DNA of 64,000 nucleotides, taken from positions 930,001 to 994,000 of the forward strand of contig MU004183.1 of assembly GCA_010093605.1 (NCBI GenBank). The letters are read 5' to 3'. The notes under the pieces were generated by a model. That model saw only the letters and a list, made by a program, of their open reading frames with translations. It searched no databases and was not told the DNA's origin. Positions 1-64,000 of the stretch are shown here, one piece after another. The position numbers were made by a program, and so were the translations under genes. Source of the DNA: Lophium mytilinum (Eukaryota). Position 1 is the stretch's first letter, and each line of letters begins with the position of its first letter.

Positions 1-1716
1 CTGGGTCCTGTTAAACAAAAATCTCTACTAAAGTCCTTCGTTCGCCGATGGCCGTCCAGGGTTACGAGTTCGACGCCTGGTGTGTCCGTCCACTCGTTAG
101 AAAACAACACCTATCTACAAACCAAAACCAGTTGTTTTTTTGCTTTTTGATACGCCCCCGGAAGCAGAAGGAGTAATATGGAGGCCTGCTCACCACCTTT
201 TTTGCTAGAGCGCGCGGATATGAATGAGGGACTTATCACTGATGCAGGCCTTAGTGTATGATATACTCGGATAACGAGGTCGTGAGAAGATGACGCGCGT
301 ATGGTATAGGCTGAATATCAAAGGTTGGAGCTTTCGACGGTATTTTACCCAGAAATCCGGGTGTGGAGTATCGGTTGCTGAAAGACTTTGTTTGTAAAGG
401 GAGGGGCTGGTGTTTACGTGGCATGGCGCTGTGTCGCACAGTACACTATGAAGCTTTTATCCGATATCTTTTGCTTTATACGATCTACATTGACATTTTA
501 TGGCAGCGTTTGCTGTCTTTTCGCAGGATCACTCACGGCCGAAGTGGTAAAAGCGGACCAAACATCCCGTCCGGTCGCAAGTAAAGAGTGGTCTCCAAGA
601 TGGCAAGCATTTACTTCATGATAACTCGCCGCAGTTCTTAAGTAGCAAGGTCTAAAAGTGGAAGAAGCTCCTAGGGGTCTTTATGGGTCATATGCCGAGT
701 TCATATTTGTGACAATCGAAATAGGCCAACTCGATTGATTGTCGGTCTTTGTCTGTCATATTTTTTAAGTTCCAGGCGCAACTCAAAATCGCCTTTCAAT
801 CTCTCTTGATCCGTGATAGAGCAGAACGAGCGAGAGCAGTCCTCAGGAGAAGGGACCAATCGTTCTCGGATTGAAGCGATTTGAAATGAGCTCTCAACTT
901 CTCTTGGTTGAGTTCTGGGTCGATCATGCGAATGAGTTGCTCAAAAGAGGGCATCTTGCATCAACGGCGCGTAATATTGCAGTTCTGGAGGCCATACCGG
1001 AAATAATGCCTGGAGGTACCAATGGCGACTTGTGTGGCACTTTCTTGTCTTCTTCAAACATGAGAACGATCCGGTGGCAGTAAAAACAACTATGGGCATC
1101 CCATTCGCTGGGCTCCAAGGGTCTAGACATGATAGAGAGGCTCCGTTGAACATGAAGAGGCAGTACGGGTAGCCCGAAGTTCGACCAGGCTTGCGAACTC
1201 TGTTACTTCTGGTTTCATAGTGGCTTACTAGAGGATATGGAATAGTCGTAGGCGATTTACACATGTCTAGAGAGAATGATTCTTAGACGGAGCTTGGAAC
1301 AGGTTTTCGCATGTATTCCTCGACCGCCACTCGATGATCGACGGAGCTAATAAGATTGTAATGTCTCATGGAGAGAACGTACCAGTCTGACTGCTGCGCT
1401 GTGAAAGTGTCGCCAAAGGTGGTGGAAGTATTGGCGTTGATGCTCATAATGATGTTGACGGTTGGCGCTAGGAGCCTAGCACGTACGTAGGTTCCAGGTA
1501 TATAGAGAAGAGCCCCGCGTTGTTAATATTGCCAAGGAGCAAAGTCTGACAGTTAGGTCAATCAACCGATACTTAACACAGAAAGAACCTACCTAGACTT
1601 CGAACTCACCGTCCTAGAACTCTAGCCAACCACTCGCATATCTTCTAACAAAGGCCTGGCAAAAAGGCGAGTACAGATTGGTATTTCTACAGACACAAAA
1701 GCCTACATCTATCTAT

Positions 1717-3394
1717 CTACAAGAACTCTATTCCCACACCGAACGCGACCCCCTTGCGCCCGGCCTCTCCCCTCCGCTGCACCAATGGCAGTGAGAAAGC
1801 AACCTCGAACCTAGCGACGGGATGCGCGTACACAAGGCCCAATCCAGCCGCACAGCTCGGTAGGCCATCCTTCAGCGCCCCGAGCGTGCGCTGCATGCTG
1901 CCTAGAGTAGAGTCGCTGCCGTCCTTGCCCTTGCCTTTCAGCGCAAGCAGTCGTCCACCATTGATGAAGGCCTGCACACGTAGCGGTGTCTCGGCGCCGA
2001 GACGGGGTATGGGGAAGAGCAGGCTGGCGCCACCAGCAGCGAAGACATCACCGCCGACAGCGTCAGGGCCGTCGCGAGGACCTAAACCCCCTATGCGGAA
2101 GCCACGGACATCGGTGGGGCCACCGAGCTGGAAGCGGTCGTTGATGCGGGAGGAGAGAGGAGCGGGGTTTGAACTGCTGCCGAGCGCGAGAGGGTAGAGC
2201 AGGCCACCACGGAGGCCGGCGGTGAAGGTGATACCACTGCCAAGGGGAAGGGCAGCTTGGGTTTCGGCTTGGAGCTTTCCAAACGCGACATCGCCTTTCA
2301 GGGGCCCGAAGCCGGCAAGTTCGGACACGGTTTTCAGGAGATAGCCACGGTTAGGAAGGAGAGGATAGTCGCGCTCGTCTTTCGTCCAGGTGTGGGAGAT
2401 GCTGGACTTGAAAGAGTCGCCGGCGTCGTTGCGGACAGTGGGAGAGGCATTCGAGGCTAGCCCGGTGACCTGGCGCCAGATACCGGAGTACCCGACCTCA
2501 TGCTGATGGCCGCCTGGAGTTAACCACCTGAGCTTGGTATCGCCCCCCTTAACGACCTCTTCGTGGCTGGCCCAGCTTTTTAGTGTCGAGCTCGCAATAC
2601 CGTTCAGTTGGAATCGAAGATCGGGATTGCTGTTGATGGGAGTATCGAAGCCGACAGAGTAGGCAGATCGCGTCCGCGTGCCGAGGGAGGCATGTGCGTT
2701 CAGGGACTCTGCTCCGCCGAACAGATTGCGTAGTTGAGCGTTGACAAAGGCATTGCCCTCAGAATGGCCCACTTCCGTGCCAGTCTTGATGGTATATGCT
2801 CCCCTTTCTTGTGCAGAGATGTAGATAGCAATATCGGTGGGGCTCGTGGAGGGATCCGCGGGATCTGGCTTGTCTAGGTAAATGGAGATTGGGTTTTTGA
2901 AGATGTCTGTTGGTTGTGTCAGTCCAGGCTAGCGGATTGGATCTTGGAGCTGATGTACCAAAACGTTGGAGCTTGTTGGTCGCGTTCGACACATCTGCCA
3001 GAGCTTCGGCTAGTGTGTATGGCCCATCGCGATTGGCGCTTAGTAGCGGGTTGAAGATGCGCTCCAGAAAATCTCGCCGGGTATGTGAAGCGTGCAAGAC
3101 GCGGATCTCTGAGATGGTTGTCGGCCGAGTGGTGTTGTCGTCGATCTACGAAGCTATCAGTATGGAATTCCTACAAGCGTAGGCTAATAAGGAGCATACT
3201 ATTTCGAACAATCTTGACTGGGATTTCTGATACTGCGCGTGAAGCCTGTCATTGAACTCTTGCTCGCGCTTTTGCTCCTCGGCTGGGTCGGGCTTTTGGC
3301 GCAGCCGTTCGAAGACCTGCAGTCCCAACAGTCAGTAGATATTCAATTGAGCGGGAGAAGGGGCACGCACATCGTCTTCTATGGGGGAAGCCAT
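1717..3394 (-). CDS. SAM50: Mitochondrial outer-membrane SAM complex beta-barrel subunit Sam50/Tob55 (Omp85 family); 4 exons
   Basis: ATG at 3394 (MASPIEDD) and three GT-AG introns. POTRA-like segment HTRRDFLERIF, NLFGGAESL, DRFQLGGPTDVRGF motif, and C-terminal beta-signal GVAFGVGIEFL. Confidence 0.93.
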
Positions 3395-3730
3395 TGAGGC
3401 CGGTGGTGTGTCGCAGTGCGGTCGAGCTGTTCCTCCAACGGGCGTCGGGAAGATGGTGCCAAGCACCCACGGTCTGCGACTGTGACGGCACGGATCCACT
3501 CCAGGGTCTTTCGACTGTCTATCTTCTATCTCACTTCTCTCCGCGTCCACTTCAACCTCGCTCCTTAACTTCTCTCCCCTTCTTCTGCCGCCTCTTCTGC
3601 GTGTCTCTGTTCTGCCAACGCAAGCAAGAGCAGTCTAGAATACCTAATCTTCTATTCTCCCTTGTTCTCTTCCGCACCCTCCATCCTACACCCGCATCCC
3701 ACCCTCCAACCTCCCCCGTCGTCTCTCACC

Positions 3731-4582
3731 ATGGCTACACCCGGAGCCACCAAGCGCCTGACCAAAGAATACCAAGCCATCTCCAAAAGCCCGCCGCCCT
3801 ACATCATCGCGCACCCCTCGGAGCGCAACATCCTCGAATGGCACTACATCCTGACCGGGCCACCCGAGACGCCCTACGTCGGCGGCCAATACTGGGGCAC
3901 CCTCATCTTCCCGCCCGACTACCCCTTCGCGCCGCCTGCCATCCGCATGCACACGCCCAGCGGCCGCTTCCAGCCCTCGACGCGCCTGTGCCTCAGCATC
4001 TCCGACTTCCACCCCAAGTCCTTCAATCCGGCGTGGGAGGTCTCGACCATCCTGACCGGCCTGCTCAGCTTCATGACCTCGGAGGAGATGACAACGGGCA
4101 GCGTGCGCGCGACAGACCACGAGCGTAAACTCTTCGCGGCCCGCACCCGATGGTGGAACTCGACCGGCGGCGGCACCTCGACGCGCACGATCCCCGGCAT
4201 CACCAGCGTGCAGAGCTCCAACACCCGTGGGAACGGCGGCATCAAGGCGGGTGACGGCGGCGTCAAGTTCAGGAAGGAGTGGCCGGAGCTGGACGAGGAG
4301 AATTGGAGGATCTTGAAGGAGAAACGCATCGATCCAGTGTCGGGCATGACCGCGGCGCCGGAGAGTTCGCATGGCCCTTGCTCGCCCGAGGCGGCGGCGC
4401 TGCGGCGGCGACGACCGGGCGGTTCTGCGACGGGCGTCGGGGCGGTGGTGCAGGGCGGGCAGGTTGCGAGAGATGCGGGACAGAGCTGGCTTGGGAGAAA
4501 CAAGTGGCGGATAGTGTTTGGGGCTTTCTTCAGCTACATCCTGATTGCGCGGATGCTGGGAGAGGGCGTCTCCACCCCTTGA
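3731..4582 (+). CDS. UBC6: ER tail-anchored ubiquitin-conjugating enzyme E2 (Ubc6/UBE2J family), intronless
   Basis: MATPGATKRLTKEY start, TPSGRF and active-site RLCLSISDFHPKSFNPAW, hydrophobic C-terminal anchor WRIVFGAFFSYILIARML. Divergent from SAM50. Confidence 0.95.
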   Translation: MATPGATKRLTKEYQAISKSPPPYIIAHPSERNILEWHYILTGPPETPYVGGQYWGTLIFPPDYPFAPPAIRMHTPSGRFQPSTRLCLSISDFHPKSFNPAWEVSTILTGLLSFMTSEEMTTGSVRATDHERKLFAARTRWWNSTGGGTSTRTIPGITSVQSSNTRGNGGIKAGDGGVKFRKEWPELDEENWRILKEKRIDPVSGMTAAPESSHGPCSPEAAALRRRRPGGSATGVGAVVQGGQVARDAGQSWLGRNKWRIVFGAFFSYILIARMLGEGVSTP

Positions 4583-7500
4583 GAGCTAGGGTTCAGGCGA
4601 GGCTTTGTGTACTAAAATAAGAGCGGTGTTCTTGGAGTCTTCAGATTTTGGGATGGGCAAGCAAGGGGTTTGATATCAACGGTTCGGTCTGTGGCATTTC
4701 AAATTCCCCATTAAGATGTATGCTATTGGAGCACACTAGCGTTCTGCGGAACGAAACAATCAATGAATCATTCGTTCACTCGCACACTTTTGCATCAAAG
4801 GTATCACGCCCCTTCCACTCAGCTACATCAGAAGGGCAATAATCTGCCCTTGTCTTCAAACCCTCTCCTCACGTGACCGCCTACAACCACGTCTGTGCCC
4901 AGCTCGAAGAGGAAATATACATTAGAAGAAGGGTCAGGTTTTCCAATTAGATACACTACACATAACCTATTACAGCTTCTGAAAAGAAACCTCGCCTGAA
5001 GCCCCCTGTTCATGGTCACAACCGCAGACGTAGTCAAGCAATAAGCACGTTTAGTCTTTATATATATGCGCGCTGGGAAAGAAGGGTACTAAGTTGGAAA
5101 GTATTTCGTATGTCCCGTCGACTCTTGTGCAACGAGGAGTGCGTTATCTTCTAATAGGTTATAGCATACCGTCTTGGCTTGTGATCAAGTGCTCGCTTGT
5201 TAGATTTACAAAGATTGGGTGGGGCGTTTGGGGATGCATGGTAGCGCTCTGGTGCAACCGTGGAGTCTGTGGTAGGTGGTCTTTACTAGAGTGCTGCAGC
5301 TGAAAAGGGAGTGTTGAAGTGTGTGAGTATACTCTTGTGAAGGCGAGAGGCAAGACTACAGCTTAAGAACAATACAGATGAACGTGTGTGAAGGAATGCA
5401 GGTTTGGGGCTGGTCCCGCTCGTGAGCAACACTGCCTCTCCCCTTTTCGTACAAAATCTGTGCCTGCTTAGCTCACTCTTCGCAGCCAGACCAATAAAGC
5501 CTTTTAATAACATCCTGTGAAAGACGCAGCTACCCGTACCTTGCGACACGCTGCATCTTCCTTATCTCCTTGCGGCCCACCTAGACTCTCGCTTTCGTAC
5601 ATGTCTTGGTGCCAGTACCACCGTTTGTGTCAGGATGCCTCGTGCTTGACCATCTTGTCCTTGACTTGTTCCCCTCAAAGCGACCTCATCCTTTTCAACG
5701 CCTGCTGCCTCTTGAAAAATGCCGCATAGGCACTGCACGCCTATACCAGGCCTCAGATATCGGCATCACCGCCGCACCCCCAATCCCAGCCCTTCCACTC
5801 GCAAGCGTCCCGCCCTCGCATCATCTGCCAGGACTGCGTCCGATAGTCGTGCAAACGCCTGTTCTATGCCACAACATCCGTCATTGAGCTTGTGGTAGCA
5901 ACAAGCCCAGCCGTTCTCACCGCGCCATCCCGAACATCCGCTCCCAGAAGATTTCGGCATCGATCAGCCACGGCGCCATCGCGTCTAGGGCTTGCTCTGG
6001 ATTCATCCCGGTAGCTTGGCAGGGCTCGAGCAGGCCGATGGCGAGCACGAAGATGTCGCAGGTAGAGATGATGGTGCGGACGACGTTGCAGCTAACGATG
6101 CCGTGGGGCATCTGGGCGGTGCTGGAGTGGTGAACACTATTTCAGGTGGTAGGTGGGTATCAGATTCTGCTGACAATGCAGGGCTCGGATTGTCGGAGAT
6201 GTGAGTGTAGGGCCTCGTGGCTCCTTAGTGCCTCCTCGTCTCTGTGGCTGTTTGCTACCGCGAGACTGTTGCTGTGATACCGAGTGCGCGATTGCGGAGT
6301 TGTACAGGTGATTCCCAAAGATAGTAAGGTCGTGGGGCGTTGTCGCGAGGAATTGATATTGGAGAGAAGATTGTCTCAACATCAGCGATGGGGATCTGGG
6401 CAAAAGAAGGTCTCGGAGTCAGACGGGAGGCGAAGGGAACGTGTGTACGTCTGTATTATGGTGACCTCAGCTGCTGCGAGGGTCAGCAGAGCAGGTGATT
6501 CCTTGCATGAGATTCGTACTTTGCGGAAGACCACGCCCGATAGGCTAGACTTGGCTCCATAACGTTTGACTTGCGGGCTTTTCAGTGCGTAGAGTTTGTT
6601 GCTGTACTCCTTTTCGATACCTAGGAGGAGGCGTTTAAAGGGTGGTAGGCGGTGCGATTGGTGTTGAATCAGCAGGTAGACCCTGGTCGAAGGTGGATTT
6701 CTGCAAGCGGGTTGGCTCGCTTGAGGGTGAAGAGTAGCGAATCAGCGGGCGAGACCTCCGATAGAGACCTTGCATGGTCGAAGGCGGCGAGATTAGTGCT
6801 GTTTGTTACTTGGGAGGCAAATGCAGTCAAAAGGGATAGGTATTCCGGAGCAACGGATAGGTTTGCTAGACAATGAAAGACTGCGCAGTGCTGAAGTGCC
6901 TTCCGTGTTCAGGAACGGGCACCAGGATCTCGAAAACGCGTCGAAGCTAGGAAGTATTGCCACTCGCTGTGTCTTATTGCTTGTCCAGTCCGGAGCTGTT
7001 TTTTTGCTGCGCTGGATCGTGGCGTAAGCTACTGATATCGATTTTGCCGCACATCCTTCACCTTCAACCGCTTCTTTGGTCCACTAGTATGCTTCGGAAG
7101 ATGCTGCAATCGTAGATCACGCTCTCGTATTCATTAGATTCATGGTTCGTGATCAGCCTAGTTTCTGCGAACATGTCAGTCATCAGTTGGACATTCCCTG
7201 CAGTCACAGCCCTAAGACTTTTCTGAAGGGGGAAACCGAAAGTCCGCGATGGGAGCAGCTCAGCACGAATGATCTGCCTAAGCATGAAGATGGTTTCGAT
7301 ATAGATGGGCTCTAGCTGCGTATCAACGTTAGAAAGGTAGACGGGAGTGCCAGCAGGTCCTAGACTGGGGACATATGCGCTCCATTCGTTTCAGACACAG
7401 AATGCAGAAAACTGCACAAGAGATACTGGCATCTTAGACCAAGTAGGCACTCGAATCAACGATGATATCTCAGTTCAAGGAATCTGATATTGATATCAGG

Positions 7501-9101
7501 ATTTCGAGGGGTTTAAGAAAGTGGGATAGTCAAGTGCACTTGTTCTTCTGGTGACTGGTTTCTCGATAACCTTCGGCAATGTCGTTCGCAGACCCAGTTC
7601 ATGCGGTACAGTACCTTAGCAGAAAGCTCATGTTGGAGGAATTCCACATGCTGATAGACGGCCCACTTGCTGCTGTTTGGGGTGCTTCAGCGTACCTGCC
7701 TATGGTTGTGACAAACAGACCTGTCAGTGGATCCAATAGGAGGCCACAGAATAAAGTTTTGCTAGGCTCATCATGGTCACCGAATTCTTCAGGTATGCCA
7801 GTACGGGGGGCCTTGGACTATTACACTGATTCAAAATTAAAGCATGCTGGATAGGGAGTCTTTTGAAACGAACCACGCTTGGTGCTCTTCCCTAGACCCG
7901 AGTGCGTGCTGCTCTTCCTTGCAAGAGTGTGGGAGGCGGGTCATGAGGCAATGCGCGTCAAGGAGGGGCAGGTGAGCATCAAGCACACTGCCACCAATGG
8001 CGATACTGATAGCTGCAGCGACCTTCTAAAGCCAAGCGGGCGCAAAAGCTTACCTAACGCCCTGATAGTCAGTTTGGTGAGAGATGTCGTTGTAGTGCAT
8101 TTCTGTGGTTGCATGTGGCGCTGTGAGCTGTGCACTCGATTCCTTCGACGATCAACGCGGCAAATAGGGTTGCACTGAACGACATTCTCGGGCAGCCCAT
8201 CTACTACACAGCCGTGTGCGAGGAGGAGGTTCCGATGAGGCACAGAGAATTGAAAGTTGAGAGGAAAGAAGAGAAGAGAAAGAGAAGGGCGCTAGAAGAC
8301 ATGGGTGATTGGGGTGGCCCCTGGCAAGCGAGTAGATCATCGCCACCGACCCTGGGACGACACCCGTTGTCAGGAAACAATGCGTGCCAGTTTAGACCCA
8401 TTACAGCCTGAATTGCCCATCGAACCCCTCGATTTCCTGGCTGGACTGTATGCTGCAAAGCACTGCTGGGTCTGGGGCGTCGAGAAAGCATCCCTGATCC
8501 GCCATACCCCCGAGTCGGCACGGAAGGGACCTCCGAGTACGTTGCTGCTGCCCGGCCAAAGTCCATCACTCGACTTCTTCCTGATGAACCAAAGCTCATG
8601 CCCTCAAGCCTACTAGTCTTGGATCACTCGCCTGGGCGTGCAAAGGTCTGGGCAAGCTCAGGCTTAGGGCCCGCCACTGGGAGTGGTGAAGGCCGTGTTC
8701 CACTGCATCCAGTCCTTGTGTCTTGCCAAACGATGTCCAACCTCTCTGCGGCAGCCCGTACTCTGAGCAGAGTAGCACTGCTATACTATGCGAGCGGGCA
8801 GTCACAGGTATGGCTAGAAACATCCTGGAAGGGTGTCTTGCCGCCATTGGAAGCCGATGCGGCCTGTAATATATGACCCTTGTGCTCGGTAGCAGGCCAG
8901 AATGAGTAGATCCTGGGGGGAAGCCTGAGTGCTAATGGTATTCTGGGGTCTCTAGCAGCGTCCGTATCCGTCAATGGCTGGCGCCGGCTAGCGGCGCCGT
9001 TGGAGCGGCGACCAAAACGTGGGAGTGAATGTGTCTTGGCAGACGCACCTGCCTCTTGAGCAGGTGGCCACACGCCAGTTCACACGCAGAGCAGCGGCCC
9101 G

Positions 9102-9135
9102 TACATAAAAAGCCCCCGCCTCTCCGCACCTCCAG
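9102..9135 (+). promoter_or_regulatory. TATA-like element (TACATAAAA) with adjacent CreA/Cre1-type SYGGRG sites, upstream of the sugar transporter
   Basis: TACATAAAA about 130 bp before the ATG at 9236, followed by CCCCGC (9114), CTCCGC (9122) and CTCCAG (9130), each an SYGGRG on the reverse strand. Confidence 0.5.
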
Positions 9136-9235
9136 CTTCTTCTCGACACCTTCTCACCTCCACTCACCACCACCTCTTTCTCTCCACCTAAGCACATCTA
9201 CAAGTTCCCACCCAAGCTTGGCTGGCATCTTCAAC

Positions 9236-11082
9236 ATGTGGACCACCTACAACATTTACGCCATTTGCGCGTTTGCTGCCATTGGTAAGTTCCCCCGCTA
9301 CCCCAGCTTCTGCAGCATTTCACTAATAGCCTCATAGGCGGTGGCTTGTTCGGCTTCGATATCTCGTCCATGAGCGGCGTGCTCGGCACGAATGCCTACA
9401 AGAACTACTTCGGCAACCGTAAGACTTCGTCCCCGCGAGCTCCCAATCGTTCATACACTGACAACCTGCAGCTGCTGGCTACCGCCAAGGCGGCATCACT
9501 GCTTCCATGCCCGCGGGCTCCCTCGTCGGTGCCCTGGCCTCTTCGTTCATTGCAGACAAGCTCTCCCGTAGGACTGCGATCCAGATCGCGGCCATCATTT
9601 GGATCATTGGCGCCACCCTTCAGACTGCCTCGAATGGCATCGCCCTCCTCTGCATCGGCCGTGTCGTCGCTGGTCTCTGCGTCGGCATCGCATCTGCCAT
9701 TGTCCCGGTTTACCAAGCCGAGATTGCCCCCAAGGAAATCCGAGGACGTGTGGTGACGTTACAGCAATGGGCTATCACCTGGTATGTACCACTCTGCGCC
9801 AAAGGTCAATGGGCTCTCCGCTAACACAACATAGGGGTATCTTGATCCAGTACTTCATTCAGTACGGCGCTTCCTTTGTCGACGGTGGCCCAAAGGCTCC
9901 CAACCAGGGAACTGCCGCATTTCGAATCCCATGGGGTATCCAAATAGTTCCTGCCTTCATTCTCTTCGTCGGCATGTTCTTCTTGCCCAGGTCTCCCCGC
10001 TGGCTCGCGAGCAAGGATCGTTGGGAGGAGGCGTAAGTGGCAACTGATACTACCCTACGTTGAATTGGCTGACAACGTACAAAGAATACAAGTGCTCGCT
10101 CACCTCCACGGAGGCGGCGACGTGAATAACCCCAAAGTCTTGGCCGAATACCACGAAATCGAGGAAGCCCTTCGCTTCGAGCGCGAGGAAGCAGTCAGCA
10201 GCTATCGGGCTCTTGTTGCGCCTCGCATGTTCAAGCGTGTCATCTTGGGAATGTCCATCCAGATGTGGTCTCAGCTCTGCGGCATGAACATCATGAGTAC
10301 GTTAGCCTCCACATATAGCACGCGCTCACCACTAACCAACTCTAGTGTACTACATCGTCTACATCATGGAGGGTGCTGGCATTGCCAATGAACTGCTCAC
10401 CTCCTCCATCCAGTACATCATCAACGTCGCGCTTACTTTGCCCGCTATCCTGTACCTCGACAAGTTCGGCCGTCGCCCAGCTCTCCTTTGCGGTTCGTTC
10501 GGCATGATGACTTTCCTCTTCATCAGCGGCGCGCTTCAAGCTAGCTACGGCATGCCCAACCCCGACAAGTCCAACAAAGCTATTACTTGGATTGTTCAGG
10601 ATCACCAGAGCGTGTCCAAGGGTATAGTCGCCTGCTCCTACTTGTTCGTCGCCACTTTCGCCACTACTTGGGGCCCAACTTCCTGGACATATCCTTCGGA
10701 GATCTTCCCATCCAAGATCCGTGCCAAGGCCGTCTCACTGGCCACCGCCTCCAATTGGGCCTGGAACTGCGCCCTTGCCTTCGGTGTCCCCCCGCTTCTC
10801 CAGAATATCAACTGGAAGATGTACATGATCTTCGCCACCTTCAATGGTCTTGCCCTCATCCACATGTTTCTGACTGCTCCCGAGACCAAGGGCAAGACCC
10901 TCGAGGAGATGGACGAGGTCTTCGACTCCGGCATCCCGGCATGGCGTGGCGTCAAGAAGGGCTCCAGGCTCGACGAGCTGCAGAGCCGGATTGAGACGGG
11001 CGAGCTCAAGGTTGGGGGCTTCCACGGCCGTGACCAGTCCGGTGCTGCTACCGGGGTCGAGCATCTCGGGAAGGCGGAGTAG
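9236..11082 (+). CDS. MFS sugar porter, high-affinity glucose transporter HGT1-like; 6 exons
   Basis: Spliced product MWTTYNIYAICAFAAIGGGLFGFDISSMSG, with PVYQAEIAPKEIRGR, PRSPRWL, QMWSQLCGMN, DKFGRR and PETKGKTLEEMD sugar-porter motifs; five canonical introns. Confidence 0.93.
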
Positions 11083-12094
11083 GTTGACTAACATAGTGAC
11101 TTAGATACGACAAGGTAGAGTTGGGGTTCGTCGTACAGGGCTACACTATACTGGGGTGAAGATGGGGTGCATTGTTGAAAGTTGCGGCCACATGCTTTCG
11201 GAGGTCTTTACGAAGCCTCCCGCTCGGAATCTCATGACTGGACGACCATCGGTCATTAGGTAGGCAAGCGTTTTCTGCGATTGCTCAAATAGTAGGCGCG
11301 AATGGTAATACCCGTATTGCGGTCTAGTCTCAATTGGTCCCATTGCGTTCATGTCAGTGACATCGGTATGCCTTTTATGTCACTTTCTAAGGCGTTTGTG
11401 CACTTGGAATCTGTGTTGATTGCTCAATGCCGTGAAGTAGCGACGAACTGTTCACCAACGCTTGGTATTCCGTAAGATTCCCACCTCGTGGATCAATCAG
11501 CTTTTCACACGCTAGTTCCGCAAGGCCTCCTTGAACAGGGCCACTGAACCACTTTGACATTACAATATACTAACATGTACGAAAGATTTAGCATGCGATT
11601 CGGAGTTGTTCATGATGTGTTCTGGAGGAACACTATGAATTGAACCCGTTGCGAGAGAGAAGCAAACGAAAGCTAATCTGCATCTGAGCTACAGGTCAGT
11701 AGTCTGCGGTATGCGCCCTACAATAATTGCGTCACTCGAATGTTTTAATTATGAGAATCTGTCTTGGATTGATCTGTTCTCTACAAAGTCCAAAGTGTAT
11801 CCATCCTAGCTGCTTTGCTAGCCTCTTCGGACAAGCCAATACATCTAAGAGACCGTACTGGTTTGCGCAATAGGCGTAGTGTTGGCCACACCCCACTCAG
11901 CCTGTCCTCGAAGTATCCAGGCCTGACCCAGAACTCGGAGGATAAGAAAAATCTAGCTGGGTGTGTAGTTCAGGGAGAACAGAAGCCTACCATTCCCATC
12001 CCGTGAAAGAGAAATATAGACGCCGAAACATGCCTGGGGCAAAAGAGGCCCAGAAGAGAATCATACAAACATTAGCACCCGAGTACCCACCGCC

Positions 12095-14314
12095 CTACCA
12101 GCCACCCTTCTCGCCGACCACGTTGACATTAGCATCCAAGCTCTCCGCCGTCTCGACCGTAGTCGGCGGCGGGGTCAGCGGCGGAGTCTTGATCGGCTGC
12201 ATCTCGACTACGGCCTCAAACAGCTCCCCCTCTGGCTGCATGCCCGACCCAACCGCCGAGATGATGCGCCACGCCCTGCGGAACTCATCCCTGATAGCCA
12301 CGATGCCATTATGGGTGACCGTGCGCGCGACGTTGTGATCCCACTCGAACGGATCCTCGATGGCGAAGAGGTACCGATGCCTCACCTCCCTGCCATCCAT
12401 CAGCGTCGACTTCGCGCCCGTCCAGCCCTTCATCTGCTTAGTACGGATGCCGCCCTGCGTGCGGAGAGACAGGACCTCGTTCATCCAGTTGAAGCTGCGG
12501 ACGCCGTAGCCCGGGGTAGCGTAGTACTGGAAGAAGCCGCGGAGGAGAGCGCCGAGGGGCTGTCGGTTCGAGGTGAGCTTGCCTTGGAGGGCTTCGCGCT
12601 TGATGGCGGCCTCGTCGCGCCAGAAGCGGACTTCGTAGCCGTTGATAAGGGTATCGGCGAGCGCTTTTGCTGGGTCGGCGTTTTCCTGGGTGGGGTTCCA
12701 GGCTAGTTGGAGGTTGGGGCATACCGGTGGGTTGGCGACGTTGACGAGGTAGTGTAGGACCATGAGAACGTAGCCATAGCTGGAAAGCGTGCCGGAGTAG
12801 CTGGAGTTGATTTTGCGGCGTTTGGCCCAGGCTTTGACGAAGAGGACCATTGGGCGAATTCGGGGATCGCAGTGGCAGTAGCAGCGCAGGAGTGTGGTGT
12901 TGTGGAGAGCGAGAGGATTTTCGAAATTGATGTCGGATTGGATACCCACCCCAGTCTTAGGGAAGTCTAAAGGTCCTAGAGCCTTTTCTCGAAGCCAGGG
13001 CGTGTCGAATCGTCGCTGTGAGATCGCGTGTAAATCATTCCTATTCCCGTCGGCCGACTCTGTAGTACTCTTGCCGCCTGAGGAATGGCCTACGCCATGA
13101 GTAATTTTGCTAGGTTGCGAAGCCTTATTAGGGTTCTTATTCTCGTCGTTGGGCTTCTGATCTGTGGGTTTGTTGCCGTTTTTGGGATGTACAGCCTGCT
13201 TCTTGCTAGATCTATCGGCTAATTTGTCCTGTGCGGAGGGCTGGTTTGTTGGCATTCCAGGCGTTGCTGGGAGCGGGTATTTCTCCTCTTCTGATAGCTC
13301 ATCCCAATTCTTTCTCTCTTCACATAATGCGGCGTACAGTTCTGGCATTGGCAGTTCGCATACTTTTAAGATAGGCACACGAGTTCGAGTGAGTAAGCGA
13401 GCGCCGTAACCGCTATCCAAGATCTTCTTCTCCAAAAGGCGGGGGATGTCTCGATCTATCAGCCGCGGGCCACTCGTTGCATTCGGAGACGGGCTCCAGT
13501 ATGGAACGATGGCGAGGTCTACATCTGAGCCTTTTGTTGCAAATCCAGAGCTCAGACTGCCAAAGCAGCGGAGCTCAATGCTAAACATGTCCCCGGAATA
13601 GCCTTCTTGGAGAGCTGACTGGCATAGAGACTCCACTTTAGCCCTGAAAGCCTCCTTGAGTGTTTTTTCTTCCGTGGTTATTTCAACTTGATGGATTTCT
13701 GCAGTAGCGACTCGGTCCAGATACTGACATTGTGCCTGGTAGTTGTTACCGTTAGAGTAATTCGAATTTGGGTGGTGGTTCTGCCTGGGAGGTTGGAATC
13801 CAGTACCAGGCGTATGCAAGGGGTTCTGTAGGCTTTGAGGTCTCTGGAGGATCTGGGAGACACCAAAAGCCGCTGGCTCACGTGCCACTGGTGGAGACAC
13901 TGGACCCTGTCGTTGCCCGCCCCGATTGATCCTCGGCGTCAAGGGACTCTGCGGGGCATGATGCTGTTGGCGATGCTGCTGGGGAGACTGAGGAGGGAAT
14001 GCTGTAGGGGGAGGACCAGAAGACCTCCAGGGCCCATCAACAGAGCCGCCACGAGTATGCGGTTGGCCACGAGCGGGCGGTTGACCACGAGGGTGAGACG
14101 GAGGCGTTCCCACGGGGTCAGTGTGCTGGACATTTTGGCGACGCCTGGGAGAGTATGTGTTGTCACCTCGACGCTGTCCTCGGCCTCGGGGTGCTATGTT
14201 TGATGAACGCTGGTTAAGAGAGGAAACGTCATTTGATATAGTGACATTGCTCAAAATCATCGAACGTAACTGATCTTCCAGACCGCTTGGAGTCTGAGCT
14301 GGTGAGCTGTTCAT
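12095..14314 (-). CDS. Cid1/CutA-CutB-family non-canonical poly(A) polymerase / terminal uridylyltransferase
   Basis: GSxxxG..SDVD motif (FGSLSSGFATKGSDVDL), third catalytic Asp (QSDINF), GTLSSYGYVLMVLHYL, and PAP-associated AIEDPFEWDHNVA; long low-complexity N-terminus. Confidence 0.9.
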   Translation of the reverse strand: MNSSPAQTPSGLEDQLRSMILSNVTISNDVSSLNQRSSNIAPRGRGQRRGDNTYSPRRRQNVQHTDPVGTPPSHPRGQPPARGQPHTRGGSVDGPWRSSGPPPTAFPPQSPQQHRQQHHAPQSPLTPRINRGGQRQGPVSPPVAREPAAFGVSQILQRPQSLQNPLHTPGTGFQPPRQNHHPNSNYSNGNNYQAQCQYLDRVATAEIHQVEITTEEKTLKEAFRAKVESLCQSALQEGYSGDMFSIELRCFGSLSSGFATKGSDVDLAIVPYWSPSPNATSGPRLIDRDIPRLLEKKILDSGYGARLLTRTRVPILKVCELPMPELYAALCEERKNWDELSEEEKYPLPATPGMPTNQPSAQDKLADRSSKKQAVHPKNGNKPTDQKPNDENKNPNKASQPSKITHGVGHSSGGKSTTESADGNRNDLHAISQRRFDTPWLREKALGPLDFPKTGVGIQSDINFENPLALHNTTLLRCYCHCDPRIRPMVLFVKAWAKRRKINSSYSGTLSSYGYVLMVLHYLVNVANPPVCPNLQLAWNPTQENADPAKALADTLINGYEVRFWRDEAAIKREALQGKLTSNRQPLGALLRGFFQYYATPGYGVRSFNWMNEVLSLRTQGGIRTKQMKGWTGAKSTLMDGREVRHRYLFAIEDPFEWDHNVARTVTHNGIVAIRDEFRRAWRIISAVGSGMQPEGELFEAVVEMQPIKTPPLTPPPTTVETAESLDANVNVVGEKGGW

Positions 14315-15001
14315 GATTTGCTAAAGAGAATGGTACCCAATTGCGGATTCCACTGCTAGAGGTCGCGTCGTCGTAGTAAACGCAGAAGCGGCGCCTGGGT
14401 GATGCTCACGGGAAGCAACTGACACCCATGAAGCTAGCAAAGAAGATAGGAGGAAGACGACGGGATGAAAGATACTTCGCTATCCATTCACACAAGCGAA
14501 TCCAGATTTGACAAATGGTGGGCTGTAAAAGACAGAATTGTTGGAATGCGTGTTTGCTGGTCGACCCATCCGTCGGAAGTAACTAATTCCCAAACTGGCT
14601 TAGCGGTATCAAATTGCTCCTGATCGAAAAGAGGCCCAGAAAGAAGCTTCTATTATGAGGGAACTATAGCGGAAGTGAAGGGCTTGTGGCTACGTGCCTA
14701 CAGGCCCCGCATTGGAAGCATCAAGATTTATTTCGGCCTGGATTCTGAGGAACTGATCCGTGGACAAGTCGCGCTGCGTGCGGCCCGTGCGATGTGCTTG
14801 GCAGAAAGTGACGAACGAAGCGCGGCGCCTTCACCTCACTTTCAACAAAGGCAGCAACCCAACAACCTCTATCCTCTCACTCACCTCGCCCTCTCTCCCA
14901 CCCACCAACACCCACCACAACCCACAACAACCTTCATCCTCCACCTCCGCATCCACATCTCCAAACCATCAGCACCAACGTCCTCCGCTGCTCAGCTCAC
15001 C

Positions 15002-17196
15002 ATGAGCAGCAGCCAGCCGCCGAACGCGGCCACCGCAAACGCAAATGGCGCTCCGAAGCCTCTCATCCGCCGCCGTCGCAAGCCTAACGCCGACCCTCTT
15101 CGAGCCCCCCCGCGTCCTCTCAAGCAGATTTCCCACCAGATCAGCTCCATGGCCTCCAAGTCCCGGAACCTGAGCACCGCCAAACCCCCAGCTACGCCAG
15201 CTCAGCTCGAGGCCGACGGCTTCAAGATCTTCTCTCTTGTGACTACAAAGCGCGCCATGATGGACGGCCTGCGTCATCACGTCATGAGGATGCAACAGTC
15301 CAAGGAGAGGAACCCCGTCACCATCGTCAACGAGTCCGAGTTTACACGGCCCATCAGATTGCACCGCCGCGATCCCCGCGCACCCCCCGCCGGCGCAGGT
15401 GCCATCGCGATTGACGAGGATCCCGAAGCTACTCTAGAGGAAGACAAAGAGCGGGAGAGGGCCGAAATTCAGAAGGAGGAGCGGAGACGCCAACGCGAGG
15501 AGAATCAAGCTAAGATCGCGCCGTCTACCACCAAGAAGACACCAGCCTTCCAGAAGAAGACGGAGCAGATCTTCCGTCCGGATGATACCCCAGAGGCGCA
15601 GAAGCGGTCGAAGCTACGATACGAAGAGGCCCTTCCATGGCACCTCGAGGACTTTGACAACAAGCAGACCTGGGTGGGATCGTACGAGGCAGAACTGTCT
15701 GATAGACACATCATGATTGTTCCAGATCACAAGACTGACGGCACTGCTCAATACCGCATGGTGCCGTTGGAGAGATGGTACAAGTTCATCTCCAAGAGCA
15801 AGGGAAAGCGGATCACTGCCGACGAGGTGGACAAGAAGTGGAACACTGTTGGCAAGGTGCCCTCCTTCATCAAGAACACAGAAGAGCGCATCATCAAGCG
15901 CGAGCGTGAGGAATACCAGAAAAATAGGGGGCCTGGAAAGATGAAGACTCGGATAGCTGGTCGCGGTGATGATGACGCCCCACCCCGAATGGGAGAAGAT
16001 GGCTTGATGATCAAGGCCGAGGCGGATGCCGACGATATCGACTTCAACTATGAGGAGGACTTTGCCGACGATGAAGAAGGATTGAACGGGTTGTTCGAAG
16101 GAGATGCGGAGGAGACCAAGGCCGCCGAAGAAAAGATCCGTCGCGATCAATTGGGGGCTCGCATCTTCGACCTCGGAGACGAAACCAAGGTTGACGTACA
16201 GGAGGAGCTCACCAAGGAGGAAAGTAAGAAGCAGAAGATGCTACAGAAGAAGCTCCGGAAAGCTCTGATGAAGCGAGAGAAGAACTTCGACTACGAACAA
16301 TCCGACTCTGACCGATACGGATCCACAAGCTCGTCTGAGGATGACTCCGATGTGGAGCGGCAGAAGGAAAAGGAACGACGAGAGGAAGAAGAGAGGAAGG
16401 CTGCCGAGAAGGCTGGTGTTGCTAAGGAGGGTGACAAGCCCGCTTCCGGCGCGTCTACGAAGGGCTCGAACACTCCTTCGGGCCAGCACAAGCCTGTTGA
16501 TATGTCCAAGCCCATATCGAAGAAGCGCCCTGGTTCGCCTAACCTCTCAGAAGCGAGTGGAAATGAGTCTGCTCGGAAGAAGCACAAGAAGAAGCATCGA
16601 GACGGGTCAAGGAAGGGATCACTCGCAAGCGTAAGAGCATCGGACGCCCAAGGGCAACACAACTCCTCACTCCGTGCTGCCGGTAGTCCCAGTGACTCCG
16701 AGATGACAGACGGAGGTCGTCGGAAACAGTCGCTAAAGTTAAGGCTAGGTACAGGGAGATCTCCTAATGGCACCCCCGGCGGAAGCCGCGCAGGTAGCCC
16801 AGAAACAGGTCCAGAAGGCAGCAGAGCAACGAGCCCCCTCTCCGCCGGCGCCACCGCCACGCAAGCGGCGCCAGGTCAGTATTTCTCGTTGCCATTCACA
16901 TACAAATCGTTGAACATTAGCGCTAACAAATGAAAGGCCCGGGCTCTACCATACCAGTCCCCTCCATCGAGCAAATCAGAGCCTTACTCCGTCCAGAAGG
17001 CGTGAAAATCAACGAGATCAGCTCCATATTCAAAGGCCGCCTGGCACCAAAAGACAATCACGCCTTTATCCAACGAGTAAAGGCACTCACCTTGTTCGAC
17101 AAGGACAAGGGATTGCTCTTCCCTCGGCCTCCTGGTTCAGACAAGCCCGGCGAGGCGGCTAAAGCAGGTACACCGAAGGAGGGATCACCCTCTTGA
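15002..17196 (+). CDS. TFG1: Transcription initiation factor IIF alpha subunit (Tfg1/RAP74); 2 exons
   Basis: FTRPIRLHRRDPR, LRYEEALPWHLEDFDNKQTWVGSYE, MVPLERWYKF and acidic DDIDFNYEEDFADDEE; intron 16875-16936 joins a short C-terminal exon. Confidence 0.92.
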
Positions 17197-17964
17197 TTGT
17201 TCGGCGGCCGACTGGCATATGGGAGTTGCTTCTTGAATCATTTTTGCTGCTTTGTAATTAGTCAAGGTTCACACAATACTAGGCTAAACAAGTCTAGGCA
17301 CTTATATACCACTGTTTTAGTGCCACTACTAGAAGCTGAACTCCACTTTGAGGGGCACCCCAGTTGCTGGTGGCCTACTCATATTCTACTGCTCGAAACT
17401 TGACACTGCGCCTGGATGAGAGAAACCCTATCGTGGTTTTCCTAGCAGTGACAAGACAATGTGAACAGACCTATGACCTGTCGCTATATCGTTAATTAAT
17501 CAATATGTGAGGTCGCGAATCGAGTTGCCGAACCAGGTCTTCGAGTTGGGCCCACGTTTACTTCATTGCTCGGACTCCGCTCTTGTTTCGTCAATATTCC
17601 TGTGAGAAGCTTCTCGACTAGCAGATGATCAGTCAGTCAAAAGGTAAACATCCTCTTTGGAGCTTCAAAAGCCCAGAGGAGGGAGCATCTCAAGCTAGAG
17701 TCACCCAAGGTAATAGACTAATACTGTATGATGATTCTTTCGATGCTAATGAATAGGTCCTATGATCATTACTCCTGCTACATGGTCGTAGCGATGTCGA
17801 TACCCTAATAATGAGAGATCCAAGCCCATCCAAAACCATGCCAAACATATCCCAAGTAAAACGTCGTAGCGACTGGATATCTTGTCCCCCGAGATAAAAA
17901 CCCTCTCCCTCACATATATACAAGAGAAACAAAAACCCCATCTACCTCTGCCCCCCAACTCCAT

Positions 17965-20226
17965 CTACAACTTACTCGCATTCCGCGTAAGCATCACCAC
18001 TAACCCCGCGATAATCTTAAACACCAACCCAACCGCCCACACAAACGCCTTGAATGCAAACGTCAGCACGCTGATCAGCGTGCGTGCGACGAACGGCAGG
18101 CTGCTCTCCTCCTTCTCCGCCTTACCCTTCTTCCCCTTCTTCGCCTCCTTCGTCCGCGCCTCGTCCTGCCCATACCACTGCCCGAGCTCGATATCCTTAT
18201 CCAGACTGTGCGACTTGCTCGTCGTCGCCGAGCTCCGCAGGCTGCGACTCCACTTCTTCCCCTTGCTAATACTCTTCGCCCCATCCCAGCTCTCAAACCC
18301 CTCAACAAAGCTCTCCTTAAAGCTTGCCGCGCTGCTCTTCGGCTTGGGCCCCAACGCCGACGACGGCGGGGGCGCTTCAAACATCGCAGGCGCCTCCTGC
18401 GCCGACGACGTCCGGCTCTTCGGGTTCCGCGCCGCCTCGGCCACAGCCACAGACAGCAGCGCCGTCGCCGCGACATCGACCAGGTACGGATTCCCAAACC
18501 GCGTCAGAGCCGCGACGTTGAGCAGCAAGCTGTCCGTCCCAAAGTCCAGTCGCGCAAGCACCGCATCGTCCGCCGCGGCATCATTCGCGGTCGCGAGGTG
18601 CGCGGCGTCGATGTCCGAGAACGTCGACCCCGGCCTCGCAGCACCACCGGCAGCGCTGATACTGCGCAGCGGCGATGATGGAGGCGGAGGGTTGAACGCG
18701 CGTGGGCTTGTAGGCGACAGCACGTACGGGTTTAGCAGCGTGATGCTTCCCGCGCGTGTGCGGGCCTGGGCCTGCGCGAATGAGGGGTGGCCGTAGACAG
18801 CGGTCTGGGGGCGGGTGGAGGGGGAGTTGATGCCTGCGCAGTCGCCCTCGAGCTGGATGGGGAAGAGGCCGAGCGCGGGGTGGTGGAGCTGGTAGGAGCC
18901 TGTGGGGTTGAGGGCGTGGGCCCAGGGGTTTGTTTGCTGGGTGGGAGCTTCGCGGGTCCAGGTTAGGGCGGAGCACTCGCGCTCGGCGGCGCCGCGGAGA
19001 ACGTCCTCGGCGAGTCGTTGGGCGGCGTGAGAGGTGGCGCCTGGGTCGGCGAAGGCGATGTGGGAGGCGGCCGGGGAGTTTGCGGCGGCGTCGAGGGCGG
19101 CGAGGGCGGCGAGCTTGGGGTAGATGGTTGCGAGGAGGGTGGACGGGGCGTCCTCGAAGGAGTTGGCGGTCGCGGAGGACGGGGGAACGACGAGGTTGAG
19201 GTGGTTTACTGGGAGGGCGCGCGGTTGGGTGGGGTGGTGGCGCTGGATGAGGACTTCATGGGTCATTGTGGCGAGCTCGAGGGGGTCTTTGCCCTCAAGG
19301 TCGGACTGGGTGAGGCTGTAGAAGGGGAGGGATGCTGTTGGGCCGAAAGTTACTTGTGGTGTCGCTGCAGTTGCTCGGTGCATCTTGAGAGTGTAGATCT
19401 GAACCGCCGGCTCATCCTGACCATTCGTGGCAAGCCATAGGTTCTCTAGAAGAGCTGACGGCGTGAAGTATGGTGCACAAGTAAAAGTAAGAGCATTGCT
19501 GCTTCCTTGATCCCCGTTGTTGACGTTGCCATGCGGTACGTACAGTTCTGGCGAGTATGGGGATCGATGTATTCTGTTCGTGGGAATATGGGTAGGCGAA
19601 GTCTGCGTGGGAACGTATGCTTGACGGCCCAAGGGGACAGTGGGGTCGTATACAGGAAACATTGACCGCATAGGTACGGGACTCGAAGGGCTGATCGGTG
19701 ACCGTTGCGTTGCAGCACTGTTTGGTCGGACAAGCGTAGGGCTGCCTGAGCGGGCAGACCGTATGTCTGAGAATGCTGGCGACGGTGCTCGGTTGGGATC
19801 TGGACTGCCAGAAGGGAACGGCATAGCGTGTCGTTGTGCAGATTGTATTGAGAGTGCAGGTGACGTCGCTCTGTTGTACGCGGAAGGAGAACCTCCTCGG
19901 CCAATCTCTGGTGACGCAGAGGGATTCCGTTGGCTTGGTGGAGGTTGGAAGGTCGGTATGCTTAGTTGTGGTGGAGTTCTTGTCATTTGAAATTGGGGCT
20001 GATGTGCTCTCTCGGGCATAGAGACTGATGGCGACACTGGGACCGAATTGACTTGAATGACAAGCTCGTGGAAATCGACAGGTGCTTTGGTACTCTTCGC
20101 ACTGTCCATTCTTTGTGCGGTAGGCTCTGGTGTTGGTGGCTTGACATGTAGCTTGCGATTCGGACTCGCCTGCCGTGGCCTTTGAGGAGGTGGGAAAAGC
20201 TGTAATGTGCCACCCTGAGGAGACAT
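17965..20226 (-). CDS. Conserved-looking fungal hypothetical protein with Pro/Ser-rich N-terminus and C-terminal hydrophobic segment
   Basis: Single 753-codon ORF starting at ATG. PMRSMFPVYDPTVPL and YLVDVAATALLSVA segments, hydrophobic C-terminal stretch, ends in SKL. Confidence 0.8.
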   Translation of the reverse strand: MSPQGGTLQLFPPPQRPRQASPNRKLHVKPPTPEPTAQRMDSAKSTKAPVDFHELVIQVNSVPVSPSVSMPERAHQPQFQMTRTPPQLSIPTFQPPPSQRNPSASPEIGRGGSPSAYNRATSPALSIQSAQRHAMPFPSGSPDPNRAPSPAFSDIRSARSGSPTLVRPNSAATQRSPISPSSPVPMRSMFPVYDPTVPLGRQAYVPTQTSPTHIPTNRIHRSPYSPELYVPHGNVNNGDQGSSNALTFTCAPYFTPSALLENLWLATNGQDEPAVQIYTLKMHRATAATPQVTFGPTASLPFYSLTQSDLEGKDPLELATMTHEVLIQRHHPTQPRALPVNHLNLVVPPSSATANSFEDAPSTLLATIYPKLAALAALDAAANSPAASHIAFADPGATSHAAQRLAEDVLRGAAERECSALTWTREAPTQQTNPWAHALNPTGSYQLHHPALGLFPIQLEGDCAGINSPSTRPQTAVYGHPSFAQAQARTRAGSITLLNPYVLSPTSPRAFNPPPPSSPLRSISAAGGAARPGSTFSDIDAAHLATANDAAADDAVLARLDFGTDSLLLNVAALTRFGNPYLVDVAATALLSVAVAEAARNPKSRTSSAQEAPAMFEAPPPSSALGPKPKSSAASFKESFVEGFESWDGAKSISKGKKWSRSLRSSATTSKSHSLDKDIELGQWYGQDEARTKEAKKGKKGKAEKEESSLPFVARTLISVLTFAFKAFVWAVGLVFKIIAGLVVMLTRNASKL

Positions 20227-21282
20227 GGTGTCGGATTGAGGTAGATTAAGAATGAAGTCTAATAATTACTTTTGACGCAGTCAACAGAAAGGATAGACAA
20301 AGTAACAAGAGCAAGATATGCCTCTGAATTGACTCAAGGAAACGTGAGCATGGAACCAGCCTTGGACTGCCGCGGGTACTCGGGGTAACTGGGGATATAA
20401 CAAGAGGGCCACGAGAGTCTTCCCCACGAGGGTCTCGCAGGCGGCCACCCCAAAAGCAATAGCGGCTGCCATTGTTCTCTGCCATGCATGTTTCTGCGTC
20501 TTCCGGTGCTCTGGCTTGCACAATCATCCAATTACCAGTGGCATTCTACTGGGCGCTTCGGGGATGGGAGGGTCTCTGGAGGTCACGGCGGCTACGGTTA
20601 AGGATTCTGGTGGTTGCCCGTAAGCGCCCAGGTCCAAGTGCAAGCGACAAATCATATTCGAGATGCCAACCGCTCGCACGGTCGCGAGGGAATTAGCTTA
20701 TGCGATGATTCGCCAAATCGTGAATGCTTGGTATGCCACTACTGCCCTAATGTATGTGATAGTGATTCGGGCCGTAGCGAGTTGTGAAAGCTATTTTCAG
20801 CGCATATGTTTCTGCTCAGAATCGCAACGAGAAGATCGAGCGAGCGGTAGGGCCGCCTCAGAAACCAAACATGCTGGTCAAGCAGAGGAGCCCTGACAGC
20901 ACGTGGACTGATAAAGGCCTCATGCGTCTTCTGGAGTTGTGAGAGCGTTCTGGACACTTAAAGAGGCTGGAGGACGCTGGGATTTCATGAGGCTAAATTA
21001 TTGAACTCTGCTAAACTCATGGACCCTGGTGCAGCATCGATTATGAGGGAGAGGCATGGCTTGCAGTCTGGATGCTATTGACAATTTGAAGAGAGCATGC
21101 TGGCGGTTGGAGAGATTGGAGGATTCATAACACGATCACGTGAAAGTGTATGCTTAGCGTCTTGGCAGAAACTGTCACGTGCTTTAGATCCTAACTAGAT
21201 GAATCCTAGCTTCATCTTTATCGATAACAATTTTCTCAAAATCACGAATAGCGTCATCGCTCAAGTCATCAAACAAGCAACT

Positions 21283-22701
21283 ATGCCTTCAGAATTAGAG
21301 GATGTATGAATCTATAGTTTTGACAGCTAAACTCTCGCATACTGACCATTTCATGCAAGCTCGTCGAGTTTCTCCATCATGGAAACACCCAAATCCGACA
21401 AGTTGGTAAGTTCTTTCACTGGATGCGCCACCTCTTATGACTCTGTAGCTAACGGACATACCTCTCTAGCGGTTGAACATCTGGTCGGCTACTCTGCGAC
21501 GCATACAACACTGTTCAAGAAAGACCAGCTTCTCCCTGTGAGAGACCTGAAACTCCTGGTCAAAGATTATGCAGTACGAAATTTTATACCCCTCATGAAA
21601 GCATATCTGATTAGATTTCTGCCAGCCGATAGCCAAAAATGTCATGACCATTCTCATCAACATATCTCATGATCAAGAGGTCTTAGAATGCCTTGCCAAA
21701 GACGATGCTTTCCTAGAATTGCTATTAGGGCGGATAACCGTATGTTAGTTCTCCGTTCATACTCAACAGGCAACGGAACTATTCTAGAATGATTGCTAAA
21801 AACATCAGAGCGCTAAAGAACCAAACGCAAACGAAATAGCGATGCTTCTCGCCAACATGGCCAAATCAGACGACATGCAACGGGTACTAGAACTTCAACG
21901 AGATATCCCGAATGAGCTATCAACCTCGAAATGGGCCATGGACCAGCTACTCGACTGCTTCGTTAAAGGCGCCGAAGGACGCTACAACAAGCACGCCGAC
22001 TACGACTACCTCTCCTACTTCTTCGCCGACCTCGCAAAAGTACGTTAAGCATATTCCCAACAATATCAGATTCTCACAGCTAACTTCCTGCACTACAGTT
22101 CCCAAAAGGTCGCGCTTACCTCACCACCCCACAGCCCCACGACGCCAACATAATTCCCCTGACCAAACTCATCGTCTTCACCGAGCACGCCTCAACCATT
22201 CGCCGCCGCGGCGTCGCCTCCGCCATCAAGAACTGCGCCTTCGACATCCATGTCCACGACCGCCTACTCTCCGACGCCCCCACCACCGGTGTGAATCTGC
22301 TTCCCTACATCCTATTACCAATCATGGGCGGCGAGGAGTACAGCGACGAAGACACCGAGGGAATGCTAGACGACCTGCAACTACTCCCTCCCGACAAGGA
22401 GCGCGAGAAGGAGGCGGACATCATAAAGACGCATATCGAGACGCTGACGCTGCTGACGACGACGAGGGGGGGAAGGGAGGTGTTGCGGCGGATTAAGGTG
22501 TATCCGATTTTGCGCGAGACGCATTTGCATGTTGATGATGAGGAGGTCAGGGAGGCGTGTGATCGGTTAGTGCAGGTCATTATGCGGGATGAGGAAGGGG
22601 AGGGCGAGGAGGAGAAGAAGGGGGATAAGGGGAGGATGATTGCGATGGAGGCGGAGGATGAGGATGAGGATGAGGATGAGCAGATTGTGGACATCTTATA
22701 A
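21283..22701 (+). CDS. HGH1: Protein HGH1 (FAM203), eEF2 chaperone; 6 exons
   Basis: Spliced MPSELEDLVEFLHHGNTQIRQV, with MLLANMAK, YDYLSYFFADL, IRRRGVASAIKNCAFD, LLPYILLPI, LQLLPPDKERE and VYPILRETH..ACDRLVQVIMRDE. Confidence 0.92.
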
Positions 22702-22849
22702 CGCCGTTGGGTAATGTAGGAATTGGATGGCGCTGTATCCGAAATGGCGGACTTAAATCTATCAGTGATTGGACCTACGGTGCTAGCGTGAGGATTAGGC
22801 ACAGGGTGTGCTCTATGTCTACGCCTTATGGTATCCTTCGAGGGCACGC

Positions 22850-23490
22850 TGTGGGGATATTTGTTGCAAGTACTTCCGAATCTGACCGTGTGAAACCACT
22901 TTAGGTAGGCGCGGTGTAAGTGCAGCGTCCACGACTTGGGGCCCCTTCGTACTTGCTCTTTGGTGAAAAGTCTTGCAAGTACTCACGCATTTGACCGTGT
23001 ACAGGATACTTCCTTAAACATAGCGTGATCATGCAGTGAACGGTGAATAGACGTGTTGGGGGTCCTTTTGGTAAGAAGTATTGCAAGTACTTACTAATCT
23101 AACCGCGTTAATGTAATTTTTAGACAGAGCGTGACTATGGATTAGACGCCGCGTAGATGTGTCGTGAGGCTCTTTTGGTGAGAAGTTTTGCAAGTATTTA
23201 TCAATCTAACCGTGTAAATCTATTTTTGTCAGACAAAGAGTCCTTATGGATTGAACGTAGTGTAGACGTGCCGGGGGGCCTTTGGGTGAGAAGTATTACA
23301 AGTACTTACGAATCTGACCGTGTAGATCTATTTTAGATTGGAACAGTGTATTAGTAGAGCGAACGCCGCGTAGACCTGTTGGGGGGAGCTTTCAGCGAGA
23401 ATTATTGCAAATACTAACGGATCCAACCGCGTGAGTTCGATTTTGGTAGAGTCGGCGTGCACTCGGAGTGGACGCTGCGTGTATGTATCC
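22850..23490. repeat. Degenerate tandem array, six copies of a ~108-bp unit
   Basis: TTGCAAGTACT-like anchors at 22864, 22973, 23081, 23188, 23296 and 23405 (spacing 107-109). Approximate core consensus TTTGGTGAGAAGTATTGCAAGTACTTACGAATCTGACCGTGT. Confidence 0.92.
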
Positions 23491-23599
23491 CGAAACTCCT
23501 CAGTTGGTGCGAGTACCATTCAAATGTGTCTTTAAACACACGTATTATACAGTTCCTATACAGGCCAGTATACACAAGAAACCCACTCCAGAGGTATCG

Positions 23600-25148
23600 C
23601 TACCGAACATCGATATGCCCATGAGCGCCAGACAACTCTTTCACCATAGAGATCGCGCCGTCGATATCACCCTTGTTGTACAGGAACAAACCCTGTAGTG
23701 CCGCAGTACTGATAGAGCTCGTCAAGCCCACCTCTTTTACCTCCGCCATGAATCTCTTTCTCCCCTGGCCATCGATGTCAATGTCCGCGAAGAAGCGATC
23801 CCACATCTGCTCGATCTGCCATTCCGTCGCCTCGCCTAGTCGAACTGTCATGTCTATCCTCCCGGGCCGGACGAGCGCTTCATCTAGTCGTTCGATGTGA
23901 TTCGTAGTCAGGAAGATAATCCGTTCCTCACCACTCGCAACGCCGTCTAACGCATTGAGAAGACCAGAAAAAGTGACCGTGGCACCGGTATATCCGTCTT
24001 CGCCAGGGGCTCGGCGATTGATAAAAGCCGCATCGGCGTCTTCGAGGAGCACAATTGTTCTTTGTGGAACCTTCGTAAGAAGATGGTTGAGCCGGTCATC
24101 CGTGAGCCCACGCTCGCTGACATTTAAAATCGCGATGTTGAAATCAAGATGCCCCGCCAGCGCTTGTATGAAAGAGCTTTTGCCTGTTCCCGGGGGCCCG
24201 TAAAGCAGATAGCCCCTCCGATACGGGATTCCTCTATCCAGATACCAGGTCCGGGCCCCCAGAAACGCCTGAAGATCCTCGACTATTTTCTCTTTGACGC
24301 CACGCTCCAGGACCACGGATTCAAGTGGGCGTTTCCGCTTTGGTTCCCCGAATTGCGACCAATCTGGCCCCATCGAATTGTATATTATAGTCTTTCCTTC
24401 AGTCCGTTGCTGTGCGAGCTGATGCGCTTCGGCGAATATTTGCTCGAATATATTACGGTGGGCGTAGAGGGTTGTGAGAGTGATTGTCTCGAATGGCGTG
24501 CCGGAGGCTAGATCGAACGATTTCTCGCGCTGTCGGTTGACCATGATGAAAGAGCGGCCATAGCGTAAGATATAGCGCCCGTAACCAGGTACTAGGGAGA
24601 AGTGTGCGTTGGAGGTCCCGCCTGGGAGAGGGACCTGCGAGGTTTGTATTTGGAGGTGGTGGAGTCGGGGATTTAGACGTTGGACCAACGCAGATAGAAA
24701 GCCTTGCTTTGAAGCCTGGCTATGACCCGTAAGCTATTGGTATCGTACTTCAATGGTGAAAGTGGATGTATACCCTTCAACCGTATGACTGCCCGCAAGC
24801 TGTGCCCTCTGATATGCCGTCATCCATTGTAAAAGCCATTGGTATGCATGGTCGTGGCGCGTTATTTCTAGATCCACGATCATGCGCCGTCGAATTAGAT
24901 CTGCACCTTGCCTCAATCCCTTCTGTCCAATGCGTGCGCCGACGCCGAGTGCTGCGAGCCCAAATCCCTAGCCATGAGAGTTAGTCTTTGAGCTTCAAAG
25001 CTAGAACATTGCGACTTACGGCAGTGAAAAACGGATTGCTAGTCAGCTGGGAGTATATCGAGCTGATGCCATCGCCGCTGCCGATGTTGACATGTTGGGC
25101 CAACTGGCGCGATGCATCCTGCGGTCCTGGAGGGTTGTTTTGGTCCAT
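23600..25148 (-). CDS. BCS1: Mitochondrial AAA chaperone BCS1; 3 exons
   Basis: NPFFTAGFGLAALG TM segment, PKRKRPLESVVL, WYLDRGIPYRRGYLLYGPPGTGKSS (Walker A), LLEDAD, FSGLLNALDGVAS and ALVRPGRID. Confidence 0.96.
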
Positions 25149-25617
25149 CAACCTTTGCGATCTTGTCGCGAGTCGTGAGTAGTTAGGAAATATTTGACGC
25201 TATGCCATATTCGTTAATTTATATAGGAGCATGTGATTGCGCGACAAACTAAATGATACTCTATTTATGCCTTGTGGCTCTTTGTCGAGACAGGCAATCA
25301 TTATATATATGCCTTATCTTGTCAATGTCAAAGATGCTTGCTTCAGCCTTCTATCATGAATCTGAACGATAAATAAGTTCATTATCCTAAACATTTGGTG
25401 AAACGGCTAGAGAGCAGCAGAGTAATGTGCATGTAAAGATTGATTACATAGCCTTCAAGGTATCTTATATGTTTTCATTTAACAGCCATTCTCTTGGTAA
25501 AGTCGAAGGCCTAAGATTTAGCATCGCTGGACGCTAAATTACTCCTCCTTAACATGTAAAGCTGCGAGTCCTAACACAAGAACCTAGTATAGATGCACAC
25601 ATCCTCGCCTCTTGACT

Positions 25618-25649
25618 ATCACCTCATTTGACCATCACCTCATTTGACC
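25618..25649. repeat. Perfect 16-bp tandem duplication (ATCACCTCATTTGACC x2) spanning a stop codon
   Basis: Identical copies at 25618-25633 and 25634-25649. Confidence 0.9.
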
Positions 25650-26664
25650 TTCGGCCGCCTGATCACGATCTTCTCGCCTTCAGTGATTTCCCACCCAACC
25701 CCATCCTTCACCAGATCCACCCACTTCCTATCCGTACAACGCTCCACATACGCCCGGTCCGCAGTCATGTAGCTTCTTCCTAGGCACTTCAACGCATGCA
25801 ACCTCATCGTCGTATCCGCGAACTCCATAATCCGCCTCTGATATCCGTCCACCGCCCTCCGCATCTTCCAGAAAAGCACCCAGTCATCATGCGCCAATGC
25901 CTTGAGCACGAGCCCCACCCTACGATCCTCGTATTTGAACTGTTTCTTGACGGTATAGGCGGCCATTATGTCTGATTGCCGACACGCCAGGTCTAGTATC
26001 CAGAATCCGACGAACTCGTGTAGTTCCGGCGCTGGCAACGGCGACTGGGAGTGTATCTTCGTCAGGAGGGATATAAGGGCCGGGGCGTACGATTCCCATT
26101 CCTTGCAGAGAATCGCGGCGTGGATGTTGAAGATGTAGACGCGTTGTGCGAACTCATCTCGGCGGTCTGTAGCGACTATTGCTTCGCGAATCTTGCGGAG
26201 AGCAGTCAGGATGGTCGCGAGCTCGACGGAGTGAGAGGGGGGAGCGTTCGAGGCATTGCTTCCGGACCTCGAGGCTCGAGAGGGTGGAGGGGTAGGAGGG
26301 TTCGCTGTTGGCAAGGGGGATGTCGAGTTGAAGGACAGGGAGGCAAATTGCTTGTCGAGTTCGTCGCCACTGCTGGAGGATGCGCAGAATTTCATGTAGC
26401 GCTCTACGATCTTGTTGTAGAGTGATTCTTGGGCTTTCGGGTCATTGAGCCTATTCAGGTCAGCAATCGCTACGGCTCTCTACTGCTAATTACTTACTTC
26501 GTCTCGCCCTTTGAGGGATATCCATACACCTCTAAGGAATCAATAGGCGGAGTCTTCAACCTGCTCCATCCTCCGGAAGGACCCCGCTTGTTGCTTGGGC
26601 GCTGTTCTCCAGAGCGCCGCTGGTTCGACAGCAAGCTGTATGGTGTTTGGCTGGAGCCACTCAT
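25640..26664 (-). CDS. CSN8/PSMD8/eIF3K (PCI-type) domain hypothetical protein; 2 exons
   Basis: ATG at 26664 and an intron at about 26497-26451. LRKIREAIVA..DEFAQRVY and ALKCLGRSY helical PCI-like segments. Confidence 0.7.
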
Positions 26665-27202
26665 TGTTCCGTTCAAGTCAACTCAATGGATTAAGCAGGT
26701 CCTAGAGGTAGTGGTGGCATCATGGTGGTGGCATCTTGGATGTAAATAAGAATGCTACGTAAACCTAGGAAAATGGAAGGAGTGAACGTCGTCGTCGGCG
26801 GAGTGCAGGACCGACCCGTGACGCACCAGGACTGCTTCTTTCAATGACCTCAATTCCCACAAGAGGAGACATTCACTTTGCATGGTGAACACTGTTCCTA
26901 GGAATATTATGGTCGATGTAGAGGATCCAAGAAACCGGGAATAGCTCGACCATGACGCGGCGTCGGACCGCTCTCCGACCTCTGCGTTGCACATGTCATG
27001 AGACGACTACAAGGTTGACGTCTCAACAGTCCTGAATGCTCTCTAGGTACATACCAACAGGCCACATATGAAGATGTATATGAAGAGTTGAAAACAATCG
27101 CAATATAAAAGTATCTGCAAGCCTAAGTACTTCCTTTGAAAAGTCTATTTTCTTTTCTTTTGAGAAATAAAGTCCTCGTATTCTCTCTTCATCAATCCCA
27201 GC

Positions 27203-28348
27203 ATGGAAACCGCCAAAAACGCGGCAGACTCCATAGCAAAAGTCGAAGAGAAAGTCGAGCACGGCCTAACTCTTCTCTACGAGAAGCTCCCGCTATGGAT
27301 GCAAGAAAACCACTTTATAATTCGCGGCTACCGTCCGCAATCAAATTCCTACACAGCGTCTGCGCGCAGCCTCGGCTATCTACACAATGAAACCGTAAAC
27401 ATCTACTCGCACCTCCTCGGCTCCATAGGCTCTATCATCTCAGGGATCGTCGTGTACATCAGCGTTCTTCCGCGGTACTCTTTAGCCACCTCGGAAGACG
27501 TATTTGTGTTCAGCTGCTTCTTTGCTGGTGCGGCAGCGTGCATGGGGATGAGTGCAGTATTTCACGCGATCTCGAATCATTCGCACGCGGTGGCAAGCTT
27601 TGGGAACAAGCTCGACTATCTAGGCATCGTATTCCTGATCTGGGGGAGCTTTGTACCGACGCTATTCTACGGATTTCAGACACAGCCAGAGCTAATGAAG
27701 AGGTATTGGGCTATGGTATGTTCAGACAACCACAACCCCTTTTCAATTCTTCAATAGTCGTGCTCCCTTTGATCTCGTGAATGCTCCTTTGGAGACGAGA
27801 GCTGATGTAAGATACCTACCTACCAGATCACCACCCTCAGCGCCGGCACCGCCATCGTAGCCACCCACCCCACCTTCCGCACCCCAGCCCTCCGCCCCTT
27901 CCGCGCCGCCATGTTCATCGCCCTCGGCCTCTCCGCCGTCTTCCCCGTCCTCCACGGCCTGGACCTCAACGGCATACCCGCCATGCGCGACCTCATCGGC
28001 CTCGACTACGTCGTCGCCCAAGGCGCCTTCTACATCATCGGTGCCTTGATATACGCAGTACGCTAACCCCTACCTACCCTCAACTTCCCCCCTCTCCATT
28101 CCTTTCTCTTCTCTCCTCTTTAGAAATATCACGCTGCTGAAGGCTGGCGCTCGCTAATGCTACCCCAGTGCCGCGTCCCTGAACGCCTCTCACCCGGCAC
28201 CTTCGACATCTGGGGCTCCTCGCACCAGATCTTCCACGGCTTCGTCGTGCTAGCCGCTGCGACGCACCTCGTCGGCTTGCTGAAGGCGTTTGATCACGCA
28301 CATGCGCTGCGGGGGTGGGATGAGGGGTGGGATGTGAAGGCCTTATAG
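27203..28348 (+). CDS. PAQR / hemolysin-III (IZH, mPR-like) membrane protein; 3 exons
   Basis: LPLWMQENHFIIRGYRP, HNETVNIYSHLLG, SAVFHAISNHS, KLDYLGI and PERLSPGTFDIWGSSHQIFH signatures. Confidence 0.93.
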
Positions 28349-29095
28349 TTTTGAAGGGAATGATAGTAGAGTGTGTCGCGGGATTAGGCTGTCGGATCTA
28401 GAGGGGCGGAAGCTTGCGAGCTTGGGATGAGGTTGAGCGGGTGGGAAGGAGATAGAGGTCATGAGGCTCGAAAGTTTAAGAAGGGCTAGGGGAGGGAGCA
28501 TAGGGAAGTGTTGGGCTGGTCTAGAACGTTTTTGTGTTGTATAATGTCTCTTCTAGACTTTCCCTTCTGTATATATCGCATGACCAGAGACACAGTAAAG
28601 ACTTTCCAGGATAATTAGAGAATCTTTTTGTCAGGTCACGTGAATTCAAGGGGGTTAGGTGTCCTGCTCGTCAAGCACAACATAACAAGGAAGCATTAGT
28701 AGGTAGTAGCACCAAGAAAAACAAACCCACGTATAACAAAGCGCATTTCATCGGCACACAAACAACAGAACGAGCCCGTATCAATAGTACAAGACATCAA
28801 AGCCGCAACATTCCAGACTTTTATTAGAACTTTTAGGCAGCCTCATCCCCACGTCAAAAACCATAGAAAGCCCTCCCTCGACATTTGCGATTCCATTCAG
28901 GCCTAGGTGTATCATCCCCAAAATACCGCCCCCCGACACGCAAAACCCCACATAGCCCGTAATATTGAAGGTAAGCAAAGAAACGTGGACCCCAGGCACT
29001 TTTTTCCAGCACATCTGAACGCCCGCATGCAAGAACTCAAGATCGGGGTGCAAAAGAAGGTATATACAGTTGGAAGTATAGGTTGGGGAAAGCGG

Positions 29096-31293
29096 CTACC
29101 GGCCGGAATCCCTCATCATATCGGCTCTCCGCTTCTTCTCGGCAGCTATGGAGGATGTTAGTTTGTTGTTTGAAAGCAGGGAGGCCGAGGGGGGGGGGGG
29201 GGGTCTTACCTTCGTCATACACCAAAAACTCATGCAGACCACAGCCACCGGGCACCATGGGTAGGACGGGGACTTTCTGGTCTGTCACGACTTCTAGCAG
29301 GGCCGGGCCGTCCGTGGCTAACAGCCACCGCAGCTTCTCCTTCAGTTCTGAAGGTTTCGATACGCGCTGGGCCTGTACGCCCATGGCGTCACCTAGCTTG
29401 ACGAAGTCGGCGTTCTTTTGGTGGGTGTGGGCGAAGCGGTTTTTGTAGAATAGGGACTGCCATTGCGTGACCATTCCTTGCTCCTCGTTGTTGAGGAGGA
29501 TGATCTTGACGCCGATGTTGAACTCTGCGGCGGTGGAGAGCTCAGTCAATGTCATGCTGAAAGACGCATCGCCATCAATATCAATGACAAGGGCGTCAGG
29601 TCGGGCAACTTTGGCACCGATAGCGGCTGGAAGACCGAAGCCCATCGTTCCGAGACCACCCGAGGTGATCATGGTACGGGGGTATCGCCAGCGGAAGTGC
29701 TGAGCGGCCCACATTTGATGTTGACCGACACCAGTCGTAATGACGGTGTTGTCCTTGACGGGATCGGTGAGCTCTGAAAGAGTGGCCATGACAGTCTGTG
29801 GCTTGATCATCCCGTTTGCGCCCTCCTTCTCGTAGGCCCATGGGAACCTCTGCTTCCAGTCATTGATCTGAGCAAACCATTCAGGTCGCTCTTCAACAGC
29901 GTTGACAAATGGCAAGAGGCTTGCAAGATTTGTAATAACGTCACCTTCGACAGCTTCGGTGGCTTGAACAACCTTGTTGATGTTCTTGGGCATTATCTCG
30001 AAGTGGATGATACCTCCTCGACCTTCCTGTGCTGCAAGCTTGGCCGCTGGCGCGAATTTCGCAACGCTGCCGGTGATGCGGTCGTCGAAGCGCGCACCGA
30101 GAGCTATAATAAGATCGGCTTCCTGCATAGCCATGTTGGCAAATGCGGAACCGTGCATGCCGAGCATGTGCAGAGACATGTCGTCCAACTCATCGTATGC
30201 GCCCAGGCCCTGGAGGGTGGTTGTCACAGGAATCTTGGCCTTCTCCACGAGCTCTTTTAGCAGCCTGGGACCATCTGGAGTGCTGACCATACCTTGGCCA
30301 GCATAGATGACGGGCTTCTTAGCCCTGTTGATGAGGTCTGCGGACCGTTTTATTGACCCTTGAAGCTGCTTCTTGCTCATCTCCTTTGCGGCGACAGTTG
30401 CAGCGCTGGGATGTGTGGGCAGGGTGCTGGCCATTGGGATTGGTCTTGTTAGAACTCCACCAGTGATATCCTTCGGTAGATCAACGAGAACCGGACCAGG
30501 TCGGCCCGACGTAGCGATCTCGAAAGCTTCATTTATCCGCCTCGGTAGCTCTGCGATGTTCTTTACCATGACATTCCACTTTGTGCACGCTCTTGTTATA
30601 CCGACGGTATCAGCCTCCTGGAAGGCATCAGAGCCAATCAGGCCGGTAGTGACCTGTCCAGTGAAAACAACCATGGGAGTGCCGTCCATAAGGGCGTCCT
30701 GCATGGGAGTGACGACATTGGTGGCGCCAGGGCCAGAGGTAACAAGGACAACACCAGGCTTGCCAGAAGCGCGAGCGTAGCCCTCGGCCATGTGTCCAGC
30801 GCCCTGCTCATGTCGTGGAAGGATGAAGTCGAAGTGCTCGGAGTTGTATATGGCATCGAAAACGGGCAGGATCGCTCCTCCAGGGTATCCGACTGAGTCA
30901 TGATGTTAGCAGAGGCAAATTTGCATTGTCGTGCCATAGCATACAAACATGCTTCACGCCATGCCGGAGCATCATCTCGTGGAAGATGTCCCCTCCGGTC
31001 ATGCCCACAAACGAGTGGTCCAACTCGGCCTGTCGGAAGGGGCGAAGAGGGGAGGGTTCGCTCCAGTCATTGTCGCGATTGAAGGCGGGACTTGGGCGGG
31101 CTCGTGATTCCGGTGCAGTAGCTGTGGCGGCAGTGCTCTGTGGCCGTTTGGGGATATCTTTGAGGGTTTTTGAAGCTGCTGCTGCGGTCGCTTTCCTGTA
31201 GGGCGAGACGGCGAATCTCGGTGAGGAGGTGGAGAGTGCGCGCGTGTGCTTGAGGGTCTGTAAAGCCCGCTGGGTCTCGCGTGCCTTGAACAT
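29096..31293 (-). CDS. ILV2: Acetolactate synthase (AHAS) catalytic subunit, mitochondrial; 3 exons
   Basis: Mitochondrial presequence, FGYPGGAILP, RHEQGAGHMAEGYARASG, SGPGATN and the TPP motif DIDGDASF..LNN. The last intron (29209-29146) gives a C-terminus of AAEKKRRADMMRDSGR. Confidence 0.96.
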
Positions 31294-31425
31294 GATGAAG
31301 CGGGCCCTCTGCCTGCGAGGAAGACCCAATTGAACTTGACGTGGGGTATATTGGGGTGAAAAGCAAGTATCAAGCAGCAGCAGGAGGTCTGGAGGGGAGT
31401 GCAGGATGGATATGTGTAAATGGTC

Positions 31426-31617
31426 TGAGTCAAAGGGCCACTCACACCAGCGACAATTCCAAGGTCCGTGTGGCCGGGGGGGGGGGCAAAATTCAGAGAA
31501 GGCACCCTAGCACGGTAAGAACAGTAAAACAGCGATCCTTCTCCGCAGTCTGGCCGCCCGGTGGCCAATGAAAGACCCACCCAGGCCTTGCCGCCGTTAA
31601 CACCGGACCGAGATCGG
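31426..31617. promoter_or_regulatory. Gcn4/CpcA site (TGAGTCA) and Leu3/LeuB-type CCG-N4-CGG site in the ILV2 upstream region
   Basis: TGAGTCA at 31426-31432 and CCGAGATCGG at 31608-31617, within the 383-bp divergent intergenic region. Confidence 0.5.
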
Positions 31618-31676
31618 ACGTCGAGCTCTCACCGCTGGCGGGCCTGCGAATGCACGCGTCCGACTGCGAAGCTTCA

Positions 31677-33134
31677 ATGAATATCCCAACCATCAACGCC
31701 CCGAACCGAACCCGCAGCCATGGCCGAGTTGCGTCTGGGGACGAGCGCCGCCGAGGTATGCGCTTGAATCTGTTTGCATTGGTATCAATCTAACACACAT
31801 TAGTCGCCGTGCCTCGCCGCTCCACCAAAGGCCCGCTGGACAACGATATAGACGAGTACGCGCCCTCCCGTATGTACAGTCAATCACACGGCTGACCGCA
31901 TAGCCCCCTTGCTGGGAGTACCTCACAACCTGCTGCCTCTTCGACTCCTCGTCGAGTGCTCTCGCCTACCCCCTCCAATACAGCATCAACATCCCCGCTA
32001 TCACCAGACGGCGGCACGTCGCCTATCCCAGACCTCCCATCCAAAGACTTCAGCTACCTCCTCGAACCCTCCGCCTACCATGCTCTCCCGTCGACCAACG
32101 TCCCCCAGCCGTTTCTCAACTCGCCAGCTCTGCCCTCTCTAGCTGATCCTCTGCCAGACCTGCTCAAGACAGGTCATTATCGCCTCGCTGCCATATCCGC
32201 TGCTCGGGCTCTCTCGACAACCGTATCCCCAAATGATGCCCCCGCAATCTTCGAGCTGCTGCAAATCCGGCTCGCGTGTCTTTGCTTGTTGAACGAGCAT
32301 GCAATGGCAGCACAGGAAGCTAAACTGCTTGGTGACCTGAGTAGTGCATTCTACCGACACCCCCTCACAGGGGCCCATCTAGTACCTTGGGAGCTTCGGG
32401 TTCTGTCCGTACGTCTAGCTGCCTTGGGCTATGGCGAATGGCGGAAAGGGATCATGGGATACTACGAGCTGGCGCGAGAAGCCCGTGAAAATGTCGTGAA
32501 GGCCGATTCGGATGCGGAGAAGAAACTCTGGAGACTTCGGCTGCGCGAATGCGGAATTCGAGTTGCCAATGTGCTGGTAGAAATGGGTGAGCTCGAAGGC
32601 GCTGGACGCCATCTAGGTACTCTATCATCCGCAGAGGCAGGCAGTCAAGAATCACGAGAGGTCCTGGTTATGGAAGCTCTTGTATGGCTGAGAGTGGGTG
32701 ACTTACGAGCCTCTCGACGGTGCATCGCGGCCGCTGCAGCTCTGCCGTCGTCGGAAAATGAATCGACATCAACGCAGGATAGCAAAGTCGAGGGCACTTT
32801 GAATGCCCTGCTGAGAATTGCAGAGGGCGACTATAATGCGGCCGTGGAGGCTTGGACAGAACTCCATTCCGCGCACCAAGCCGATGCCATGATTGCACAG
32901 AACCTGGCTGTTTGCTTGCTGTATACCGGCAAGATCTCCGAGGCTCGGAGCTTATTGACCGACCTGGCTGGGACGACAGCGCCATTCCACGCCCTGACGT
33001 TCAATCTCTGCACCCTGTATGAGCTGTGTACTGAAAGGTCCCGAGATAGGAAGATGGCTTTGGCAGACCGTATTGCTGCTCGCGAGCCAAGCGGTGTAGG
33101 CTGGGAGATGGCAGCGGCGGATTTCAAGCTTTGA
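31677..33134 (+). CDS. TPR protein, TRAPPC12-like; 3 exons
   Basis: In-frame spliced model MNIPTINAP..PRRSTKGPLD; VPWELRVLSVRL, QNLAVCLLYTG, LTFNLCTLYELCTE and C-terminal ADFKL. Confidence 0.8.
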
Positions 33135-34169
33135 AGTGCTTGAAGAGGCTCTGATGTTACAACCAAAGTAGGTAGTAGGAAGAAAATGCCTCGACCTCTG
33201 GCGTTGTTTACCTTCACAGTTCTATACGAGATACCATTGATCACTGATAAGTATGGTATTTGGGGCTGGACGTGACAGTCTCACTATAGGAACAATCCAA
33301 GATAGTCAGAGGACTTTACAAGACTAGCAGTAGAGAGAACGGGGGTTATTGAAGTTATTTCTATGAACGCGGGAAATAAAAGTGTCAGCTTTCAAGCACC
33401 GAGGTCTCTACCTTTGAGACTTGCTTGCAATAGAGCGTCAGGTCAGAATTGCTAATTTTGCTGCCTCTACTCTGCCGGTGCCCTATTATATAGAGCTGAG
33501 GAGGATTGCATGCTGAAAGGGCTTTGTCAATGATAAGAGCCGAGGATAATGATCATCATGCACAAAGGGGATTTCCTGGCAGGCTTCCTAGAAACACCCC
33601 TTTTGCCCACCTGGCATGAAAGCCCTTCCGTCCCTTCTATATCGCATAATGGCTGGCCTGTCAGCTTGAATTACCGAGCGATCCTCCAGTAGATGAATGG
33701 ATATTTCGTGCATTTCTGATAATCCCCCAGCCGAGCGCGCCATGATTGGTCGTGCGGCATTTTGGCTTGGCGAATTGTCGACCAGGTCACGGTGCTCTAA
33801 TCCCAGCTTCACCTCTACTTCCCCTCCACAACATTCTCAATATTGGGGCACCTCCGAGACCAGTGTTCTCTACTCGCCACCCTCCTACACAGCTTCCCCA
33901 CGCGCGAGATCTCGCCTCGCTGCTCACCGCGGCGCCGCGTGCAATCTTCACGTTTCTCCGCTTCTTCGCCGGCTGCCTCGAGCGGTCTGCGTGCTGTCCC
34001 GCCAGAGAGACTTCCACCACCCTAGAGTATCCACCGCCGTGCATCCGCCGCACTGAAAAGACTCTAGCAGCTCACTCCTCCATTGAACGAGCCAATACAG
34101 TATAGTGAAGCCTACCATCACATTTTGCAGCTCTAGTTCGGCCTACTTTACCTTCAGCCACCCCTCACC

Positions 34170-36103
34170 ATGCCCTGCTTTCATGGCCTGGCTGTGAGCA
34201 TCCACACTCCCGATGGACCGCTTCCGGAGTACTCTATTCAGAAACAGTCTAAATTTCATCGTATAACCTCCTACATCCCCGTCCCACCGGCCAAGATCCC
34301 CTCCGGATCTACCACCAACAAGCCCGAGCAGTCTACCTTTGCCATATCTATCACGCTTTTGACGCCCGGTCTCCACGTTCCATACTCAACCCCCAAGCCA
34401 ACGCCCGACGATGCTACCCCGCGACCCAAGGTTGTAGGCAATTTGCCTGGATTCGCGAGTACTGAGCGAGGAAAGAATAGCGCCGTGATCGGACCCTACA
34501 TACCCCTCACCTCATCCACCAACGAGACCATCGCCGCCTACATATACTTCGATGGTCGTGCAAAGGAAGAGGTGGCTACACTGCTCCGGAGAGGAGAGGA
34601 GACATGGGTCAATTCGCGATGGGTCAGTGTACCCGAAGCAGAGGGCGGAGGCCTTGCCGAGCGAGAGTTTCTCTTCCGCGAGGTAGGCCTCGAGCGGTGG
34701 CTAAATGGCCTTGACTTAGAGGGCAAAGACGTCGCCGCACGAATAGAGCGGAGAAAGCAGCGCCTAGAAAAGAAGCGTAGGAAGAAGCGGGAACAACTAG
34801 GTAGCGATGAAGAGGACGAAGACGGTTTGAAGACTCCGCGCTCTCTAAAAAATGGGGTCCTTCGCTACGGCGATGACAAGAACGCGCCGGTCGAAACTCT
34901 ATCTGGAGATGAAGGACTGTTCACATCGGATTCTGACTCCGAAGATGAACCTCCTACGCCTGAAGCCGCTGGCCAGATCAAGGTCGCGCTGTTCCGGGTG
35001 CTCGCGTCCGGGGAGATCAAGCGAGGAGAATATTCGCCTCAATACGATGCACATGACGATGACGAGAACACGACACAAAACGGTAGCTCCGGAGACGGCG
35101 ATGGCGACATTGACCACACTACAAGCTTTGCGAAGCCCAAGACTCTTGACCCTAAGTCTATCAGCACTCAGACCGTGACGGGCATTGACCCCCCAGACAA
35201 GCCATATGCTGTGTTCACGTTCTTGTATAGAGGCGAGCGTAAGTCAAAACCCCTCTCCTTCCTATTTGCCGCTCGCTGACAGTAATTAGGTCAACTAAGG
35301 AAGATGGGCATACTTTCCACTCCTCCACTGGAACAGAAGACGCCAGCAAGTGCGAAGCGGAAATCCCAAGCTTTAGACTTCGCTAGCTTGAAGCCTCTGG
35401 CACCAACAGGCACAAAAGGGTTCCAAAACTATCGCGATTCTGCCGAAACCACATCGACGCCTTTGAAGCCTACGACTAACAAGAAGAAAGACACGGACAC
35501 CATGGATAGTGATTCCGATGACGAAGAGGAGGAATCGAAAATTAAAGAAGAAGAGCTTGATGATGCTGACGTAAAGCCTGGCAGCAAGGGACTGCTGTCG
35601 CCTGAAGACGCATTGTCAGAAGCGCAAATTGAAGAGGGTTTGCGCAAGGTCAAGGTGAGTTGCTCTAGTCATTTTAGTCATGGAAAGACAGTTGTCCTTG
35701 GCGAGTAGTTCCGTATTGATATATTTCACAGCTTAAACGCCAACACTCAGCTGAGCCCCTGAACTCACCGTCTCCCACTCGCAAATCACCCGCCTCGAAC
35801 AGCCCTCTGTCCGGCACTCCTGCCCCTAGCAGTCTTTCTGCGACGGCTACTGCCTCCATTCCTTCCTTGAAGCCATCCACATCCGCTTCAGCAGCTCAGT
35901 CGTCTCTGACGTCTGGCATGTCTCCCGAATCCATCATTGGAAGCCCGTTCAAGAAGCACCGGGCCAGCCTACCAGGGTTCGACGAGAGCTCCCGAAAGAG
36001 CATCGGTTTGGACCTGCTAGGTTCCAGCTCCTCGTCCAAGGATACCAAGGCGACCGGTTTCAACAGCATCAAGGGGGAAATGGACGAGGACGAGGAGTTG
36101 TGA
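34170..36103 (+). CDS. Conserved fungal hypothetical protein; 3 exons
   Basis: Long coding exons joined by canonical introns at about 35239-35289 and 35656-35732. AYIYFDG, GQIKVALFRV and FTFLYRG..L.KMGI segments; acidic and Ser-rich C-terminus. Confidence 0.82.
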
Positions 36104-37177
36104 CTTTGGCAGATTAACCTGCAACGAGCTCTTGGATAAGTCCTACATAAGAATCCTGCATACATGCAGCACATTTGGATTTCGTTCATCGGCGTTTCGA
36201 TTTCATGGGGCTCGCTGAGCTGGAGGCTCTGAGGACACACCGTTGGAGCAGTACAAAATATTCAGAACGGAAATGGTGACTGCGATAGAGACTGTAGGAG
36301 CGTGTGGCACAAGCGCGGCTAGGGTGGTTGGCTGGATCGCTGGTGATATGCATACCTTTACTACTGACGTTCAGCGACACCACATCGAAAATACCATACC
36401 ACACGACCTTTCATGATTCTTCTCTTGGCGGCTGTCTTTTCTCGACTCTTCTTCCCTGGGTTACGAGATTGCTGGTTGCGGTCTTCTGGCGAGCGGCGGC
36501 TATTCACAATTTTTGATCTCGGCGCCGCGGAGATAAACTATACTTTGCCTTCTCTTTTCTCTTGTGTCATGGGGCGATGGGAGTATGGAAGGTGGAAGGG
36601 GAATGGTGGGATGGGCTTCCGTGCATATGTTGTTTCGATCCGAAAGACTTGACATTGACGAATTGAGTTGAGTGGGCGGAAGGCTGCTTTGGTGGTTGGC
36701 ATGTTGTCATGTGTGTTGCATAAACCGTCTGTGGACACATAGAAGAACCGCTCGCTGAGGGGTTCTATAAAATATCTTTTGAAGTGATGGAGTGCGCTAC
36801 TGCTATGAAAATGTGTGAAAACTAGATGCTATAGTTATATTTAGGCCAATTAAGAGGAGCCTCCTTGATGTTCGAGTACGCCTTGCACTGCGGCATGCGA
36901 ACCCGATCTCCAGCTCACCTTCTCAAGGCCACAAGCCACTTATATTCTGGACAAGCATCACCCTTGAATGCAGAGTTCGCCCAAAAACGTGACAGCGCGC
37001 TTTCGCGTCGATCACTCGGCCGCCCAATCCTTAGAGCCCTTCCATCCATCTCATAATCCATCCACTCCATCAACTTTTCCCACTAGACCGAAACAACAGG
37101 CTTTTCCATATATTCCTCCGATTTCTCGACTATCCCGCTTCCCCACATCATGCAAATTTGAACGGGGAGAAGCTGCG

Positions 37178-38420
37178 ATGCCGCCACCTAAGAGAAATCT
37201 CCTCCTGGCCTTCGACGCCTTCGGCACGCTGTTTACACCGCGCGCGCCTATCGCGGAGCAGTACGGGGAGGTGGCGCGGCGGTATGGGGTTGCTGTGGGG
37301 TATCAGCAATTGGGGGAGAGCTTTAGAAGGGGTGAGTCTGATTGGACTTGGTGGTTTAGGAGAATGGAATGGGATGGATTGGGCTAATTGAGCGGGTACT
37401 GCAGTGTTTAAGGAGGAGGCAAAGGAACGGCCGAATTATGGGAAGGCGGTTGGAATGGGGGCGAGGGCGTGGTGGGGTGGGGTGAGTGTGGTCTTTTATT
37501 TCTCATGTTGTTTCATGCCTTTTGTGATGGCTTCGATGGCCTCTGTTTGGCCGAAGAATTGTGCTCTATGTTTCCTTAATCGATCGTTCAAACTCCAAGC
37601 ATAGTTCTCTTTATTCCTTCATATATCTACTGCGGAAAGACTTCGTGTATTCATTTATCCATTCATTCGATCATCAATCAATCAACCCTCCCTAACACCC
37701 CACCCCCAGGTCATAACCAAAACCCTCACCCCCTTCCTCGCCAAAGACCAACCCCTCCCCGACGCCCTCATCTCCGACCTCCTCACCCGCTTCTCTACCG
37801 AGAAGGGCTACATCCTCTACCCCGACGTCCTCCCCTTCTTCCAGAAACTCCGGGACCTTAAAGCCCAACGCTCGGGTTTCAGACCCACAAACGACCCCTG
37901 GCGCTGGGACCGCACCGTCGTCGGCGTCATCACCAACTCCGACGACCGCGTGCCTGGGATCCTCGCGTCGTTGGGGTTGAGAGTCGGACCGAGGAGGTTC
38001 GGCGTGGCTAGCAGCGTGCAGAGATTCGAGTTTGAGAAGAAGGTGGGCGATGATATTAGCTTTGTGGTTATGAGCTATGATGTTGGGTTTGAGAAGCCGG
38101 ATCGGAGGATGTTTGATGCTGCGAAAGAGTTGCTGAGGGAGACGTTGGCGGAGAGCGATGCGAGTGTGACGGAAGAAGATGTGGAGGATTTCCAGATGCT
38201 GTATGTTGGCGATGATGTGCGGAAGGACTACTTTGGTGCTGGGAGCGCGGGATGGTCTGCTGTGGTTGTTGATCGGGAAGAGCGGTTTGCGGAGGAGCTG
38301 GAAGGGAAGGCTGTGGCGATGGTGGAGACGAGGATTGAGGGGGATAAGGAGGAAGATCCGTTCAGGAAGGTGGCGGTGATAAAGGATTTGCGGAGTCTGT
38401 ATGGCACCGTGGAGAACTGA
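37178..38420 (+). CDS. HAD-superfamily hydrolase (HDHD3/REG-2-like); 3 exons
   Basis: Motif I LAFDAFGTL, motif II GVITNSDDR, SYDVGFEKPD and motif IV YVGDDVRKD. Confidence 0.9.
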
Positions 38421-39196
38421 GGGTGGCTGTAGTTATACATAGTGTATTGAGTAGAAGTTGTTGGACGGATTTCCTCCAGGTTCCAGTGAATGGAAACTGT
38501 TTGAGTAGGCGTTTGGGGCTAGCTTGCTTATGTTTGAGTCTTTCCTGTACAAACCCAATTTGGGTATATTAGATGAGTCTTTTCCTTCATAGTAGAATAA
38601 CGATTTCAGACTCAATTCTTCTATCCTTTGAATCCGTTCAATTTGGTAGCTCAGTTGGTTGTTCACCGATTCGCCGGGGCCCATCCACCCTATCAGGGGG
38701 TGTAAAACATCTGCTCGCTCGCCACCCACAACCATTCACCACTTGCACCTACCCACCACGCGCGTTACCATTGCCGGCAAATGAATCCGATCAGCTGCAT
38801 CCATGACTGAGAAGCAGATGAATCCGTTTTGCCACGAGCTAGCGAGCCGTGAGCTTGAGAGCCTGTTATTGGAATATCCGAGAACCTGTGGAGAGCCTGT
38901 CGGGATGTGATTATGCAAAGGAAGGGCAGGAGATGGAGGACAAGGAAGAGAGAATGGGGGTGGCATTCACCAGAAAGCTGTCCATCGCGGAGGAAGGGGA
39001 GCCAGCATTCACATCGAGAAGGGAGCCAAGAGTATAGTTTGTGGTTTTCCGGGGGAGTGTTGGACTGAAAAGCCCCAAACAATATTGGATAAGACAAGCT
39101 GTTTGAGACAATTAGATACAAACCCATCTGTAGGCTATATCAGATCAATCAACCCCCTCCTAACGGAGGGTATGGGTTTCCGAATTTCAACAGAAG

Positions 39197-40352
39197 TCAG
39201 ACCGGCTTCCGCAGCGCAAGGATATCTGCCAGCTTGACGTCCCCCTTTCCACCCCAGCCAGCAACCCCATTCTCGACGTCCGGTCGTACGCGGACGTACC
39301 AGGACCAAGCGCGTCTGTTCAACTCAGCAGTCTCAAGCGTAGACCACGATTGATAGAGCAAATCCAGAGCTCGTAGTAGAAGCCCAAGATTCCGTTCTTT
39401 TTCCGCCGCCTTCGACGCATTGGACTGCTTCTTCCCTTCAGATGCCCCCTCCACCTTAACCCCCACAGTCCCCAGCTCAAAGGACTTCAGCAAGTAAGCT
39501 CTCGCCCCCTGCGCCGTGTAAATCGGCAACTGCCCCGCCCCAGCCCCATGCGTCAGCGGCCCATTATGCTTCTTCAGCTTCTCCAAATCCAAGCCCCATA
39601 GCGCTGGCTTCACATCTTCGGGGACACTACTCTCCTCATTTACAGTCTCCTGCGTAGCACCCGCCTCGTCTTTGACATCCCACTCGTACCCCCACCGCTT
39701 CATCACCCTGATTTCGCGCCCCATGATCTTCACAACAGGCTGCCCTTCCCCCCACCTCTCCTCTTCAGCGCTCTTCCCGCTCTCGAGCCCAATACTCACA
39801 GCTTTAGTCCTACTATTCGCACTCACAACCGCTTGCGCAAGGCTAAGCCTGCTCGACACCGGTTGCTCCGGCATCGTATACTTAACCAACGCCACCGCGA
39901 ACGCCAGGACCAGCGGCGCGCGATTGGTAAAAAGAACCACACCCCCCAACTCCTCTTCCTCGGCAGCGGATTCCGGCAGCGCGAGCGACTCTTCCAGTGC
40001 AGCAGGCGTGAGCGGCTCGCCGTACGACGGTTTCGCTTTCTTGACAGGCGTTGGGGGGCCGCCACCATCAGTAGCGCCTCGCTTTTTAGATACGCGTTTC
40101 GCGGCGCTGAGGATTTGTTTTGAGAGCTTTTCGTCTGTGAAGATAGCTTTCACGGCGTCTAGTTTTGATTTTGAGATCTCGGCGGGGCTGGAATGGGTTA
40201 GAAGGGGATGGGGGTTGGTTGAGGCAAGTGGCTTACGTGCCAAGACCGGCGGTTTGGAGGTCTTTGATCTTGCTCATTGCGAGTGCGAGGGGGAGTTTGG
40301 CGTCTTGGGAGAGGAAGCGGAGGAGGGATTGGATGGCGGCTGCGTTGGACAT
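39197..40352 (-). CDS. Conserved fungal hypothetical protein; 2 exons
   Basis: MSNAAAIQSLLRFLSQDAKLPL exon and a GTAAGC..CAG intron; TNRAPLVLAF, SRLSLAQAVV and AWSWYVRVRPDV..GWGGKG conserved-looking blocks. Confidence 0.82.
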
Positions 40353-40755
40353 TTTGGGATCTTGGTGAGGGGGGATGATGGGAGAGGAGTAGAATTGGTT
40401 TAGGTGATGATGATGGAAGGCATTCACTGGTCTGAGCGTTGCGCTTGGGTGGTTTGGGGATAGCGCAGTGGCTGTTGCCTATATAAACACAGGGTGTCTG
40501 GGATCCATTGAACAACTCAAAAGTCCATTGGGGCACCTCTTACACCGTTAACCAGGATATATTTGGTCAGGAAAGAGAGCTTTCTGATTCAAACCGTTTC
40601 ATTCATGACATCCATCACGCAGCTCAAAAGTCCACAGGGGGCACCTCTCACAGCGTCAAGCGCACGTCAATCATCAACGCCACAGCTTTTGATTCGAACT
40701 ATCTCTCGATTGCACCCAAACACGCCTCCGGAATCTCCACTGCCTCAATCCAGAC

Positions 40756-43331
40756 CTAAAACTGCCCCAGAGTCACCCCACAGTCCTTCAGCGCTTGTGG
40801 CGCTACAAACTCCCCCCTCTCCCGCCTCGACTCCCTCTCCCACTCCCAAAAACCCAACACCACGCCCTCTAAAACACCCGCCACCATCTCCACTGCATCC
40901 TCCCCACGCCTCCGCTCAGCACAGATCCTGGCCACAATCTTCTCGCTCGCCAAACTGAGCTCCACGTACTCCGGCTTTGGCGCCTGCACCGCCCGGCTCA
41001 GCCACCCCCGGAAGCGCGACAGCACCTCCAACTTCTCTTCTCCCGACACCAGATCTAGGGCGCCGATCTGGCGCACTGTGCGCTCGAGCTTTGAATCAGG
41101 GCCGAAACAGGAACGAAGCAGTTCGAGAGCGGGATCCAGAGGCAAAGCAAGACGCTTTTGGCCGCGTGTTCGCAGCATTGACGAGTCCCTCGCGTTGACA
41201 GCGAACTTGGAAAGCGGGACCCCGATCTGAAGGAAGTAGCGGCGCAGCATCTCGAACGGGGCGGTGGGCGGAGCGGAGCCGCCGAAGATCTTCGCGCAGT
41301 GCAGATCGCAGAGGGATTGCATCGCGGGCCACGGGGTCGGGAGGGCGTTGAGGTGCTTCGCTGCGTTGTGGAGGTGTGCAGCGGCGAGGAAGGAGGGGGC
41401 GCAGTTGGCGATGGTGAGGCCGAACCATTCCATCTGCACCGTGATCTTGAAGCTCATCGTTCCGCAGAAGATGGGGTTCTGGTTTAGGAGGTGGTGGAGA
41501 TCGGAGGAGGGTTCAATGCCCTTTGCCTCCACTGAGGCACTCCTGCCAGTGGCATCGTGAGGGGAATAGACAAGCGTGCGGGAGCCGGATTGGGGGCGCT
41601 GGGTGGAGGTCGCTAGGAGCTTACGCTTCGTGGTTGTAAGTTCGTCAACATCTCCCTTGAGCGTGTGCTCTAGGTCTAAGAAGTTGTCTCGGTTTCGCGG
41701 GCCAAAGAGGGCGCTTATGTCGTTACTTATGCCGAAAGCGTCCTGGAATGTCTGCTTCGCGGTGCTTATTTGACCCAAAAGCTCCACGTGACCTCGGTTG
41801 CTCGAGAACGCTAAGGTGGAGTGAATGTCTAGGAGAAGGCGTGCAGCGAAGACGGTACAGATTGTCAGCTTCATGTCCCCTTTGCGTTGGACAGCGCGTA
41901 GCTCTTTTGTGACTTCATCCATCGAAAAGCGGCTGTACTTGGTGGCTGATAGGCTATGTTTAGGAACTAGGTCCCAATACGTCATTAGGTGGACGTCCAT
42001 CAGCATTTGCGTGAGAAATTCGTCTTCTTTCTTCCACTGCTGGACTGACGCTTCGGCCTGTAGTTCTGGAAAGTCGACGTAGTAATCGGCGACAGACATG
42101 ACCGGGAAGGGGTAGCAATGGTACAGAGCTGAGAGGCTCTGCAAAATGGGACATTGTTAGCATTTTAAGGGACAGGGTGCAATTTGGATGCACGAAGACT
42201 GCTCTCGATACTTACGCCTCGGTACTTCATGATCGTACGTGCCGTGGACAGATACACGAACTCATCGGTCTCCGAGATCTCTGGGGTACCCTCGCCGTGG
42301 GACTGGGTTGTCGGACCTTCGTCTTTTTCACGCCGATTGGTGGTGAAGATAGCCTTCGTGATCTGCTCGTAGGGTCCAGGCTTTGAGAGCTTCTTCAGGT
42401 TCTTGTTCGCAAGCTTGTCCTCATCCATGCCCTGTCCGTCTGACCTATCGCGCATCACCTTCAAAGACATGAGGTCAATCTTGCCGCACTCGTACTTGTG
42501 CCACGCTTCGTCGGGGTACTTGGCTAAAAGAGCCTGCTCGGAGTTTCGGATCACGTCCACTGCGAGGTTGGTCGTCATAGCCGCCGTCTGCAGATCTAGC
42601 TCCTTCTTCTGGTACTTTTCCCACGTTTCGCGAATGAATTGACGAACGAGGTGCGTGTCTTCGAAGAAGCAGTGGACGATGAAGTCGAGGCGTGCATCCT
42701 CTTCCTCCTCAATTTCCCACACTTTCTCGGGTCTCTTGCTAGGCTTTGTGGGCTTCTTCCCCTCTTCTTCACCATCTTCATAGTCTGTCTCTGATTCCCA
42801 CAATGTCTCCTCAAGTTCAAGTGCAGCAAAGAGATTGGGCAGGGAGGAGGTGCTGGGCTCTTCTAGGGCTTCTTCAGACTTACGCTTAGACTTCAGGGTC
42901 TTAGGGGCAGTAGCCGGGACGCAAAGCGGCTCGAGAAGTGTCAGAGCTCTCTCAAGGACCTCCGTGAAGTAGGCATGGCGTTGGTTTGAATGCCCATTAT
43001 CGAAGCCGGTTGTCGTGAACCACGTTGTAAAGCGCGTTCTAGCGTCGATGGCGCGTCGCAGCTTTCGCAGGACTTTGTGCGGCACCTTGACTCCGGGCGG
43101 AGGAGAGTTTGCGATAATCTCGGCTTGCTGGACGAGTTCCTCTGTGGTGAACGTATTCGCGGTCGTGACATTCTTCTTTGCGCGCTTCTTGGCCTTGCCT
43201 TTGCCTTTGCCGGTCGACTTCGTCTGCACTTTCAGCTGGAAGCCGCAGCTTTCCGCAGACTGAGCGAGCCAAGTCGCGAACGCGGCGGTGTCTTCCTTGT
43301 AGCGTTGGTAACATCCGGGATACGCGGACAT
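40756..43331 (-). CDS. DUF6604-like fungal protein; 2 exons
   Basis: N-terminal YQRYKEDTAAFATWL, LRRAIDARTRFTTWF and SNQRHAYFTEVLE; C-terminal NPIFCG and AAHLHNA; in-phase intron 42215-42139. Confidence 0.8.
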
Positions 43332-44906
43332 GATGGCGATGGGCGTTGTATGAGCGTGTGCGTGGAGAGAAGGGTTGTCTTGAAAGTTGAAGGAGAGGAC
43401 GAGAGGAGTAGAGGGTACGCGGCTCATAAAGAGATGGAGGGATGAAGGTGGGAGGGTGAAGGTGGTGGACGTCGCGCAGCCGACTTTTCACCACGTCAAC
43501 ACGCCTTTGCCCTCGTGACAGACCTCCTCCAGACTCACCGCTCAGCGACGGTAGCGGGTAGGGTCGGTTGTGCGTCACATGATGGAGACTCTCGTAGCAG
43601 TCAGGAACAAGGAGTAAGGCCGGCTGTTCAGGGGAGTCTGTATTATGATCCCCCTAGCCATATAAAAGGCTATTCCTAACCCTGCCGTTTGATGATGGAA
43701 TCGTACTGTATGAGGTACTTCAGCGCATGATAAAAGATCTAGAACGAATGGAAAGCTTGTTCCCTCCTGAATTAGACTCATGCCTGCGCTGTTCCATTTG
43801 TTCCCACTTCACAGTGTCTGAAGTGCACTGGCACATCATATATCCTCGGGTGGGATGCAATCTTCGTTGCCTCGCGATACAGACTGTTGGCTCAACTGCC
43901 GTATTCGCACTCGTCTGAAGCTACCTGAAGTGCTCTAGGGTACCGATAGGACATCAGGTCCATTCCCTTGTGATTTGGCCTGGAACTCGAGCGCCACTAT
44001 TATACCCCTTTTGACGCTGCCTGAAGTACCCTGGCGCTTCACGGAAATTTCGAGCGGGATGTAAGGTTGATTGACTTGAAATTCAGGGCGAGGTCTGAAC
44101 AGGTCGTTTTACACCTCTTGAACGCCGTTGGAGGGCCCTCAATACACCGTAAAACCACCAACTCTGATCCGGTTTGATAACGCACGATATGATTACTATA
44201 CCACGAAAGATGCTGGAATTGTTGGTTGAAAGTGACTGCGGTTCAGATTCTGAAACAGACTACATGACAAACGAGAAAGTATGAATCAACCAACGTAACT
44301 TACATATCAGGAGCGATACAGAATGACTTTTCGTCTAAGATTTCCCGGTTAATTGTCACTGTACGTGATAGCATATAAGACAACCCTGCGAATTAGACAC
44401 CATCCAAGATGTTAGACATACGCCTTTTCCATATCTCGAAAAGGTCTGAGGCACCTTAAGCGGTGCCAGAGGTATGAGACCATTTGAGAGGCGTGGCTTC
44501 CCAGTGCCAGTTTGCTGCAAGGCTGAGTTCCTCGAATCTTGGACTCAGGAAGAGGCACGCCGGGCCTTGCCACGAAACGGCACCCTCGGGTCCACACAAG
44601 GTACAATATAAATAGAGTTGCTCGTTTTAGAAGAGAGTTTCTGGAAGACTGCGCCCCACGAAAAGATGTTGGCTTCTCCTGAATATATTGGATGTCAGGA
44701 CAGATAGACGTGCTTGGCGCCACTAGACTCGGGACCTCCGCCGCGCTTTGAAATACTGGCAGGGTCCAAAGGACACCTTGCTTTCACCACCAATTATCCG
44801 ACCACCCCAATAAAAGGCCCCTCCTCTCCATTGCTGCATCTTCACACACACTCTCCCATACATACACCACCTTTTATTCTCTATATACACTCTCCACAGC
44901 TTCACA

Positions 44907-46583
44907 ATGCGCGGCTTCGCAAAGTGTGTTGCCCTCGGGCTCATTGGAGCTGCCGTCGCCTCAGATGTTCACCAGCTCACTAAGGACACATTCGCCTCGT
45001 TTGTGGAGGAGAACGACCTCGTCCTCGCAGAGTGTAAGTCAATCACGTCCGCGACTCGGTTTAGCTTCACAACGCTCATCACTTATAGTCTTCGCCCCAT
45101 GGTGTGGACACTGCAAGGCGCTTGCCCCCGAGTACGAGACCGCCGCCACAACATTGAAGGAGAAGAACATTGCGCTGGCAAAGATTGACTGCACAGAGGA
45201 GTCAGAGCTGTGTCAGGAGTATGGTGTTGAGGGTTATCCCACCCTGAAGGTGTTCCGCGGACCGGAAAACATCTCCCCATTTACTGGTCAACGAAAGTCG
45301 GATGCGTACGTTTGCAAATGCAGAAGCTATCGACCCGACGCGAGGCTAACAACAGACTAGCATTATCTCTTACATGACCAAGCAAGGTCTCCCATCCGTC
45401 TCTGTCTTGGACAAGGAGACAATTGAGGGCTTCAAGACCTCCGACAAGGTCGTCCTTGTCGCCTACTTCGCCGCCGATGATAAGGCATCAAACGAGACCT
45501 TCGCCGAGGTCGCCAACAGCCTACGGGATAACTATCTTTTCGGCGCTACCAACGACGCTGAGCTGGCTAAGGCTGAGGGCGTGAAGCAGCCGTCCATCGT
45601 TCTATACAAGACTTTCGATGAGGGCAAAGACACGTTCTCCGAGACCTTCACTAAGGCGAACGTCGAGGACTTCATCAAGGTCGCAGCTGTTCCTCTCGTG
45701 GGTGAGGTTGGCCCAGAGACATACGGTGGCTACATGGCTGTAAGTTGAATACTAGCTATCAGAAGAACACCAGACGCTAATGCAGCAACAGGCCGGTATT
45801 CCTCTCGCCTACATCTTCGCCGAGACCGCCGAGGAGCGTGAGGAGCTCGCCAAGGAGTTCAAGCCCCTTGCTACTAAGCACAAGGGTGCCATCAACTTCG
45901 CCACCATCGACGCCAAAGCCTTCGGACAACACGCTGCTAACCTCAACCTCGAGGTCAACAAGTTCCCTGCTTTCGCCATTCAGAAGACCGATAAGAACGA
46001 GAAGTACCCATACCATGAGGCAGGAAAGCTCGTGATCAAGGACATTGGCAAATTCGTTGATGACTTCGTTGCCGGAAAAGTCGAGCCCAGCATCAAGTCT
46101 GAGCCGATTCCCGAGAAGCAGGAGGGCCCCGTCACCGTCGTCGTCGCCAAGAACTACGCAAATGAGGTTATCGACAACGACAAGGACGTCCTCATCGAGT
46201 TCTACGCCCCGTGGTGCGGTCACTGCAAGGCTCTCGCCCCCAAGTATGAGGAGCTCGCCGCCATGTACTCTTCGTCTGAGCTTTCCAAGCTGGTCACCGT
46301 CGCTAAGGTCGATGCCACCCTCAATGATGTCCCCGATGAGATTCAAGGCTTCCCTACCATCAAGCTCTACGCCGCTGGCAAGAAGGACTCTCCTATTGAG
46401 TACAGTGGCTCCCGCACCGTCGAGGACCTCGCTGCCTTCATCAAGGATAACGGCTCTCACCACGCTGAGGCTGGCGAGCCCGAGACCGTCGAGCTCCGTG
46501 ACGAATCTGAGATGCCCGAGCAGGCGCCTGCTGCTACTGAGGTGGCAGACGATACGCTCAACGATATGCACGATGAGTTGTAA
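44907..46583 (+). CDS. PDI1: Protein disulfide-isomerase; 4 exons
   Basis: Signal peptide, two APWCGHCK thioredoxin active sites, and C-terminal HDEL. Confidence 0.97.
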
Positions 46584-47540
46584 ATGCATTTTCATTCTTG
46601 TCTATTTCTTTATCTAGCTAGCTCCTTGGATGCACCCTGAAATCCTTTCAACGCGTGCATCTAACTTGTATTATGTCCGCTTCAGCTTGAACTAAGTCGA
46701 CGCCGCATCGGTGATGGAGCGAGGATGGTCGATGACGATGGACGAGGACTTGGCGGAAAAGACTGCAAATGCTGAGGTTATGGCTCTCGGGTATCGGTTA
46801 TGGGGCTTACGGATCGGCTTTTCATTTGGGGTTTCGCGCTGTGCTACGAAATTCATCCTTAGGGCAAGGCAATGGATAGCGCTCGATGTTCATCTTTGAT
46901 GTACTTTCGCGATCAAACACGTGATGTATTTGTGATATGCTCAATCAATACTATCAGTACGACCAGTGCACAACTCTTGCGCTAGCCAAATTGAATCATA
47001 CGTTTCGTGCCCTGATCTGATTTGCCCAATGAATCGCAACCTCACGTCAGCGTCTTCACCGTCAACTTTGGAACACAGGGTCCATGGGGCACATAGCCAC
47101 CCGCGATCCTTGGTGCTGGTAAGTAAACGAGAGAGGTGATTGTGATCTTTCTCTAAAACTCATCCCCACCACAATGCTCGTTCCGTTTCTTCGCGTCTTC
47201 TCTCTACCTAGGTAGCCAGGACTCAGGAAGGAGGTACACGATCGAACGGTCTGTTGGCGCCTGAGACTAGCAAGCTGAGCCACCTCGACACTATTTTAAA
47301 GCGTTTCCCACCCCACACGGCCTGACGGACGACGCGGGCCGAACTTTACGACCTCGACTCTTCTACCTTACACGAATTGCCAAGGCAGCAACGGAGTAAC
47401 GCCCGGCGATAAGTACGTACAGTAAACGTCCACGACAAAGCCAACCCAACCTACCTACAAAGGCATCTCCCACACCCATCCTCAACCCCCGGATCAGTCC
47501 CCAGAAAAAGATCCCCCGCCCGCCAACCCATCCCATCCCG

Positions 47541-48583
47541 ATGCGCGACCCGTTCCCCGTCCCGCCATGGCTCAGCGCCGCGGTGCAGCCGCTCACCAAG
47601 GCGCTGCACCTGAACACGCTGCACCTGCACATCCACGAAGTCATACTAATCTACCTCTTCTACACGCTCATCAACTCGACCGTGTCGCCGGCGGTGTCGT
47701 CGCGGCTCCTCGGCGCCAAGTACGACGCCTGGCCGCGGCGCACGCAGCTGGGGTGGAACATGCACGTCACGGCGTTCCTGAACTCGCTCGTGCTGTCGGG
47801 CGCGGCGCTTTACGTCATCTTCTTCGATTTGGACCGCGCGCACGAGACGTGGGAGGACCGCATCTGGGGCTACACGGGCCTGGGCGGGCTGGTGCAGGCG
47901 GTCGGCGCTGGGTACTTTGTGTGGGATGTGCAGGTGTGCGTTGCGAATTTCAATGTGTTGGGGGTTGTGGATTTGCTGCATGCGTTGGTGGCAGCTGGGA
48001 TTAGTGTTATGGGTTATGTATGTGATGCGTTTTTCTTTCTTTCTGGGATCGAGCAAGGTTCTCTGTTTTGTGGTCTTGATCTAGATGGTGTGGGAGCGGA
48101 GGTGTGTTTTTATGGGTGGATGCTGACGGGGAACAGTATCCTTTTGGGCTGTATTATGGCATGCACTACGCCCTCATCGAGCTCTCAACCCCCTTCGCCA
48201 ACATCCACTGGTTCCTCAACAAGCTCGGCCAAGCCGGCTCGCGGGTCCAGGTCATCAACGGCATGCTGCTCATCACGACGTTCTTCACCTGCCGCCTGGT
48301 GTGGGGATCGTATCTCACCTTCGTGTTCTTCCGCGACGTCTGGACGGCACTGCACGCCGAGCAGTCTCATCAAACGACGTATGTCCTGGATGCAAAGGTG
48401 CAGTCGCTAGATTTAGAGCACCGAGCACCATGGTGGCTCGCCTGCCTCTTCATGGTCACGAACTCAGTGGTCATGGGATTGAGTACCTTCTGGTTCGTGA
48501 AGATGGTGGATACGGTGCGGAGGCACTCTTCGGGAGAGAGGGAAGGGGTGAAGACTGTGAAGGTGAAGGTCAAGGCGTTGTAG
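47541..48583 (+). CDS. TLC (TRAM/LAG1/CLN8) domain membrane protein, TDA4/TMEM56-like; 2 exons
   Basis: WEDRIWGYTG, AGYFVWD, ELSTPFANIHWF and TFFTCRLVWG; intron 48018-48136; C-terminal KVKAL fits the KxKxx ER-retrieval pattern. Confidence 0.9.
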
Positions 48584-49399
48584 AGATGAGTGATGATTTT
48601 CTCTGGTAGCGTAGAGGTTCCCTGGATTTAGACATGTCGTAAACGAAGAAAAGAAATGAATGGAGATGATGTTTCCCGTCGGAGGCGGTCTCTAGATTAC
48701 GATCTTGTTGCGGCGTCTTCAATATGAGCCGAGATGTTCGAAGCTCTTCTTTTCTGGGTCGAAAGTTGTCACGTCATGTAGACGCGGCGTGCACATGGCG
48801 GCTAAATAGCTTTGTAAAACATTGCTTCTAATCGAGGCGAAGACGACAGTAATGAGTAGTAGAAGTGGCACAAAGCATCCACGGTACGACTTTCAAAATT
48901 AATTTCGAGCGGTTCGATTGGGGAGTAGTTGCACTTCCATGAACGAAAGAGGCACGTGGAGGCAGGGACGACACGTGTTACGCCGCCTGTCCATCGAAGG
49001 AAGTTATGGCGCGGTTAGATTGGGAAGTATTTGCAACTGAAGAGGCGAAAGAGGTACCCTGATGAAGCGACGGCATGTGGCACGCAACGTGACATTTATC
49101 TACGTGGTCAGTTCTATAAATTTTACTGTGTCGGTACCAACTAATTTGTACACGACGCTGTGAGGGGAGCCCCAGAAGACTCCCAAGAATAGCACCAGAT
49201 GTCAAGTTCTCGACCCTCGAAATCACCTTTTCATTTTCCTTCCACTGTTGACTACATTTAGGGCGCTGCGGCTACCCACCTCACATTGCAAAGCATCAAT
49301 CAATCTCTCTAGAAATCTATTCCCATTGAAGCTACCTAGAGAATCGAACTCCTCTCATGCTATGAGCAACCACGTCAAAGTCAGCTAACCATGCACACC

Positions 49400-51300
49400 T
49401 TATTTCGCCCATCCAGCAACCGCCTCATCAACATCCTTCCTGTACCTCTGCTGGCTCTCGCACTGCTCAAGGAAAACCTTGTACTTCGCATGCAGCAGCT
49501 TCTTGAGCTTCTCGTCCGTGGTCGGCTTGACCATCTTACCCGCCTTACTGTACCGATCCATGATATTCCACAGCGGCTCGCTCTTGCCCTCCTTATTCGT
49601 GCTGGCGGCCTTCGCGCCCAGCATCGCTGCGCCGTGCACGACGGCTGCATGGACGTAGCGCGGGATCAGCACGGGCATGTCGCAAGCTGCCGCGATCAGG
49701 TCCATCAGGATGCTGTTCTGACACTGGCTGCCGGACATGAAGATGGAGCTGATGACGTGGCCGGATTTGTTCATCGCGTCGACGATCTGGTGCGTCTGCA
49801 GCGCAATAAACTCCATGGTCGCGTAGTAGTATAGCGCGAGCCCGTCGAGGGACTTGTCGGAGCTGAGGCCGATCACGGAGCCCTTCATGTTGGGGTCTGC
49901 GACAGGCGAACGGTTGCCGAAGAGGTCGCCGTAGAAGAAGAAGTGGCGCCCGAGCCAGCTGACGCTGGGTGCGTTCTCTTTCTCGACCATCTCGCGGAGG
50001 TGCTCGTTGAGGTAGTCGTAGATGTTTGTGTTGAAGGTCTCGGCGACCGAATGGGCTTCGTTGAAAGCCGGGTGGGTCTCGATAACGTGTCTGAGCAGTT
50101 CTCCGGTGGCGCTCTGCCCGCCCTCGGCCATCCAGTAGTCCGGGAGAAGGACGTCGCGGTATGGTCCCCAGACGCCCTCGACGAACACTGGCTTCTCGGA
50201 CATGGCGAGATGGCATGTCGAGGTGCCGGCCACGGCAGCCAGACGAGTGAACGCTTGAGATACGTCGTTCTTTGCGTGGCCGGGGTCCAATTCATTCGAG
50301 CCGAGCTTCACCTTAGCACCAACAGTGCCGATCCACCCTGCATACGCATCGATGACACCGCTGCCAATAGCAATTCCAGGTGGCAGACCCATATCCTGGG
50401 CTGCTTTCTCGCTCAAGGTTCCAACTAACTCACCGGCTGTGAGGTATTTGCCGTTCTACGCTTAGTATTAGCAAATAATTTTAAGAATTCAGGGGAAGGG
50501 AGCGTTACTACTCCATCGACGCCGCCCATGCGCTTGAAGTTGTCCTCGCACAGATCCTTCAGACCGATTTCAGTCAGGAAGTCTTCCTGCCATCCCTTTA
50601 CACTACCGTCGACGCCAACTGGGACGAAGCCCTGTTTGCAAACAACGCTGCAGTAACTCCGTGTCTCCCCTCCTGTGGCCATATGTGTAAGAGCATCAGT
50701 CAAGTCGTAGAACTTGCAACGATCGAACAGCTCCTTAGGCATATTATTTTTCAGCCAAAGGACCTTTGGAATTTCCATCTCGATGGACATCTTGCCGCCA
50801 ACATAACGGAGCAGGTTGTGGTTCGTCGCATTGATCTTGATTGTCTCCTCCACAGGCCGGTGGTCCAGCCACAAAATGACATTGCGGTCCAACCCGTCTT
50901 GATTGTCAAAGTTTGGTCCAGTGACATTTACTGGCTGGTCTGTGTCTTCGGAGAAGACGGCAAGAGAGCAAGTAGCATCGAAGCCAATGCCTCGAATAGT
51001 GTCGCCGTCGATGTTGTGCTGGTCCATTGCTCGTCGAATAGAAGAGCAGATGCATCGCCAGATATCGGTGGTGGACTGCTCGTAGTAGCCAGTCTGGGGC
51101 TGCCATAGACCAATAGTCTCGGACGCGAGGCCTACAATGTCGCCCTGATCGTTCATGATGCAGGCTCGCGCGCTGCCGGTACCGACATCAATACCAATGT
51201 AGTGATCCATGTGTGGGTGAAGTTCATTGCGGGGATCGGTTGACAGCTGGCGGGATGGTTTCCGGTGCTGCTGAGTGCGGAAGGGCATTTGGCCGGCCAT
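49400..51300 (-). CDS. FGGY-family carbohydrate kinase (D-ribulokinase / YDR109C-like); 2 exons
   Basis: YIGIDVGTGSARA, GIGFDATCSL, ILWLDHR, IDAYAGW, AGTSTCH, EGGQSATG and DLFGNRSP; intron 50508-50456. Confidence 0.94.
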
Positions 51301-51655
51301 TTTGAAGACTAGTTGCGATGTCAGGAATGCACGAGCGGGATTGGAGGAAGTGTGTCTGGCGGAATGCTGTCGTGGAGCTCTGGCTGGTGGTGGCACGTCT
51401 CACCTTATCTGAGGGGTACCGTGTCACGATAGCTTCTGAGACTCCTCTTGGATGGTGGACGCGTTTTCTAATGAGTGAGAACTTAGTGGTGAGTTCGGGA
51501 GGGTCAATTGAGGTGGCAGTGGGAAAGGGAATTGGTGTAGGAGTTTCGGAGAGAGCTCCCCAGTTTTACGAAAGTGTTGAGTGGAAAAGTAAAACGGCTG
51601 CGCTATGAGCTCATGTCGATCCCACGAAGGGACAGCAGGTAGTGGGGGTGGGGCG

Positions 51656-51687
51656 CACGATGGAGGCACGATGGAGACACGATGGAG
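51656..51687. repeat. CACGATGGAG x3 at 11-bp period, upstream of the FGGY kinase
   Basis: Exact copies start at 51656, 51667 and 51678. Confidence 0.85.
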
Positions 51688-53018
51688 CTTTCACTTCAAT
51701 AACACCTCGCTCTCTATACGCTTCTTACCCCACGGAAGTAGCCGTTAGGATGCCGTGAGCCCAATTCTCACGATAGCAGTGTCTGGTGGTCAGTTAATTG
51801 GCGCAAAAGCAAGTGTGTTTGGCCGAAATTTTGCGGGAGCATGACCCCCAAGTCTGCGGCGTTGGACGGACTGCGAATCGAGGAAGATCGCACCACTTGG
51901 ATGCTCGCGGAGTCGTGCAATTGGACCGGGGAAGGAGGGGCGTTGTGTCGGTCAGCACAGCCAGCGGGACCGGATCCCCTGTTGCAGAGTCGGTGGCCGC
52001 GTTGCCATGTCATCGTGAGTTTCTTGCGCCGCGAGCGGAGGTGGGGAGGTGGGGACCCTGAGGCGTTAGTCAAGGCCTGAGGCAACAGTACAGTACGGGA
52101 TACTGCACTGACCAGAAGCGTCTAGTCCTCCGTATATCCACGTGACCTTGAATGCTCACCTGCATCCCGACTCCGTCTCGGTCTCCACCTCCTCTATGCA
52201 CCCCCTGCACTCCGCAACTCTACTGCTGACCCCCGAACGCCCCGATTATGCAGCAGGCAAGGCTGTGCGGCCTCATTACGCATCATCATAGGTATGCGTG
52301 TACGACAGCTACGCCCTTTGCTCTGACTAGACATCGTTTCATTGGTTCACTCGCTTGTTTGTCATCCTCACACCGACCCTATTCTCCAGCCTCTTCGCAA
52401 AACCTGGTATTAATTGTAGAATAAGGTAGTAAGACTGTCTTGTTCTGATGTGAGCTTTTATCGTTGTCTCTTCGTTTTTGTCTTGGAGTGCGTGTTGGTT
52501 GAGTCATGCGCCGTTCCTGCGCAAACCCCTCCGCGTATAGTCCATAAGCTTTACCGTTATGCAGTGATCGCCCAGATTCATATTCGGCCCGCCCCTGTGG
52601 ACGCCAGATGACCAGCATCAAGCATATAGAGCCCGGACACACTAGGATCGAAGACTTTCAACCCTGACGTAGATCCTAACTAGCTGTTGATGTGCTTTCA
52701 GCTGCTTCAAGCGAGGGCTTACTGATGATTCTCCAAGCTCGTTCAATGACTTTAGGGCATTGTCCCTCGTGCGATCTGCGTCCATCGCTTATTATGTCAT
52801 CCTAGGTCCACTGAATCCGTGGTTTAGGCACTGCCACCGGACTCTCTATGGATTCATTGTGAGGTGAAGGCAATTGTGGCAGGGTCAAGTGCAGTGCCCT
52901 AATTCCCTACAATTGTATATGAACGCTCGGGGGCGCTCTTTCATCTGTTTTCTTCAGATTCATCGTCTCTTCATTCCGATTGCATATCTTCTACGCTCAG
53001 GCACTCTTCCGATTTGCC

Positions 53019-55157
53019 ATGCATTTACTTTCATATATTGTGCCAGCTGTTCTGCTGCCACTCGCTGCCGCTCACAAACCCAAAGCTCACCATGTCCTTT
53101 CTTCAAGGTTGCGGCCGGGAGCGACAATAGAATACAAAGAGGTATAGTTGCCTTTATATCCTTGCCGAGTCCGTCCACAGACGCTAAAACAGGCAGACCA
53201 ACATATGCGAGACGACACCAGGCGTCAAGGCCTACAGTGGATATGTACACCTACCGAGCAACGTTACCCAAGACATTCAAGGCGAAACTCCATTTAATGT
53301 CTCAACTTTCTTCTGGTACTTTGAAGCTCGCCATGAACCCGAGAAAGCTCCATTTGCAATCTACCTAGCTGGAGGGCCTGGAGAGTCCTCGATGTACCCA
53401 GTCCTCGATGGGGAAAGCGGACCTTGCTATGCAAACAAAGACGGAAACAGCACTACGCTAAACCCATGGTCCTTTAACGCTCATGTCAACATGCTCTATA
53501 TCGATCAACCAAACCAGGTCGGATATTCGTATGACGAGATCGTCGACGGCTCGTACCACGTGCTGGACGGCAGCATTACTCCAGAGAAGCTACCTCTTAA
53601 TCAGACCACAATTCCTGGAAAGTTTCCTAGTCAAAACCCAGCGACTACCGCCAACACTACAATGCTGGCTGCTCGTGCTTTGTGGCACTTTACGCAGGTC
53701 TGGTTCACAGAGTATGCTGTCTCCAAAGCAAATTCGAATATTTCGTTAACGCTGAAAGGTTCCCGGAGTTTAAGACATGCGAGAAAGCTATCAGCTTTTG
53801 GGGTAACTCGGTAAGATTCACCCCGGTTTTAAAGTTCACAGTTGCTGATTTGATTCTTTAAGTACGGCGGGTACTACACTGTTGGTGCCCTTGCATACTT
53901 TCTAGAACAGAACGAGAAGATCTTGAACGGAACGCTCGACGCTAAAAGCAACAAAATTCTGCCACTAGACACCCTTGGGATAACGGATGGATGTGTCGAT
54001 ATTCTGTACCAAGGATATTCATATGCAACGTTGCCATACAACAACACCTATGGAGTAGAGCTATTCAATCAGACAGTCTCAGAGGCAGCCGCCGCCAATT
54101 TCACCGGACCTGGAGGATGCTCTGATCAACTTCTACAATGTCGCGCTCTTGCAGCCGAAGGAGACCCCTACGATCTTGGAACGAATTCTACTATCAATGA
54201 CATCTGCGCCGAAGCAATACTGTTCTGTGATGAGTTCGTGGGAGGGGGTGCAATGGTTGCTCTTTCTGGGGTAAGCATATCATCTTCCTCTTCGACTTTC
54301 CACGCTGACGGCCATCTAGCGTAGCACATTCGACATCTCGACCCCTTTGGCAAACCCCCTCCCTCACGCCTACGCCATTGCGTATCTAAACCAAAAATGG
54401 GTGCAAGACGCGCTCGGTGCCCCTCTAAATCACACCGCAAACGGCAATACTGCTGGAGACGCCTTGATTGCCACCGGCGATCCTGCCCGTCGCGACATCT
54501 CCGACCTGAACTTTATTCTCAATTCTGGTATCAAGTTGTCGATGGTGTATGGAGATCTTGATTTCATCTGCAATTGTATGATAGCCCATACTTGCTTCCC
54601 TCTTGCTTTCATTCCAGCCGCTAATATCATTGTCACAGGGATCGGTGCTGAGAACCTCTCCCTACATACAGAATACCCATCCGCGTCCAAATTCCGCTCG
54701 AGCGGCTATGCGAATATCACGACGAACTCAACATACAACGGCGGCGTGGTGAGGCAGTTCGAAGGCGTGTCGTTCTCAAGAGTGTTTTTGGGGTCGCATA
54801 CAGGTACATACATTCTTTACTCCCTTCCCATCCTTTTCGTCCTCTAGCTCCTATACTAACCTCATCTCCACCGTCACAGTATCCTTCAGCCAACCTGAGA
54901 CTGTCTACCAAATCTTCAACCGCGCAATGTTCCACAAGGACATCTCAACCGGCCACCACAACGTCGAAACTGGAAAGGGATACAAGAGCACCGGCCCCGC
55001 TTCCGCGTGGGGCTTCAAGGGCGTGCTGCCGCCGCCACCGCCGCCGGAGTGCAGTATCTTCTACGCCAGCACAAGTTGTTCAGAGGACCAGCTAGCTGCG
55101 CTAGCGAACGGGACGGCGGTGGTGGAGGACAATATTGTAGTGCAGCCGGGTTCTTGA
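53019..55157 (+). CDS. Secreted serine carboxypeptidase (peptidase S10 family); about 7 exons
   Basis: Signal peptide MHLLSYIVPAVLLPLAAA; ICETTPGVKAYSGYV, FFWYFEAR, GGPGESS, NMLYIDQPNQVGYSY, WGNSYGG, YGDLDFICN and FSRVFLGSH. Confidence 0.88.
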
Positions 55158-55314
55158 GCATAAAGAGGTCTATAATTGACGTCCTCTAAAGGAGGAAAAG
55201 GGCAGAAAATGGTTGAGAGCGAGCTATTGTATATCTTAATTCCACAACCTCATTAATTCCAAAATTATACACTCTGCTACCATCCTCCCATCTCAAAAGC
55301 CCAACATTCCCCCC

Positions 55315-57366
55315 TCAAAACCTAATCTTCCGCCAAATACTCTCCCCCAGCCTCAAAAAATGAATCTCAATCGTCCGCTTCTCAATACTCACCGTCGTCC
55401 GCACCTCCTTCACCCGCCACTCCTCGGGGATCTCCTTGCAGCTGCTCACCCACCCCAGCGGCGGCACGACCACCTCGATGCCCCCCTCACCGTCGCCGTC
55501 GTCCTCCATGAACCCGCTCCAGTCGCCGCTGCTCAGCCCTTCTTCGATCTTGCAAACCTCGGCCCCAACCCCCGCCGCGCCGACAGAGTCCCATACCCCT
55601 TCCCGACGTCGGCTGATTAGTAGGAGCTCGATGGCGCGCCGGCGCAGGATGGGGTCGCGGCAGCGGGTTGTGCAGAGGAAGAGGGGGACGATGGGGGAGA
55701 GTTCGAAGGAGGGGGAGAAGGAGGCGGGGCGGGTGCGAGTGCGGGGGGGTTGGGAGGGTGGGGAGTCCGGGGGAAGGGAGTTGGAGGCGTCGGAAGGAAT
55801 AGGGCGAGAGCGGGTTGGGAGTTGAGAGTGGGGAGGGGTGGTGGAGATGTCCTCGGAGGGAAATGCGGAAATGGTAGGGTTGGGAGTGGTTTCGTTAAGA
55901 TAGTCGGAGGAGGATGCAGAGTTTGTGCGGTGGGGAGTGGGTGTAGGCGCGGAAGATGCAGGAGATGCGGATGCCGAGCTGCCGGGTAGTTGGAAGGATG
56001 GGAGAGTGGCGGCGAGGTCGATGATGACTTTGAATGTTTCGAGGTGGTCGTCGTAGAGGGATTCTGTGATGGTTCCCGCGGAGATGATGAGCTGGCACAT
56101 GATACAATACATTCGAAGAAGCGTGACGCCGGCATAGGTCTTTGGGTCCTGTAAGGCTTCGGGAGGGAGACTGGAGCAGTATGCCTCGAACGATGCTGTC
56201 CACGCTAGGAACGCGAGTAGGAGCTGTGCGGAAGATTCTGCGAATTCTGGTCCGTCCATGGTGAGGCCTGGCATATTTCCGTCGGAAATGTTGGTTATCC
56301 ACATCATAGAGCGGAGGAGCTCAACAATGTCGGTACGAGCAGCTGAAGTGCTAGAGTATGCTGGAGGTATTACTGGCAGTGGTGGGCCTGAATGATGGTA
56401 TATATAAGGGGATGTGCTGTCCGAGAAGGTCATGGACTGGAAGTCGAAGCGGTGGAGCACTCCTGCAATCGCATCCTGGAAACCTACGCCGCGCGAGAGT
56501 CGGTGCCTATGCTGGTCTAGAATTTGCAAGCCGTTGCGGAGATGCATGTTCATAGATGTGTAGTTACCCACCATACTCTCGTAGCAGATGAAGATGATGC
56601 AGGCTAGGAGAACTGTTTCTACAGAAGTCTCCCCCTTTTGGTACGCTTCGAGAAGTCGATTGGAGTGCGTGACTGCGCTCATGTACTGCTTGAAACCGTA
56701 GTCGCCCGGGCTAGCTGTCAGCGTCCTCGAGTTCGCGTTGTAGATCTCATGCATGGTGCTAAGAGCTAGCACGCCGTGTTTGATGGCTGGCTCGTAGAAC
56801 ATCATCCGCAGGATTTCCTGGCTCCAGAGCTCAGAGTCGAAAAACTCAGTCCATTGAGTCAGCGTGTGGGCTTTGAAGTATGCAAATGAGCGGTTTTCGG
56901 CGGGGCTGTCGAAGAGAGTGGGCGATGGGCTTCTTGAGATACGGACTTTTGGCCCCGAGGCTCCAGTAGGGACAGAGAAGAATGATGAGTTGCGATATGC
57001 TGCAGCGGCGGCAGGCGACGACTTCCGCGTCAAGGCAGCATCTGTATAGCCCTCACATTTCCGCCCCGTTTTGGTGCACCGAAGGCAGGCGGGCTTCGTC
57101 TCGTCACACTTCACCCGGCGAATGCTGTGGGATTGGTTAGGCCAACCATAGTCGTAGAGTTTATACATGGAGAGGAGAGAGTATAGGTACCGGCAGGTGG
57201 TGCAGCCCGTCTTTACTCGTATCTTGAACTGGCGCTCGAGGGCCCGCAAACGTTCTGACTCCATGGATGGTTTATTCTTTTTGATAGCGAGCAGAGACTG
57301 GGGCAGTCGAGGTCGATATAGGGCTGGGAGAGGTGTGCCACTAACATGTCCCCCCTGGTCGAACAT
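55315..57366 (-). CDS. Zn(II)2Cys6 transcription factor with fungal-specific TF domain; start uncertain (57366 or 57264)
   Basis: After removal of intron 57190-57125: [34 protein letters not shown]. C-terminal [22 protein letters not shown]. Confidence 0.92.
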   Translation of the reverse strand: [683 protein letters not shown]

Positions 57367-58067
57367 TGTCCTGACTGGTTCACTTCGTTTAAGTACACGT
57401 TGGCTAGGGTTGAAACGGGCGAAGCTTTTGTTAGTCCACCGCTACTCTAGTGGCTTGTAGCACCTATGCAGGGTTTGTACGAGGCGTGAAATCCTCCGCC
57501 ACCCCCGTTGCTGACATGACTCTTCAGCAAACCAACAACGGTCCACGCAAGTCTAATAAGCAGTTCCACGCAACTGTTCCCCATCTCGTCTACGCACGCT
57601 TATGCTCAGCCTCGTCGTGCGTCGTGTTGGTGTTGTACACTCAACGGCCTCACCGCCGCCTGCAGAGTCATCTAAACAATATGCATCTGTTAGTATGAGC
57701 TGGCTCCTAATAGCGAGATAATGTTTGGCTGGATGGAACTGTGAGGAAAGACGAACTAAAGTAGCTGGATTCGGTACCCGCGGCTCGCGCCCCACCCACC
57801 CCCTAATCCTACCTTACGGCCGTACCAATCGTTAGTAATGCAAGCTTTCTAATAGATCAATTCGACTGTCCAACACGATAAGACGTCGCAGATTCAAAGT
57901 CCATTAATGGGTAATAACAAGACGATAGGGCTGATTATCTGTGATGTGAGGTCGGCGAAGTAAACTTGCAGCCTTTTTCGGCTTCTGGACAGTGCGCTTG
58001 CCGCCTCCGCACTGAGAGTAGAAAAACATTACTGTAATTTCCGCGCATAAGCTAACTTATTCCTATA

Positions 58068-58405
58068 CAGTAAAACCTGAGTATAGTAATACGCTCGGTT
58101 GGCAGGGGTCATATTACTATACAGAGGGTATTACAGTATCCAAAAGTCACGTGTGGGTGATTTGTAAGCCCCAGCCCCCAAAACAGCGAAATTAGGGGGT
58201 GTTTAAGGGGGGTCAGAGGGGCCACAGACCACCCGCCCATACAAAAATCACCCCTGGTTAGAGTGATATTGGTGGGTGGGACCTTGTAATATTCTAGTAA
58301 GCAGGATATTACTACGCCTCATACAAATTTGTACGGTCAGCCAAAATATATTACTCTATAGAGGATATTACTATAACCTCGTATTACTATACTCAGGTTT
58401 TACTG
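58068..58405. mobile_element. Non-autonomous Tc1/mariner(pogo)-type MITE, 338 bp
   Basis: Perfect 26-bp TIRs: CAGTAAAACCTGAGTATAGTAATACG (58068-58093) and its reverse complement (58380-58405). TA on both flanks; no ORF inside. Confidence 0.92.
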
Positions 58406-58768
58406 TAGTAGCAATTGCCCCTTAGCGAATGATAATAACAATAGCCTACTGGTATAGGACCAGCAAATACTATTACAGGTATAGCTTAGGCTCATAAGTT
58501 ACAGTCATATCCCGTGGAAACGTCGTTTTCTTAAGTCAGGGGCGGACGCGGCATGCGCACACAGCTGTGAAATGTTGCAGCTTCCAAGACCATTAATAGG
58601 TCATAGCAAGACGATAGGGCTGATAAACTATAATTTGAGATCAGCAAAGGAAACTTGCAGCATCTTTGGGCTTCTACACTCAGTAGGTTCATGGAACACG
58701 AAACCTTCAAACCACAAATGCCAGCCACCCGCAAACCTGACACCTCTCATCATCTGCCAGTCTTCTTC

Positions 58769-59598
58769 ATGTCTCATACTATCTACTCGTCCGCCGGCTC
58801 GTTGATCGGTATTAAACACCAGGACGCTGTCCAAATTCCAACATGCGCTTCTAAATCACATCCTCATCGCTCGCCTATCTAAAAGCCCATCGTCGTGTAG
58901 CGCCTTCCAGCATCAAGGGCGACGGCTCAAGCCTTCAGAAGGACCCCAACTCGGACTCTAGTTGGAACACCCCCTTTCGGCTTCTGGATCTGCCACCCGA
59001 ACTCCGCCTCCTAGTGTATTCCTACATAGTGACATGGCATTACCGCGCCGAGACCTTTGTAGAAATCAAGAAAAGATATGCGTTTATCTTAGAACGTTGC
59101 GGTGTCCGGGACTTGCTACGGAAATTTCACAAAATAACTCCACGTTACGTCGTCGAACGCGTAGTACCTCTATTCCTTATCGTCAGCCGTCAAATCAGGG
59201 CAGAAGTACTAGAAATGCTCCGGGAAACACCTTTTGAAATAAAGGATATTGAGCTAGGCGACCATTCGATGGGCCTAGGTGCATTGTTCATGGCAGGAAC
59301 TTTGCCACAGAACTTGCAAGTGTTAGACTGGATGGCCGTAAGTGGCGTCGACCAGACGATAGACGGAAAAGGCTGGCTCTACTTCGTCGGTCGCACATAT
59401 GACTGGGAAAACCAACACGAATGGAAGCGACTGGTCTTTATTGGGCGTTTCCGGATTCCCGATAATCCGTCCGAGGCCACTGTTAAGGCCCTCTTACGGC
59501 GCAAACGGTCAAAATTGCCAGTGGACCTGTTAGAACAGTTCCTAGCGGGGCGTGATTTGCCCTTGGCCTATTACAAAGTCCGGCATCTTTATCGATAG
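58769..59598 (+). CDS. F-box-like domain hypothetical protein; 5' exon speculative
   Basis: The reading frame upstream of the tracked ORF gives PFRLLDLPPELRLLVYSYIV (F-box-like). A putative first exon 58769-58808 splices in phase to 58886. Confidence 0.6.
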
Positions 59599-60835
59599 AA
59601 GTACAAGCAGACGAGATGTGAACCAGGATATACGATGCCGTCAAGACCACAGCCTGCAGGTACACGCAAAGCACACCGCTTACAGCATATCCGTCTATGT
59701 GGTACATATCAGACCTAACTGCTGGTGCTATCAGTCCTTCCTCTTGATTGGACAATGGTCGATATCAACGAGTCTCCTGCAAACTAGGACTAGCGCTCAT
59801 GGGCGAGATGCATGCTATCTTCAGGTTGAGTTCGATCTAACGATAAAACTTACGATAAAAGCAACGCCTGCCTCGGCATTGCTGTCTTCAGAGATCAGGA
59901 CGCGTCATAGATTCGAGCGGAGAAAGTTCCGTATAGTGGTGGAGTCAGGTTTTGCATGTTGTTGAACAGACGACTCTACGAATGCCATCCGCAGCTTCCG
60001 GTATCAATTGTGCTCAGTCGAAAAAGGTTACAGCATTGCCGCTATGGTCTCTCGCGTGGATCCCCCACGCTTGTGAAATATCAAACGGTGCCTGTCGTGC
60101 CCGTCCCGAGCAAGGAGGATCGGCAGTAGCCGAGAATATTTCCGGGGCGCCACAAATATGGCGGCCGCCGCGATGCCTTTATCAGTAACCCAAGCTGAGG
60201 GCGTGGCTAGCTGTAGGCCCCGAATGCGGTGGATCAGCCCCCAAGCGAGCAGTAGACAGATTCAGAGAACGCCTGGACAGTGAGTATGCTACACCATCAG
60301 CATTTGACACATCCATGAGGCTGATTTGCATGGACCTCTTGTGCAACACCCAACGCCGGGCTGTGTTGCTGCAGCACCTGTTTCAGCTTGAACAACAGGA
60401 CCAAAGGCGGCCCGACAACTGTTCCGTCGCAGGGAGACGGCATTTCCCAGGGTCTTCAGCAAACCGCATAGCGATACATGCGCAGTGGACCCCTGCTCCG
60501 CGGGCTTGGGCCCTTTCCACTTTATGCATGTGGCGTATTGACAGCTCCCCTAAACGCTCTCCGCCGTGGCTCCTTGTCGTCTACGATTGGACGTTGATTA
60601 AGAAAAGGCAGACAGATTGGCGCTAGCATAGATCCTGGAGTATCGCGGGCCGATCTGAGGATGGCGTGGTCGTCATCTTGTTTGCACACTGATATGCCCA
60701 CGTATCCACCACCTTTTTCCTACCGTTTCGCTTTTTTCAACCTCTCTTCATCACCTGTTTCCATATGTACAGCAAAATCTATCTCTTTAATCAACTAAAA
60801 TTGTAATCTAAGACTAATTTACATCACCTTCAATA

Positions 60836-63252
60836 ATGCGGCGATTCTTGTCATTTCATAAAAAGCCCTCTCCTTCGACAGAAGAACAAACCACAAGGCT
60901 AGTGGCCGGAATTACAAGTTCTCTCCCAACCCGACGCTTTAGTTGTGTCTATGAAGATCTGTCTCTAACATAATCTGTAGTGTGGATGCCCCGCGTCACT
61001 GTAGCACTGGACAGCTCTCAAAACGCTCTTCAGTGTCGTCTGTCGCTTCAGCGCGACCTTCTCGAGACTCGATATACTCGAAAGGGACTTTGACCACATC
61101 CTATAGCAGTGTCCAGTCCACCACGCATTACGATTTTGATACGATTCCCACCATCACGAAGACACCTTGGGAACTAGATCGTTACAAGCGGCCCTCAACG
61201 ACCCAGCGATCGAAGCCTACTGAGGGAACCTCACCGGCGACAAATTCCTTTGAAAAGCTGCCGCGGGAGATCTACGACTGTATACTGCAAGAGCTAGAAC
61301 TACTACACTTTCAGCCCGGGAAGCATGTATGCCCGTCCTGCTATTTGCGAGATGTGAGTAATCTAGCTCTGACAAGTCGCGCGTGGGATAAAGCTGCAAG
61401 AGCAAAGCTGTGAGTATCTCACTATAGTATGATATGATATACAAAATTCTAACATCTCAACAGATATCGCAATATATGGCTGCTCCCTGACGATGGAAAC
61501 CACGAAATGAAGAAGCTCAGGCTCAAGAATACTCGCCGCTTGAAACTTCTGCGCCGAACACTACGTGAAAGGACGGCTCTAGCAAGGACTGTGAAGGAGC
61601 TCAACTGCCAGAACTACCAGGAAGTCTATCGGAAAGCTGATATACTTGACAAAGGGGAAGTAGTGGACATGATTGCCTCTGTTGTAATGGCCTGTCCCCA
61701 CCTGGAGAAGTTGACAGGATTCCACGTGTCGTACAACCACAGCTTCGACCGTCTTTCGCACGCTCTATCCACTCGATACCAGCTGAAAGAGCGCATATGG
61801 CTTCTTAAGCCTCCAATTGATCCAGCAACCCCAACATCTCCAACATTCCCAAGGAACAGCGATTCGAACAGTTTATCTGACCTCTATGACCCTACCACCG
61901 ACTCAACTGAGACCTTTCTAGCCCAGCACTCCTTCTGGCCCTCGCTCACCACCCTGGTCCTCCACTCGCAGTCGTCGCCATCCGCCCCTACAATGACCTT
62001 TCGTGCCTTCATCGCAACCTTCCGCTCTCTGCCAGCTCTATCCAATCTTTCAGTTTCCTATTTCAGTGCCGCCGAGTTCTCAAACCGCACCCTAGCTGCC
62101 CTCCCTCGACTTCAATCCCTCCGCCTCGAGAAACTACCTGGTATCACTGACACAGGACTGCAGCGATACTTCGCCCAACCGGTGGCCGCTTCCATTGTCA
62201 ACTTAAGCTTGATAAACCTCCAAATCGCCGATCTCGCTGTATTGGGCAAAGTATTCGAGTATATGAGCGAGTTATCTCGCCTCACGCTATCTCAAACCCC
62301 AACACCACGCCCATCTGACGATGCGTGGCCACTGCCTGCAAGCGCAGATGCTGTGTTTCGCTCGACCAGCCTGAAATACCTGCATTGGTCGTGCCTCACG
62401 CCTCACCCACCCACCACGGTCGCGCTAGGCAAAGCGATCAAAGACGGTGACCTGCCCGCATTAAGAACCCTCCGCGCACCGACAGACGACGGGACACTAC
62501 AGGCAGTATGTGCCCCACGGGCCTCGATCGCGAGAGAAGGCGACGAGACTGCAGTGAACACGGCCGCCGCTGTCGCGGACCAACAACGCCAGAATCGCAA
62601 GCGGGCATCCATGAGCGTGCAGTCCACTATCACACTCTCGCCGATGCCAAAGTCAGCGAAGCGACGCTCTATGCTCGACTTGCGACCGTCCAGGCCGACG
62701 GAAGTGGCCGCGGATTCAAATGCACCAAAGACTACAGCACAGCTTCAGATACAGACTTCCATTGCACTCAATGCCAAGGGGAAGTGGAAGCGCGTGTCCA
62801 CCCCAGTTTTACCATCTTCCGCCTTCACGCGGCCCGAGCCTAAAACCCTAATTGCACCCCTCGCGTCTCCACCACTCCCAAAACCGAACCCTGTCTCCCT
62901 CCCCGCTGCTCGACTGGCTGCTCAGCATCGCTTGGCGGCCGCGAGAAAGTTTCCGGGTATCAAGATTATCGTCACGTCGCCCTCTGGCATCGATATCAAG
63001 ACGTGGACGATGAGGTCCTATCTAGGGCTCGTCCAAGGCCCTTGTGTTGTGCGATACTGTCTTGACCCTGACATTAAAGGTGATGGAGAGGATGTTTTGA
63101 TCACGGGTGTGGCAGAAGTAGTAGGGGGAGCGAGGGTAGGCCACGGGCGAAGACAAGGAGAAGAGCCGGTATGGGAGAGAGTGAGGGTCAGGGGATGTTT
63201 ACATCCCGGGGGGAGAGGAGGGGACCAAGTGGGTGCTAATGAGCTGTTTTGA
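60836..63252 (+). CDS. F-box / leucine-rich-repeat protein; 3 exons
   Basis: FEKLPREIYDCIL..LRDVSNLALTSRAWDKAARAKL|YRNIWL F-box, followed by LRR-like LPRLQSLRLEKLPGITDTGL. The first intron is predicted to be GC-AG. Confidence 0.82.
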
Positions 63253-63379
63253 TTCGACTCAAAGAGAGTCATATTGAAGATGAAGAGAAAAGGTCTTTCG
63301 TAATTCACAGCGCGGTGTGTCCACCCGCTCTCAAACGCCTAGATATCTATACCCAAACCCAACATCAAACGAACACCCT

Positions 63380-64000
63380 TCACGCAGTCTGGCTTTCCTC
63401 TGGCCAGACATCATACCCAAATGTATCCTTCATATTCACAAACCGCGTCCTTCTCCCCCTGGCCACCCGCTCAATCGCCTCAAACCCCTCATCGCTTAGA
63501 TCCGCCACCTGCAAATTACTCTCGATCCGGCTCGGCGTCGCGCTTTTCGGCAGCACCACATACCCCCGCCTCAGGCCCCACGCCAGCAGACACTGCGCCA
63601 GCGTCGCCCCCTGCTTCTCCGCCGTCTCTATCAGCTCCTTATTCGTCCTAACCTTCTCCCCCGTATTCGGTACTTGATCCTGACTCCCAAGCGGGCTATA
63701 CGCCGCCGGGAGGATATTCCGCGCCAGACACCACTCCACCAACTCCCCATTTGGCAAAAACGGGTGAATCTCAATCTGATTCACCGCCGGCTTCACACGC
63801 GCATAGCTAAGAAGCTGTTCGAGCCCCTTAATCGTCCAGTTAGAGACACCAATGGCTCTGGCGAGACCAGCATCGTACAGCTCCTCCATCTTCCGCCACG
63901 TCGGCGCCGGGTCCTCCGTCAGGGGCTTGTTGATAACGTATTTCCCGTCCGCCCCGATCCTCGGCATGAAGGAGTCGCCGTCCTGCACTTTCTCGGCCGC
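63380..64000 (-). CDS. Aldo-keto reductase, NADP-dependent glycerol/L-glyceraldehyde reductase (Gld1/GaaD-like); 5' end lies outside the window
   Basis: AIGVSNW, PAVNQIEIHPFL, AYSPLGSQ, VLPKSATPSRIESN and C-terminal FVNMKDTFGYDVWPEE. Confidence 0.88.
   Translation of the reverse strand, partial: AAEKVQDGDSFMPRIGADGKYVINKPLTEDPAPTWRKMEELYDAGLARAIGVSNWTIKGLEQLLSYARVKPAVNQIEIHPFLPNGELVEWCLARNILPAAYSPLGSQDQVPNTGEKVRTNKELIETAEKQGATLAQCLLAWGLRRGYVVLPKSATPSRIESNLQVADLSDEGFEAIERVARGRRTRFVNMKDTFGYDVWPEESQTA

Follow-up and report, generated by a model that had tools for sequence, protein, structure and literature searches.

Two adjacent units of a decaying tandem repeat, located between two convergent genes in a 64 000-nucleotide stretch of contig MU004183.1 of Lophium mytilinum (hereinafter, the window), provide the splice signals of a 90-nt intron that is precisely removed in an RNA-derived contig. 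The intron itself is an ordinary U2-type intron. The explanation that we favor, with an estimated probability of roughly 0.65, is that this is a repeat-born, lineage-restricted 3'UTR intron, which was derived from an old array by intronization of transcribed repeat DNA, an origin resembling that of protointrons.

The RNA evidence for the intron comes from one contig of one run, in one study (run X3, labelled only 'RNA?'). This contig, record 4 of the run, is 3702 nt long, has a depth of 490 and aligns to the window with 0 mismatches. It is judged to be cDNA-derived because four introns of the HGH1-like gene, all upstream of the stop codon, and one intron of the BCS1-like gene are removed from it, all of them bounded by GT..AG on the strand of the respective gene; the region, then, is transcribed. 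The contig is colinear with the window over 22099-23219 and 23310-24719, and at the joint between these two segments, which contains no ambiguous bases, the skipped sequence has the ends CT..AC on the plus strand, that is, GT..AG on the minus strand. Precisely this intron, with the donor GTAAGT at 23309, a CTGAC motif and the acceptor TAG at 23220, had been predicted from sequence signals in the first-pass annotation, and it is removed exactly as predicted. The donor belongs to the conserved core of unit 5 of the repeat array, and the branch site CTGAC, which fits the CTRAY consensus and is located ~10 nt before the acceptor TAG, comes, together with that acceptor, from the T-rich tail of unit 4. 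Thus, GT and AG ends, a CTRAY branch site and precise removal in RNA, the hallmarks of a U2-type GT-AG intron, are all observed. The signals compare well with those of the five other verified introns of the region, and the intron is longer than any of these neighbors (90 nt vs 52, 54, 59, 64 and 69 nt, a small sample).

The X3 assembly contains the spliced path alone, which suggests that splicing of the 90-nt intron is efficient, although contigs give no information on strand, transcript ends or isoform ratios, and rare isoforms are dropped from them. None of the X3 contigs of this locus extends over 23220-23309, a weak hint only. The contig merges both convergent transcripts, so that the spliced molecule could be a separate antisense or read-through RNA rather than one with the 3'UTR of the BCS1-like gene; the BCS1-like mRNA appears to be the more plausible identity, with the donor of the intron located 290 nt past the stop codon of this gene.

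The two genes flank a gap of ~900 bp (22702-23599), which the array fills. The last exon or exons of the HGH1-like gene, on the plus strand, match the Pfam domains DUF383 and DUF384 of the HGH1 family. The protein encoded by the BCS1-like gene, on the minus strand, matches BCS1_N, AAA and AAA_lid_BCS1; because the lid domain ends at residue 366 of 377, only 11 residues before the stop, this stop codon is considered natural. The HGH1-like protein has an acidic Glu/Asp tail at its C-terminus, encoded by a perfect (GAGGAT)4.5 repeat at 22654-22680. The second HGH1 intron (21573-21629) is represented in run X3 by a 52-nt skip with GT..AG ends, and in runs X4 and X5, from organism C, by a 55-nt skip with GT..CG ends and three extra letters; the difference probably reflects a displaced exon boundary or an effect of aligning a diverged relative. 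In X4 and X5, the coding parts of the two genes are covered, and 22729-23621 is not.

The array itself was delineated by several methods (Table 1). TRF reports a period of 108 with 72% matches over 23048-23429, and an alignment anchored on the conserved core widens the array to six full units of 107-109 bp each, with the spacing between successive cores in the same range. All six units are recovered by nhmmer, with E values from 3e-23 to 8e-27. On the HGH1 side, these are preceded by a degenerate remnant unit, u0, in which 22754-22773 pairs with 23323-23342 as a short direct repeat (D5). The head-to-tail arrangement of homologous units and the regular period identify the array as a tandem repeat of the minisatellite type. 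Because the six units are only 49-75% identical in pairwise comparisons within the alignment, the array is old or else heavily mutated.

Table 1. Coordinates of the genes' ends, repeat units and introns discussed in the text (positions in the window)
Feature	Position	Strand	Remarks
HGH1-like gene, stop codon TAA	22699..22701	+	ORF end at 22701
Degenerate remnant unit u0, HGH1 side	22712..22818	.	Weak part of the array: 31-44% identity to full units
Six tandem full units	22819..23467	.	TRF, core spacing, alignment, nhmmer
Unit u1	22819-22927
Unit u2	22928-23035
Unit u3	23036-23142
Unit u4	23143-23250
Unit u5	23251-23359
Unit u6	23360-23467
Predicted 53-nt intron GTAAGA..CTAAC..TAG	23071..23123	+	Motifs present; not seen spliced
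Predicted 55-nt intron GTGAGA..CTAAC..CAG	23178..23232	+	Motifs present; not seen spliced
Confirmed 90-nt spliceosomal intron	23220..23309	-	X3 record 4 joins 23219 to 23310
Predicted intron GTGAGA..CTGAC..TAG (23325 or 23336)	23286..23336	+	Motifs present; straddles the confirmed minus-strand junction, outside the reach of the contig
Conserved 30-nt core of unit 5	23294..23323	.	Equivalents start near 22862, 22971, 23079, 23186, 23403
Predicted 91-nt intron, weak donor GTTAGT	23328..23418	-	Motifs present; not seen spliced
BCS1-like AAA gene, stop codon TAG	23600..23602	-	ORF 23600-24733
Second, more decayed array of the same family	48770..49160	-	Two clear units and one or two doubtful ones, ~105-106 bp apart

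The units are best preserved in a 30-nt core, with 80% pairwise identity compared with 54% outside it, a level reached by 1 of 5000 column permutations. Allowing up to three mismatches, the core pattern is found in five of the six units of the array and at one other site, 49012-49036, with 0 occurrences expected by chance. The core includes the hexamer ACTTAC on the plus strand, which is the donor GTAAGT on the minus strand. The dinucleotide composition of the array (22819-23467) differs from that of the whole window, with a TpA/ApT index of 1.39 and a (CpA+TpG)/(ApC+GpT) index of 0.78, compared with 0.74 and 1.21, respectively; the two values for the array are within the RIP-positive range. 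As the sole cause of the divergence of the units, RIP was rejected, given that there are only 0.97 transitions per transversion between the units and no clean signature.

The conservation of the core could indicate that the array is mainly an element that functions at the DNA level, the core serving as a binding site for a protein in each unit, for example, as a boundary, a terminator or a roadblock between the convergent genes, with splicing as a by-product. Apart from the difference in identity between the core and its flanks, this possibility is supported by the maintenance of the period at 105-109 bp in two arrays (the second one is described below) and by the location of both arrays just downstream of genes. 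However, uneven mutation or gene conversion could also yield a conserved core, and the candidate site that was searched for, the TFIIIC B-box consensus, matches none of the six units with up to two mismatches. The whole window contains 40 such matches, compared with 61 in shuffled sequences, and a unit of the second array matches at 48911-48921; a TFIIIC B-box or ETC-like array was accordingly rejected. Overall, a DNA-level element appears rather unlikely, and, should it be real, it would be compatible with the favored explanation for the intron.

Several further readings of the array were considered and rejected. A search of Rfam with E values up to 10 gave no match in the array and three chance-level matches outside it, and ARAGORN detected no tRNA in the array. 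No fold of either strand is better than those of shuffled sequences, with z-scores between -0.93 and +1.55 for the 12 folds of the units and a z-score of -0.10 for the spliced 90-nt intron; a structured RNA on either strand was accordingly rejected. A coding repeat is rejected given that the period ranges from 107 to 109 and the ORFs that traverse the array are all short. An array of spliced-leader RNA genes was considered because, in the tandem units, a donor is followed by a U-rich, Sm-like tract, and was rejected given the divergence of the units, the read-through of the plus-strand donors at 23071 and 23178, the lack of an Rfam match and the lack of a stable fold.

The density of splice motifs in the array calls for closer scrutiny. 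All 13 motifs to which the first-pass annotation assigned positions are present, nine on the plus strand (GTAAGA at 23071, CTAAC at 23099 and TAG ending at 23123; GTGAGA at 23178, CTAAC at 23206 and CAG ending at 23232; GTGAGA at 23286 and TAG ending at 23325 and at 23336) and four on the minus strand (GTTAGT from 23418 and TAG ending at 23328; GTAAGT from 23309 and TAG ending at 23220), and the minus-strand sequence also contains CTGAC and TACTAAT. The claim that other units carry additional GTAAGT or GTGAGT donors and that two donors are mutated is borne out by the hexamers at the six minus-strand donor positions, namely, GGAAGT in u1, GTGAGT in u2, GTAAGT in u3, ATAAAT in u4, GTAAGT in u5 and GTTAGT in u6: three of these are strong, one is weak (GTTAGT) and two are dead. 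The plus-strand donors end in A (GTAAGA, GTGAGA). Under a permissive model of donor, branch site and acceptor, which was fitted post hoc to the motifs of the first-pass annotation, the array contains seven donors with a complete intron, compared with a mean of 0.59 over 634 tiles of 649 nt; the value of seven is reached only by two of the 634 tiles, both overlapping the array, and by none of the 1000 first-order Markov simulations. When only strict GTRAGT donors are counted, there are two in the array compared with a mean of 0.18, and this number is reached by 16 of the 634 tiles and 50 of the 1000 simulations. Because the units are homologous, all of them being copies of one ancestral unit, the motifs are not independent, and the excess, which is real, yet provides no independent evidence of function.

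Among the minus-strand pairs, only in that of unit 5 and unit 4 do the donor and, ~90 nt away, the branch site and the acceptor all fit the consensus. The donors of unit 3 (paired with unit 2) and unit 2 (paired with unit 1) are good, with no consensus branch site or acceptor to accompany them, and the donor of unit 6 (paired with unit 5) is weak. Thus, the only complete set of signals is the set that is used, as predicted by the model under which splicing is a by-product.

These observations bear on the original proposal that the array consists of introns and micro-exons in series, spliceable in both directions, a cassette that would provide HGH1 and BCS1 with several 3'UTR introns and tune the stability of their mRNAs through nonsense-mediated decay (NMD). 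The proposal gains some support from the fact that one of the four predicted junctions, 23219/23310, is real, from the density of intron-like triples in the array, which no other tile of the window equals, and from the placement of the donor-like hexamers of both strands where the unit is better conserved. The remaining three junctions are absent from the X3 contig, and two of these it spans fully: the sequence of the putative 91-nt minus-strand intron is retained, being part of the colinear segment 23310-24719, so that the 18-nt micro-exon (23327-23310) postulated next to it is not formed, and the putative intron starting at 23071 is retained within the colinear segment 22099-23219. The donor at 23178 is passed unspliced as well, in the path that runs to 23219. 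In this contig, then, no plus-strand splicing is seen at either 23071 or 23178; the unspliced candidates are absent from the dominant X3 assembly, which does not prove their absence altogether. Further points against the cassette are the terminal A of the plus-strand donors, the death of two of the six minus-strand donors, the origin of the motif density in the homology of the units and the existence of a second array of the same family without donors. What stands of the proposed serial 3'UTR introns is a single minus-strand intron that reads as part of the 3'UTR of the BCS1-like gene, whereas serial or bidirectional splicing is not supported, and the cassette as a whole appears quite improbable.

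The repeat unit belongs to a small dispersed family. The second array in the window is located in non-coding DNA, in the gap that follows a minus-strand ORF ending at 49400. With the profile built from the six units, nhmmer detects this array at 49037-48979 (E 1.3e-5) and at 48933-48879 (E 2.1e-4); it keeps the core without a splice donor, the corresponding hexamers being GGAAGT and GGGAGT. Throughout the 64-kb window, nhmmer matches only these two non-coding arrays and detects no copy in the introns of the window. In the DNA run X1, two other contigs, of 21 kb and 6.4 kb, contain diverged pieces of the unit, and one of the X1 contigs matches 23273-23312, that is, 40 nt of unit 5 including the donor, without a mismatch. 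The copies on other contigs of X1 and X3 correspond to 23273-23312 and 23407-23462 of the window. A second RNA contig of X3, of 4446 nt, carries the locus of the mismatch-free copy, indicating that this other locus is transcribed as well. Altogether, the family includes at least four loci, at least two of which are transcribed, and all the copies seen are arrays or fragments of arrays in non-coding DNA.

The mismatch-free 40-nt copy at another locus, with the donor included, counts against the favored explanation, under which the splice signals would have arisen by chance, without selection. The position of the donor inside the best-conserved 30 nt of the unit possibly reflects selection on splice signals. 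Taken further, the family could be an intron nursery, in which the core is kept in part as a consensus 5' splice site, the unit boundaries are pre-adapted for introns of ~90 nt that employ the branch site and acceptor of the next unit, and arrays located in transcribed DNA create new, efficiently spliced introns. We consider this scenario highly doubtful; if true, it would represent a route to intron gain that relies on unstructured, tandem units and differs from both introner-like elements (ILEs) and MITE-type introners.

The first-pass annotation also suggested that the unit is a relative or precursor of ILEs, a mobile, self-propagating intron family that would be tandemly amplified at this locus. 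The features of ILEs that we used for comparison are taken from PMC3609843, PMC4457414 and, reportedly, van der Burgt 2012. One of the four features examined, a length greater than that of regular introns, is found here, the 90-nt intron exceeding its five neighbors of 52-69 nt, and the family is indeed dispersed, further copies being located in the second array and on three other contigs, two of DNA and one of RNA. The remaining three features, near-identity of the copies, coincidence of the element with the intron and a stable structure, are not observed: the copies are 49-75% alike, the 90-nt intron spans two units instead of coinciding with the 108-bp unit, and neither the intron nor the units form a stable fold. 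With no intronic copy detected in the 64-kb window, and with all copies found in arrays or fragments thereof, the kinship with ILEs is not upheld and is extremely unlikely. Just as hard to credit is the notion that the 90-nt skip comes from a deletion in the genome or from misassembly in X3. The organism label of this run does differ from those of the DNA runs, and repeats tend to vary in length and to be misassembled. However, the skip begins and ends precisely at GTAAGT..TAG, contains a CTGAC branch site and shows no microhomology at its boundaries, and over ~3.2 kb, all other bases of the contig agree with the window. The skip also measures 90 nt rather than the period of 108, which argues against a deletion by repeat slippage.

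The phyletic spread of the array was addressed by scanning metagenomes. An exact scan with a degenerate 25-nt core pattern retrieved 0 loci, and a scan with the last exon of HGH1 retrieved 12 loci with 54-89% amino-acid identity. Any match to the unit in these 12 related loci is no better than E 2.2, and BCS1 homologs are missing from all of them. The nearest relatives among them, L002 and L003, with 88% amino-acid identity in HGH1, retain this gene and the gene upstream of it, and their similarity to the window stops at ~22669; synteny breaks right after the HGH1 stop. Downstream (positions 4560-8495), these two loci contain no ~108-bp array and no BCS1-like gene. In L002, the one that was scanned against Pfam, an ORF for an MFS-type transporter is found downstream of HGH1, in the place of BCS1. 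Among the relatives found, and as far as can be seen from these sequences, the array and the BCS1 neighbor appear to be lineage-restricted. The absence of the array from the relatives does not date the intron because the whole region downstream of HGH1 differs in these loci.

The favored explanation, the birth of a 3'UTR intron from repeat DNA, can be outlined as follows. An old, decayed tandem repeat of ~108 bp, which is non-coding and belongs to a small dispersed family that retains a 30-nt core, occupies the gap. Most likely, minus-strand transcripts of the BCS1-like gene extend into the array, at least 380 nt beyond the stop codon, and there the spliceosome removes one 90-nt GT-AG intron, from 23309 to 23220. 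The core of unit 5 would simply happen to read GTAAGT on the minus strand, providing the donor, and the T-rich tail of unit 4 reads ..CTGAC..TAG, providing the branch site and the acceptor. The other sets of motifs, on both strands, would then be inherited copies of the unit, each with at least one degraded or weak signal. Under the 50-55 nt rule for exon junctions downstream of the stop codon, the distance of 290 nt is long enough for a 3'UTR intron that triggers NMD, provided that the spliced RNA is the BCS1 mRNA, and the mRNA may be exposed to NMD that depends on the exon junction complex (EJC).

The best conceptual match for this case, among known systems, is found in protointrons or, more generally, in the intronization of transcribed non-coding sequence. 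Protointrons are described as non-conserved splicing in UTRs and non-coding RNA, and those of yeast are typically spliced at ~1% (median) (Talkish et al. 2019, PMC6726248). The intron described here resembles protointrons in that a UTR or non-coding sequence of ~100 nt, derived from poorly conserved DNA, absent from the nearest relatives found and with no demonstrated role, is spliced. Unlike yeast protointrons, it was assembled only in the spliced form, so that splicing looks efficient, and unlike protointrons in general, it takes its signals from a tandem repeat unit rather than from unique sequence that has drifted.

The similarities to other systems are more limited. As with the ILEs of Dothideomycetes, a repeated family is tied, in a fungus, to a spliceosomal intron that is longer than the neighboring introns. 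In contrast to ILEs, for which hundreds of copies and stable predicted structures are described (PMC3609843; PMC4457414), this family consists of intergenic tandem arrays instead of single introns in unrelated genes, and in most of its copies the signals are not functional. Another parallel is offered by the gain of introns through tandem duplication, for instance, in the RdRp gene of potato, because the donor and the acceptor are located in adjacent copies; however, under that model, a duplicated AGGT within a coding exon supplies both sites (PMC4974935), whereas here, the donor and the acceptor are different parts of the unit, in an old array of six units located in a 3'UTR. Like satellite or minisatellite arrays that keep a short box, the array consists of head-to-tail units of ~108 bp, has a better-kept core of 30 nt and occurs at several loci, and unlike such arrays, it has one pair of units that is used as an intron. 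Finally, the spliced intron 290 nt past the stop codon of a gene of the filamentous fungal type is reminiscent of the 3'UTR introns involved in EJC-dependent NMD in Neurospora, where NMD responds to introns near the stop codon, according to PMC7746235, which cites Zhang and Sachs 2015; by this analogy, an effect on the stability of the BCS1-like mRNA is plausible.

This comparison leads to conclusions that are less far-reaching than the first reading of the locus, given that a bidirectional cassette, serial splicing and a mobile intron family are all unsupported here. What the locus would offer instead is a concrete, datable example of intronization, in which two neighboring units of a decaying 3'UTR repeat gave rise to a working intron. 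Examples of this kind illustrate how introns can emerge from transcribed junk DNA and how a new intron in a 3'UTR might bring the respective gene under the control of NMD.
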